The position numbers and the translations under genes were made by a program. Source: Mytilus edulis (taxonomy: Eukaryota). Taken from it: 64,000 bases of DNA. The notes under the pieces are model-generated. The model was not told the DNA's origin and searched no databases. It saw only the letters and a program-made list of their open reading frames with translations. Shown here one piece after another: positions 1-64,000 of this stretch; position 1 is the stretch's first letter; each line of letters starts with the position of its first letter. Location: NCBI RefSeq assembly GCF_963676685.1, contig NC_092348.1, positions 64,852,001-64,916,000 of the forward strand, written 5' to 3'.

Positions 1-149
1 AATGAAAAAACAAATGAATCATGCTTATACATGTACAAAAGATTGAAATGATTATTCCTTGTACATGAATGAATTGTATCTTTTGTCATTGTAAATATAA
101 CATAAATTATAATACACAATAGTTGAACTGCTTGTAATGTTATTTTCAG

Positions 150-1020
150 ATATGAAGCTGCATTACAATCTGTTTTTGGTCCAGGTGTAACTACTCCATA
201 CTGGGACTCCACGTTAGATGAAGCTATGGGAAAACGACAAGCAAGGACAATTTTATTTTCAAACAAATATTTTGGGACACCTTTTGGCGAGGTTACCGAA
301 GGATTTTTTGCAAACTTACCTGGAGCTAAAATAAGACGTAATATCGGTGCGACTGCAAACCTCATTACTAAGAAAGCAGTTGTGCTTGTTCTATCAAGAA
401 AAAGGCATAGTCAGATTGTGCGAAGGGAAAAAATGAAGTATTTTTGGGAAGGCTATCACAACAGTGTACACCGTTGGGTAGATGGAAATATGGCAAGCGG
501 GTTGATTGCTGCATTCGATCCAATATTCTGGTGTCATCACGCGTATGTTGACTACGTCTGGGAATTATTTAGAAAACGCATTAGGAATGCCCCTAGAGAT
601 TATCCATTAGGTTTTCCAGAGCACCCTCCAGATGGTAAAATGAGGTTTAACAGTTACATATACCAACCAAATCCACCGATTACAAATCAACAAGGTTACA
701 GTAATAAATATGCACGTCTTCGACGATATGATCCCGCGCCATCATGCAAAAATCTCTGTTCAAATAGTGAAGATCTATATTGTAACAGAGAGAAAGATAT
801 ATGTGTATCTCTGGAAAGAGTAAGTGGAGAAACAATTGCACAAGATGTAATTGCCTTCCCGTTTTCTGCTTTTAGTGTGCCCCAAGGCCCAGATAATATA
901 ACATTACAAGGTATAAAACACGCTATACTACAAGAAATACCGGCTGGCACTCCTCTGAATTTGTTTGACGTAAATGATATCTCTCCTAACACTCGTGCTA
1001 TTTCTGTTTTCGACGTTTAA
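150..1020 (+). CDS. Tyrosinase-like gene T1, terminal exon only (CuB site, Cys-rich C-terminal motif); upstream exons lie outside the window
   Basis: Acceptor ttttcag at 143-149, then a|TAT GAA GCT GCA TTA (YEAALQSVFGPGVTTPYWDS). CuB motif YHNSVHRW...AAFDPIFWCHH and C-x3-C-x7-C-x6-C. Stop TAA ends at 1020. Paralogous to the T3/T4 last exons. Confidence 0.9.
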
Positions 1021-1264
1021 AATACTGTTATATTAATGTTATTTAACATTGGCACTTACTGCGTTTGTTTTCAATATGCCCATTGTTAACCTACATAAAC
1101 GAAAGTGTTATATATCTCTCCTAACACTCGTGCTATTTCTGTTTTCGACGTTTAATAACAGTTGTATTAATGTTATTCATCATTGGCACATGCTTAATTT
1201 ACCTTACTGCGTTTGTTTTCAATATTCCCATTGTTAACCTACTTAAAAAAGTGTTATTTATCTC
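977..1264 (+). repeat. Tandem duplication of the T1 stop-codon region (units 977-1111 and 1112-1264)
   Basis: atatctctcctaacactcgtgctatttctgttttcgacgtttaa occurs at both 977 and 1112. Confidence 0.85.
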
Positions 1265-1680
1265 ACCAAAGCTAGGTACTAGTAAACAAAGTTCTTAAAC
1301 TGAAATATTTTTTTCTGTTCCGTTAGTGATGGACGGGACTCATCTTTCCTTATGCCGGTGTCACACATTGGCGTATAGACCGGCGTGCACCAGACGTACA
1401 GAGATAATTTACAAAGTCCGTATACGTTAGTTGCACGCCAGAGGAACACTCAGCAATCGTTAAACGTTGAAATACAAAGATATACGCTTTGTGAACGCTA
1501 TAACTCCCGGAAATTTTTTTGCAGCTAATTTTTTTTTCATCCAGCTCAAGCGTTTGTCAAGCGTGTACCTCTTAGCTACACGCACGTAATACATACGCTA
1601 CACGATAGTGAATGTATGTCAGTATGATATGAGGTAAATGCCATTTAGACATCAAAACAACAACACAACAAGAAAGGACA

Positions 1681-2050
1681 ATAGTTATCAAAGGTATCAG
1701 GATGATAATTTAGTACACCAGACGCGCGTTTCGTCTACATAAGACTCATCAGTAACGATCAGATCAAAATATTTATAGAGCCAAATAAGTAGAAAGTTGA
1801 AGAGCATTGAAGATCCAAAATTCCAAAAAGTGGCGCCAAATACGGCTAAGGCAATCTATGCCTGGGATAAGAAAATCCTTAGTTTTTCGAAAAATTCAAA
1901 GTTTCGTAAACAGGAAATTTATAAAAATGACAACATTATTGATATTCATGTCAGCACCGAAGTGTTGACTACTTGGCTGCTGATACACTCGGGGACGAAA
2001 CTTCCACCAGCAGTGGCATCGACCCAGTGGTGTTAATAGTTATCAAAGGT
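1681..2050 (-). mobile_element. Retrozyme-type non-autonomous retroelement, one ~355-nt unit
   Basis: Terminal redundancy atagttatcaaaggt at 1681 and 2036 (period 355); hammerhead core on the minus strand; homologous to 56770-57178. Confidence 0.8.
1715..1757 (-). ncRNA. Minimal type-I hammerhead ribozyme (core intact, stem I weakened)
   Basis: Minus strand: ucguua-CUGAUGA-GUCU uaugu AGAC-GAAA-C gcgc GUC^-uggugu. Confidence 0.75.
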
Positions 2051-5000
2051 GACAACTGAGTCAATGATTAAACAAAAATTCTTAGTTCACATAATTGTTT
2101 TTGCCAAAACAATAAATGCAGATCAATTATGACTGAACCTGGTTCAACCTATCATTTCTTTTTCTAAAAATGTCCAGTATCAAGTCAGGAATATGGCAGT
2201 TGTTATCTAATAGGACATTTCTATAAACGTTTACGTTTATTTCTGTTGCAGTTAAGTGTTTCTGTGGATCCGTTTTTTTGGCTATTATAGTTGATGTGTT
2301 TCTCTCAATTTTAGTTTGTAACCCAGAATTATTTTCTCTTAATCGATTTATGAGTTTTTTTTTAACAGCGGTATACTACTGTTACTTTTAATTTAAAGGC
2401 ATCAGCAAAGTATTGTTTATCTGACTTATCTAGATAAAAATTAAAAGATATGGTACGGCTACAAATGAGATAACTTTCCATCAGTGAAAATCATCAATGC
2501 AAATAAAATGACGCAACGGAATGATAAAATGTGAAACCAATTAAAAGTGATAACCAAATGCCTGATTTGTGCAGGAAAATAAGTCAGATTAAGAATGATC
2601 TGATTTTCAATTATTGGTCAGAAGTATAACCACTTCAATGAGTGATTCGCCAAGGCTCATATCCCACTCAAGTTTTGGCTAAATCAGCGACCATTTGAGC
2701 CGCTAAAAATACAATCAATGTCTATTAAAGAATCTTACGGGGCAAGGATCGACTTTCCGAATTGATTTTCCTCTAAGTTCAGTATTTTTGTGATTTTACT
2801 TTTTAGGTGATGTTCTATTTTTGTAGATATCAAAAAGGGTGACTGACGGGCGGACATGTGGTAACTCTTGGCCTGCATCCCTCTGGAAGTAAAATATTTG
2901 CCAAAGACAGATCTCCAGTTAGTTATGCGAGATAAACAAGTACGCAGCCACGTCCGGTTAGAACGGGTGCACATTGAGAACCCTTGCAATAATTTTTTGA
3001 TGGATTCGATGCCTTCCATTTGCAAGGCAAAAGTTTTTGTACCTCTGCAATATACCGTCATTTCCAATGGAAGTCATTTTCCCCCCTGATTTTTATCCCG
3101 CACGGCCTCTGTCATAGAGCTTACCAATTGGATTTATTGTTAGTTTTTTATTGTCTTCAACATTCATGAACTATTTGCCATTAATCCTTATGCAATCAAT
3201 AATTTATCAATATGACCAGGTGACATGGCGAGAATTGAATTGTATTGAATGATTTCCACGTCCAGATAAACGCGAGTAGGTTTTGGATTGTCGTCTTGAA
3301 AAAAGGATGATTCGGCTTATCGACATGATGATAAAAAAGAATCGTTTCTATGGTATTTAGAATGTCATCTTGGTATTTTTGTCCATAAAGGGTACAGGCA
3401 ATAACCTGCATATTAATTCTAAAGTCATAAGAAAAACACATTCCAATACTGGTACACCACAAAAACCAAAAGCTATCGTACGAAGAATGTTATATTCTAG
3501 ATATGTGGGGTATCTTTTCCTACTAACACATGTTATGTCTTCGACAGGCTTCAGCAAGAAACTAATTATATCGAGCTGTTCAACATAAGAGAAATATTCA
3601 ATCTTGCTGACCGTGAAAGATTTCCGCCTTATCTTGGAGTATTTTTTTTGTAATCTTCCTTCTCGAGGTCAACCAACTGACTCAGTCTGTCATATAAACA
3701 AAGTGTGATTTATATCAAAATTGATATCTATAGCTAATTCAGTTGTAAAACCACGTTCTGAAATCAATTGGATTAAGCAACTTGACAGATAAAGCTCCGG
3801 AATTGTGATCAGATCCTTCTACATATGTGACACTCTCGTGTCGCTTTGGTCATGTTGGTAGCAATACACAGTTAGGAGTTTGGTTTCGCACTTTGATCCC
3901 GGTTGATTTTTCAGATATGACAGTTATTGTGCAATAAAATTCATTGTAGACGGCTGAGTACTAATTTAGCCTTCAAAGAGGGTTTATAAGAAAATCAAGA
4001 TTATTTTAACATGTTTTATGGGCTATTTTATGTTGGAATCTCCGTATCAGTTTTAGAAAAGGTGTTCCTTCAAGCGATTTAAATTCTACTTCTGGCAAAA
4101 TGTTGGGGAAATATGTGACATCTTCCCCCTCCTTTTAGCAATATTTTACAAATAAATGCAGATTGTTTCGATGGATATACCAAATAGAAAATCGTGTTTT
4201 ATCATTTTAAGTACTGGATATAACATCTACAGAATTACTGAATACATATATAAGGACATATATGAAACAAGCATTTAGCTTAATTTGGAAGAAAGCAATG
4301 AAAAGGAGATGGTAAAATCTATGAGAGTAAATTTCATTCCTAACTGTTTATTGCTACCTAATATAAGTACAAATCCGGTTATAATAGAAAACAGGGATAT
4401 CTAATCATGACACATAATTAGTACATGCGCAACAAAAGAAAATACAAATAAAATAAAGGAAAAGCGCTTTATTTTAAACACATTTATTTATATTTGGAAA
4501 CAAGTTATTGCAATTTATATTTACCCCTTTCCACGTTTTTGTTGCTGTTCTTCACTTGAAGTCACTGTGAGGCCGGCTTGAGCGGAATTCCTTGCAAAAC
4601 TAATTTTAATAGACTATGTAAGCTGTAAAACCACCTAATCGGTCCCGGTCACAGAAAAACATACAGGAAAGTATAACACATTTAAACCAAGATAGTTCCT
4701 ACGCGCAGGTGAAAATAATTCTAATTCAGAAGTTAATTATCAAGCAAAAGAAGTGCGTTACTGTTGTTGCAGAGAAGTAAAAATATCATAATTGGGAATT
4801 GAAAACATCTCTTTGGTCGTAACACTTTGTTATAAACGTATCCCATCGTCACTTCCTAGATGTAAGTCAAGATATGAGACGGACTAAACTGTATCTATTG
4901 TATCGGAATGTAATGTGTAAAACATGTTTGACTAACATACAAATACAAATACTTTAAAAAAAAGAATCTGTATATGTTAAGAAGTGTGTTATAGTACATT

Positions 5001-5898
5001 ATGCTATGTCTTTCTTCAACAAGCCCTTGCAGCTTCTCTTGACGATTAGCGTTTGGTTTGTTTGGTTGTGTATAAATTACACGATCAATGCAATCGTTGC
5101 CACGTCCACTAGAGGAACGTGATACAGTTGGTTCGTGTTCCCTAGAACAAAAAGTTTTAGTTGTTTTTTTGTACCTCAGAGCAATGCCATGCATTTGATT
5201 TTCTTACCATAGATCAGCTCGTACCAAATATTTAAGTAGTATAGCGTACCGTGTTACATTCTTTCATAGGTAAGCCAGATGGTTTTCTTTTGAATTTTAG
5301 GCATACATAAGTTTTGAAATAAAATTGAGAATAGAAACGGGAGATGTCTCTAAGAGACAACAAATCAATTAACGAGATGAAAACATCTCAAGTCGAACAA
5401 TGGGTATTCAACACAGTCCGAAAATTCGGCACCCAGAGGCAGACCTAAGCTGGCCCATAAAAAGAATGATTTTTTTATTAGAAAAAAATGAACATAAACT
5501 AAACTAAAATCATATTAATGAACAAAATAAAAAAAAAAAATATATATATAGGTAACAGATGATACTAGGCAAATGACAATGATCAACATAATTTAACAAA
5601 GTACCACTCAGTCTGTCCTAGAATTTACATTAAGATGGATATCATCATCTCATTGGTAGGTATTGTTTTTGAACATTTATTTGAAAAAGGAACGAACTAT
5701 ATCAGTGTAATACGTATATTGATTATCACTATACAATTCAGTTTTCGACATGATTACGATATGTAGCTTGTCAATGGATAGAGTGCGGGCAGGCAAGATC
5801 TGTACAATAAATGTAGTAGCGGGTAAACGACTCAATGGGATTACTGTTTTCTGGTTTTTTTTTAATGAATAGTCGCTGTAACACTACTGTATGAATTT

Positions 5899-6630
5899 TT
5901 ATTAACCAACTAAGTACATTATTGCCCAAAATGACTGGTTATTAAAAATAACATATTTTCTGTAATGGCCCTGTTTTTCTGTAATGGCCCTATTTTTTTC
6001 TGTAATGGCCCTGTTTTTTTCTGTAATGGCCCTGTTTTTCTGTAATGGCCCTGTTTTTCTGTAATGGCCCTGTTATTTCTGTAATGGCCCTGTTTTCTGT
6101 AATGGCCCTGTATTAATGCCCAGCTTGTCTGTATTAAGCCCAGTTAGGGTTTTTAATAAAGTTAATAAAATTAAGCTGTAAAGAGTATAATACCTTTTTG
6201 TATTTTATTTAATTTAGTAACCAGCAACATACATTAAAGAACCATATAAAGGGATCACTGTTCATCCTGTTTTTCAACACACAACTTCTTTCAACTCAAT
6301 ATCTTGGATATTTGGTATATCTAAAGCTTGATCATGGTGAAGCACAAATTATTTTTTTTTCAAACTAAACTGTCATTAAAAGAGTAAGAGAGTATATCAA
6401 GTTGGCAGCAACACATACACTTTTTTCAGTTGGTTAATAAATGTATTAAGAAATGGGTGTTTTATAATGGCCCTGTTATATGTCCTTGGTCAGTAATAAT
6501 GGCCTTGGATGTCTGTAATGGCCCTCGGCGTTGCCTCGGGCCATTACAGACTTCCTCGACCATTATTACAGACCTTGGACATATAACAGGGCCATTATAA
6601 AAATACCCATTCATTAATACTATAGTAATA
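5899..6630. mobile_element. Non-coding element with 13-bp inverted repeats, an internal tandem array and a ~180-nt terminal hairpin (class uncertain)
   Basis: ttattaaccaact at 5899 and agttggttaataa at 6428-6440; 8 copies of t(n)ctgtaatggccctg at 5956-6110; imperfect palindrome at 6443-6620. Confidence 0.6.
5956..6110. repeat. Tandem array, 8 units of 18-21 bp
   Basis: Repeated ttttctgtaatggccctg with a variable T run. Confidence 0.9.
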
Positions 6631-6838
6631 TACTTCATGGTGTCCCCAATTTTTTTAAAAACTTCTACTGCGGATTCATTAATATTCGTGGGATACCAAT
6701 TGTCGTTGATATCGTTGTTATAGATAAACCACGAATTTTATATTTTCTATAAGGTTGATTTAAGGGGACCCCATGAAGTCTTTTACAAATTCATACAGTA
6801 GTGTTACAGCGACTATTCATGAAAAAACCGGAAAACAG

Positions 6839-7183
6839 TTTTTACTTTTCTACATTGGCTAGAGGTATAGGGGGAGGGTTGAGATCTCACAAACATGTTT
6901 AACCCCGCCGCACGTTTGCGCCTGTCCCAAGTCAGGAGCCTCTGGCCTTTGTTAGTCTTGTATTATTTTAATTTTAGTTTCTTGTGTACAATTTGGAAAT
7001 TAGTATGGCGTTCATTATCACTGAACTAGTATATGTTTGTTATGGGGCCAACTGAAGGACGCCTCCGGGTGCGGGAATTTCTCGCTACTTTGAAGACCTG
7101 TTGGTGACCTTCTGCTGTTGTTTTTTCTATGGTCGGGTTGTAGTCTCTTTGGCACATTCCCCATTTCCATTCTCAATTTTATT
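6839..7183 (+). mobile_element. SINE-like repeat family A (3' end ...cccatttccattctcaatttt)
   Basis: Interrupts the right arm of the 5611-7430 inverted repeat. Partial copies at ~5318-5530(-), 10584-10677, 10975-11330(-), 21548-21717(-), 22050-22127 and 54030-54320. Confidence 0.75.
6857..6947 (+). ncRNA. Twister ribozyme-like fold, P5-permuted (repeat family A)
   Basis: P5 GGCUAGAGG/CCUCUGGCC; GGGG-GAGGG; U^AA-CCCC-GCC; P3 GCA/UGC; G-CCUG-UCCCAAGU-CAGG. Matches the twister consensus elements UAA, GCC, GUCCCAAG and GAGGG. Confidence 0.75.
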
Positions 7184-9186
7184 GTAAATTATGTTTATAA
7201 TCCCAATGAGTCGTTTACCCGCTACTACATTTATTGTACAGATCTTGCCTGTCCGCACTCTATCCATTGACAAGCTACATATCGTAATCTTGTCGAAAAC
7301 TAAATTGTATAGTGATAATAAATATACTTATTAAACAGATATAGTTCGTTCCTTTTTCAAATAAATGTTCAAAAACAATACCTTCCAATGAGATGATGAT
7401 ATCCATCTTACTGCCAATTCTAGGAAAGACCCTGCACAAACGACATTTTAAAGTAAATATTTTGTTAAGACAGGAACATTATTATGATTAAATAGTACCC
7501 AAATAAAATGACTCATTGTTACATGTATCAATCAGTCTGGTAATGATTGAATATGTTAATGTAGATCAGAATGTATAATAAGTAAAAACCACATGAAATA
7601 GTGGAAAATCTAAAACGTAAAAAAATAGATTTGGATAGGAAATACATTCACGACATAACCTTTAAACTTTTCCGAAAACATTTATGCAGTTTAGAAGATT
7701 AAGTAAGCCGGTACTCAACACTGTAATAACTTCGGCAATTTCAGTTTTGTTCATCCTTTTCTTAAATCATTTTTTTTTCAATATATATTGAAAAATTACT
7801 ACTGAATTACTTCAAAAAGAAACAAAATTATATATTATAGTGCCTAATATAGCAAGTCATGTGTTTTCATTGAAGTTCGTTTACCTCTACGTGGATAGCT
7901 AAGGCAATCAGTTGTGCATGGACATTTTGCAAACAATGTCTTTAATAAAAGTATCATGTTTGTGTTTCAGTGAACCTAACTGATGAGTTGATCATAGTAT
8001 CAAACAATACAACGACAGGCGTATTAGCATTTTAACATAATGTGGCGTATTATGATGTGGAAAATATTACTTTCGATAATTATATGTGTCGATCCTATCT
8101 ATTGACCTTTTTGTCTGCTTTCTATTCGTGTTAAGACGGAGACGACTGTTAATATCAGTTTAAACCTTAACGGACTGTTTTCTTCCCTTTTCAAGGGGTT
8201 CCACTGGCCACACGGTATGCTAGACTTAAGGCCAAGAAATGGCATGGTGTTTTTTTTTTTTTTATCGTTAAGGATGAAGATTTATACGTTATGCATAGAT
8301 ATACTTGTTTTTCTCTCGGTAATTTAGCCTTCAATCAATGCCTAGGTCAAGATCTAATGAAAAGATCATATAATCATATACTAGTATGAAAATTAAAACG
8401 ATGCTTTCAAATGAATTAATTTAATTTTTTGTTTCATATTTGTGTTTGTTTGTAGTTTTGTTATTAAATAAAATATTGAACATTTTTCTTTTTCTTTCAC
8501 AAGTGGATTATTGTCTCAATGGCAAAAATTTTATATCTACTTTTTTTTTTATATAGGAAGATTATTTTTAATAGTATTGCACGTAAACCTGAATGATAAA
8601 AACAGTTTTTGTTTTTCGGTAATACCCTTTAAATTATGACATTTTGATTGAACACTCTAAATGCAGTGCTCCAAATGAATATTGATTTCAACTTTTATCA
8701 GACCGGTCATTGACAGTTGAAATGTGTACAGAATTAGAGATACAAATTTATGTTACCAATACCGCCTCTCACAACACATAAAACTTATTATAATGTTTAA
8801 AAAACGGTTTAATAATTTTGCTCCCTTAATATTGGTTGATGAGATTTGTTTAATCTGCTTTTATGTAATAAAATAACAATTGTCTATAAAATAATTTTTT
8901 TTCCCTTCAAATTCTGCAAAGTTGTGAAATGTCAACAAATATATTCTTCATCAAAACTATAAAAAGAATCCTAATTATGGATTCTAGTATGCACCCCATT
9001 TAACTAGTCAATCAAAACAAGACATATACTAATGAATAAATGATAATTATTCATATGAAGGAAAGGAGTTGTGGTATGATTGCCAATGAAAGTTCACATA
9101 AAGTAGATGTAAGCAATGTGCATATTTCAACATTACTTTGCATTTAAAAGTCAACGTTCTGGGTTTTCCACAGCATAGGTAACAAG

Positions 9187-12100
9187 ATGCGTAACGACGA
9201 GACATTGGTAGGTATTACTAAGTTTTACCTACAATTTGTAATTTTACGAAGTGTGTCCTGGAATTTGATGCGACTGTCGTACAAGTGAGAGGTTTAGCGC
9301 TATAAAACCAGGTTTAATCTACCATTTTCTACATTTGAAAATGCCTGTACCAATCAGGAATATGACAGTTGTTGTCCATTCGTTTGATGTTTTTTATCAT
9401 TTGATTTTGTCATTTGATTAGGTACTTTCCGTTTTGAATTTTCCTCGGAGGTCAGTATTTTTGTGATTTTACTTTCTACTCTTGATTATAACATGTTGGC
9501 TAAATAGGGATTCAAAAAACGGATGATTCGAGCATAGCAGGAGACGCTAACTCTGTTAAGGCACCGATTTCGTACTTTATGGAGTTATGCGTATCCTTAG
9601 TTTTGTTTATTGCTTTAATTAGTCTTTCTTAATCGATTAACGAGATTTTAACAGCTGAAATCTGCCTAAGCCTCTGAATAAAAATATATGTTCTTAGAAT
9701 ACTTTGGGATAAATAGTTGTATACAAATCTGAAATGAATAAAAAGTTAAAGAAATTATTTTAATCGTTTGTATAATTAGGGGTTGACTATTAAGATGTTT
9801 TGCTCTTACCATCAATTGCATTTCTTTCATTATTCTAAGCTACCAGTTTGCGTTATGTATTTAAACTTTGTCTATCCTTATTTTATTGATTTTGTGTTTA
9901 CATTGTGTCATAGATCAAATTTATGTGTTCAGTAAATATTCACATGTGTTAATATGTCTTTTGGTTGAGGTAAGCCATTTCAATTGACATTTTATAGTGT
10001 TCTTTCTCGGTTTGGATGTTACACTATTGTTTCAGACAAGGGTGAAATTTTGTATCTATTAAAACATTCAAACTCGCTGCATTTGTTTGCACATTTCCTA
10101 AGTCAGGAATCTGATGTTCAGAAGTTGTCGTTTGTTTGATTTGGTTTATAAGGGTTTCTCGTTTCTCGTTTTTATATACCTTAAACCGTTTGTTTTTCCT
10201 GTTTGAATGGTCATTTGTGGGACCCTTTTTAGCTTGCTGTTCGGTATGAGCCAAGGCTCCGTGTTGGAGACCGTACATTGACTTATAATGGTTTTATATT
10301 ATTAATTGTGTGATGTGTGACTTTGATAGAGGGATGTCTAATTGGCACTTATTTCAAATCTTCTTAAATCTATAAGTTTTTATTGATTTACCTTGATGCA
10401 TGTGTATACATAATGTCATCACATTAAAAGTTTAACTTATATTTGAGCTAAGATATGATCACCCTCATTCAACCTCAAACGATTGCATCCTTATCCATGA
10501 TTTATCCTTTTTTTGTTTTCATATTATCCTGTTAACTATTCTAGATAGCGATAAACTTGAAATATTAAACATGATCCAATAGACATTGAAGACCCATTGG
10601 TGGCCTTCGGTTGTTGTCTGTTCTATGGTCGGGTTTTCGTCTCTTTGACACATTCCCCATTTCCATTCTCAATTTTAAGTTATTTCGCCCAAAATGTTAA
10701 ACATTCCTGATAAGAGGTTACGCCCTTGCAGGCCAATGTTTTAAAATATGATTTGATTTTGGTTATTAGTTTTGTTTGGCGACTCATATTGAAGCCCTGG
10801 AATGCCACGCAAAAAGATATTTTCAACTTGGACTCTTTTACGACTGTTTTTGTATAACTTCAAATCATTTTTTTAATTTAATGTTTTCTTTTTGAAAAGT
10901 CCAAAAGGTCTTATTAGATAGAATGAAATTGTAAGCATCATAAATAAAAAGCAAAAAACAAAACAAAACCAAAATCAAAAAGTGTAAAATTGAGAATGGA
11001 TATGAGGAATGTGCAAAAAAGAAAACAACCCGATCAAAAAGTAAAAAAAACAAACCAGCCGTAGTTCACTAATAGCTAATCAACACAGCGAGAAAATCCC
11101 GCACCAGAAGGCGGACTTCAGCTGGCTCCTAAACCAAAATATGTACTAGTTAATTAAAAATGGACGTCATACAAAACTCGAAAACATATAAATGAATTAG
11201 AATTGAAATATTGATACAAGACTAACAAAGGCTAGATGCTCCAGACTTGGGACATTCGGCATTCAACATGTTCTGTGAGATCTAAATCCTCCTTAAAATC
11301 TCTAGCCAATGCAGATAAAACAAACCCACAGAAATTCTTAGCTAAACTATAATATCAAATAAAGAAAGAAAAGACCAACACACAAAATTACCTAGCTGGA
11401 ACTCTTATAGGAATTTAGCCCTTGCACCTGTGTAAATCAAAATGATTGACAGATACGCGGATTCCTAGGGCTATATATTTGTCTGTTACTTATCGATTTA
11501 CAAGATTTGAATATTAATAAACTACAGTCCTCTTAATGCATTCAAATGATATTTTTTTTTCTGAAATTGATTAATTGCAATACGTGAAGAACTGTTTTTC
11601 AAACCGTACTTTCGTTAAATCTAATTCCAAATGCACTATTGATACTCAATCCAGTTTTTTTTAAATATGTACTGGTATACAAAGTTTATTAAAATACTGT
11701 GGATTCATTATCATTCGTTGAATACCAATTTTCGTGGATTTCGTGTGGACAGGGGAACCACGAATTTAAATGTTCAACGAATTACAAATTTTCGGAAAGA
11801 ATGTATGCAAACTTTGCCAAAACCACAACATTTATATCCACAAAATGCAAGTTTGAATAAATCCACGAAAATTGATACACACGAAAACAAATGAATCCAC
11901 AGTAGAAAATTCTACCTATTACAATTACCTGGACAAATATTTGTCTTTTTTATATACCTTACAGTTTGTTATTGTTATCATTTCCCATAATTTAGTTCAT
12001 TAACATGCTTTATCTATTTTTAGATCACTTTATTATTGACTTTGCTAATGATGGCTGTTCTCCCAAACATTATGACAGAGAATTTAACCCTTCAAATAAA

Positions 12101-14612
12101 TTCAACTGATCACATGTACAAAACAGACTGTTTTCAAAGAGGAATCAATAAAATATGTTTCAAAAAATTTCTCCTACCGGCAGCAGAGACACTGAATGAT
12201 ACAAGTTCCAAAAATTTCTTAAATGCACTATGGAGAAAGATCAATAGTGAGGCGGATACAGTTTCTAAATCTCGAAAAAGACGACAGGCACTGTTTGTAC
12301 CAGTCAGACAGGAAATGAGGGCAGAACCATACGAAAACAACTTTCTACGTTATGCACTTGCTGTACGGAGGCTAAAAAATCATTTTGTATGAATAATAAT
12401 TTATTGTAGTTTGTCAAAGTCTTGTTATATGTCTATCGTGTCCCTCTTATTATATATTTTAACATCATGGAGAGGATATTAAGGTGATTGTTTTTAATGT
12501 CCATTCTGGTTATATAGGTGTTTTGAATCATTCAGGTATTTGTACATTCCTGGGTCGCTAATTTAAGCATTGAGTGTTCGTTGTCTAGCTTATTCAAGAA
12601 AAGTGCTTCAAAATCACGAAATTTATAGAGATTTACTTTCAGTTTGAAGTTAAAGGCTAAACTATAAAGCAACAGTCCCATTAATGATTTATTTACGATA
12701 TAGAATTCATATTATATCAACGGAGATATAACTAGGCCATTGTTACAGCAAAATCCCTACTAAAATTTATTGATTACTTAAGTCAAATAACCGATAACAT
12801 TGGAAACAAAAATCGGTTCGAATAAAACAATAAAAACTAGTTCAATCGCGGATCAATAACTGCATATTTTAAAAATTTCAGGGAGTTCGCCCTGATATAA
12901 ATACCTATGAAATAATTGCAAGCATCCATACAGGTAGTGTTCGAGAATATAGAGGGCCGGCTTTTTTTTCATGACACCGAATTTATTTACTGCTGTAAGT
13001 TCATGTTAATTTGATTTTATTGTAGTTTTGTTATTTTACTTCTAGGTACTGACGTTGAGTATCATTTTATTTATATAATAGTCTTACCTTAATTTATCGT
13101 GATACTATTATATTTCCTTGGTCGTATAACTCTTGATGTGGCTTGCTTTTTGTACATTCAGATTTTGAGGTTCTCTGGTTTAGAGGACCGATTCGTATGC
13201 ATGATGTTCTTATAGTGTTGTTTTGATTTTCTATAGCCTTGTTTTGTTATTTAAAATTGGGAGTTAATAAAACGATACACAACACCAGCACCTGGAATCA
13301 AAAATGTCTTTTTGTATTTTTTTTCGTTCTTGTTAACCTCTAATATAAACTGAATAAATTTTATAGTGTGTCACGTATTCAGGACTGTGACGTCGTTCAC
13401 GACCAGAATACTACGTTTTATCGAAAAAAGGCTCACTTCAAGGTAAGTTGACACATACTTTTATTCGTCGATAAAACTGATAAGACAATGGTTATCAATG
13501 TATTGACCTGTTACGTTTATGTTGTATTGAATATCATACTGAATATCAATCGTATTTTCAGCAATGCATCATAAAACACTGTCTTTTTTGTATACATATG
13601 TACATTCAAATAACATCATACTTTAAGTAAGGATTACGTGTCTGTAATATTTATTTTTAATTTTTCAATATACTCTTTTTTATTATAAGGCATACTATTT
13701 TCATCCTTGCTATCTTTTTTTTATAGGTATGAAGCAGCATTACAAACTGTTTTTGGACGAGATGTAACTATTCCGTACTGGAACTCCTCGTTAGATCAGG
13801 CCATGGAAAATCAACAAAGTATGACTTCTATATTTTCAAACAAATATTTTGGAACACCGTTTGGTTATGTTACCGAAGGTTTGTTTGCAAACTTACCCAG
13901 GAAACGAATTATCCGTTGTATTGGTGCAGAAGGAGGTCTTACTTCTAAAAATGCAATTGCAGCTGTTCTATCGAGAACAATCCATAGTCAGATTGTACAA
14001 GATGATCAAAGGAGGTATTTTGTAGAAGGCTATCACAACATTGTTCAACGTTGGGTAGACGGGACAATGGCAGGAAGGCATACTGCTGCATTTTATCCTA
14101 TGTTTTGGTGTCATCATTGTTTTGTTGACTATGTTTGGTAATTATTCAGGAGACGCATAAGAAATGCTCCTGCAGATTATCCTTTATAGGTTTTACATTG
14201 CATCCTTCAGAGGGTCTAATGAATTTTAGTAATTACAGATAACCGACCGAATCCACCGATAACAAATAGAGAAGGTTACAGTAATGTATATGCCCGTCTT
14301 CGACGATATGCACCCACGCCATCATGTCAAAATCAATGTTCAAATAGCCCAGACCTTTATTGTGACAGAAAAAGAGACATATGTATCTCTACAGAGAGAG
14401 TACATGACGAACGATATGCTCAAGATAGGACATCCCTTTGTGATGTCAGTGCGAGTCCTAGTGTTTATGAAGATAGTACAGCAACAATTACCCAATTACA
14501 AAGAATAGAGCAAGCAGTATTACAAGATTTTCCGGCTTGTTCTCCCCTTAAGTTATTTAAGATAAATCAAATCGATCCATACGCTCGTGGAACTTCTATT
14601 TATGATGTTTAA
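9187..14612 (+). pseudogene. Tyrosinase-like pseudogene T2; exons 9187-9207, 12024-12386, 12882-12994, 13727-14612
   Basis: Exon layout and GT-AG sites match T3/T4. Lesions: TGG>TGA at 12972-12974 in the CuA 'WHR' motif; second CuA His>Tyr (REYRG); second CuB His>Gln (YHNIVQRW); GAA>TAA at 14139-14141; frameshifts near 14185-14245. Confidence 0.88.
11695..11904. mobile_element. MITE with TA-flanked TIRs (Tc1/mariner-type signature)
   Basis: tactgtggattcatt ... aatgaatccacagta; second copy at 40444-40661, partial copies at ~6666 and ~17393. Confidence 0.75.
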
Positions 14613-16310
14613 CAGTTGTATCAAAACACAGGGTATATGCCTAATTTGAATCACTGTGTCTTTTTTTCTTTTTTTTCTTTTATATATATTCACATTCCCA
14701 GTATTAAGCTGCTAAACTTAAGTAAGGAAGTGTTAGCCATATCATAGAATTTTGTTTATTGGAGTTAAACAAGTTCAAAATTGATCAGGAATAATAATAC
14801 AATCTTATGGAGTTATGATAATTGTGAGTTTCGTTTTGCTTTTTTTTTGAAAAAAAAACATTGAACGGCAAAATTGTTTTATATTTCTTCATATATGACG
14901 TTTATATTTTATGATGTCAAACACGCAAAGCAATGCATGTGGTTTTTAAATTTGATACATCCTTTTTGTGCTTTTTTTGTTGAATATTTGTTTGTTTTAA
15001 GATTGTGGCACAGTGATGACTGATTACCCATATTTTGACTATTTTACCTATTATGTCTGTTTTGTTCACGCATCGTTGTATAAAATGGAATTTGATGCGA
15101 TTGTCATTCAAGTGAGAGGTTTAGCGCTATAAAACCAGGTTCATTCAAACATTTTCTACATTTGAAAATGCCTGATCCAAGTCAGGAATATGACTGTTGT
15201 TGTCCATTCGTTTGATGTGTTTTATCATTTGATTTTACCATTAAATTATGGACCTTCCGATTTGAATTTTCCTCGAAGTTCAGTATTTTGTTGTGATTAA
15301 AAATTAAACTAAAGTAAATAGATAAATGCATTTTTTTCGATTTTCTTTTGTAGTTCAACGAGCAAAGGTTGTATGCAACATTTTAGCAAAATATGCAACA
15401 TAGCCCATTTACTGCTACTTGACCTTAAGTTTGTTTATTCTACAAAATGTTAGCTTTCAAAACTCTTCAATCAAGTTAGACTATTTCATGTTGCCAAGTG
15501 GAAACATTTTCTTCCGTATAACCGTAAATCATATCACATGATTACTTTTAAAGAACTAAACAGATAATTAATATTTCATTAAAAACTGTTTATTGCGCAA
15601 TGTGCTGTCAGTGCATCTTTCTAAGATAAAGTTAACTGTATTAAAATAGATCTACACACTGAGTGCAAATGATCTAAAAGCACAAAAGTGATAAGAAAAA
15701 AGATATCAAGATTTCAAGAAATCGAAAAATAATAAATAATTACATAGATATTTAGGCTGTACAATTTTAATTTTATGAATAGTAAAATACATAGAGGTAA
15801 CATAAATTAAACATTGGCTTTTTATATCATATTGACATTGATAAAGAATCATAAAACGGTTTTGTAAAATAAGTATTTAACTAAACAATATAGATACAAC
15901 AAAAAAATCATATTTTGTTCTTCAAAACGCTAGAAACATTTGTGAGTCGAAAGACCTTTTCTAAATTTATCTTCATCTATTTACTCAACGATATATTTCA
16001 CCGTGTTTTCATTGATTTAAAAAAAAAAATTCAAGAATTAAAATTTGGCCTAGTGCTTGCTGTAGATATGCTTATCAACATGCCATTGGGATGCTGTTAA
16101 ATATGTACCATAAATATGATATCTAGTTTTTATGTTTCATCGCATAGGAAAATCATGTTGTGATTTTGTGTACTATTGTTTGTCTGTTAATCGTTTTTAT
16201 TAGCGCGAAATTTGATTAAGTCCTCGGGATCTGCAGATTTCACCACACTACCTCTATGATAACTATCCAATTGGGAAAGTCAAACTTTAAACAATAACAT
16301 AAACAAATAA

Positions 16311-16880
16311 AGGAGAAGGTCCAGTAAGGGTCGATTGATAAATCTAAAATTTCAGGTTCATCGGACGAAAAATTTTAGACACTTTTTTACACTTAAGTGT
16401 CTATATCTGTTGATTCAATTAGTTTATGTGAAGGATTGTAACTGATTTAGTCATTAAAAACGCAACGATTCAAGCTTAGATATGAAAAATCTATCAAATA
16501 TGCAAAAAAATGTAACTTTTCAGATGGTTGTTGTTAAAAATGGAAGTGGGCGCATCCGTGTTCATCCTCAATCTTTATATATGTTATATATTATCATCAA
16601 ATACAATTTACATTTCAATATTAAGAATGAACACAAATGCGTCACTTTCATTTAAGACGGAAACCGTCTAAAATTTAACTATAATGCTAAAATTGTGAAG
16701 ATTTCTGTAATTTAGCATGACTTAATGATATATATGCATTGTATTGTAAATAAAACAGCCCATATTTATGTAGCAGAAGCATTCTTCTTTCCAATAAATA
16801 CCGAATAGTTTACATTTCATCTTTTTTTGTTAAACTGCTATATTTTGGTGCCAAAAAGGGGTCTTACTGGACCTACTTCT
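16311..16880. mobile_element. Non-autonomous TIR element (Kolobok-like termini)
   Basis: TIRs aggagaaggtccagtaag / cttactggacctacttct, with degenerate TTAA-like flanks. Confidence 0.6.
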
Positions 16881-17099
16881 TTGACTTTCGGATGCAATCA
16901 AACGGTTAAGTTGGTAGACTCTGAATAATTTATGATTTAACGGAACGAGTGGATAGCCATTTGGTTTACATCAAAATCAATCGAGTGGGTTAGAATCGGT
17001 TGTAATGCCTTCACAAGTTCTGAAAAAAAGTTTCAGTTTTTTAATTTAACCTATCTTATATGTTACAGATATACATGTCAAAACATAAACATTAGTTGA

Positions 17100-17310
17100 C
17101 CAAATCATTCTAAGAGGTCAATTTTCAATAAAAATGTTTCCTTAAATCTTTTTGTTTTTCTAATTGTGAATTCTCGTGTTAATTCACCTAGTCAATCAAA
17201 ACAACACTTATCAATACATGTAGCAATGCATAATTTTATTTAATTTAACATACTGAATGTCGATTGAATCATAATCCTGCAACTATTTTAGCACAATCAT
17301 AACTTTAAAA
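17100..17310 (+). pseudogene. Orphan tyrosinase promoter remnant with no coding exons downstream
   Basis: Aligns by eye to 35400-35578 and 22720-22870, then stops at the TATA-like ctttaaaa. It is preceded (~15575-15750) by the distal block also seen at ~18530-18920 and ~31465-31850. Confidence 0.55.
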
Positions 17311-19376
17311 AATTAGGTGAAATTCAAGGAAAAGAAGGATTGGATTATGATATCGACGATTTGAATTTTTTATTCGTCATCTTATAATCAGGTACTGTGG
17401 TTTCATTATTTTTCGTTAGATAACAATTTTCGTGGATTTCGTGGGTACAGGTGAACCACGAATGATAAATTTTTCAAAGACTTGCATGCAGACTTTGGTA
17501 GAAACACGAAATTAAATGTCAACGAAAGTCCAAGTTTTGTTAAATCCACGCAACGATCAATCAAATCAAATCGGGATAGGGTCCGTAAAATAGGTTCGAA
17601 GGAATGTTACTTCACCATTTTGACGCTTGGTTTAATAGCTTCCTTGTAAGCAGCAACCCTCTATCAAAATAGCATGATAGCATTGTCAAACAACAACCTT
17701 GGCATAAGAAAATACGGAAGTTGACATGGAATATTTATCAGTAAGGTCTTGTTGTCATCTTATGATTTATTTTAAGAAATAAGGACGATACGTTCTTTGA
17801 CATTACCCTTGACCATCAACTTTCTGCTCAGACACTGATGAAGTTGGTTAGTTGGTCGCAATAGTTTTAAGTTCGTTAAGGTTGCATTTTTGTAATTGGC
17901 TGCTCCATAGGCTTACATGAAAAACAGCTGATCTTTGAAAATAAAAAAAATAAATAAAAATGCTACATAGAAAACAAATGTCATGTTCATATCATGTATG
18001 TACTAATGTGAAATTGTGATTTAATAAAAAAAAAGTGGGTCATGCCACGAAGAATAAAAAGTTACGTAACTCTGAAGTCAAAACATTTTCTACTTTCTGT
18101 TTGCTGCCTTACTAGGCCGCACCACTTCCAGTAAACCTGATATCCCTCCACTTTCCTGGATTGACTATTTTGTTTCCCTCCATGTTTTGACATGCACCGG
18201 AAACTGGAGTTGTAATACAAGACTTGTACCTTAAACTGCATAAATCATTATAGTGCATGTGTCAAAGGTCAGAAACTAAGCCAAATAAGATACGAAGTGT
18301 TCGGTGTAAATTGTAGGTCCAAACGCACGGAAATATTTAGCTTTTCGATTTTTTCATTCCACAGTAGAATATTATATTGCAAAATGCCTGCATATGAGTA
18401 TCAACAGATTGTCGCACCACAAGTGTCATTGCATATGTTTATTGAATATGCATATTCATTCTATTTATGATTTAGTGACAGTTTACATATCAATAGTACG
18501 TTCCTGTAAAACGCTTAGTCAGTAAAACTACATAAATACAACAACATTTTATTTCTCTGCAAAATGTTAAAAAAAATAAAACTCATCAATCATAGTTAAC
18601 ATTCATTATGTTGTTAAACTGAATTAAACTATTCTGTGTTTAGTAATGATTAATTTTAACAACCTCAAAATGATTGATACTTTTACAATTATATTTTGAC
18701 AATGTGATTAAAATTTGATATTTAAAATTTTTATAAGTACATTTACACGTTATTCGGTAAATCGTTCGTGCTGAAATTGCAATATCCTTACGTAATCGAT
18801 TGCAAAAAGAAAAAGCATATCACTACAAATTCTTTAAATGTTTAAAACTGCTAATGAGGAAGATATCAGACAACATTCAAAGAGTTGAAAATGAATAAAT
18901 TAATAATTGCTGGACAAAACTCGATCCTCTGAGGCTTTTCCAAATTTACCTGCATCTAAAAAAACACTAAAATCTACTCATTTGAAATCCAGGGATATAT
19001 ATGTAGAAACGGTAGGATCTTTTTGACAAAATATTCATCAAAGATTAACTTTGCTTAATTGAATTGAAAACATTTTTTAAAAGAGAGACTACATATACCA
19101 AATGACAGAGACGAGCTGACAAAATCCTGACAAAAAACCAATAACAGCGAAATAATTGGAAAAAAACGAACAACTATACAAAACACAACATGGAGAACCA
19201 AATAAAAAGAATGAGCAAAACGAACCCTACCATAAACCGTGAATAATCCCATGTGCCTTGAAGGGATATCAGATCCTGGCACCAGTCATTTTGCTGATAT
19301 AACTACAAATAATAAGTTACAGGTAAGTTTCATTCAAGAATGTCACATTTGAAGAAAAAAAGACGGTATCATAAAT

Positions 19377-21205
19377 AAGAGGGACGAAAGATACCAGAGG
19401 GACAGTCAAACTTATAAGTCGATAATAAACTGACAACGACTAGATAAAAATGATAAAAGACAAACAGACAAACAATTGAACATATACCACAACATAGAAA
19501 ACTAAAGAATAAGCAACACGAACCCCACTAAAAACTAGGGGTGATCTCAGGTGCTCCGGAAGGGTAAGCAGATCCTGCTCCAGATGTGAATCCCGTCGTG
19601 TTGCTTATGTAATAACAAATCCGGTAAATAGTCTAACTCGGTAGGTCACATTCATGAAAGGGAAGGGGGTTGTAGTTACGACGTAAGGAACATATCCGAT
19701 ATCATTTGTGAAACGGTTATTCCATTACGGTCAACCAACTCGTGATGGCGTCCGTAAAATTTACGAAGGGATGATTTCAACTTCACCATTTGGAACTCTT
19801 GGTTAGATAGCTTCCGTATGAGCAGCAACCTCTATCAAGAAAATAATGATAGGAAATGCAAGCACGGGAATATCGTATCAATTGGGAGATATATGCAAGT
19901 GCTGATGGAATGTTGCTACTTAGAAATGGAAAGTTCACAATTGGAAAGCTTAAATCATCTCTTTCGTCGTAAAGTTTTGTTTTCAACCGACCTTCATTGT
20001 CAATTTCTATTTGTAAGTCAAGATATGAGACCGACTTAACTGTATCTGTTGTATCCTTTATCTCTAGTTCGATGGGATAGATGCGTTCAAAATAGTCACA
20101 AATTTTTAATTATATAGTGAAAGAACGTCATCTGTATAGCGGAAAGAAGAGTTAAAAAGGATATTGCTAAATTCTTATCTTTCTTCCTAAGAAGTTCCTG
20201 TATGAGGTCAGCCTCATAATGATAAAGAAAAAAGTCGGCAAGAAGAGGGGCCGACAGTTTGTTGAAAAACACATCCTCTGAACGTAACAAATATGTTGTT
20301 GTTAATAAAAAAAATCAAGCATCTTGATAATGTCAGTGTCAGAGAATTTTTTGTTTGAATAGGAGTGATCCTTTACCAAGTAGGATTTATCCCTCTGTTA
20401 GACAAGATACTTGTACCTACGTTGCCCATTCTTTTTTTATGAAACAAAGCAATACCAACTCTTTAAATTTGTCTTATAGTTTGGAATATGGAATACTTGT
20501 GTTAAGTTTAGAAAAGTCAAATGTGTTAATAGTATTGCAAGATGAAAGAGAGTTAGATTGTATGTAGTCTAAAAGATCTTTGGAATTTTTAAGTATCCAC
20601 ATCTGATTCACGTCACCTCTAGAATAGCCAGTTTCACATAACTTTGAAGCCCGTCTTAGATTGCTGATAAAAGTTAATAATTTAGAAAGAGGTTTCGTGG
20701 AGCACTTGGAAGACCCAGCAATATACCGTTGCTTGTAAGGACACTTATGTAGTTTAGGTATCCAATACAGTGACGGAAGATCAAGTTCTTCGGTTTTGGT
20801 TGAAATTCCAAAAGAACAGAGAAAAACAGACCTATGATTATCCAGGATTTCCTCATCGGTAAGTGTCATGAGGGTATATGTTGAGTTTCCAAGTAAATTG
20901 TCAATACCTAATTCGTTTATCAAGCAGTTAATGTAATGAGTTTTACACACAAAAACGATTTTGTTTAGGGCTTTATCTGCGGGGACAACAACATATTTGT
21001 CACGGACGTAGGATAAGTGTTTTGTAACATTTTGGTCTTTAAAGGTTGATGTAGCATGAGCATTGATAGACTCAATCATTTTTTAATTCTGATTTGTATC
21101 AACGACCTCACTGCCTTAATCCATTCGGAAAGAGTGTCTATGTCTTCCTTCTCGCGCTTAGCCATTGCCTGGCATAATCCTCGACCGAATCCATCACAAT
21201 TTTTA
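19377..21205 (-). mobile_element. 5'-truncated, decayed Penelope-like retroelement (RT plus 3' UTR; no C-terminal endonuclease, as in the Naiad/Chlamys type)
   Basis: Fragments VVVPADKA, LPSLYWIPKLHKCPYKQRYIAGS, MWILKNSK, TFDFSKL..SIP, APLLADFFL, LYDERDDLSFPIVNFPFLSSNIP, YISQLIRYSRAC; many frameshifts. 3' UTR copies at ~40020-40372, 38720-38900(-) and 49950-50230. Confidence 0.85.
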
Positions 21206-22699
21206 ATACAACCTGTTCGGCAAATTTTTGTTTTTGAAGTTTATAATTTTGGTGTTTTGTTGTCGTTAATACAACAGGCGACTGGCGTAAATTTATGTGA
21301 GGTGTCCGTTGTTATGCTGTGTTTTAGATGTTGTAATGTTCTATTATATTATTGATGTATGTATTTTTCTATCCGGAGTGTTCTTGCATTTATTAATACT
21401 GTCAAATAGTGTTGTCAATCTAGCCAAATTCTTTACAGTGCCATATCGTAGTAAGCGGGAGGTTTAACAAGCCTTTAAACCGTGTTCAACCTTCAATTTC
21501 TACATGAAATGTCCTTCAAAAAGTCAGGAATATTGTAGTTGTTATCAAATAAAATTGAGAATGGAAATGGGGAATGTGTCAAAGAGACAACAACCTGACC
21601 ATAGAACAGACAACAGCCGAAGGCCACCAATGGGTCTTCAATGCAGCGGGAAACTCCCGCACCCATTGGAGTCCTTCAGCTGGCCCCTAAACAAATATAA
21701 TACTAGTTCAGTGATAAAGTAGTCTGTTTCTAAGAACTATTGGTGGAGGTTGTCGGAGTCCTCATAAAGCGCATATGAACTTCGGCAGAAAAATTGACAA
21801 TCCTTGTCAGTAAAGATCTGAGTCGCACGTAAAATTACTTTGTTGAATTTCAAACTATCAATTAACAGAAAGTGGCTGTACGACAGATGTTAAAGTGTCT
21901 TACTCGCTACAACTCCATGTAACATAAACAAGCTGTAGACCAAATAGGAATTCATATCCTTTCATAGAAACCAAAGCAACTTTCACGCAAGTTTCATTCG
22001 GATGGACATACTGATTGACGGACGGACTGAAAGATGGACGGACAGACGGATTTGGCCTTCTGTTGTTTGGTGTTCTTTGGTCGGGTTGTTGTCTCTTTGA
22101 CCCATTTCCCATTCCATTCTCAATTTTGACATCTCTTTCTACATGATTTTAAATCAAAATGTCATTAATTATCAGAGATGTTTGTTACGTATCAACAATT
22201 ATCGACATTTTAAATGCTTATAAAAACATTTCAAGGATCCCAGCATATTTAGCAATGCTGTAGTCAGTTTGTCATCATATTTTATGTTTAATTATACCTT
22301 TATATATTTCTTCCATTCTTTTTCAACATTTATTTATGAAAAGTTACTTCGTTACCTCTTTTATTGTATAAAGAAAAAATGACATAGAATTGTCTAAACA
22401 AATTTGGAAGCAAGTCAGGAGCCTGTTTATGTGTTATATATTTGATTTTCGTTTATTTTTGTACATAAATAAGGCCGTTTGTATTCTCGTTTGAATTGTT
22501 TGACATTGTTAGTTCTGGGCCTTTTATAGCTGACTTTGCGGTATGGGCTTTGCTCATTGTTGAAGCCATACGGTGGCCTATAGTTGTTTATTTCTGTGTC
22601 GTTTTGGTCTCTTGTTGAGAGTTGTCTCATTGGCAATCAAACCACATCTTCTTTTTTTTTAAATCAAATTATTTCACAAATCCTGATAAAAAATTTCAA

Positions 22700-22906
22700 A
22701 AAATGTACATTTTCTTCCAAAGTATGTTGTTCTGCATTCTCTTGTGTATTTATTTAGTCGATCAAAATCAGACCGAAATTTACATGTAACAGTACATCAC
22801 TTAATTTACATATGAAATAAATTAATTATAATTATGTAACTATTTCATCAAAATATATACTTCTAAAAAGCATTCATTCTGGAGCTTTCCTTGAATAAGT
22901 TGCAGG
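22700..22906 (+). promoter_or_regulatory. Proximal promoter/5'UTR block of T3, homologous to ~8920-9186 (T2), ~35390-35615 (T4) and ~17100-17310 (orphan)
   Basis: Alignable non-coding block with motif TAGT(C/A)(A/G)ATCAAAA (22755, 9005, 17189, 35461) about 150-180 nt before the ATG, and a TATA-like (C/T)TAAAA about 40-45 nt before the ATG. Confidence 0.6.
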
Positions 22907-25900
22907 ATGTATATCGACAGGACCTTGGTATGTATTGTTGTTTTTTTAATCTGCTTGTCGTTTAAACCCAATTTCGTTTTAAGAACTAAGAAAAGAAAAA
23001 CAGAGCTGAACATATAAAGTTGCTTCATTTTCAAAATGGTATTTACTACTTCATTTAAGTAATTTAGCTATTGTAGAGCCGGAATATACAACGACTCAAT
23101 TAATCGGGCCGGTATCTTAGTCTATTGAAATGTTCAGGCCTATTATCAGCAAACAATCAGTCGTATTTATTGCATGTTTCACTAATTTTCTAACCGTACT
23201 TTTATCAAATTTTTAATGCATTTTAGTGTAAAACTTATGTTTCAAAATTATTAACTAATAAAAACGACATCAACATAATATAGTAGGTGATAAAGATTAT
23301 AACATTATGTTGACTGTTGTACCTCTATTTGTGACAGTTTTACCTATTATATTTTGTTTTTTTGTTCACACATTGTTGTCAATATAAAGGAGTTAGATGC
23401 GACTGTCATTCGAGTGAGTCGTTTAGCTAGCTATTTAAGATTTAATCCATCATATCGTACATAAGAAAATGCCTGGACCAATTCATGAATATGACAGTTG
23501 TTATCCTTTCGTTAGATGAGTTTTAGCTTTTGATTTTTGTTATTTGACTACGGACTTTCCGTTTTAAATTGTCCTCGGAGTTTCGGTATTTTTTGCGATT
23601 TTACTTTTTTCTGTACATTTGTAAAAACGTTTTTTTCATTGGTTGGTCAGTCCTTTATTGTTTATGTTATTGGCGATTATCTACCCAAGTATTGAGGCAG
23701 AATATCTAAAATATCAAATTAATTCAACGGATCACAAAACCGACTGTTTTGAAAGAGGGATCAATATAATATGCTTCAATAAATTTCTACAACCGGCTGC
23801 TGACACACTCAACGATACTAGTTCCTCTAATTTCTTAACAGCTTTATGGCGAAAAATCAACAGTGAGGCTAATAGAGCTGATAAATCTCGACATAAAAGG
23901 CAGGCGACTGGGGTACCAGTCAGACAGGAAGTAAGAGCAGCTCCATACGAAATTAACTTCTTACGTTATGCACAAGCTGTACAGAGGTTGAAAAACCATT
24001 TTGTAAGTATTGTTTCGATAAGATAAAGACTAGGTTTTGTATCAAGAAAGAAAGTGTAAATGCATATTTGTTATTTAAAAAGTAAAATGAAAATGCTCAT
24101 ACACTAATAAAAAATAAGGCAATAACCAACTTTTTCTACCATAAGTATTAATAGGTTGTAAAAAAGTGGTTTTAAAAGTGCAAAATAAAGATCATGAGAA
24201 ATGATAGCAAACATTGAAAAATAACACGTGACGTAAAAAAAACCCAGCAAAACTAAAGGTCTCATCTACAGTAAATTTAGTAACAGCATCTAAACAACAC
24301 ACAGCTTATTATCGTTAAATGTTTATGGTTTTATTTAATTAAATATACGAACTGTTATATATATTAGAACTCTCCTGAAAACGTCACTAATTCTGTCGAT
24401 AGTACACACATTTATGACTTTAATCAATGCATTCTGGAAAGGGAGGGAATAATAATACAAATCTATCGTTTAATTTTCAAGTTTGACAACTTGGTTTGGA
24501 GGAAATTACCTTTAATATGATCGAATTCACGGGTTGCATAGGGTTTCCACTTTTCAACTTGTAATCATTTTCTAGAGACAGTTAAAAATCCCGATAGGTC
24601 TACACTGCAGTACTTCCATATACAATTAATTGCTTATTTGGATATATGCATAAACTATTTGATACACTGCGTTACGCTAGCTAGCCACGACCGATCAATC
24701 AATCAATCAAAAAATTAATCCACATGTCTCTTGATTCTTGTGTATGTATAAAATGATATATGGAACGTTACAACTTTGAATGTAAGCAAAATGAGTCAAT
24801 TATACCCATACGTAAAATTTGAAAAATATAATTATAAACAAGGCACGTTCTCAAGTTTGTTGGAGGCGGATACATTATTGTATGTTTTGATATTTTAGGG
24901 AGTTCGTCCGGATATGAATACATATGACATCATAGCAACAATTCACACAGGTGGAAATCGAGAACATCGAGGTTCAGCTTTCCTCTCATGGCACAGAATT
25001 TATTTGTTGTTGTAAGTTCAAGTACTTATAGTACTAGTATAAGCCTATAATAAGTATATTAATGTCTTGCTGTAAAAATATTGTTATACTATTTACTTAT
25101 CAAATTAGAACTTTGGGTTATGTATCTATTAAAGAAACTAGATTCGAAAGCAGCATGCGTATATCATAACAATTGACAAAATTGTTTTACCTATCAGCTC
25201 TTTACATGCCGCATATGATGTCAGATTTGTCGGTATAACAAGGGAATTGACAGACACATAATTGCTGATATCTTTCTGACGATATATTATGAAGAGCTAT
25301 GAAAGCAGATAAGTAACAATAATAAAATGCAATAATTATTTAAAAAAATTGAAGTTCAAAAAGAAATTATAGCATTTTATTGTGGTATTATTTTGTTATA
25401 TTAATTACATGATTTTTTTGTATTACTTGTAAATGTTTTGTTTTTGTTGATACATAGGTACCTGATGTTCTGTAGTTGTGTCGTTTGTTGATGTGGTTCA
25501 TAAGTGTTTCTCGTTTCTCTTTTTTATAGATTTGAACGTTTGTTTTCCCGTTTAAATTGTTTTGTACTAGTTATTTTTGGGGCCCTTTTACAGTTTGCTG
25601 TTCGGTGTGAGCCAAGACACAGCGTTGAAGACCGCACTTCTACCTATAATGGTTTAATTTTATAAATTGTGACTTGGATGAAGAGTTGTGTCATTGGCAC
25701 TGATACCACATCTTCTTATATCTATATAATATCTTGAATTATCCTATTTTTTTTCCAGATATGAAGCTGCATTGCAGGCTGTTTTTGGACCAGGTGTAAC
25801 TGCTCCCTATTGGGACTCCTCGTTAGATCAGGCCATGGGAAATAGACAGGCAAGAACAGTTTTATTTTCAAACAGATATTTTGGGACACCATTTGATATA

Positions 25901-26668
25901 GTTACCGAAGGTTTTTTTGCAAATTTACCTGGACGAAGAATTAGGCGTGCAGTTAACGGACCGGGAGGTTTGATTTCTAAAAATGCAATTGCGGCGGTGC
26001 TATCAAGAACAAGTCATAGTCAGATTGTACGACGAGATCAAAGTAGGTATTGCTGGGAATGCTATCACGCTAGTGTACATGTCTGGGTAGGCGGAGATAT
26101 GGAAGCGGGGGTCACTGCTGCATTTGATCCAATATTCTGGTGTCATCATGCATTTGTTGACTATGTCTGGGAATTATTTAGAAGACGTATCCCAAATGCT
26201 CCTGCAGATTATCCATTAGGTTTTCCATTGCATCCTCCCGATGATCAAATGCGGTTTAGCAATTACAGATACCAACCAAACCCTCCGATAACAAATAGAG
26301 AAGGCTATAGTAACAGATATGCTCGTCTGCGACGATATGCACCTGCCCCGTCGTGCCAAAATCAATGTTCGAATAGTCAAGACTTATTCTGTGACCAGAA
26401 TAGAGATATATGTATTTCTACAGAGGCAACATCGGAAGTATCAGGGGGACCAAGTGAGGGTAGCAGTGGTGCTTTTTTTGCTTCAGATGTAGCTGTATCC
26501 CCGATTGATATTGCGTCTGGAATGGCAGATGTGACAACAACAGTCACAGCGTTACAAAATATCAGAAATGAAATATTACAAGATATTCCGGCTGGCTCTC
26601 CTCTGAATTTGTTTACGGCAATTCAAATCGACCCGAACACTCGTCCTATATCTGTTTTTGGTGCATAA
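22907..26668 (+). CDS. Tyrosinase-like gene T3 (~466 aa if spliced like T4); exons 22907-22927, 23646-24002, 24899-25011, 25759-26668
   Basis: Exon 1 ATG TAT ATC GAC AGG ACC TTG|gtatgt. Exon 2 has a hydrophobic signal segment and an RHKR site. Exon 3 (113 nt) encodes CuA IHTGGNREHRGSAFLSWHR; exon 4 encodes CuB YHASVHVW...DPIFWCHH. All six His are present. The exon-2 acceptor position reads TG (23644-23645), so that boundary is uncertain. Confidence 0.85.
24899..25011 (+). CDS. T3 exon 3 (CuA His triad), missed by the ORF track
   Basis: tattttag|GGA GTT CGT CCG ... TTG TTG TT|gtaagt; translates GVRPDMNTYDIIATIHTGGNREHRGSAFLSWHRIYLL; same length as the T2/T4 exon 3. Confidence 0.9.
25759..26668 (+). 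CDS. T3 terminal exon (CuB site, Ser/Gly-rich insertion, C-terminus)
   Basis: Acceptor ttttccag at 25751-25758; continuous ORF to TAA at 26668. Confidence 0.9.
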
Positions 26669-28689
26669 TAAATTTGTTGTAAAAAATACATTACACAGAG
26701 TGTAAAATAGCAGGCACATACTAGTATCGAATTAACTCCGTCTTTTTGGGGGGTTTCATATGCTTATTGCTACTGACTAAAAAGGTAGCATGAGCAATGT
26801 TGAAGATATAAGGTAAACGGTTCTAGTCCAATCAAAAAGATATATGGTTAAAAAAAACTGGTCTTCATTCCCTTCTATCCTACACTAGATTGGGATATAC
26901 CTATAACTACGAAGAAAAAAAAAATAACAGAAGTTAAAACGTTTTTGGTTGTAAACGTTGTGATATTATGAATTGTCAGAATAGATTTTTACTATTTGAT
27001 CCAAGTTACCTGATAAAAATCATGTTCTTTTCATATAAACTTATTTTAAATCAGTACACACCCAGCTGAATTTAGACCTAGTACAAGGCTAAATCATTAG
27101 TACGTAATGTCGAAAGAATTTAGAACCATAACTTTCCATAGCTTTATATAAGTAAATGTTTAATTATGTTGTAGTTTATCAAAACAAAAGCAAAATTTTT
27201 GTAATTGTAAATTATTTATTCATAGAATTAACCTCGGTGTTAAATTGGTTTGCATTAAAAATAAGTTTATGAAAAATGGTTGCGACTTTACATATATCGA
27301 ATTTAAATTTACAATCTTTACAAGCAAAATGGTTGCGAGTTTACATATGTTGAATTTAAATCTTTACAAACAACATTACCGTAAAAATAGTGATGTGACA
27401 TACTGTTTATAATAACAAAAAGTAAAATCACAAAAATACTGAACTTAGAGGAAAATCAATTCGGAATGTCCATAATCATACAGCAAAATCAAATAACAAA
27501 ACGCATCTACAGGTACAGCAAAAGGTACTATAACAAAAATACCGATCTCCGAGGAAAAATTAAAAATAGAAATTCCGTTATCAAAAGGCAGAATCAAAAG
27601 CTCGAACACATCAAACGAATGGACAACAACTGCCGTATTCCTGACTTGGTACAGGCATTTTCTTATGTAAAAAAATGTTAGATTAAACCTGGTTTTATAG
27701 CTAGCTAAACCTCTCACATGTATTACAGTCGCATACATTTTCATTATATTGACCATGATGTTCATGGTGTGTGAACAAAACAATCAGACAAAATAAGTAT
27801 AAATGTCAAGAATAGGGATACAGCAGTCAATTGTAGGCTTAATCAATATAAAAACAAAAAATAATGTAAAAACAAACACAAAAAGGCATATATGCAAAGC
27901 ACATTTGCAAAAATGAAAGACATGGAAACAAAAATTCACCATAGCACAATAACACAAAATTATCCAAATCAAATTTTCTTATATGTGGAAATATTTTTTT
28001 TTAAATGAAATCCTGTGGTAAATGTGTGCAGTACAATTTAAGAATTTGCAGTTATTTAAAAAGCAAAACCATCATCATTGTAACTGTTAACGTCAAATGT
28101 TGCCTTAACTTAACGTTATCCTATTGATCTAATGTATAAGATATAATTTAGTCTAATTTTTCTTGCATTGTGCCCCAAAATAAGAATTCTAAACAAACAC
28201 GAACATGTCTTCTATTAAAAGCACACATTTAGAGCCCATGAGAATACCTGAAAATTCCAAAAAAACTTTATTTCAGAAACAGACGTTGTCCAGGAGAAAA
28301 AAGCCTGCCTTAAGTAACAGAAGAATACTTTTGTTTGATAAGATTGAATTCAATAGTGGTTTAGATAGTCGAAAAGTCATAAATATGAACTAAACTAAAA
28401 GGACGATCAAGATATACAAAACAATTACGATATGAATGCTAATGAGACACATCTCTACCAGTAACCAAATAATATAGAAGTTAACAACTATTTCTTTGCG
28501 TATGAATTATGAACAAAAAACTCACTACATAGTCAGCTGTATAAGGGTCCGAAATGAAAAAAGTAAAACAATTCAAACGAGAAAACTAACGATTTGATTT
28601 ATGAACAAAATTACAAACAAAAAGAAAATAAGAGACAACACAGCAAACACCACTATCACTGATTTAAATGCTCTATGCTTTGATGAGTT

Positions 28690-29095
28690 AAGACTTTTCC
28701 AACTGAATTTTATAGTTTGTTCTTATGTTGTTGTACTGTTACACACTATCCCATGTTAGGTGAGAGTTGGGATCCCGTTACATGTTTAAACCCGCCACGT
28801 TCTTTGTGTATTTGCCTGTCCCGAGTTAGAAGCCTGTTATTCAGTAGTTATCGCATGTTGATGTGTAACATATTTATTTTTCGTTCATTTTTTTGTACAT
28901 AAATTAGGCCTTTAGTTTTCTTGTTTGAATTGTGTTCCATTTGGCACTTCCGGGCCTTTTTTTAACTGACTATGGGGTATATGCTTTGCTCCTTGTTGAA
29001 GACCTTACGGTGACCAATATTTGTTAATATACGTGTCATTTGGTTTCTTGTGGAGAGTTGTCTCATTGGCAATCATACCACATCTTCTTTTCTTA
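28690..29095 (+). mobile_element. SINE-like repeat family B (3' end ...tctcattggcaatcataccacatcttc)
   Basis: Related copies at ~9950-10372, 22417-22660, 25460-25725, 28410-28680(-), 35875-36365, 47038-47262(-) and 47998-48480(-); boundaries approximate. Confidence 0.7.
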
Positions 29096-29879
29096 TATAT
29101 ACAGAATTAGCGGTGTTAAACATATTTATGGGCACCAAACCCTGCCTCTAAAGTGGAAAAGAACTGTTTACAAACTCTATAAAAAACTATTGAAAATACC
29201 TCAACTAATTAGATCGATACATATTAGAAAAACACGTAATAAAAAAAAAGACCGGATAATTTATTTGTATATTAAAAAGGTTTTTTCACACTCCAAAAAC
29301 GAATTAATGTAATTCTATTATGCTCATATGCTTTATTTATGCTCCTGACCGTTAATAACATTTCCCTTTGGTATCTTTCGTCCCTCTTTCATTAACAAAT
29401 ACTTCAGTATTATTTACGGAACGACTTAGAAGTATCGAAGGATTTTTTGTACATTGCCTACTAGAATCCAAAATGACAAGATATTTGAAGTTTTATTTTG
29501 TTGGGTTTGGGTTTGAATGTTGCTGGTGAAGGTAGATCATTGAATATGCATACAATTTACAAAGTTTTATTTCAGTTTTCACTTTTATTAATTCCTTTTG
29601 AAAATTAATAAATATTAATTTTATTTGTTGCATAGGGTTGTAATTAAAATGTTTGTTTATCATTATGATAAGGATATACAAGAGTAGATGTTAAATTTGA
29701 TTATTTTGAATTTTCGATCTAATTTTATCTGGAATAAATTCTTCAAAGCGTTCTGTTAACGGCCAAGCCACCAACATTTAACAATTAACCTTTTCGGGTA
29801 CCAATAAAATTAAAAAAATTTAACCCTTTTTGGCAAAATGAAATTCATCATGGGCCTCACTATGTGAACCTCTGACCAC

Positions 29880-30990
29880 AGCCCAAGTGACATCGTGTCT
29901 CAACCATTGTTTTTAAATGAAAATATTATGATTGATGGAAAAACAGCTTTTTATAAAAGTTGGATAAAGAATAATGTATTTTTCATAGGTGGCCTCATAA
30001 AGGAAAATGGAGAATTTTACAATTATGATGATCTTTTTTAGAAATTATAATATAAAAACAACTTTCCTAGAGTTATATGGACAAACTTGGTACTTGTAAA
30101 GGAATGGAAAAAATGTTATTCATTCTCAAGTATTTTTCAAACTAAATATACTGTCAGTCACAAAATTGTTGCCGCCATAAAAACAGTGGATAAAGTATGA
30201 AAACATTTTTATATTTTTTTTCTAGATAAAATAAAGGAAACCCTAGCACGCATACAAGAGAAATGAAAAATGAAATTGGGAATAGATATTGTGGCCGAAG
30301 AATGGAATTATAATTTGTTTAGTCTTCCTTTACGTATAACCGAAAATCCCACATTAAGGGCATTTCAATACAGATTATCTCAAAGATTTCCAGGAACAAA
30401 TACTTTACTTATGAAGTGTTAATATAGTGAAACAGAACTGTGCACTTTTTGTACAGAAATTAAAGAAACATATATACATCTCTTTTTTAAATTGTGATAT
30501 GCTCGAACATTCTGGCTTAATTTTTATCAAAAGATTGAAGAGGTATGTAACGTTAGTTTTCTCCCAACCTTATCAAGTATAATCTTTGGTGTTAAATATC
30601 ATCTATTTAAAGATATTCTTAATACATATATTCTGATATTGAAGGGATATGTTTATTTATGAAGAGTTAGATTTACAGTCCCATCTGTTGCTGAAGCAAT
30701 TGAATGACTTAGCTATTATTATAGGATTGACATGGTATCTATGAGTTTGTGCTCGACAAATAAAGCAATAAGAATAAAAGAAAAATGGTCAAATATTGAT
30801 AATATTATTAAGAAATAGAGCTCAATGCAAATGTGTTCTGTACTGTATTATTGACTTTATAGTATTTTATAATTTGTAACAAGTATGGTTAACTATATAT
30901 TTAGGAGTTATAACACAATTATTGTTTGTACATCTTTATTTATAGATGAAATTTGAGAATGATATGAAAATAATAAAATATATATTACAA
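29880..30990 (+). mobile_element. Decayed 3' end of an L1/Tx1-clade LINE ORF2 (zf-RVT region) plus 3' UTR
   Basis: Reads SQPLFLNENIMIDGKTAFYKSWIKNNVFFIGGLIKENGEF and TLRAFQYRLSQRFPGTNTLLMKC...LCTFCTEIKETYIHLFF; stops and frameshifts present. Confidence 0.75.
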
Positions 30991-32268
30991 AATAAACACC
31001 TTTTCGTGTACCGACCTTTTCGTCTAATTTCTTATTTACTGCACAGTATTTTCAAAATAAACACTAAAAACAGTTGAAAACACAATCTTGTAAAACACCG
31101 CCTTAGTTTTTATTTTCAAATATAAGGTGCGATTAGGGCAAAAAAAAAAAGGTCTATAGATATAAGGAGATGATAATTGGTTGCAAATGACACAAATCTC
31201 CATCCAAGTCCCAATTTGTAAAAGTAAACCGTTATAGATCAAACTACGGTCTTAAACACGGAGCATTGGCTCACATCGAACAGCAAAAAGTATTGTTTGT
31301 CTGCACACTTTTGACAAATAATTGAAAAAAAAGTTTTTTTTAAACATAACGGATACAGGAAAAGAAATTAAAATAAAACTCATTATAAACGAATATTTGT
31401 TTCACTTTAATGACATATTGACTGCTTACGTATACATGTATAAGTAGGATCTTGTTAAATGATTACTCAGTAAAAACTATTAATACAAAAAAAAAGTTAT
31501 AAGTGTATTTCTGCAAAATATTAATTTGAAAAACTCATCAATCATATTTAACTTTTATTCTAACATGGAAAACATCTTATCCGTTTTTTTTGTAATTGAT
31601 TAAACGTGATATGTTTTGAAACTTTATAAACTACTGATTAAAACTTTATATTTTGCAATATTTGTTACAACATATTACCTGGTGGATCGTTTGCACTGAA
31701 ACTGCAACTTCAGATAAAGTTAATCGTTTTGAAAATATACGTTTATGAATTATCTTAAAGCTTAATTTAAAAGTGGTAATTTAGAAGCTGTCAGAAGATA
31801 TCAGACATCATTGAAGAAGACAGATACGAATAAATAAACACTGGACAATTTGTTTTTATCTATATAACTTCATTTCATAAAGAACACTCTAATTTAAATT
31901 AAATATTTCAAAGCGATTGATGTTCTTGTACTTAGTAACGTCACAAGCTTCAGGATAAAAGAACAATGACATAGCCAAATTCATCTAAAGTCAGCTTTGC
32001 TTGAATTGAAACCATAGTTTCTGAATAGAGACAATGAAGAAACCAAAAATCGAAGACAAACTGACAAAAAAAAACCCAGTTGACAGATTATATGGAAATC
32101 TTAAGACTGGTTAGTAACACAAACCCTACGAAAATCGTGAATGTTCTCAGTTTCCCTAAAGAGAAAAAACATATTGTGACTACCGTCATATTGTCCATGT
32201 ACTGACAACTCGCATATCAGTCTCATTCGGTGAAGTCTCATTGGATGAAATGAGGACGGAATTCGCCG

Positions 32269-32399
32269 TTTCGGAATCTAATGCATTATGGGTAATACGT
32301 TGGGATTGGTTTAAAACGTTCTAAACAATAGAAATTCGACCAATGATTTCATTTTCGTGTACGAACAATTAGATTACCCATAGTCCTTTAGATACTGAA
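32269..32399. mobile_element. Small MITE-like inverted repeat
   Basis: ttcggaatctaatgcattatgggtaat ... attacccatagtcctttagatactgaa. Confidence 0.5.
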
Positions 32400-34617
32400 C
32401 AAGCGAATTGTATAAAATAAAAAAAAACAGCGCGTTTAATAATTTCATGCAGCCGACGCGCTTTTCTGGATTTACTTTCATCAGGAACGCTCAAAGCCAA
32501 ACATTTGAAATCCAAGGATGTATAAGTACCAAAACCGTTGAAGGGCTATATTTCAAAAATGACCAAAATAAATATCCAAATTCATCTAAAGTCAACTTTG
32601 CCTAAGGGAGTTGAAACATTACAATTTTAGAAAGGTTTGTTAAATCATTTCAGTACCGAATTATAAAAGATGGACGAAAGATACCAAAGGGACAGTCAAA
32701 CTCATAAATCTAAAACAAACTGACAACCTGTTTGTCAAAGTTTGAGTTGTTTTCTTTTTCTTTTTGATTGATTCTGCAGTTTCTTCATTTCTACTTTATT
32801 TGTTTTATCAGCAATAGACTTATATGAGGTTTTAAGAAGTTTAAAAACACCTACTAGGGTATGTTATCCTTACTTCATTTATTTGAAATGTTTTATCTTC
32901 TTGCGAGGCAGTTTTTAGTTCAAACATACATTGTATAAAAACACTCAACTTCGAGGTAAATGGCAAATAAGAAATTCTTTAAAATTGACAAAACCAGACA
33001 CTCAACTCTATTTAGGACATTGGTGACGAGTATCATTACATTATGAATTGTGGATCTTTTATGTTTGAAAGAAAGTTTTTTTACCTACATACTGTTGGTC
33101 AAACCCTAATATCTATAAATTTAATCAACTGTTTAATTCATGTAATATTGATATGTTAGAAAAACTATGTACATTTATCAATATTATAAATGTGAAAGTC
33201 AGTCCTCCAGGTTAATTTCATTGTATTGTTCACACATGCTTGTAAAAAATATAGTTATATTTATGTATGTTCTCTATAACTATGTAATTGTAGTTTTATG
33301 AGAAATAAAGTATTCGTATTCGTATATTCACACAAATACAATAAGTTTGCAAAGGTAACTTTTCCGATGAAAGGTAAATCACGAAAGCAGTATCTGATGC
33401 TAATAATGCAATTGTTTTTCAGTACAACAAATCAAAGCATTTGACTAATGGAAATTAATGAAATCTTGTTTAAAGTTTTAGAGAAGTTTTTGTTAAGATG
33501 AAAACAAACAAACTGCTCTAAATTTGTTTGATTTTTATTAAACCTTTATGTGTTCTATTGGTATCTACGTATAGAACACATTTACAATAAAGAAAATGAA
33601 TGATGAATAAGTTGAGTGTTAAACATTCAAGTTTTAATAAAAATGATTCATAAATTGCTCTGTGTAAAAGATATGAGAAAATGTGATATCAGTGCCTATG
33701 AGACAACTCATAATTTGTAAAAGTAAATCATTTAAGGTAAAAAAAAAACGGTCGTCAACACGGAGCCTTAGCTCTTACCGAACACATAAATTCAAATTTT
33801 AATCTTAAGGGTTATTTTCACCATGTTTTCGTTTATAAAGAAAGGAATAGCTAAGATCCTAGTGTTTCTCCGCAGTATATTGCTGAATATTATTTGGAAA
33901 TCAGTTCATTTCTTTTTTAAAGAATTAAAACCTAAAACAGAATTGAACAAAGCATTAATAAGTTTTATTCTATATCCTTTAATCACAACCTTAATTATAT
34001 TCAGTATTTATTGTCTTGGTACTATTTTGGTTTTATCAGATCTTAAAATATTAGTATTATATTAAGGGCTTTCATATATATTGTCCTCGAATTTCACTGA
34101 ATTTACATTTCTTGTCAGAATGCGAATGTGATGCAGTAACAAAGTTACAGTTGATGATGCGTCTTGTTTATCTTGTCTTACTCTTAAGTACAAAATGTGT
34201 ACATGTTTCTAATAAGGGTGACTTGTCCTTTCTAACTATGAAAATAAAAAATGAAAAACATATTGTAGGTATTAATGCGGAGTATATTATGAAGACGATT
34301 GTTCGTTATTTATTTAAGGGTTTCACATGGTAGAAACATAGATAAAGACTTCAACAATGAGAAAAAACACATACTATAAAGTTAGTTATAAAAGTGAGCT
34401 TAGAAGGCACAAACATGAATAATGTGAATCAATTAAAACGACAAAAATAACAACATAAGTTATAAATTTCGAAATAATTAAGACACTAAGGTTTCAACTC
34501 CCTCAGGCAAAGTTGGCTTTAGATGAATTTGGTTATTTAGTTTAGGTATTTTTGACATATAGCTCTTTAACGGTTCCGGCACTTATACGTCTTCGGATTT
34601 CAAATGTTTGGCTTTGA

Positions 34618-34659
34618 GCGTTCCTGATGAAGGTAAATCCAGAAACGCGTTTCGGACGC
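34618..34659 (+). ncRNA. Minimal type-I hammerhead variant (second family), in repeat ~34485-34690
   Basis: GCGUUC-CUGAUGA-a GG uaaau CC a-GAAA cgcgu UUC^-GGACGC; an inverted, more decayed copy lies at 32449-32490. Confidence 0.65.
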
Positions 34660-35615
34660 AGGAAATTATTAAACGTGTTGTTTTCAATTAATATAACAAG
34701 AAGATAAACTACCGAACAATAAGTTTCTGACTTGGGATAGGTACATAAAGATTGTAGCTGGTAAAAACTTGTTTGTGAGAACTCAACCCTTTCCAAACCT
34801 TGGACAGTGCTGTTTCTGTTCAACATATGAAAAAACTATAAAAATCAGTGGAGAAGCGTTTTATTCGGAAGATCAGACCGAAGCACAGAAAAAAAAACCT
34901 AAAAACACTTTGTACGAAAGAAAACAATGTTGGTATGTTGTACACTAACATCTCCTAAATACTAACTTCATTGTCAGCGCTCTTGGCAATACCGTGTTGC
35001 CCAGTCTTTACTGTGAAGGAGGCCAGCATATTCAGAGACACCGTCGGTTATCCTAATCAGTAAAGATCGAAATAGAACAAATCGCAATTGCCAAGTGAAA
35101 GAATCTTATTCCAATTGATGCAATAGACTACTAAGACAAATTGGCCATTGCCATCGAGATCACCAATTTCAGTATACTATAATCCTCCTCCTCCTCCGCC
35201 TCCTCTTTCCTTCTCGTCATCATCATCATCATGTCATTGACTCTTTGTTTTTCATTATTATATTTGTTTAGCCAGTAATAAAAAAGTAGTTTTTTTTTAA
35301 ATTGTATGTACTCTTTTGTTTCATTTGTATTTTAAAAAGGGGGAGAGTAATTACATGGTTTTAACCAATTCATGCTTGGATATGAAATTTCAACAACGAA
35401 CATATTATTTCCTCAAATGCATGTGGTTTTTCTAATTGTGCATTCTAGAGGGTATTCACCTAGTAAATCAAAACTAAATTGATTGTAAAATGTAACAATC
35501 CGTCATTTGATTAACATATTGAATGTTGATTTAATCATAATAATGTACTTAGTTCAACAAAACATTTACTCTTAAAAGTCATTCATTTAGGATTTTCACT
35601 TGAATCGGTTGGAGG

Positions 35616-38600
35616 ATGCATGTCGACAAATCCTCGGTAGGTGTTGTTTTTTTAAAATATCTTAACCGCTGCCTGTAAGTCGATTACAAGCTACTGTATA
35701 TGTTCATATCAAGCGATGTGGTATTCAATAAGGACCATCTAACAATAGTTATACTTTGCTTTTTCAGCAACTGTGTTTACTTTAATCATGTTTAGCAAAC
35801 AGTATTTGTTAATTTCATTGAATTACAAACTAAACAAAATAGTAAAGTTTCTTTCAGAGGCTAAAATAAGAAAACATACATAAATAAGGCCGTTAGTTTT
35901 CTCGTTAGAATTGATTTACTTTGTCATTTCGGGGCCTTTTTTATAGCTGACTATGCGGTATGGGCTTTGTTCATTTTTGAAAGCCGCATGGTGATCTATA
36001 GCTGTTAATTTCTGTGTCATTTGTCACCCCTATTTTTGACATTTTTACCTATTATGTCTGTTTGTTTTGTTCACGCATCGGTGACTATATAATGGAATTT
36101 GATGCGACTGTCATACAAGTGAGAGGTTTAGCTAGCTATAAAACCAGGTTCAATCCACCATTTTCTACATTTGAAAATGCCTGTACCAAGTCAGGAATAT
36201 GACAGTTCTTGTCCATTCGTTTTGATGCGTTTTGTTTTTTGATTTTGCTATGTGATTATGGACTTTCCAAATTGATTTTCCTCTGAGTTCAGTATTTTTG
36301 TGATTTTACTTTTTTGTACTCTTGTGGTGATTTGTCTCATTGGCAATCATACCACATCCTTTTTCTTTAAAAACTAATTACTAAGGCTTACCAAAAAAAA
36401 AAGTAAAATCACAAAAATACCGAACAAAAAATTAAATCGGAAAGTCCCTAATCACATGGCAAACTACCAAGTTCATCGACATTAAGACCAATACCGGTTC
36501 TCGATTTGTGTGATTGACGTCATTGAACAATCGGTTCTTACTGTGACTTAATACCATACGCATAGTCACAACGAAAATGTACGGGGAAGTGCACGAATTC
36601 GAAAGTTGTCTATCGGATATTGGCCTCTACTATTTATACTTTTATATCTATATATTTCAGTATCTTCAAAACGATTTTATAAATTATAAAACTTGATATA
36701 GTTTACTGGTTTTGTTCAGACAAAAGAAACTTTTAAATTGATATGGTGTTTTATTTCTCTTTTCGGATTTCAACTTCAAATTTTGAATTTATAATTTTGA
36801 AATTTCAAATTAAAATTTCATTCTGAATATCCAATTAAAACTTTTAATTCTGATTGACAAATGTCAAATTTAAAGTTTCAATTTTAAAATCAAATTTAAA
36901 CTTCCCTCTCTGAATTTTAAATTTCTAACCTTTTAAACGTCTTCTTCTGTTCCATGTTTACCTTATTTCTCACTCACTTACTTCCAGTTATAAATGTCAA
37001 TATCAAAAACTCGCAAATACTTTACTTGCTTTTGAAACAATTGAACACCAAATATCAACTGATCTACTTATATATGTATAAGCAAGTATAGTTCATTTTA
37101 CGGCCTCCAACAATGACTACAACCAATACCGTAAAGTGAGCTACAAAAAGACCTAAATGATGAAAGGTAAAACAATCCAAACAAGAAATCCATTGGCCTG
37201 ACTTAAATCATATTATGAAAGAAAGAAAAAATATAGACATACAACAATCAAACAATTGACAGATACCAAACAATTGACAGATACCAAACAATTGACAGAT
37301 ACAATACACTTGACAGATACCAAACAATTGAAAAATACCAAAAAATTGACAAATACCAAACAATTGACAGATACAATACACTTGACAGATACCAAACAAT
37401 TGACAGATACCAAACAATTGACAGATACCAAAGAATTAAAAAATACCAAACAATTGACAAATACCAAACACTTGACAAATACCAAACACTTGACAAATAC
37501 CAAACATATCATTTATTTAAATAGTATGGCTTATTATAAGTAACCAATATGCTATTATGTATACGTACATTGCATTATTGTTTCTTGATCGATTTTTCTA
37601 AAAGTTAATTGATAGAAAAGATTATTAAAATAAAAATGCATTTAAATTATAAACATGCATGAAGATGAGATCCCATCTTTATTAATTTGTTGTAGTTATT
37701 TTCTGTCTTCAGAAGACCGTCATAATATTTTAAAGCATTGCTAGATTTTGTTTTGCAGATCAGTCTGTTATTGTCTTTGTTCATAGCGAGTTTTCTTCAA
37801 AATGTAGAAGCAGATATTTTGAACAATCAAACAAATGGCACATATTACAAAACTGACTGTTTTGAGAGGGGGATTAATATAATATGTTTCAAACAATTTC
37901 TACAACCGGCAGTAGAGACACTGAATGATACAAGTTCCTCTAATTTCTTATCGGCATTATGGAGAAAGATCAACAGTGAAGCTGATACAGCTGCTAATTC
38001 CCGCCACAAAAGACAGGCGGTTGGTGTACCAATCAGGCGGGAAGTCAGAGCAGCTCCATACGAAACCAATTTCTTACGTTACGCACTAGCTGTACGGAGG
38101 TTAAAGAACCATTATGTAAGTACTATTGTAGTAATAATTTGATTACAGCGCAAGACCAAACATCCTCCATAGTTTCATGAAATTTTACTTCAAATTCCTA
38201 AATTTCAACAACTTTTTTTACACTATCTTTTAGATTTTTATGATTTATACGGTAAATGCATTTTACATGCGTTTACAAAGCTTTAAAGTTTCGTCTTTTC
38301 TATAAACCCTCGAGGGGCAAAATATACCAAAGTCGAATATGTTTTTAAATATCTATTTTTAAGTCCTTATAATAAATACACATTTATAATATGATGATGT
38401 TGTTAGCTTTGGGATCGTTTCAAATGTAAGATAGATTTACATAGTTTGTGTTAATATCAAAATGAAGTAAAAAGTAAAAGAAAGATGAGGAAAATATAAT
38501 TGTATTAAATAGAATGCGGTTTTGTTTTAGTTTTCATTAGAATGTAAGAAGATCGAAATAAAATAGAGAACACATTTTCATGAAATGATTTTTCTGAAGG

Positions 38601-41600
38601 TTAACTGAAATGAAGTCTGAAATTGGTTCATTGAATATTTTACAGGTGTATTAAATGTTGCAATGATAATGATAAACAATTCAAAAAGTAAAAATTAGCA
38701 ATATACCATAAAGCTTCAAAAAGAGGGACGAAAGATACCAGAAGGACCGTCAAACTCATAGATGGAAAATAAGTCAAACAGACAAATAATAGTACAGAAG
38801 ACACAACATAGAAAGCTAAAGAATAAGCAACCCCACTAAAAACTGGGGAGGGGGTGCCCTCAGGTGCTCCGGGAGGGAATGCAGATCTTGCTCCACTTCA
38901 ATATGTCACAAACACAAATAAATGTTTTTCATCTAATGAACAATTTATTGAATGTAGATGAAGGTCAATTATCTTGAACTTAAGGATGTACTTAGGTGAA
39001 ATTCAAAGAATCAAGAATTTAAAATTGATACTTGACGTTCGTTGGAAGAGCATTAGTTAAGAAACAAAATAAGCTAAACAAAAATAATAGGTCATGGATC
39101 TCCTTTTTGATATATTTTATTTTAAAAATATGGCGAGAAAAGACAGACTCGGACTTTTACCGTATATTTACACTGGCATTATTAGGGTCTCAAATAAAAA
39201 GAATAAAATTTAAGAATTTGATTAAATTTTGGAAAATGACCTTTTATAATGTTTATCCGCTATTAAATATTGCATGAAAAGATAAACGGGTGTTATGGGT
39301 CAAAACATTTTACATTGTATTATACGGAAAAAAAATTCCAAAATTCACAGTTCACAGAAAAACATCCTTGAGATGATCAATTCACTCTTTAAACATCAGA
39401 TAGAAGAAAACATTTTACCGGTAAAGAGTTACTTCATTCTACAAGGGGTTATATTAGGACACTCAACACTGCTAATTAAAGCAAATTGAGTATTCAGATC
39501 AAATAAAGCAATAACCGTTTATTTTATTCAATATTTTAGGGAGTTCGTTCTGATTTGAATACCTATGACATCCTTGCAAGCATTCATACAGGGAGTAACT
39601 CTGAACACGATGGACCTGGTTTTCTATCTTGGCATAGAATATACCTTTTATTGTAAGTAAACGTAAATAAAAATAAGCCGTTAAAGATATAGGGCGTCCA
39701 AAGAATTTTTCCGAGTAGTTAATGCCAGGGACCATTTACCAAAAGAAAAAGCCTTGAAATATAAAGACTTAAATAGCTAAATGAAACGAGGGGACGTAAA
39801 ATAGCAAAAACAATTCAGAGATAATTTGTGATAGTTACCATTTCAAGATAACTAACTCAAGATTATTGTTTTTACTTTACACATCCTTCTTTATAAATGT
39901 TAAGTCAAACAGTTGTACCGTTTGGTGATACCAAATCTTAATTGGTTACGGTCGTGTATGTGCTCACAGTATGATTTAACAAAGGTGTGCTCCTAACACA
40001 AGATGAAATCGACATTACAGTAGTTTTACGGTCACCACTACGACTTTTTTGAACTATACGATGCCTTCACTAGTTACAATCCCCTTCCCTTTCTCGAATG
40101 TGAACTACCGAATTAGACTATTTACCAGATTTGTTATAACATGAGCAACACGACGGGATCCACATGTGGAGCAGGATCTGCTTACCCTTCCGGAGCACCT
40201 CAGATCAACCCTAGTTTTTGGTGGGGTTCGTTGCTTATTCTTCAGTGTTTCTATGTTGTGTCATGTGTACAATTGTTTGTCTGTTTGTCTTTTTCATTTT
40301 TAGCCATGGTGTTGTCACTTTATTTTCGATTTATGAGTTTGACTGTCCCTCTGGTATCTTTCGACCCTCTTTTACATGTTTTTGTAATCTTAGATGCCAG
40401 GATAATCGCCCGATCTATAATATTGATTGTGTCCAACTCTTAATACTGTGGATTCATTATTATTCGTTGGATACTAATTTTCGTTGGTATCGTTGGTACT
40501 GGCGAACCACGAAATTAAGGCTTCATCGAATAAGAAATTTTCTAAAAGGTAATACTAGTATGCAGATTTTGGCAAAAGCACGAAATCAAATATCTACGAA
40601 CATGCAAGTTTGCCTCAACTCACGAACATTTGTACCCACGAAAATAAATTAATTCACAGTAGTAACATTTTAACTGAGTGAAAATTGACATGTATATCAA
40701 AACAAGTTGACTCTGTCGGCGCACTCGGAAGTCATTTGATTCTCTAAAGAATGTTTAGCTTATATATAACTGAATGGTGAGATTTGAACATATGTTATAT
40801 TTCATATATTCAAATGTGACGTAATTTTTAATGCCTTTTCACCATCGTCTGTGACGTCATTTTCATAATTTACTGCGTTGAGGCCTGGACTGAGTCAAGT
40901 GTGTCTATTCTATGTTGGTCTTTTTGCATTATGTATTCATGTTTGTTTTATGTAATGAGTTAATACTTCAGTTTCATTGTGTATATCTGTTATATTCATT
41001 TGATAAAATTTACTGTTTGCAATATCATTAATTGTTCTAAATAATAAGGATGTTCTTATCCCAAGCATAAAAACATAGCCGTATTTAACACAACCTTTTT
41101 CAACTTTTGATCTTCAGTGCTGTACAACTTTGTACTTTTTTTCGCTTTTGATCTTTTATATCTGGGCGTCACTGGTGAGTCTTGTGTGGACAAGGCTCGT
41201 TTTTGGCGTATTGAATTTTAAACCTGATGCTTTTTGTTATTCATTAATCATGTGTTTCTTTGTCTAATACGTTCACCTATTTATTTGTATTGTAGTCCTG
41301 TAATATTATGTTGTCATTTCAATGTTATATTTAACATTGCCATTAAAGTGCGAGGTTTGGCATGCCACAAAACCAGGTTCAACCCACCATTTTTTCCTTT
41401 AAAAATGTCCTGTACCAAGTCAGGAATATGGCCATTGTTATATTATAGTTCGTTTCTGTGTGTGTTACAATTTAATGTTGCGTCGTTTGTTTTCTATTAT
41501 TTTTGAGTGTAAATTGACATTGCGATAAGACGTGTCAAGGTACTTGTCTATCCAAAATTCTTGTATTTGGTTTTGATGTTATATTTGTTATTCTCGTGGG

Positions 41601-42867
41601 ATTTTGTCTGATGCTTGGTCCGTTTCTGTTTGTGTTACATTGTAGTGTTGTGTCGTTGTTCTCCTCTTATATTTATGCGTTTCCCTCAGTTTTAGTTTGT
41701 TACCCCGATTTTGTTTTTTGTCCATGGATTTATGAGTTTGAACAGCGGTATACTACTGTTGCCTTTATTTAAATAATGTTGCCTCTTAGTTCATAATTTT
41801 GTTATTTCGATTACTAGTAATTAATACATGTGTGCATTGTATTCACATTTATGTCAATACAGTTATTATGAAATTTTAGGAATAATTTATTAATTCCCTA
41901 CAAGTAATTAATACATGTGTGAATTTTATTCACATTTATGTTAGTATAGTTATTTTTAGATTTTAGGAATAAATTTCAATTCCCCTTAATCTTTAACAGG
42001 TTTGAGGCTGCATTACAAGCTGTTTTTGGACGAGGAGTGACAGCTCCGTATTGGGACTCCTCGCTGGATTTTGCCATGGGAAATAGACAATCAAAAACAA
42101 TTATATTTTCAAACAAATATTTTGGGACTCCAGTGATAGATACGATTACCGGAGGTTTCTTTGCAAACTTACCTGGAAGAACTATTACTCGTGCTATTAA
42201 TGGACGAGGAGGCTTAATTTCTAAAAATGCCATAGCTGCCGTTCTTTCCAGAACAAGTCATAGTCAGATTGTAAATCAGGATCAAGTCAGGTATTGCTGG
42301 GAATGTTACCATGACATAGTACATCGATGGGTAGGCGGAATCATGGAAACAGGGATCAGTGCTTCATTTGACCCAATATTCTGGTGTCATCATGCATTTG
42401 TTGACAAAATCTGGGAGCTATTTAGGCAGCGATTACAAAATGCCCCTGCAGATTATCCATTAGGTTATGAAAATCATGGTCCAAATGATCAAATGAATTT
42501 TAGCAATTACAGATATCGACCAAATCCGCCTATTACTAATCAGGAAGGTTTCAGTAATAGATATGCCCGTCTTAGAGAATATGATCCAGCGCCATCATGT
42601 CAAAACCAGTGTTCCAATAGTCCAGACCTATACTGCGACGCAACAAGAGATATATGTATCTCTCGAGAGGCGGTGACCTCAGTGGCTCAAGATGCAACAG
42701 CAGATGATATTGCGTCAGGTTGGTCAGATATAACAACAACTGTGATGGCGTTGAGGAAAGTTAAGCAAGAGGTATTAAAAGATATTCCACCTGGTTCACC
42801 TCTTAATTTGTTTAAGGTTAGGCATTTCGATCCGAATACTCGTCCTCTTTCTGCTTTTGATGTATAA
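35616..42867 (+). CDS. Tyrosinase-like gene T4, intact, 452 aa; exons 35616-35636, 37759-38115, 39540-39652, 42000-42867
   Basis: All introns are GT-AG; 21+357+113+868 = 1359 nt in frame. Signal-like MHVDKSS|ISLLLSLFIASFLQNVEA, then RHKR. CuA IHTGSNSEHDGPGFLSWHR; CuB YHDIVHRW...DPIFWCHH. AATAAA at 42979-42984. Confidence 0.9.
36023..36315 (+). mobile_element. SINE-like repeat family C (3' end ...ttcagtatttttgtgattttacttttt), nested inside a family B copy
   Basis: Family B sequence resumes after 36315. Other copies at ~9259-9476, 14960-15298, 23290-23610, 27416-27960(-), 45830-46190 and 47270-47770. Confidence 0.72.
36107..36206 (+). ncRNA. Twister ribozyme-like fold, P5-permuted (repeat family C), in T4 intron 1
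   Basis: P5 ACUGUCAUA/UAUGACAGU; GAGGU; CAA-UCC-ACC; P3 AUUUUC/GAAAAU; G-CCUG-UACCAAGU-CAGG. Both pseudoknots show compensatory changes relative to the 6857 copy. Confidence 0.68.
37249..37506. repeat. 18-bp minisatellite, about 14 units, in T4 intron 1
   Basis: Unit caaacaattgacagatac; it produces the periodic ORFs at 37208-37543. Confidence 0.9.
37759..38115 (+). CDS. T4 exon 2 (signal peptide, two-Cys pro-region, RHKR site)
   Basis: ttttgcag|ATC AGT CTG ... AAC CAT TAT|gtaagt; paralogous to 12024-12386 and 23646-24002. Confidence 0.88.
39540..39652 (+). CDS. T4 exon 3 (CuA His triad), missed by the ORF track
   Basis: atattttag|GGA GTT CGT TCT ... CTT TTA TT|gtaagt; 113 nt. Confidence 0.9.
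40444..40661. mobile_element. Second copy of the TA-flanked MITE
   Basis: tactgtggattcatt ... aattaattcacagta; alignable to 11695-11904. Confidence 0.7.
40957..41770 (+). mobile_element. Composite repeat: retrozyme-like body with dead hammerhead, then twister-like module, then tail ...aacagcggtatactactgttgcctttattt
   Basis: 40957-41240 aligns to 56887-57178; hammerhead relic at 41166-41209; twister fold at 41339-41432; the same tail occurs at ~2140-2392. Confidence 0.65.
41816..41973. repeat. Two-copy ~86-bp tandem duplication just upstream of the T4 last acceptor
   Basis: agtaattaatacatgtgtg...ttttaggaataa occurs twice. Confidence 0.75.
42000..42867 (+). CDS. T4 terminal exon (CuB site)
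   Basis: ctttaacag|G TTT GAG GCT GCA TTA; ORF runs to TAA at 42867. Confidence 0.9.
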
Positions 42868-43349
42868 TGCTGCTGCTGAGTTTATATTCAAAGAGTGGGA
42901 AATGTCGGGTACATGGGTAAATTGAATTACTATTAATGTTTCCATCCGCATATATTGTTTATGTTGCAATTATGAAGAAATAAAGTATTCTTTTAGTCCA
43001 ATGTTATGTTTCTGCTCTTTATGAATGACACAAAGGTGGAGTAAACACTGGAATTGAAGTTTTTAAAATTCTTTCAGTAGTAAACTATGTGTTAAAATGA
43101 TTTTTATTTCTATAAACAAAATTTTTGGCTACCTTTGTATTGTATGCTTTAGCTAAAAAAAATCTGTAAATGATCGACCAAATTCCCTTTTCAGAGACAA
43201 AGAGGATGGTGAATTTCTATCATCTCTAGACAATAAGTATGATATTGTCTTTGTATGTAAATCATACTACTACGAGTGTCTTGTAAAAAAAAAGAAATAA
43301 CTGAGCACTCAGGTAATCCTACATACAAAAACATAATTTGTCAAAAATG

Positions 43350-44460
43350 AGATAAGGCGAATCATAATAAACATTACAAATAACAGCAAATCGGAGGACT
43401 TATCTCTTTGCTTTGGATATCTAAGTGTCACAAAATTCCGTACAAACAACAGTACATTGCCGGCTTATCTACATTATCGACTTAAGAATCGTCAGATATA
43501 TTGACAAAGATCCTGTCCGCAATAAAAGAGGGTCTTCAGAAATATTGCGAAGCTATTTACTCGCGAAGTGGAATAAACCATATGTGGATTCTAAAAAAAA
43601 CTCTAAAGAATTTCTCGTTAATTTAATATCTCGATCCTTCTCTGAAATTAGTTCTATAAGAACTTGTATACCGCAATTTCCCATGTAAAATTGAAAAATC
43701 GTTTTAAAATTTTTTTTTGTTACATATTTATTTGTTTTCATAGTGATTTAGGTTATAGCAAAGTATTGACTGAAAACTCAAATTTTGACATTTTAACCTA
43801 TAATGTATGTTTGTTTTGTTCACACATCGTTGTCCATATAATGGACAAAAAAAACATATTTATTTGTTTCATGCGATTGCCATACAGTTGAGAGGTTTAG
43901 TTAGCTATAAAACCAAGTTAAATCCACTGTTTTTTCCTGAGCGTTCGGTATTTTTTTTTTTTTTTCATTATACAAATAGTAGCATACGCTATATATTTAT
44001 TATTTTTGAATACTTTGTTAACAGTGAACAAAAAAGTAAATGTGTTAGACAGTCAAGCAGGTGATTAATATGTTGAAATTTCTTATTTACAACATATTTT
44101 GTTGAATTTGGAGGTAGAGTTTTTCAAAACAAGGACGGCATTCCTATTGGAACGAATGTCACTTCTTCTTGCCGACCTCTCCTTAATTCATATGATTTGG
44201 AGTTCCTTCAGACACTTCTTGAAAAAAAAACCCCAAAGAAGTCAGACAATTTATCTTTACTTAACATTCAAATATATTGATTATGTTGTTTCCATATACA
44301 ATCCAAACTTTTCTGATTGGGTTCTATTAATATAACATCCAGAACAAGAAATTAAAAAAAACATTCGACACTACTCAGACTTTGCAAAATGTCATCAGTG
44401 TCTAAGCAGAAAGTTGAAGAACCAGGGAAATGTCAATCTTGATAATGTGTTATACTTTTA
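43350..44460 (+). mobile_element. Decayed Penelope-like RT fragment interrupted by a family C piece
   Basis: Reads KILSAIKEGLQKYCEAIYSRSGINHMWILK near 43505-43600 and IFVEFGGRVFQ...GIPIGTN...LADL...FKYIDYV near 44095-44290. Confidence 0.7.
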
Positions 44461-45378
44461 TTTGTCTAGTCTTTGTAAATTATTTACTTTGTAAATTTAT
44501 AGTTTAGCATATTTTTTAAAATATCTATTTCACGTGACTCGTTTCTTACACATCCCATCAATGTGTTATTGACCGATTGTAAATTTTTGTATTCTTGTCT
44601 TTCGTTTTTGCTAATGTACTTTGTTTTCATGCATTTTTGTTTGTCTGAATTGATACATTTGCCTGATTTGTAGTGATTAGGATTATAACACAAAGTTGAC
44701 TGCTTTATCCCAATTTTAAAATTTGAACCTATTATTTCTGTCTGTTTTGTTCGAACATAGTTGATAGTTTAATGGAATTGTATTTTGCAATTACGCAAAC
44801 ATATCGTATAATCGTCAATTTTTTTTCTCTCTCTGTCTGTTAAGATTTAACAAATATGCTGCTCATTAAATGTTGTGTTTTGAAGCCGAAGTTTACCGAT
44901 TGTCACCTTATAGTCAACAATCAACAAAAAGCATGGGTATTGAGCATGTGTTCAATATGTACAATCTGATAATTGTTTATTTAAATGACAGATCCATGCG
45001 TAATGAGATCACCGAATTTTTACGAGGAGGGTCACGATAAGGTCACTATGCATACGGAAAATATGTCGGCGAATTGCTTGCTGGAAGCAAGAAATTAGAA
45101 AAAGTAAACTTCTTTTAAATGTGGACAAATTAAAGAATTTTTTTTTCAGAAAAAACTATATGTACATAAGTTATATAATGAAAACTATCCAATTAGTTAT
45201 AAAAAAACATATGCATATTTTTTTTTTAATTTGAGGTTTCATATGACTTTTAGCCTAATATAATATAAAATCATCTTTATACAAATAGTCAAATTCAAAG
45301 TAAATGCATCCATGGAATCTTTATATCCTTAGATATACAGACACTTTACAAAAATTCTTGTTATTGCAAAGATAACTT

Positions 45379-45656
45379 GACGTTTATAATGACAAAAATA
45401 TTTAAAACTTCGCTTGAAGTTGAATTACTATCTAGACTTAATTTGTTTTAGACTTGCGTGAACATAATATTTGCATTTGTGTATTCGATTGATTTGAACA
45501 ACCGCATTTTGAGAGATAAATAAGCCTAAATCATATTTTAATTATTTATCTTACTGGTATGTGTGCTTAATATGCTGTCAATTCTAAAATAGCCTATAAC
45601 AAACTAAATTCGTATGCTTTGCAGCATACAATATAAAAATGGAAGCGGGTGATTGA
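45379..45656. repeat. ~280-bp dispersed duplicate of 59440-59717
   Basis: Near-colinear match from gacgt(t/a)tataatgacaaaaatatttaaaacttcgc to ggaagcgg(g/a)tgattg. Confidence 0.8.
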
Positions 45657-46199
45657 CATTCAATATTTACAATATCCTTATAAAATAATTGTTCACGATG
45701 TCAATCTTTTTTATTATTATATGTGTACAACTTAAAACTTTCTCATTGTCATAGGCAAAATGAAATTGTTCATCGCCTAAAATCTGAAAGACTACACATC
45801 AGGATATACAAAGTTTGTAATCTTGTCCCTCGTATTTTGCTACTGTTCTTCGTTCATATGCCTCATTGTTCTTCATTGTTGACATATTTATTTGTTTTCA
45901 TTGCGATTACGATTATAACACAATGTTGACTGTTTTATCCCCATTTCGTCATTTCTACCTTTTATGTCAGTTTGATTTGTACTCATTGTTGTCAATATAA
46001 TGGCAATTTATGTGACTGTCATACATGTGAGAGGATCAACTAGCTATATAACAGGTATAATCCACCATTTATAACATAAAAAAATGCCTGTACTAATTCA
46101 GGAATATGACAGTTGTAATCCATTCGTGTGATGTATTTGAACTTTTAAATTTGCCATATCCTTATGGAATTTTTCGTTTAGAATTTGTTTTATTTTGCT

Positions 46200-47030
46200 C
46201 TCTACAAACCATGCCTCTTTTGCGGAAATAAAAAATATTTATCGATAGTTTGTCCTGTTTATATACTGTTCATGTGAAATTGAAAAATTGTTTAAAAGAA
46301 ATAATCGACAATGCTTTTCAATATAAATATGGTAACATACGCTATAGTGAACAAATAGTAAAACATGCTACATAGAGAAGCATTATCAGTATGCCCTAAT
46401 TTCGTATTGACCATTTATGTTGAATTTGGGGGAAGACCTTTTCAACAAGTTGTCAGTACTACTATGAGATCAAACTGTACGCATCTACTTGCCGACTTCT
46501 TTTCATTTTTATATGAGTCAGATTTCCTTCAGACTGTTGTCATAAACAAAATCAAAGAAACCAGATAATTTTAAATTGAACATTCAAATATATTGAAGAT
46601 GTTCTTTCCATAATAGTCCAAAATTTTCTAATTGGGTTCCATTAATATATCCCCCAAAACTAAAATTAAAGAAACAACAAACATGGCTTCTTCTGTCTTA
46701 TTTTTAGACTAATACCTCAAATTTGACATAAGCTGTCATCTTAGTACCAGAATCTATGAGAAATGAGACGATTCTAATTTTGAAATTATCAATTTTCCCT
46801 TCCTTAGTAGCAATAAATATACTAACTTTATCTGCATAAGGAATATACATTTTCCAACGGATTTCGAATTTAAAACGTCACTAGTGTCTGATCAGATAGT
46901 TGAAGATCCAGGAGTATGTCAAAGAACGTCTCGTCTTTTTTTTCTTAAAGAGTTAATCGGAAGGTACTAAGACCCTGTTGATAAATATTTCGTATCAACT
47001 TCATAAATGATAAACATTAATCTTGAATAT
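46200..47030 (+). mobile_element. Decayed Penelope-like RT fragment
   Basis: IYVEFGGRPFQQVV...NCTHLLADFFSFLYESDFLQ, FKYIEDVLS (YIDD-like), and IYEK*DDSNFEIINFPFLSSN. Confidence 0.72.
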
Positions 47031-47175
47031 AATTAAAAGGTGTGGTATGATTGCAAAAAGACCATATGAAAAATAAATTAACAACTATAGGTCACCGTAC
47101 GGCCTCCAACAATGAGCAAAGCCCACACCGCATAGTCAGCTATAGTTATCAAAGGTACCAGGATTATAATTTAGT

Positions 47176-47217
47176 ACGCCAGACGCGTTTCGTCTACACA
47201 AGACTCATCAGTGACGC
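47176..47217 (-). ncRNA. Minimal type-I hammerhead ribozyme within a 5'-truncated retrozyme insertion
   Basis: Minus strand: GCGUCA-CUGAUGA-GUCU ugugu AGAC-GAAA-C gc GUC^-UGGCGU; stem I pairs over 6 bp. Confidence 0.8.
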
Positions 47218-49246
47218 TCATATCAAAATATTTACAGCTATAAAAGGACCCGAAATGACAAATGAAGTATATATTCTAGGTAATGACGTTCTTTATCCTC
47301 TTCATAACGTGTTTTGCTATCAGTACTCATTTGATGTAACTCGATACTTTTACATCCGGTAAATGTTGTTGTTGTACTATGGTAAATTTTTGTATTTTTG
47401 TCTTTCGTTTTTGCTAATGTGTTTTGTCTATACATATCTTTTTTTGTCTTTGCTGATATTTTTGTCTGTTTTTATAGTGATTAGTTTAAAACACAAAGTT
47501 AACTGTTGTTTCCCTATTTTAGACATTTTAACCAATTATGCCTGTTTGGTTTGTTTACACATCGGTGTCGATAAAAGGAAATTTCATGCGTCTGTCATAC
47601 ATATGAGAGGTTTATCTAACTATAAACCCAGGTTTAATCCACCACTTTTTAAATAATAAAATGTCTTTACCAAGGCAGAAACATGACAGTTGTTATCAAT
47701 TCATTTGATATGTTTGAGGTTTTGTTTTTGGTATTTGATAAGGGACTTTCCGTTAAGAATTTTCCTGTTTCCTTTTAACTACGTTTTGTATAAAGTAAAA
47801 CAAAAGATCCAATCTCCTAGAAAAATCAATTTATGCAAATTCGTTCTTGAGTCGAAGTTCTAAATCTTTTGAGGAGGAATGACGGAGGAGTTTTTTTTTA
47901 AATTATTGTCGATGTATCTTGCAATAAAAACAATATCACATGTGGAAGAATACGTCAATGAATTGGAAAAGAAATGCAATTTTGCGATAAATGGATAAAA
48001 GAAGATATGGTGTGAGTGCTTATGAGACAACTCTCCATCAAAGTTACAATGTGTAAGAATAAACCATTATAGGTCTTCAACACGGAGACTTAGCTCACAC
48101 CGAACAGCAAGCTATATAAGGCCCCCAAAAATTAGTAGTGTAAACACATTCAAAAGAAAAACCAACGGTCTAATCTATATAAAAAACGAGAAACTAAAAA
48201 CATTTATGAACCACATCAACAAACAACTACTACTGAACATCTAATTCCTGACTTAGGACAGGTGTAAACATATGCAGCGGTTTTATACGTTTTAGTTAGA
48301 ACCAACCTTCACCCTTTTCTGAAACATTAATGTAACATTACAACAGAGAAAGACACATTATCAAATATAATTTGAAATGGCTTAACCCAACCAAAAGACA
48401 TATCAACACAAGTGAACATACACTGAACGAATAAATTTCATCCATGACACAGTCTAAATACAAAATCAATAAAATAAGGGGTTCATAAATAAAGGCAACA
48501 ATAGCATACAGCTGTAAAATGTTTAATAATTACAGAAAGTACACCATAAACTTGAACAAATAACATGCCCGTCAAATAGAACATTGAACACAGGTAAAAG
48601 ATGTCAATTGTGTTGTAATGTATACAGTGTAAATGGAAATGGAAATATTCTTTTTTCATAGTACGAGAAACAAAAGTGAAAGTTTATAGTCAGACTAAAC
48701 ACTTATCAAAGCTGATAGTTATTAAAAATAGAGAAACATTAAATAACAAAAAATATTTATTTATAAATGGATGAAATGTATTCATTATATTAGTTCAATT
48801 GTATCAACAGGTCAAATTAACATAAAGTACGATTTTAGAGTGCTCGCAGTTACTAAAGGTTAGTAAATAGCCAAAATCAATTGATAATAAAAAAAATCAT
48901 GCACCAGAGACTAAAATCATCTATAAAAATGCCTGGGATTTATTATTTTAACGTCCTTGACAGTCAAAGAAGACATGACGTTTGCAATGCCAAAAATAAA
49001 AGCATCGACAGGCTGTAGGACAGTTAGGAGTTAACCTCTATATAGAAAATTTGAACGTGGATGTGTATTTCACAAAAAATACATCTCAAATCCATACATA
49101 ATCTTTCAAGTATTTACAGTTTAAATTCAAATAATAAGTAAAACTAAATATATAAGCAAACTAAAGTTTTTCTCCAGGCTTCAATGATTTGCTATCGTTA
49201 AATGTACGCATTTGATAAATTTCTTTTCTTTTTGCATTTCATTTTA

Positions 49247-52200
49247 TCATTTGTATTCATTTTTTTCATTTAGTTGAACATGATCGTTTTTTGGATTTTG
49301 TTTCCTTAAAACAAGTAATACAATAATGATTATACAAATGATAACAGGTACCAAGACACCAATCACTATTCCAGCTATACTTCCACCAGCGAGTCCTTCA
49401 AAATATAAAATAGTAGTTTTTTAAGTAATAAAAGGCTTCTTTATGCTTCTTGTATACTGTTCAACGAAGATTTTCAATTTCACAAGGAGGCAATCAACCC
49501 TAAGACCAAGTGGTGAAATAAAAATAGTTTAAACATATTTTATTTGCTTAAGGTGGTATCTAACACTACAGGGAGATAACTCTGTAAAATCAGCAGAACG
49601 TTTTAATGACGTTGTGTTCATAAGGGAATATTAAGCTTCTCAATGATCAAAATAAGTATTTGTCAAACTTCTATATAAACCAGTATATTTTTTCTAATTA
49701 AACGGTTGGTTCAAATTTTTTGAAATTTTATATTTTTGTTAAAGGGTCAAAGTAAATACTTTGTCATAATTTTAAGAAAATTAAACGAACCAAATTAATT
49801 TTAGTTAAAGTGTTAGGTACCACCTTAAATGTGCAAAAGGGATGATACAAAAGTTAATCAAACTTATATAGTCTTCTCCCATAGAAATAGAAATAGAAAT
49901 CGGCATCAATGAGTTGGTTGACCTTTATAGAATTTTTGTCTAAATGACGACGGAAATACTTCAAGTGTCGTCACCAAAATTCCCATCAGATTATCCTGAA
50001 TGTGATCTACTGAATTAGACTTAACATCGAGTTTGCACTTACATCAGCAACATGTCGGGTGCCAAATATGCAGCAGGATGAGCTTATGCGGCTGGGAAAC
50101 CTGCGACAATCGTGCTTCATGGCGTTCCTGTTGCTAAGACTTTAGTTTTTTACGGTATATTTTGTAAAATTGCTGTTTTTTCTGAGGTCTTTTTTCGTTC
50201 TTTTTTTGCCATGTCGTTAGGTTATTTTTAACAAAAATATGCATTCATAATTGCATGATCCCAGAAATTGAATGAACTCCAACTCCCAAACTCCCAGACC
50301 AATATTATTCTGCATGAATTGCCCGTCATCACATAAATTGATTGATTGTTGGTGTTTTAATGACACTATAAGTACCACTTTTGGGCTATTATATGGCGGT
50401 TAGTGTTTTTTGGTGGAGGAAGTCCCCGGAGAAAACTACCGACCTTAGAAAACTGACAAACTTAGTCAATTAAGAGTGGAGTGCACCAGCACGAGCGCGG
50501 TTCGAACTCATAACCTCAGTGTTGACTGGCTAGTGATTACAGTAGTAAAACTACTTAGACCACTTGGCCTTTGTGACATAAAAGGTCTATGCATATATTT
50601 CTTACCCGATTCGTCGATGTGATCTGAAAACAGAAAGCAAATTTGGAATTAAAATTATAAACAGGTTTTTTTTAAACTCTCCTTAATTATTTTTAGATTT
50701 ATAAGTTTGTTATTTATAAGAGACACATTATCATTGTTATCTATTCTAGAACCGTGTACACTTTATATTTTTAAGATTTACTTCATTGTTACGTTTGAAA
50801 ATAAAAAGACATGGCAAACCGATGAATGTCATTTCGAATAAAAGCAGTCGGGAGGTCAAATTAAGTAAGAAATCGTTCTTTCGTGTCATGATCTGATAAT
50901 TTTAACAATGTGTAGGCATTATATTTGTTGATATCTTTACCCTTAGCATAAGCCTTGTGTACAGTAAAATGTAGACACATATAATGCCTATCAATGTTAA
51001 ATTTGCAAAGGGCTTGATAAGAATTATTTTTATTTTAGAACTTTTGTTCTTCGAAGCTGACTTAATATATGCGTTCTAAAGGCATCCATCCAAACGTTAG
51101 TATACAAAATTAACCTTTTCACGATAAACAAATAAACACATGACTTTTTTTTACTCTTTTTAGGTTTCTATAGAGCAACACCTAAACAAAGGCCCATTTT
51201 TATTTCCGACGTTGTTCAAATTTCAACTGCAGTTGTAATTTCTATTGTGTCGTCGATCACGTGCAGCCTATCTTTTATTGGAAATATAACATGGCATTTT
51301 CCCAAAGCGACAGAACGTCATAAAGTATAGTCTAAAATTAAAAAATAATTGTGCTATATTTGACTAAAATTATCCCAATTTCAGTGTAGAACATTCTTAG
51401 TCTTGCGAAATTTGGTAATATTAGGAACATATTACTTCAACAAAGGACAGTATCAATGACAGGAGTGCTGACTGTTTTGTTGATGTCATCGGAGAAGAAA
51501 GGATCTCTAGTGGCGGCATCGGCCAAGTGGTAAATTATCTTCAGAGAAAAAAGGAGTGTTATTAAGATATATCATGACGGTCACTGGAAAAACATTAATG
51601 GTGCTCGATTCAAAACAGTTTGAATTCAAAAGGATAATGAAGTTAAAAAGCGTTGAAACACAAAATGATATAGCAGAACAATTTTGTGTTTTAACACTTA
51701 TAACCTCAAGTTAAAAATCGAACACAATCATATCAAAAATAACTTATTGGCATTATATTTGTTTCGTCTGAACGCATATCTCATTTGTTACAATTATTGA
51801 AGACTTGATTTTTCCTACCATGATTTTCTCTGTAGGGGATTGGTGTTAATTATGTGGACATTGAAGCAAGAATTTAAATAGGAAATTGTAAAGATATCTC
51901 TCCGTCAGTTTTACTTTTGTTTCTATATTTGTACTCCCCTTGTGGATAGGGATATTACACATTATTACCTCTTTCTGGAATGTTTATAGATATGCTAACT
52001 GGCGTATCCATTCCATGTGTACATGTCCATTCTATACCATTTTCATTTGACGTCAAATTAGAAATAACTACATATATTCCTGCCTCATTAGCATTAAAAC
52101 TGTACAACATGGTCGATTTTGTAGTACAGAAAGAAGTTTCAGAACATGAAGTCATAATCTTGTTTTCTCTACTCCATGATGCAAGTTTTTCATATTCGGG

Positions 52201-53087
52201 AATGGAACAGGATATACTACAGGAGCTTCCTTTAACATTGCAGTTAGTTTCAATAGCAAGTTTTCCTGGAAAAAAATGTTTTATCTTTGAAAATAATTTA
52301 AGTTTGTTTCAAACTTGATTCTTGATACATTAGAACGACAATCCGCCACTTTTTCCAAGACATGTGAGGTTTTAACATACAGGTCACTAGATTAAATTAT
52401 ATTCAGTAGAAGAATTGTTTTAAAATCCTTGCAAATTGATAATAGACGATTTTGTTAAAGCTTCTTTGTTTTTAATTCTGAAGTGCTATATATGTTTTTC
52501 AGACCAAACGAACGTCATACCAAACAAACCTGTTAAAATGTATTTAACAGAATTAAGTAGTATGCACAAATTTTATTATGAATTTCTAGAGGAAAAACAT
52601 AAAATATGTTTATTTTTAGGTAAGATGTTAGGGTAACAATTGTTTGACCATTAAATTCTTAAGTAAGTAGGTTATAAAACACTTGTTACAAAGTTTAACC
52701 GTGACAACTATGTATGGCGATCCCTTCACAATTAGGTTGTTAGTGTAATACTTCATGTTATGTGTGTTGTCAAACATAGAAAACAATAAATTTGATATTC
52801 GACTTTAAATTTATTTAACAAGTAACTCCTTTGTCCTTCATAGAGTAACGTGGATATCAGAAAGTCTTAAAGTATTTATGTATTTCAAAGTGTTTTTTAA
52901 ATCATTTTGTATTTGCCATACATTTTATCAATTAATCATAGGCAAATATATCGGAATTAGTGGGAAAAAACTAATTAATTTTTAACAGAAACTAAACATA
53001 AGTATAGTTTCATCTTGAAGTTAATTTACCCAATGTTAACATGAAGGTCTGCATAAACAGGAACAAATATAAACAGTTTGCAGTCAT
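49247..53087 (-). CDS. IgA: small type-I membrane protein, 173 aa (signal peptide, single Ig-like domain, TM, 19-aa tail); exons 53087-53030, 52265-51969, 50623-50606, 49395-49247
   Basis: MTANCLYLFLFMQTFMLTLG; 297-nt phase 1-1 exon with CSISC...ASWSR...ISNLTSNENGIEWTC (Ig B/C/F-strand pattern); 18-nt microexon DHIDES; TM GLAGGSIAGIVIGVLVPVIICIIIIVLLVL; tail RKQNPKNDHVQLNEKNEYK*. All introns GT-AG, and the first three exon sizes are identical to IgB. Confidence 0.82.
49552..49824. mobile_element. 273-bp MITE with TTAA target-site duplication (Kolobok-like), in IgA intron 3
   Basis: ttaa|ggtggtatctaacact ... agtgttaggtaccacc|ttaa. Confidence 0.8.
51969..52265 (-). CDS. IgA Ig-like domain exon
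   Basis: tttccag|GA AAA CTT GCT ... GAA AGA G|gtaata on the minus strand; 6 Cys; paralogous to 61299-61595. Confidence 0.85.
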
Positions 53088-56000
53088 GTTCAAACTTTTA
53101 TTCTGTAACGTTCCTTTGATACACATAATTCTGTTAAACTGCAATAAAAAAGAAAAAAAAATTGAAATGCATTATGTACTTGTTTGTGTCATAATCCATT
53201 CAAACATGACATAAAATGCACTTTTTAATCGTTTGGAATATACTGTCAAAAGTCAGGAGCATGTAGTTAAGTGGTAGTCGATTGTCCACGTCTGTCATGT
53301 TTGTTTTTTTGAAAATATGTTTGCAATAGAATATGCCGTTAGTTTTCTCGTTTGTAGGTTTCCCATCTTTTGTGGGAGTTCTTAATTGTCATTTATACAG
53401 TACGAGGTTTTCTCAATTTTGAAGACCGCACGTTGTCAAAAACTGCCGTTATGTACTATCACATATGCAAGTCAGTTTGAAAGGCCACATCAATTTGACT
53501 TTATTCTATTCCATATCAGCCTTTTTTGAACAGTGACAGTTGTATGTACCAATGATAAAAAAAATCATTGTCTAAAATAATATTGTTGCACTAATAGGGC
53601 ATGATTTGTTGCCTACTGTGTTTTATCTCCGGGCTACGGTAGTAATGAGTAGAGGGGATTAATTTTTAGGAATTAACAATTAACAAGTTTAGGATCACAT
53701 CAATTATGAACTTAGTAAACATGTACATAATGATCCGATTGCTTTAAAATTATATATATACCTAATTACGGTATCCCCTCTGATTTTACGTGTACGACTC
53801 ACTGTACAGAGAAATGTAATAGTGTCAAATTAGTACATTCTATATATGTTAGCTTCCTTTCGATTCATTGATGATTGAATGATACTAAAACCCATACTAT
53901 TAATCCTTGGTTTATATATGTTATATATGTCATTGTCATTTTATTCAGTTTTTTTCTGTTAACTAATATTTATACATCGGCCTTAATCTTCTTTTAATCT
54001 GTGTGTCTGTTGGTTCCACAACGGATTGATGTGTGGGGATGGTAGATATAATATAAATTTAATCTATTGCATGTATGCATCTATCAAAAGCCGGGACACT
54101 AGCCTATGTTTGCCTTGTGTGTTGCTTTTTAATTGTGGTTTTAGTCGAATTTTAGTGTGACTGTCATTTCGCTGAACGTGTTATTATTTGTATTTTGGGA
54201 CTACATAACGGTCGCCTCTGGTGTGGGATTTTCTCGTTGCGCTGACGAATTATAGATTGCCTCTCCTTTTTCGGCTCTATGGTTGGTTTTATGTCTCTTT
54301 GTTGCATTCTCAATTCTATTCATAGATTTTGTTTGTGTTCCATTAAGCTGGGGTTACATTTACTCGGGAAACTTGATACTCGTGTTCACTGTAAAAGGTA
54401 TCTTTTTCAAGACAAGTTACGATATCGATTCTTTTATAACTGAATACTAAACATGGGCACATAAAAGTGTGAGTGGGGCAGGGTTACCTACGGGACAAAC
54501 AGTTCAGTTTTTTTTTATTCAATTAACGTGTTCTTTCAAAGTCATGTGATCCTCAATAATTTATCTCAGTGCCAACACACTATTGATATACACGTCCCAA
54601 AATAGACAGCAAAATACAAATTAGATTATAACCATTGCAATGCTCGTTCCTACTGGTCTGATTTTGTTTTGTCCTCCGTATCGCTAAAGCACTGGGCATT
54701 CTTGTTTGTAAAGCATTCATTTTATAAGATTTTATTAGATTTTTAATATTTCTCCTTAAAATATTTATGCGTTGAAATATCAACCATTATTTTTTTGTTA
54801 AATCTTTATTATTTTTTAAATAACGAGCTCTTCTTTAAACCAAAATCGCGATACATCCACTCTGAGACAAACAATTCATTCGATATCAGTAGAGGTCTTT
54901 TTCTTTTTTTTTTTTAAATTCGATGGATTTATAAGAAAAGTCTCTATTTCAGTAAAACACATGTTTATGTTTCAGTATAAAAGTGTAAGTCATCAGCGGT
55001 CCAATGTCAAACATATATTAACTATAAGAATAACACGGAATATTTTCTTTCTACACCCACAATGGCCATCATCTCTGAATTAAGACAGGTAGATGTAAAA
55101 CCTATATCACATACCATTTTTTCATAATGCAATCCCTGAACATTTCATTGACATGTCGTTGCTCTTTCCGCTTATTCTTTTATGCTTATCAATGGATGTC
55201 TTGTATATTCAGATATCAATGTCGTTTGCTTTTTTTTGGTTAGAATTTGAGGCTACGACTTTTGTAGAAGCAAGTACATGTACGACAATTTTTTTATAGA
55301 CCTCAATATTTTCATTAAAGTTTAAAAGAAGATGTGGTACAATTGTCATTGAAATCGCTATCACCAAAACTGAAATCAATAGCAGTTCACTTATACGGTC
55401 ATCACTAATGAGCAAAACCTATAAGGTATGGTAAGTTCTCAAGGTTCCAGCATTACAAACTGTAAAGCAATTCTAGCGAGTATTGATGTTAAAAAAAGAT
55501 GACAAGAGAACAAACATGGCTGTGCATTACACGTTACTGATTTCGGACAGTCAAATTAAGAATGTGATTGGGTTATAATATATTCATTCATTCTTCAACC
55601 GGCGACATTTGTTTAATTGAACAATATAAACAATAGGGGAGGGGATGACCAATGAAATAGATCGTACGGTACGAAGAACAAAAAAAAAGAAGAAATTCTT
55701 ATCTCAGAACTGGTATTTTTGTTCCAGGTCATTCGGGTGATTTTGATTTTTTAAGTGCTCTCAAACTGTATAATTATTACCAAACAGTGCATGTATGTAA
55801 AAGACCAATAAAAGGAGGTTATAATAATAAAAAATAAAATCATCTTAACTGTCGAATTCATTTGAAACTGTTTACTATTTATAAATATAATTAATATTGT
55901 CCTTACCATGAGTAATTTCCTTCCTTTAAATATGTAAACAAGTTAATATGTACAAATAAAAATTTTGGCAGCGATCAATACTTAAAAGTCTTTAAACATA

Positions 56001-56769
56001 TGATCTGTCCTACGATATATTTTTTTAATATAATAACGGTTAAATATCGATCAGTGGGTTGTCGACTTTACCTCTCAAACAAAAAATGTATATGCTTCTG
56101 TTATCACAATAACAAATTTAATATATATATAAGAATACGCCATTTTAAAAACGAATATTTTTAAAGTACGTACTCATTCATGCTAAGATCGCCTTACATG
56201 GCTTTTGCTATTTTAGGTCATGTATGGTCATATAGCGCTTCATCTATGAAGGTCTTGAATTTCAAATAATTTAGTTTGATTGTTCTTTGCAGTAGGTATA
56301 CTATCCGACTGGGATATATATTTTTTCGTGTGATTTCATTATTTTCACGTTTTTCAAGTGAAAATGAGCATTAATGTAAACAGGCTTGAATGTTATATAC
56401 AAAATCATTCAAGACAATAAAGATATCACATATAATATACAAAATGTATCAACCCTACATTATTTTATATCTATACATGTTTAACTAGTCCGTACAGTGC
56501 TTTATTCCAAAATTTAGATCAAAAGCAAGTCTCTTTCAGTAAAAAAGTTGTGTTTATTTTTTTTTTTGTGATTTTCTAATTGCTTTTCGAAGTTTTCCTA
56601 TCGAATGCATAAGACTCTTATGTTGGCCGCATTAATATATATCTTTAATTATCTATAATTATTTGCATATAATAGAATGTATTAATAACATGGTATTTTC
56701 TAATAGTATTAAATCTTTAATAAAGCACGATATCATAAATTGAATCATAGGAGTACTTTCTGGTTTTCT

Positions 56770-57178
56770 GAAACGCGCGTCTGGCGTACTAAATTATAAT
56801 CCTGGTACCTTTAATTACTATTTACACCACTGGGTCGATGCCACTGATGGTGGACGTTTCATCCCCGAGGGTATCACCAACCCAGCAGTTAACACTTCGG
56901 TGTTGACATGAATATCAATTATGTGGTCATTTGTATGAATTTCGTGTTTACAAAACTTTGAATTTTTCGAAAAAACTAAAGATTTTCTTATTCCAGGCAT
57001 AGATTACCTTAGCCGTATTTAGCACAACTTTTTGGAATTTTGGATCCTCAATGCTCTTCAACTTTGTACTTGTTTGGCTTCACTATATATTTTAATATGA
57101 GCGTCACTGATGAGTCTATTGAAGACAAAACGCGCGTCTAGCGTACTTAATTATAATCCTGGTACCTTTGATAACTAT
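56770..57178 (+). mobile_element. Retrozyme-type element spanning two hammerhead cleavage sites 357 nt apart
   Basis: gaaacgcgcGTC^tggcgt (cut after 56781) and a full motif at 57101-57144 (cut after 57138; GAAA>AAAA mutation); internal UUCG hairpin at 56888-56907. Confidence 0.8.
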
Positions 57179-60100
57179 TTCCTAATATTTTGGCCTACTT
57201 TTAAATCATTTGACCAACGATTGCTCAAGCTATACAATGCTCTTAACTTATATTATTGTTTACATGTATTACCAATGTTATTTCAACTGATCGGGCGGAG
57301 CTTACGTTTTAATTTGCATGAGGACAGTCGATTTGAAAATATGTGTGATTACGATGATTGCCGTTATAGTTATTACTGATTTCTAATCACCTATCATTGA
57401 CCTCAAAGGAATTTACAAAAGAATGACTGGGCAATGCATTGATGAGTTTATCCTAAAACACCTATCTATAGATGGACTGGTTTATTATGATCGATCATGA
57501 GCAAACTGGATAAACTCCGCCCAGTCAAGTGAAATAAATTGAGTTATAGCTACCTTTTTTGTAAGAGAAGCACTTTTAACAGAGACCAAACATGTTCTTG
57601 TTAGTAAATCTAAAATTTGTCTTTCAGATGAACTTTTACTTTTTATTAATTAAATACATTCTTCAATGCATAACTTTGATAAAAAATCAGAAAAAAACAA
57701 CTCTCTTTTACATCTCATTCAATATAAATAGAGAATGACAATTATTGAAATGTGTATTTTAAAACTTCTGTATGTGAACGTTGATAAACATTTGAACTTT
57801 CAACAACAGATTGTTTTCTTTCTTCTCTTAATCAAAGTAACGTTTATCTTTACACAAATTGAGAGAAAGTGACAGCCGATGCTTTTTTTGTTGTTGTATC
57901 TCTTTAGAAGAGATCATGTCGAATTTACTAAATTGTATTTATGTAATCTGTTAAAATTTCGTATTGTTGTTCCATTTGCAAACATACTACATACCGCCAA
58001 AAGAATTTTGTGTCATATTGTTGGAAAATCTTTTTTGATATTTCTATGTTTACCTCACAATTTTAAACACTATCAATTGCTTAAACATCGTTGATAAATG
58101 ATGCATGATCAATAATCTTGAGATATAGGTACTTCTATATGGTTTTTAATAGTCCCGTCATGCATTCACTTGAATATATTCTATAATTGGGCATACATGT
58201 TTAATGTACTTTCAACACATTAGGTTTGTACCAAGAAAAAAAATTTAGCAACAATTCATGAGCCAAATAATAAATTTTCTTTCTATAATTGCAGGAAGTT
58301 ATTTTCAAAAACTACTACATTATAACAAAGGAAACCTGTAATTACTAAATTAATTGTGTTTTTTTTATTATTATTGTGTAACCTGATTTAAAAAATCGTT
58401 GGCTTTCAGAACACGAACTCTACAGGAATACGTCAAACATGGATTTAAACTTCTCTAAAAAAAATAAGAAAGGAGTATTCTTAAATGTTATTTTAAAGAT
58501 CCAAATCTTTACTGACTTGACATAATTTTCTATGACCGATTTATGTTTTAATTAAAATAGAAATTGTATAAAACTTAACATAGATGAATTAAAAGCAACA
58601 CGTATTTTGGTTTAACGTTAACGTGCATAGAAGGACCAATCTCATCTCTTCAATTCTGTTTATTCAAAAATCTGAAGATGTAATGACTTATTAGGCTATG
58701 ATTCATTAAACCAAGTATACTTACCTACTGGTATGTGTGCATAATAGACATTTACCAAAATAAGGTTTTGTTCTGCTCAAGTCTCAACAATTTGTTTATT
58801 TTGATGGTTTTGGGTGCCCCCTCAAAGTATCCATAACTTTATAATCTTTAAGATATAGTGAAAATCAAAAAGTGAAATTACAAACAAATGAACTTGCTGA
58901 AAAATTCAAAACGGAAAGTTTCTAATCAAATGACAAAATCAAAAGCTCAAACTCATCAAACGATTGCCAAAAAATAAAATGTAACATACTACTTCATCAA
59001 TTAACGCTAGTTACCTTTTTGTTAGGAATTTTCCGCGCATCATATTCAAAATGTGCGCACCAAGTTTAATGCTTACTACACTTTGAATTTTAAAAAGAAA
59101 CGTTTCAACTCTTTTAAGAACATATTAATACAAATCCATGAAATAACGACTACAATCAAGGCATTTGTTTATTTTTTTATACATTGTTGTTGCGTTTTCA
59201 AGGAGAACACGGTCAGTTATGGATGGTACATTTCATACAAAATATTATATGAATTTTTGAATGATTCGGTCGAAATTACAGAATCGTATGTAGCTGCCAT
59301 GTTATTTAAGTATAGCAATACATATAAACGCAGCATGGCCCATACAAAAAGTAATTTTCTAGTAAAAGAAGCAACGTTAGATACCATTGTTTGGCATGAC
59401 CGTTAAAAACATAAGTTCTTGTCATTGCATAGAGAATTTGACGTATATAATGACAAAAATATTTAAAACTTCGCTTCAAGATGAATTACTATCTAGACAG
59501 AATTTGTTTTAGATTTGCTTGAACACAATATTTGCATTTGTGTATACGAATGATTTAAACACCCGCATTTTGAGAGATAAATTAGCCTAAATCATATTTT
59601 ACAAATTATACTTACTGGTATGTGTGCTTAATATGTTGCCAATTTTTAAAGTAGCCTATAACAAACTAAACTCGTATGCTTTGCAGCATACAATATAAAA
59701 ATGGAAGCGGATGATTGTAGAAAATATTACATCTCACCATTGAAAATAGTTATGTGTGTATGTACACTATTCAAAATCATTTACTAGTATATAGCAAACA
59801 AATAAACAGTAATTCTACCTTAAGGTTTTTCTGTCTGTTGATTGTTCGTCATCGTACCGGATATTAGATACTATTGAGTCCAAACATATTTGACAAGATA
59901 GTTGAAAAATAGTGTACTTCACGTATTATTTTATTTTATGACATGAACGTCTTAAGGAAAAATTATTACCTCTACTCCACACACTTTCCGTGCAAACATT
60001 GTAGACGTTATATGAAATAAAATTCAACGAATCTGAGGAAAAAAACCCACATTTTACGATACATAAGAATGAACATTGTGTTATAGTTCTTTGCCTTAAA

Positions 60101-60269
60101 TAACAACTGAATATGTATTTGTACAAATGACAAATAATGTAATAATTGTGTTCTGGTTACTTATATCTGTAATCGTTGATCGAAGTTGTTCGATGTATTT
60201 CTTCTTGTATTTGCATTATATTGCGAACAGTTTTCGATAGTTTGGTCAAACAGAACAACTTTCTTTTTT

Positions 60270-63200
60270 TTACCGTAAAACACATATTACAATAACGATA
60301 ATAACAATGACAACCACAATGACACCAATTACTATTCCTGCTATAGCCCCGCCAGCAAGTCCTGTAAAATAAAAATATTATTTAAACAATAATAATACAG
60401 AGTTTTTGTTTTTTGTATATAATTTGTATATAATTTGAGGAAAATATAGAATTTTTGGAGTCTTTAAGATATCAAATCATACTCTTTGTTTGTTCCAAAA
60501 AGTTACAAATCTCCAAATATTTGTTTTTGCGTCTAAATATCGTGACATTTCTAGAGTTCTATGCGTGATTTAAAACGCATGCATAATTTGTAGATTACAA
60601 ATATTTAACAAAAAAAAAGGCAACTGCTTTATAGTTGTTATGCTGCAATAATTGACAGACAAGACTCTCCTTCATCATATTTAGCCTATATGTAGGTATT
60701 GTACATATGTCTTACCTGATTTTTCCATCTCATCTGTAAATAGAAAACAGATATAACAATTTATGCAAAAACATATGAGTGGTGCTCGAATAGATCCAAT
60801 TGAAATTAAAAATCGATAATGAAGTTAATAATCATTTACTGTTTAACACTAGTTATCTTGTGACAGTTTCTGTTCAGTGTGAGCCAAGGCTCCGTGTTAA
60901 GAACCATACTTTGACCTATAACTGTTTAATATTTACATATTGTGATTTGGATGAGTTGTTTCATTGGCACACGTTCCACTTTTTTTCTTTATGTTTGAAA
61001 CCCAAAATTCTTGGATAGAAAAAACAAATATCACTGGAAGGTAAAAATCAAACAAAATCAAATCTAAAATCAATTCTTTTCATCATATTTGCTTCGTCTG
61101 AATTTTTATCACAGTTGTTACGATAATCGAGGGATGGAGTTTCCTAACATTATCTTATTGTTGGTAGGGGATTGCAGCTTGTTGGGTAAATATTCGTAAA
61201 GAAAGACGCGAAGTCATCTCTTCAGTTTTAACTTTTGTTTCTTTGTTTATACTCTCCTTTTAGATATATTTATTAATCAACATATGAATTAATATTACCT
61301 TTTTCGAGAATGCTTATAGAAAGGCTAACTGGCGTATCTTCTCCATGTGTACAAGTCCATTTTACACCATTTTCGTTTGAAGTTAAATCAGAGATAGCTA
61401 CATATATTCCTAACTGATTAGCGCTAAAATTGTATATTCCGGTCGATCCTATATCACAGAAAGGACGATTAGTACATGACGTCATACTCGTGTTGTTTCT
61501 ACTCCATGATGCAAGTTTGCTAAAGTCGGGAATGGAACAAGATATAGTACATGGGCTCCCTAGTACATGGCAATTAGTTTTTATAGCAAGTTGACCTAAA
61601 AAAACAAGTTGTAACTGCACTAGCATTCAATATATCAAATGTTTTATTTCCTTTTAAATATATAGTGTAAAATACTAAACATATTTCTTGTCTGCAAAGA
61701 GAAAAAAATATCTTGACATTGATATATTTCTTAATGTTCTTTTCCTTTGTATCCTTTAAAATAAGTTATAGTATATTCATCATCTTTGGTCATAAGTTGA
61801 TAATAAAAATATATTTTTTCATTGGATCGATTATTTGTAGTTTCGATTATTAACAAACTTGATTCCTGATGCTCCAGAATGACAATCCTGTAATTTTTTC
61901 ATTAAAACGAGAGGCCTTTAAACTACAGGTCAACAGACGAAATTATATTCAGAACAGAACCTGTTTTAAAAGTAGGAATGTAGTCCCCTCCCCTACAAAG
62001 TTGACCATAGACGTTTTTTGTCAAGCTCCTTTGTTTTTTAACAAACAAACTTGATGACGATTATTTAATGAATGTATGAAGTACGGTACGCACAAATCTA
62101 AATATGAATTTCTAGAAAGAAAAACTATGAAATATGTATTTTTTTTAGTTGAGACGTCAGATTGATACTTGCGTAACCTTTAAAACCATAAAGTAAGTAA
62201 GTTACATAACGGACGTTACAGTGTAACACCGTACATATCGATGTGCCTTTCCCAAGATTATAACCATGTCATTTAAATACTAGTAATTTAGCGTTAGATG
62301 CATATCTTGTGCTATGTTTTAAAAAATTATTCAAATATAATTTAAAACTTAAACGTTTAAAAGCACGATTGTCACAATACACTTAGCTTGCCAATTGTTG
62401 AAAGCACCTTGATATTCGATTTTTATGCATTTAGAATGATATTCGATTTTTCTACATTTAGAATGATATTCGATTTTGTTGCATTTAGAATGATATTCGA
62501 TTTTTCTACATTTAGAATGATATTCGATGTTTCTACATTTAGAATTATATTCGATGTTTCTACATTTAGAATGATATTCGATTTTGCTGCATTTAGAATG
62601 ATATTCGATTTTGCTGCATTTAGAATGATATTCGATGTTTTTGCATTTAGAATGAAATTCGATTTTGCTGCATTTAGAATGATATCCGATGTTTCTACAT
62701 TAAGAATGATATTCGATTTTGCTGCATTTAGAATGATATTCGATGTCTTTACATTTAGAATGATATTCATTTTTTTCTGCATTTAGAATGATATTCGAGG
62801 TTTCTACATTTAGAATGATTTTCGATGATTCTACATTTAGAATTATATTCGATTTTGCTGCATTTAGAATGATATTCGATTTTTCTATATTTAAAATGAT
62901 ATTCGATTTTTCTACATTTAGAATGATATTCTATGTTTCTACCTTTAGAATGATATTCGATTTTGCTGCATTTAGAATGATATTCGATTTGTCTACATTT
63001 AGAATGATATGCGATGTTTCTACATTTAGAATGATATTCGATTTTGCTGCATTTAGAATGATAATCGATTTTCTACATTTAGAATGATATTCGATATTTC
63101 TACATTTAGAATGATATTCGATGTTTAGATATTCGATTTTTGTGCATTTAGAATGATATTTGAATTTTCTACATTCAGAATGATATTCGATTTTTCTGCA

Positions 63201-63470
63201 TTTAGATGTAAATCTACCTTCTTTGATCTCTAGCGTGCATATCAAAAAGTCTTTAAGTACTAATGAATTTCAAATTGATTGGTAAAATGTATGTGCAATT
63301 AAAGTTGTCAATAGGTCATTGGTCAGTATATTAAACATGTTAAAGGTAGTGGGGATAATTACAAAAAAAACCTTAATATCAACAGGATCATTTCATCTAG
63401 ATGTTAACTGACCTAATGTTAACACTAAGGTCTGCATACACAAGATCCAATATAAACAGTATGCAGACAT
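60270..63470 (-). CDS. IgB: paralog of IgA, 154 aa as read, with a stop immediately after the TM; exons 63470-63413, 61595-61299, 60733-60716, 60361-60270
   Basis: MSAYCLYWILCMQTLVLTLG; 297-nt Ig exon; 18-nt microexon DEMEKS; TM GLAGGAIAGIVIGVIVVVIVIIVIVICVL then R-TAA. The true 3' end is uncertain. Confidence 0.78.
61299..61595 (-). CDS. IgB Ig-like domain exon
   Basis: tttttttag|GT CAA CTT GCT ... GAA AAA G|gtaata; lies within ORF 61273..61626. Confidence 0.85.
62408..63206. repeat. 27-bp minisatellite, about 30 units, in IgB intron 1
   Basis: Unit atttagaatgatattcgattttgctgc and variant ...gatgtttctac; it produces the periodic ORFs at 62388-63245. Confidence 0.92.
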
Positions 63471-64000
63471 ATTTAACCTTCTTTTCTGTTATTTTCCTTG
63501 AATACACATATTAAGACTGAAATAAAAAACAAAAATTATAAAGTACATCAAGTACATATGTGCATTTATGCTTTCCACTTCTTAACCGTTAACAATAATA
63601 TTTTTAAAGTCAGGAGCACGTAGTTCAGTGGTAGTCGTTGTTTCATGTCTATCATATTTTTTTTCTTAAGTTGTTTTTCTATTAAATAGGCTTTTAGTTT
63701 ATCCGTTTGATTAGTTCACAATTTCAAGTAAGGGCACTTTATTGACAAGTATACGGAATGGGGTTGTCTCATTACTGAAGACCGTACGGTGTTCTCTAAA
63801 GCTTAATGCCATTTCATTTTAACTACTGTGGTTTTATCGGCTTCATTTGACTCTTTTAGAACGACTGTTTTTAAAAGTTACTAGTAAATGCTACCCATGT
63901 AATCAATTTCATTGTTTCATTGCATGTTTTGTGGTTATAGGGTGATGTTATCGGATTTCAAATTAAATACCAACTTACAGTTTCCTTCCAGAATTATCAC

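Follow-up and report, generated by a model that had tools for sequence, protein, structure and literature searches.

A conserved twister-like RNA motif in the pLTR of mussel Naiad Penelope-like retroelements, predicted to self-cleave and possibly to do so as a pair

The plus-strand segment 36107-36206 of the window (the whole stretch of DNA that was analysed, 64,000 nucleotides of Mytilus edulis contig NC_092348.1) almost certainly contains a conserved twister fold, carried in the pLTR of a Naiad Penelope-like retroelement. Judging from its sequence, the motif is probably able to cleave itself and is therefore referred to here as a predicted ribozyme. The explanation that we consider best, and hold with slightly more belief than doubt, is that this RNA cuts itself at C36151^A36152 and that it does so as a pair of copies joined through two palindromes. 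The features of the motif and of its surroundings, all on the plus strand, are listed below.

35877-36364, plus strand: 3' tail of an older Naiad of family D (35877-36022 and 36312-36364, 87% and 85% identical to element L102)
36026-36315, plus strand: 5'-truncated Naiad Penelope-like element of family C (Naiad_Mgal type), representing the 3' end of the pLTR; identity to the 3' end of the full-length element L093 is 97.3% over 291 columns
36107-36206, plus strand: type-P5 twister-like RNA motif, from the fold, Rfam and aligned copies
36107-36115, plus strand: 5' strand of P5, nine perfect pairs with 36198-36206, formed in the RNAfold minimum free energy (MFE) structure
36119-36122, plus strand: 3' strand of P2, GTGA with a bulged U, matching the Rfam consensus position
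36123-36124, plus strand: predicted general-base G36123 and A36124 (GA), matching the Rfam consensus position and falling in invariant columns
36125-36127, plus strand: 3' strand of T1, GGT, partner ACC at 36185-36187
36129-36138, plus strand: palindrome 1, a perfect 10-mer in the slot of the P1 3' strand, self-duplex -15.6 kcal/mol
36142-36150, plus strand: palindrome 2 (4+1+4) in the slot of the P1 5' strand, self-duplex -8.2 kcal/mol
36151-36153, plus strand: predicted cut C36151^A36152 and conserved second A, inferred from the twister consensus
36154-36156, plus strand: 5' strand of P2, TCC, three pairs and one bulged U
36157-36158, plus strand: 5' strand of T2, AC, partner GT at 36190-36191
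36159-36179, plus strand: P3 hairpin (36160-36165 with 36173-36178, closing pair C36159-G36179)
36180-36195, plus strand: P4 (CCTG/CAGG) and L4, containing the partners of T1 (36185-36187) and T2 (36190-36191)

The order of the strands in this segment is that of type P5. RNAfold formed P5, P3 and P4 unprompted (z -2.29, with 3/200 shuffles folding as well), and the reverse strand gave a z of -2.06, so near to the forward value that folding energy does not pick the strand. In a narrow scan the segment scored 19.8 bits against the Rfam twister-P1 model (E 0.056), below the gathering score of 67.2, and a second copy of the motif, at 6857, scored 23.0 bits against Twister-P5 (E 0.0045), below the gathering score of 37.6; an Rfam scan of the whole window detected neither of the two. 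In an alignment of 12 copies the general-base G, the general-acid A and the second A are invariant (columns G17, A46 and A47). All four pairs of P4 are formed in 12/12 aligned copies, an invariance of P4 and L4 that is built in, because the copies were found through this core. The motif works like a type-P5 twister, yet it is no plain member of that class: P1 is absent, the Rfam scores lie below the gathering thresholds and cleavage itself is a prediction.

Four further copies of the motif are found in the window, each belonging to a Naiad family other than C.

6857-6947, plus strand: copy of family A, a different Naiad family (Twister-P5 match given above)
28745-28845 (approximate ends), plus strand: decayed copy of family D
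41336-41435 (approximate ends), plus strand: copy of family B, whose loci have their own reverse transcriptase (RT) upstream
48236-48330 (approximate ends), minus strand: partly decayed copy of family E (core at 48262), with a U-A inner T1 pair and a U-A pair closing P3

Genome-wide, the exact P4/L4 core occurs 44,943 times, against 0 matches for the reversed pattern. At least five families carry it (A to E were sampled, C consisting of the two subfamilies C1 and C2), and some loci of each have a Naiad-type RT upstream that is 37-65% identical to the RT of family C (42% for family A, at L049, L051, L055 and L058). The family survey covered 196 cores in 209 sequences, of which 163 were parsed, 131 of them distinct; since the parser accepted only set letters at the middle T1 pair and at the C-G pair of T2, and the loci were picked by similarity, invariance at these two pairs is not evidence. 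The 3' untranslated regions (UTRs) of families B and C align only at the motif, those of A and C only at the 18-nt core and one 22-nt piece, and families D and E are related over longer stretches. A pattern search for family B returned 3,238 matches in the genome. A CCG-type P4 was also looked for in the mussel genome; there were 18 matches, most of them mutated copies, as compared with 9 in the control, and no such family was found. At L210-L212 (G000:C1:6000986), the segment from the predicted cut to L4 forms a 40-nt tandem array.

The original prediction had compared the segment with the copy at 6857, in which T1 is CCC:GGG and T2 is GC:GT, and every pairing that it listed is present. P5 and P3 are indeed rewritten and still paired (nine pairs in P5, six in P3 plus the closing C-G) and P4 is the same in both copies; as had also been stated, P2 is shorter (three pairs, one U being bulged) and the predicted scissile step lies between C36151 and A36152. 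Compensatory change had been claimed for both pseudoknots: this is right for the outer T1 pair, which changes on both sides, and wrong for T2, where the change from G.U to A-U is one-sided. Taken alone, the two pseudoknot changes are weak evidence, and the outer T1 pair does not, as had been proposed, give the strongest evidence in the window: in the family E copy two pairs, the inner one of T1 and the one that closes P3, have both partners replaced. The view that the fold is kept across diverged families stands, with the addition of the host element and the two palindromes, which had been overlooked. The family majorities retain the pairings, the loss of which from consensus sequences had been named as the finding that would speak against selection on the fold.

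The first pair of T2 is G.U in families A, D and E and A-U in B and C. In the 12-copy alignment T2 is paired in 24/24 cells, its variation within the mussel genome being one-sided only (A-U 6, G.U 6), and T1 is paired in 35/36 cells, two of its pairs changing on both sides; 59/60 pseudoknot cells are thus paired. The outer T1 pair is C-G in 31/32 copies of family A, 11/12 of D and 12/12 of E, and A-U in 20/20 copies of B and 35/35 of C1. It is broken in 12/18 copies of C2 (A.G 11, A.A 1), even beside intact 1053-aa open reading frames (ORFs; L099 and L100). All 12 family E copies have U-A at the inner T1 pair, which is C-G elsewhere, and 12/12 have U-A at the pair closing P3. P2 has four pairs in families A, D and E, three and a bulge in C, and a C.C mismatch in 10/20 copies of B. 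The residue before the predicted cut is C in 34/35 copies of C1 and U in 16/18 of C2.

Over the whole 12-copy alignment, which was made with MAFFT and not fitted to the structure, 86.2% of the cells pair as against 30.5-47.1% for slid controls, and 16/29 pairs change on both sides; the aligned copies are related, so that the shuffle control overstates the significance, and family A is off register in P5 and family B in P3, by which the pair counts are lowered. RNAalifold recovered P3 and P4 and missed P5 and P2 because the registers differ between families; it favours a weak alternative helix for the T1 strand.

The last 330-400 nt of 50/54 published Naiad consensuses were read by eye, and the file was also searched for core motifs. 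The motif was observed in 6/50 of these 3' ends, namely those of Mgal, Bpla, Mphi, Scon, Mmer and the box jellyfish element Naiad-1_Movir, all six of which also keep the general-base G and the two A residues that follow the cut. Both clam consensuses have T2 CC:GG and P4 ACCG/CGGU, each a two-sided change, and the outer T1 pair is U.U in three bivalve consensuses (both clams and Mphi). Naiad-1_Movir has T1 CAC:GUG, T2 GC:GC, a perfect P2 and no P3; its P4/L4 is one letter off the Rfam consensus, and it contains two 8-nt palindromes. When all data are taken together, a two-sided change is seen at least once at every T1 pair and at the variable T2 pair. These comparisons support a fold kept across diverged families, the better covariation being that at the inner T1 pair of family E, at T2 of the clams and at the middle T1 pair of the jellyfish. 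Related copies were also found in metagenome contigs, a few of them adjoining a Naiad-like RT. A pattern search of prokaryote and metagenome sequences gave 241 matches, mostly chance, and 31 rows passed a structural filter. L401 (two copies), L292, L351 and L448 are ordinary type-P5 twister candidates with a P1 hairpin, and L401 has T2 AC:GU, as in family C.

The copy in the window is a dead-on-arrival fragment, the insertion of which split the older family D tail. At 30 genomic loci the 3' end is constant, about 165 nt past the predicted cut, and the 5' ends are variable; long family C copies extend into the RT ORF. The motif lies downstream of the ORF in 7/7 full-ORF elements fetched and additionally upstream in 4/7 (partial tandems, pLTRs), and the distance from cut to cut in four tandem elements is 4110-4327 nt. 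The 1053-aa ORF has a GIY-YIG domain (PF01541, aa 179-269, E 9.9e-07) N-terminal to the RT, for which the RVT_1 match is weak (aa 822-903), and the translation of L093 contains the CxC and DKA motifs that are named as Naiad features in PMC8557442. When compared by eye, family C agrees with the published consensus of Naiad_Mgal both at the start of the ORF and across the motif. By sequence, then, the host is a Naiad Penelope-like element, its clade placement resting on this by-eye match. An origin from a retrozyme or an LTR element was rejected, as the upstream sequence is the Naiad ORF. Two further arrangements of family C were observed: L095 has two full-length ORFs tail-to-tail, about 2 kb apart, and about 80 nt after the element at 36026-36315 the window has an inverted family C-like 3'-end fragment (36397-36450, minus strand, 81% identical), to which a weak MIR2606 match is due.

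Compared with the Rfam family RF02684 (clan CL00120, PMC5408937), the mussel motif is alike in having its termini in P5, in P4 and in part in P2, in the GA before T1, the AA after the cut and the layout of L4, and in a T1 of three pairs plus A.A and a T2 of two pairs. It differs in that two palindromes replace the P1 hairpin, P4 is CCUG/CAGG, the first T2 pair is A-U or G.U, P2 is bulged in families B and C, the score is under the gathering threshold and activity is predicted. The twister variants of the Schistosoma element Perere-3 (PMC8501958) are likewise tied to a retrotransposon and have a weak or missing P1. In Perere-3, a type-P1 motif stands at the 5' end of an APE-type non-LTR element and insertions start at the cut, whereas the Naiad motif is of type P5, lies in the pLTR about 165 nt from the 3' end and has no excess of breaks at the cut.

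The spacer between T1 and the predicted cut is 20-23 nt long, and 9/9 Naiad-type spacers lack the P1 hairpin (0 to -1.1 kcal/mol), in contrast to six other P5-type candidates from prokaryote and metagenome contigs, which form it (-1.3 to -18.9 kcal/mol, three of them strong). The slot is occupied by the two palindromes. An arm of at least four is found for palindrome 1 in 32/35 copies of C1. The central tetramers vary (GAUC, CAUG, CUAG, GCGC, GUAC, and UGCA in Mphi), and all are self-complementary; that the sequence switches between families with self-complementarity kept, which a hairpin loop does not require, points to dimers. Both palindromes at their observed lengths occurred in 0.015-0.045% of shuffles for A, B, C1, C2 and D and in 3% for E, in search windows that were picked after the data were seen; for family E, the commonest variant tested represents only 2/12 copies. 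In metagenome loci such as L372, palindrome 1 is reduced to a wobble-closed 6-mer, and palindrome 2 is lost in L460. From this analysis it appears fairly likely that the palindromes pair two RNAs, and we judge the chances to be even that such pairing is needed for cleavage. At 12 places (e.g. G000:C2:18790557), family C copies are without the whole two-palindrome spacer, which was lost between two short direct repeats; these copies are scattered, with no sign of amplification.

In the mechanism that we favour, two copies of the motif would join through the palindromes standing in the P1 slot. A lone copy would tend to fold its T1 strand onto the spacer and so stay uncut, and in a tandem transcript, pairing between the two motifs, which are separated by 4.1-4.3 kb, would free the core, perhaps with help from the protein of the element. 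Cutting at both motifs would then release one unit-length RNA, the ends of which would remain together through P5, P2 and T1 and so be available for ligation or read-through.

The alternative that survives best, and that we nevertheless regard as unlikely, is a monomeric twister without P1, in which cleavage is independent of the palindromes and these pair RNA copies for other ends (RNP assembly, template switching). Twisters without P1 cut at a near wild-type rate (PMC5408937), P1 being thus dispensable; because such twisters are able to act as monomers, dimer formation may be unnecessary. Naiads with a non-twister motif also have a palindrome at a similar place, so that it may be a general Naiad signal. 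In the monomer, all six family MFE structures tie up part of the GA-T1 strand, which speaks against a working monomer; the cost of a free core is only 2.6-5.2 kcal/mol, an amount that could be recovered by tertiary folding. It is also against the monomer that in mussels, clams and the cnidarian the palindromes stand exactly in the P1 slot, the second one ending at the scissile site.

Traces of cleavage were searched for in RNA and in DNA. The motif is represented by 2577-3109 reads in each of four RNA runs; the reads run in both directions, and 38-44% of them have U at -1. At 90% or 97% likeness, 4/4 runs showed no accumulation of read ends at the predicted cut, a test of low power because the reads are of two orientations and coverage of the ORF is very thin (0-5x in its 5' half). 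In the genome, breaks are no commoner at the predicted cut (65) than at control sites (79 and 67); since small deletions and duplicated loci are among those counted (whole-spacer deletions make up 12 of the 67), only a strong peak could have shown. Every insertion that was examined near the 3' end had been copied across an intact motif, which implies a template that was uncut or re-joined. The RNA reads also contain another 40-nt back-jump, ending two bases before the cut.

These results bear on the proposal that a twister-derived fold is kept as a protein-binding or priming site on the Naiad RNA, without cutting in vivo. We consider it improbable, even though it agrees with the missing end signal in RNA and DNA, with insertions copied across the intact motif, and with the finding that insertion in vitro can proceed without a Penelope hammerhead (PMC11167929). 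Against it stands the invariance of the general-base G and of the two As, while the helices change freely. Moreover, the same two blanks are reported for the Penelope hammerhead, which cuts only once protein is added (Frangieh et al., PMC11167929). In natural twisters a C at -1 is tolerated, as are imperfect P1 and P2 stems, wobble pairs in either pseudoknot and an A.G in the longer of the two (PMC11662667), and so no departure seen here rules out activity. Chance resemblance with shared repeat descent and no structural selection, to which the weak Rfam scores and the relatedness of the copies in the shuffle controls could point, is very improbable and already largely refuted, as four different T1/T2 pairs change on both sides across families and phyla, the flanking UTRs are unconserved and the cnidarian copy is near-canonical.

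A close parallel to the paired reading is found in the minimal type I hammerheads of Penelope-like elements (PMC6765202, PMC11167929), which share with the Naiad motif the slot in the pLTR, the tandem layout, a palindrome replacing a stem and RNA-seq data without cleaved ends, and for which a dimer model exists. Cleavage of these hammerheads is likely to take place in dimers, and their loop is palindromic (PMC6765202); the Naiad motif belongs to another ribozyme class and has two palindromes as against one palindromic loop. Craig et al. 2021 (PMC8557442) found no canonical hammerhead in Naiads, and the word twister is absent from the text and supplement of that paper as available, as it is from the available text of bioRxiv 10.64898/2026.07.22.740005; unpublished truncated twisters in RTE elements are mentioned in PMC7761336. 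In the openly accessible full-text literature (PMC10085705, PMC6154101 and PMC7229834 among it), no report of a twister in a Naiad or other Penelope-like element was found, and none of a natural dimer-type twister in the literature searched.

Other motifs were observed at Naiad 3' ends. In the supplement of PMC8557442, the two halves of a hammerhead core, together with long helices, occupy the corresponding 3' position in the nematode Naiads Nbra-2, Nbra-3, Hcon, Hpol and Asuum. A second conserved Naiad motif is located in the window at 40130-40260 (plus strand) and 19490-19620 (minus strand), and at L201:2920-3028, directly after a further Naiad-type RT. It has a 10-nt palindrome, a possible pseudoknot and no twister core, which makes it a candidate for an undescribed ribozyme; one copy, scanned against Rfam, gave no convincing match, and similar motifs occur in published oyster, ark clam, pearl oyster, hemichordate and hydrozoan consensuses. 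Given the nematode hammerhead halves at the same position, the slot holds at least three kinds of motif. The window also has hammerhead-like repeats at 1715-1758 (minus), 47187-47211 (minus), 57098-57136 (plus) and 34624-34646 (plus), which are probably those of a known mussel retrozyme family, and tandem arrays at 62410-63206 (27-nt units), 37249-37506 (18 nt) and 5956-6111 (19 nt).

As a wider proposal, which we put forward tentatively and with some doubt, the twister in the Naiads of mussels, clams and a box jellyfish may be obligately dimeric, with a pair of intermolecular helices standing for P1 and cleavage confined to tandem or paired RNAs, and the pLTR may be a slot in which some Naiad lineages have a hammerhead, some a twister and some a third kind of fold, so far undescribed. 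How Naiads prosper although they lack the hammerhead of other Penelope-like elements was left as a question by Craig et al. 2021 (PMC8557442), and a twister in the slot of the hammerhead answers it with a motif that can be tested. If our reading is true, the approximately 45,000 intact cores in one genome, all below the Rfam thresholds, would be a very large twister population, and the use of the same palindrome trick by an unrelated ribozyme class would mean that Penelope-like elements need paired cleavage and not a particular fold.
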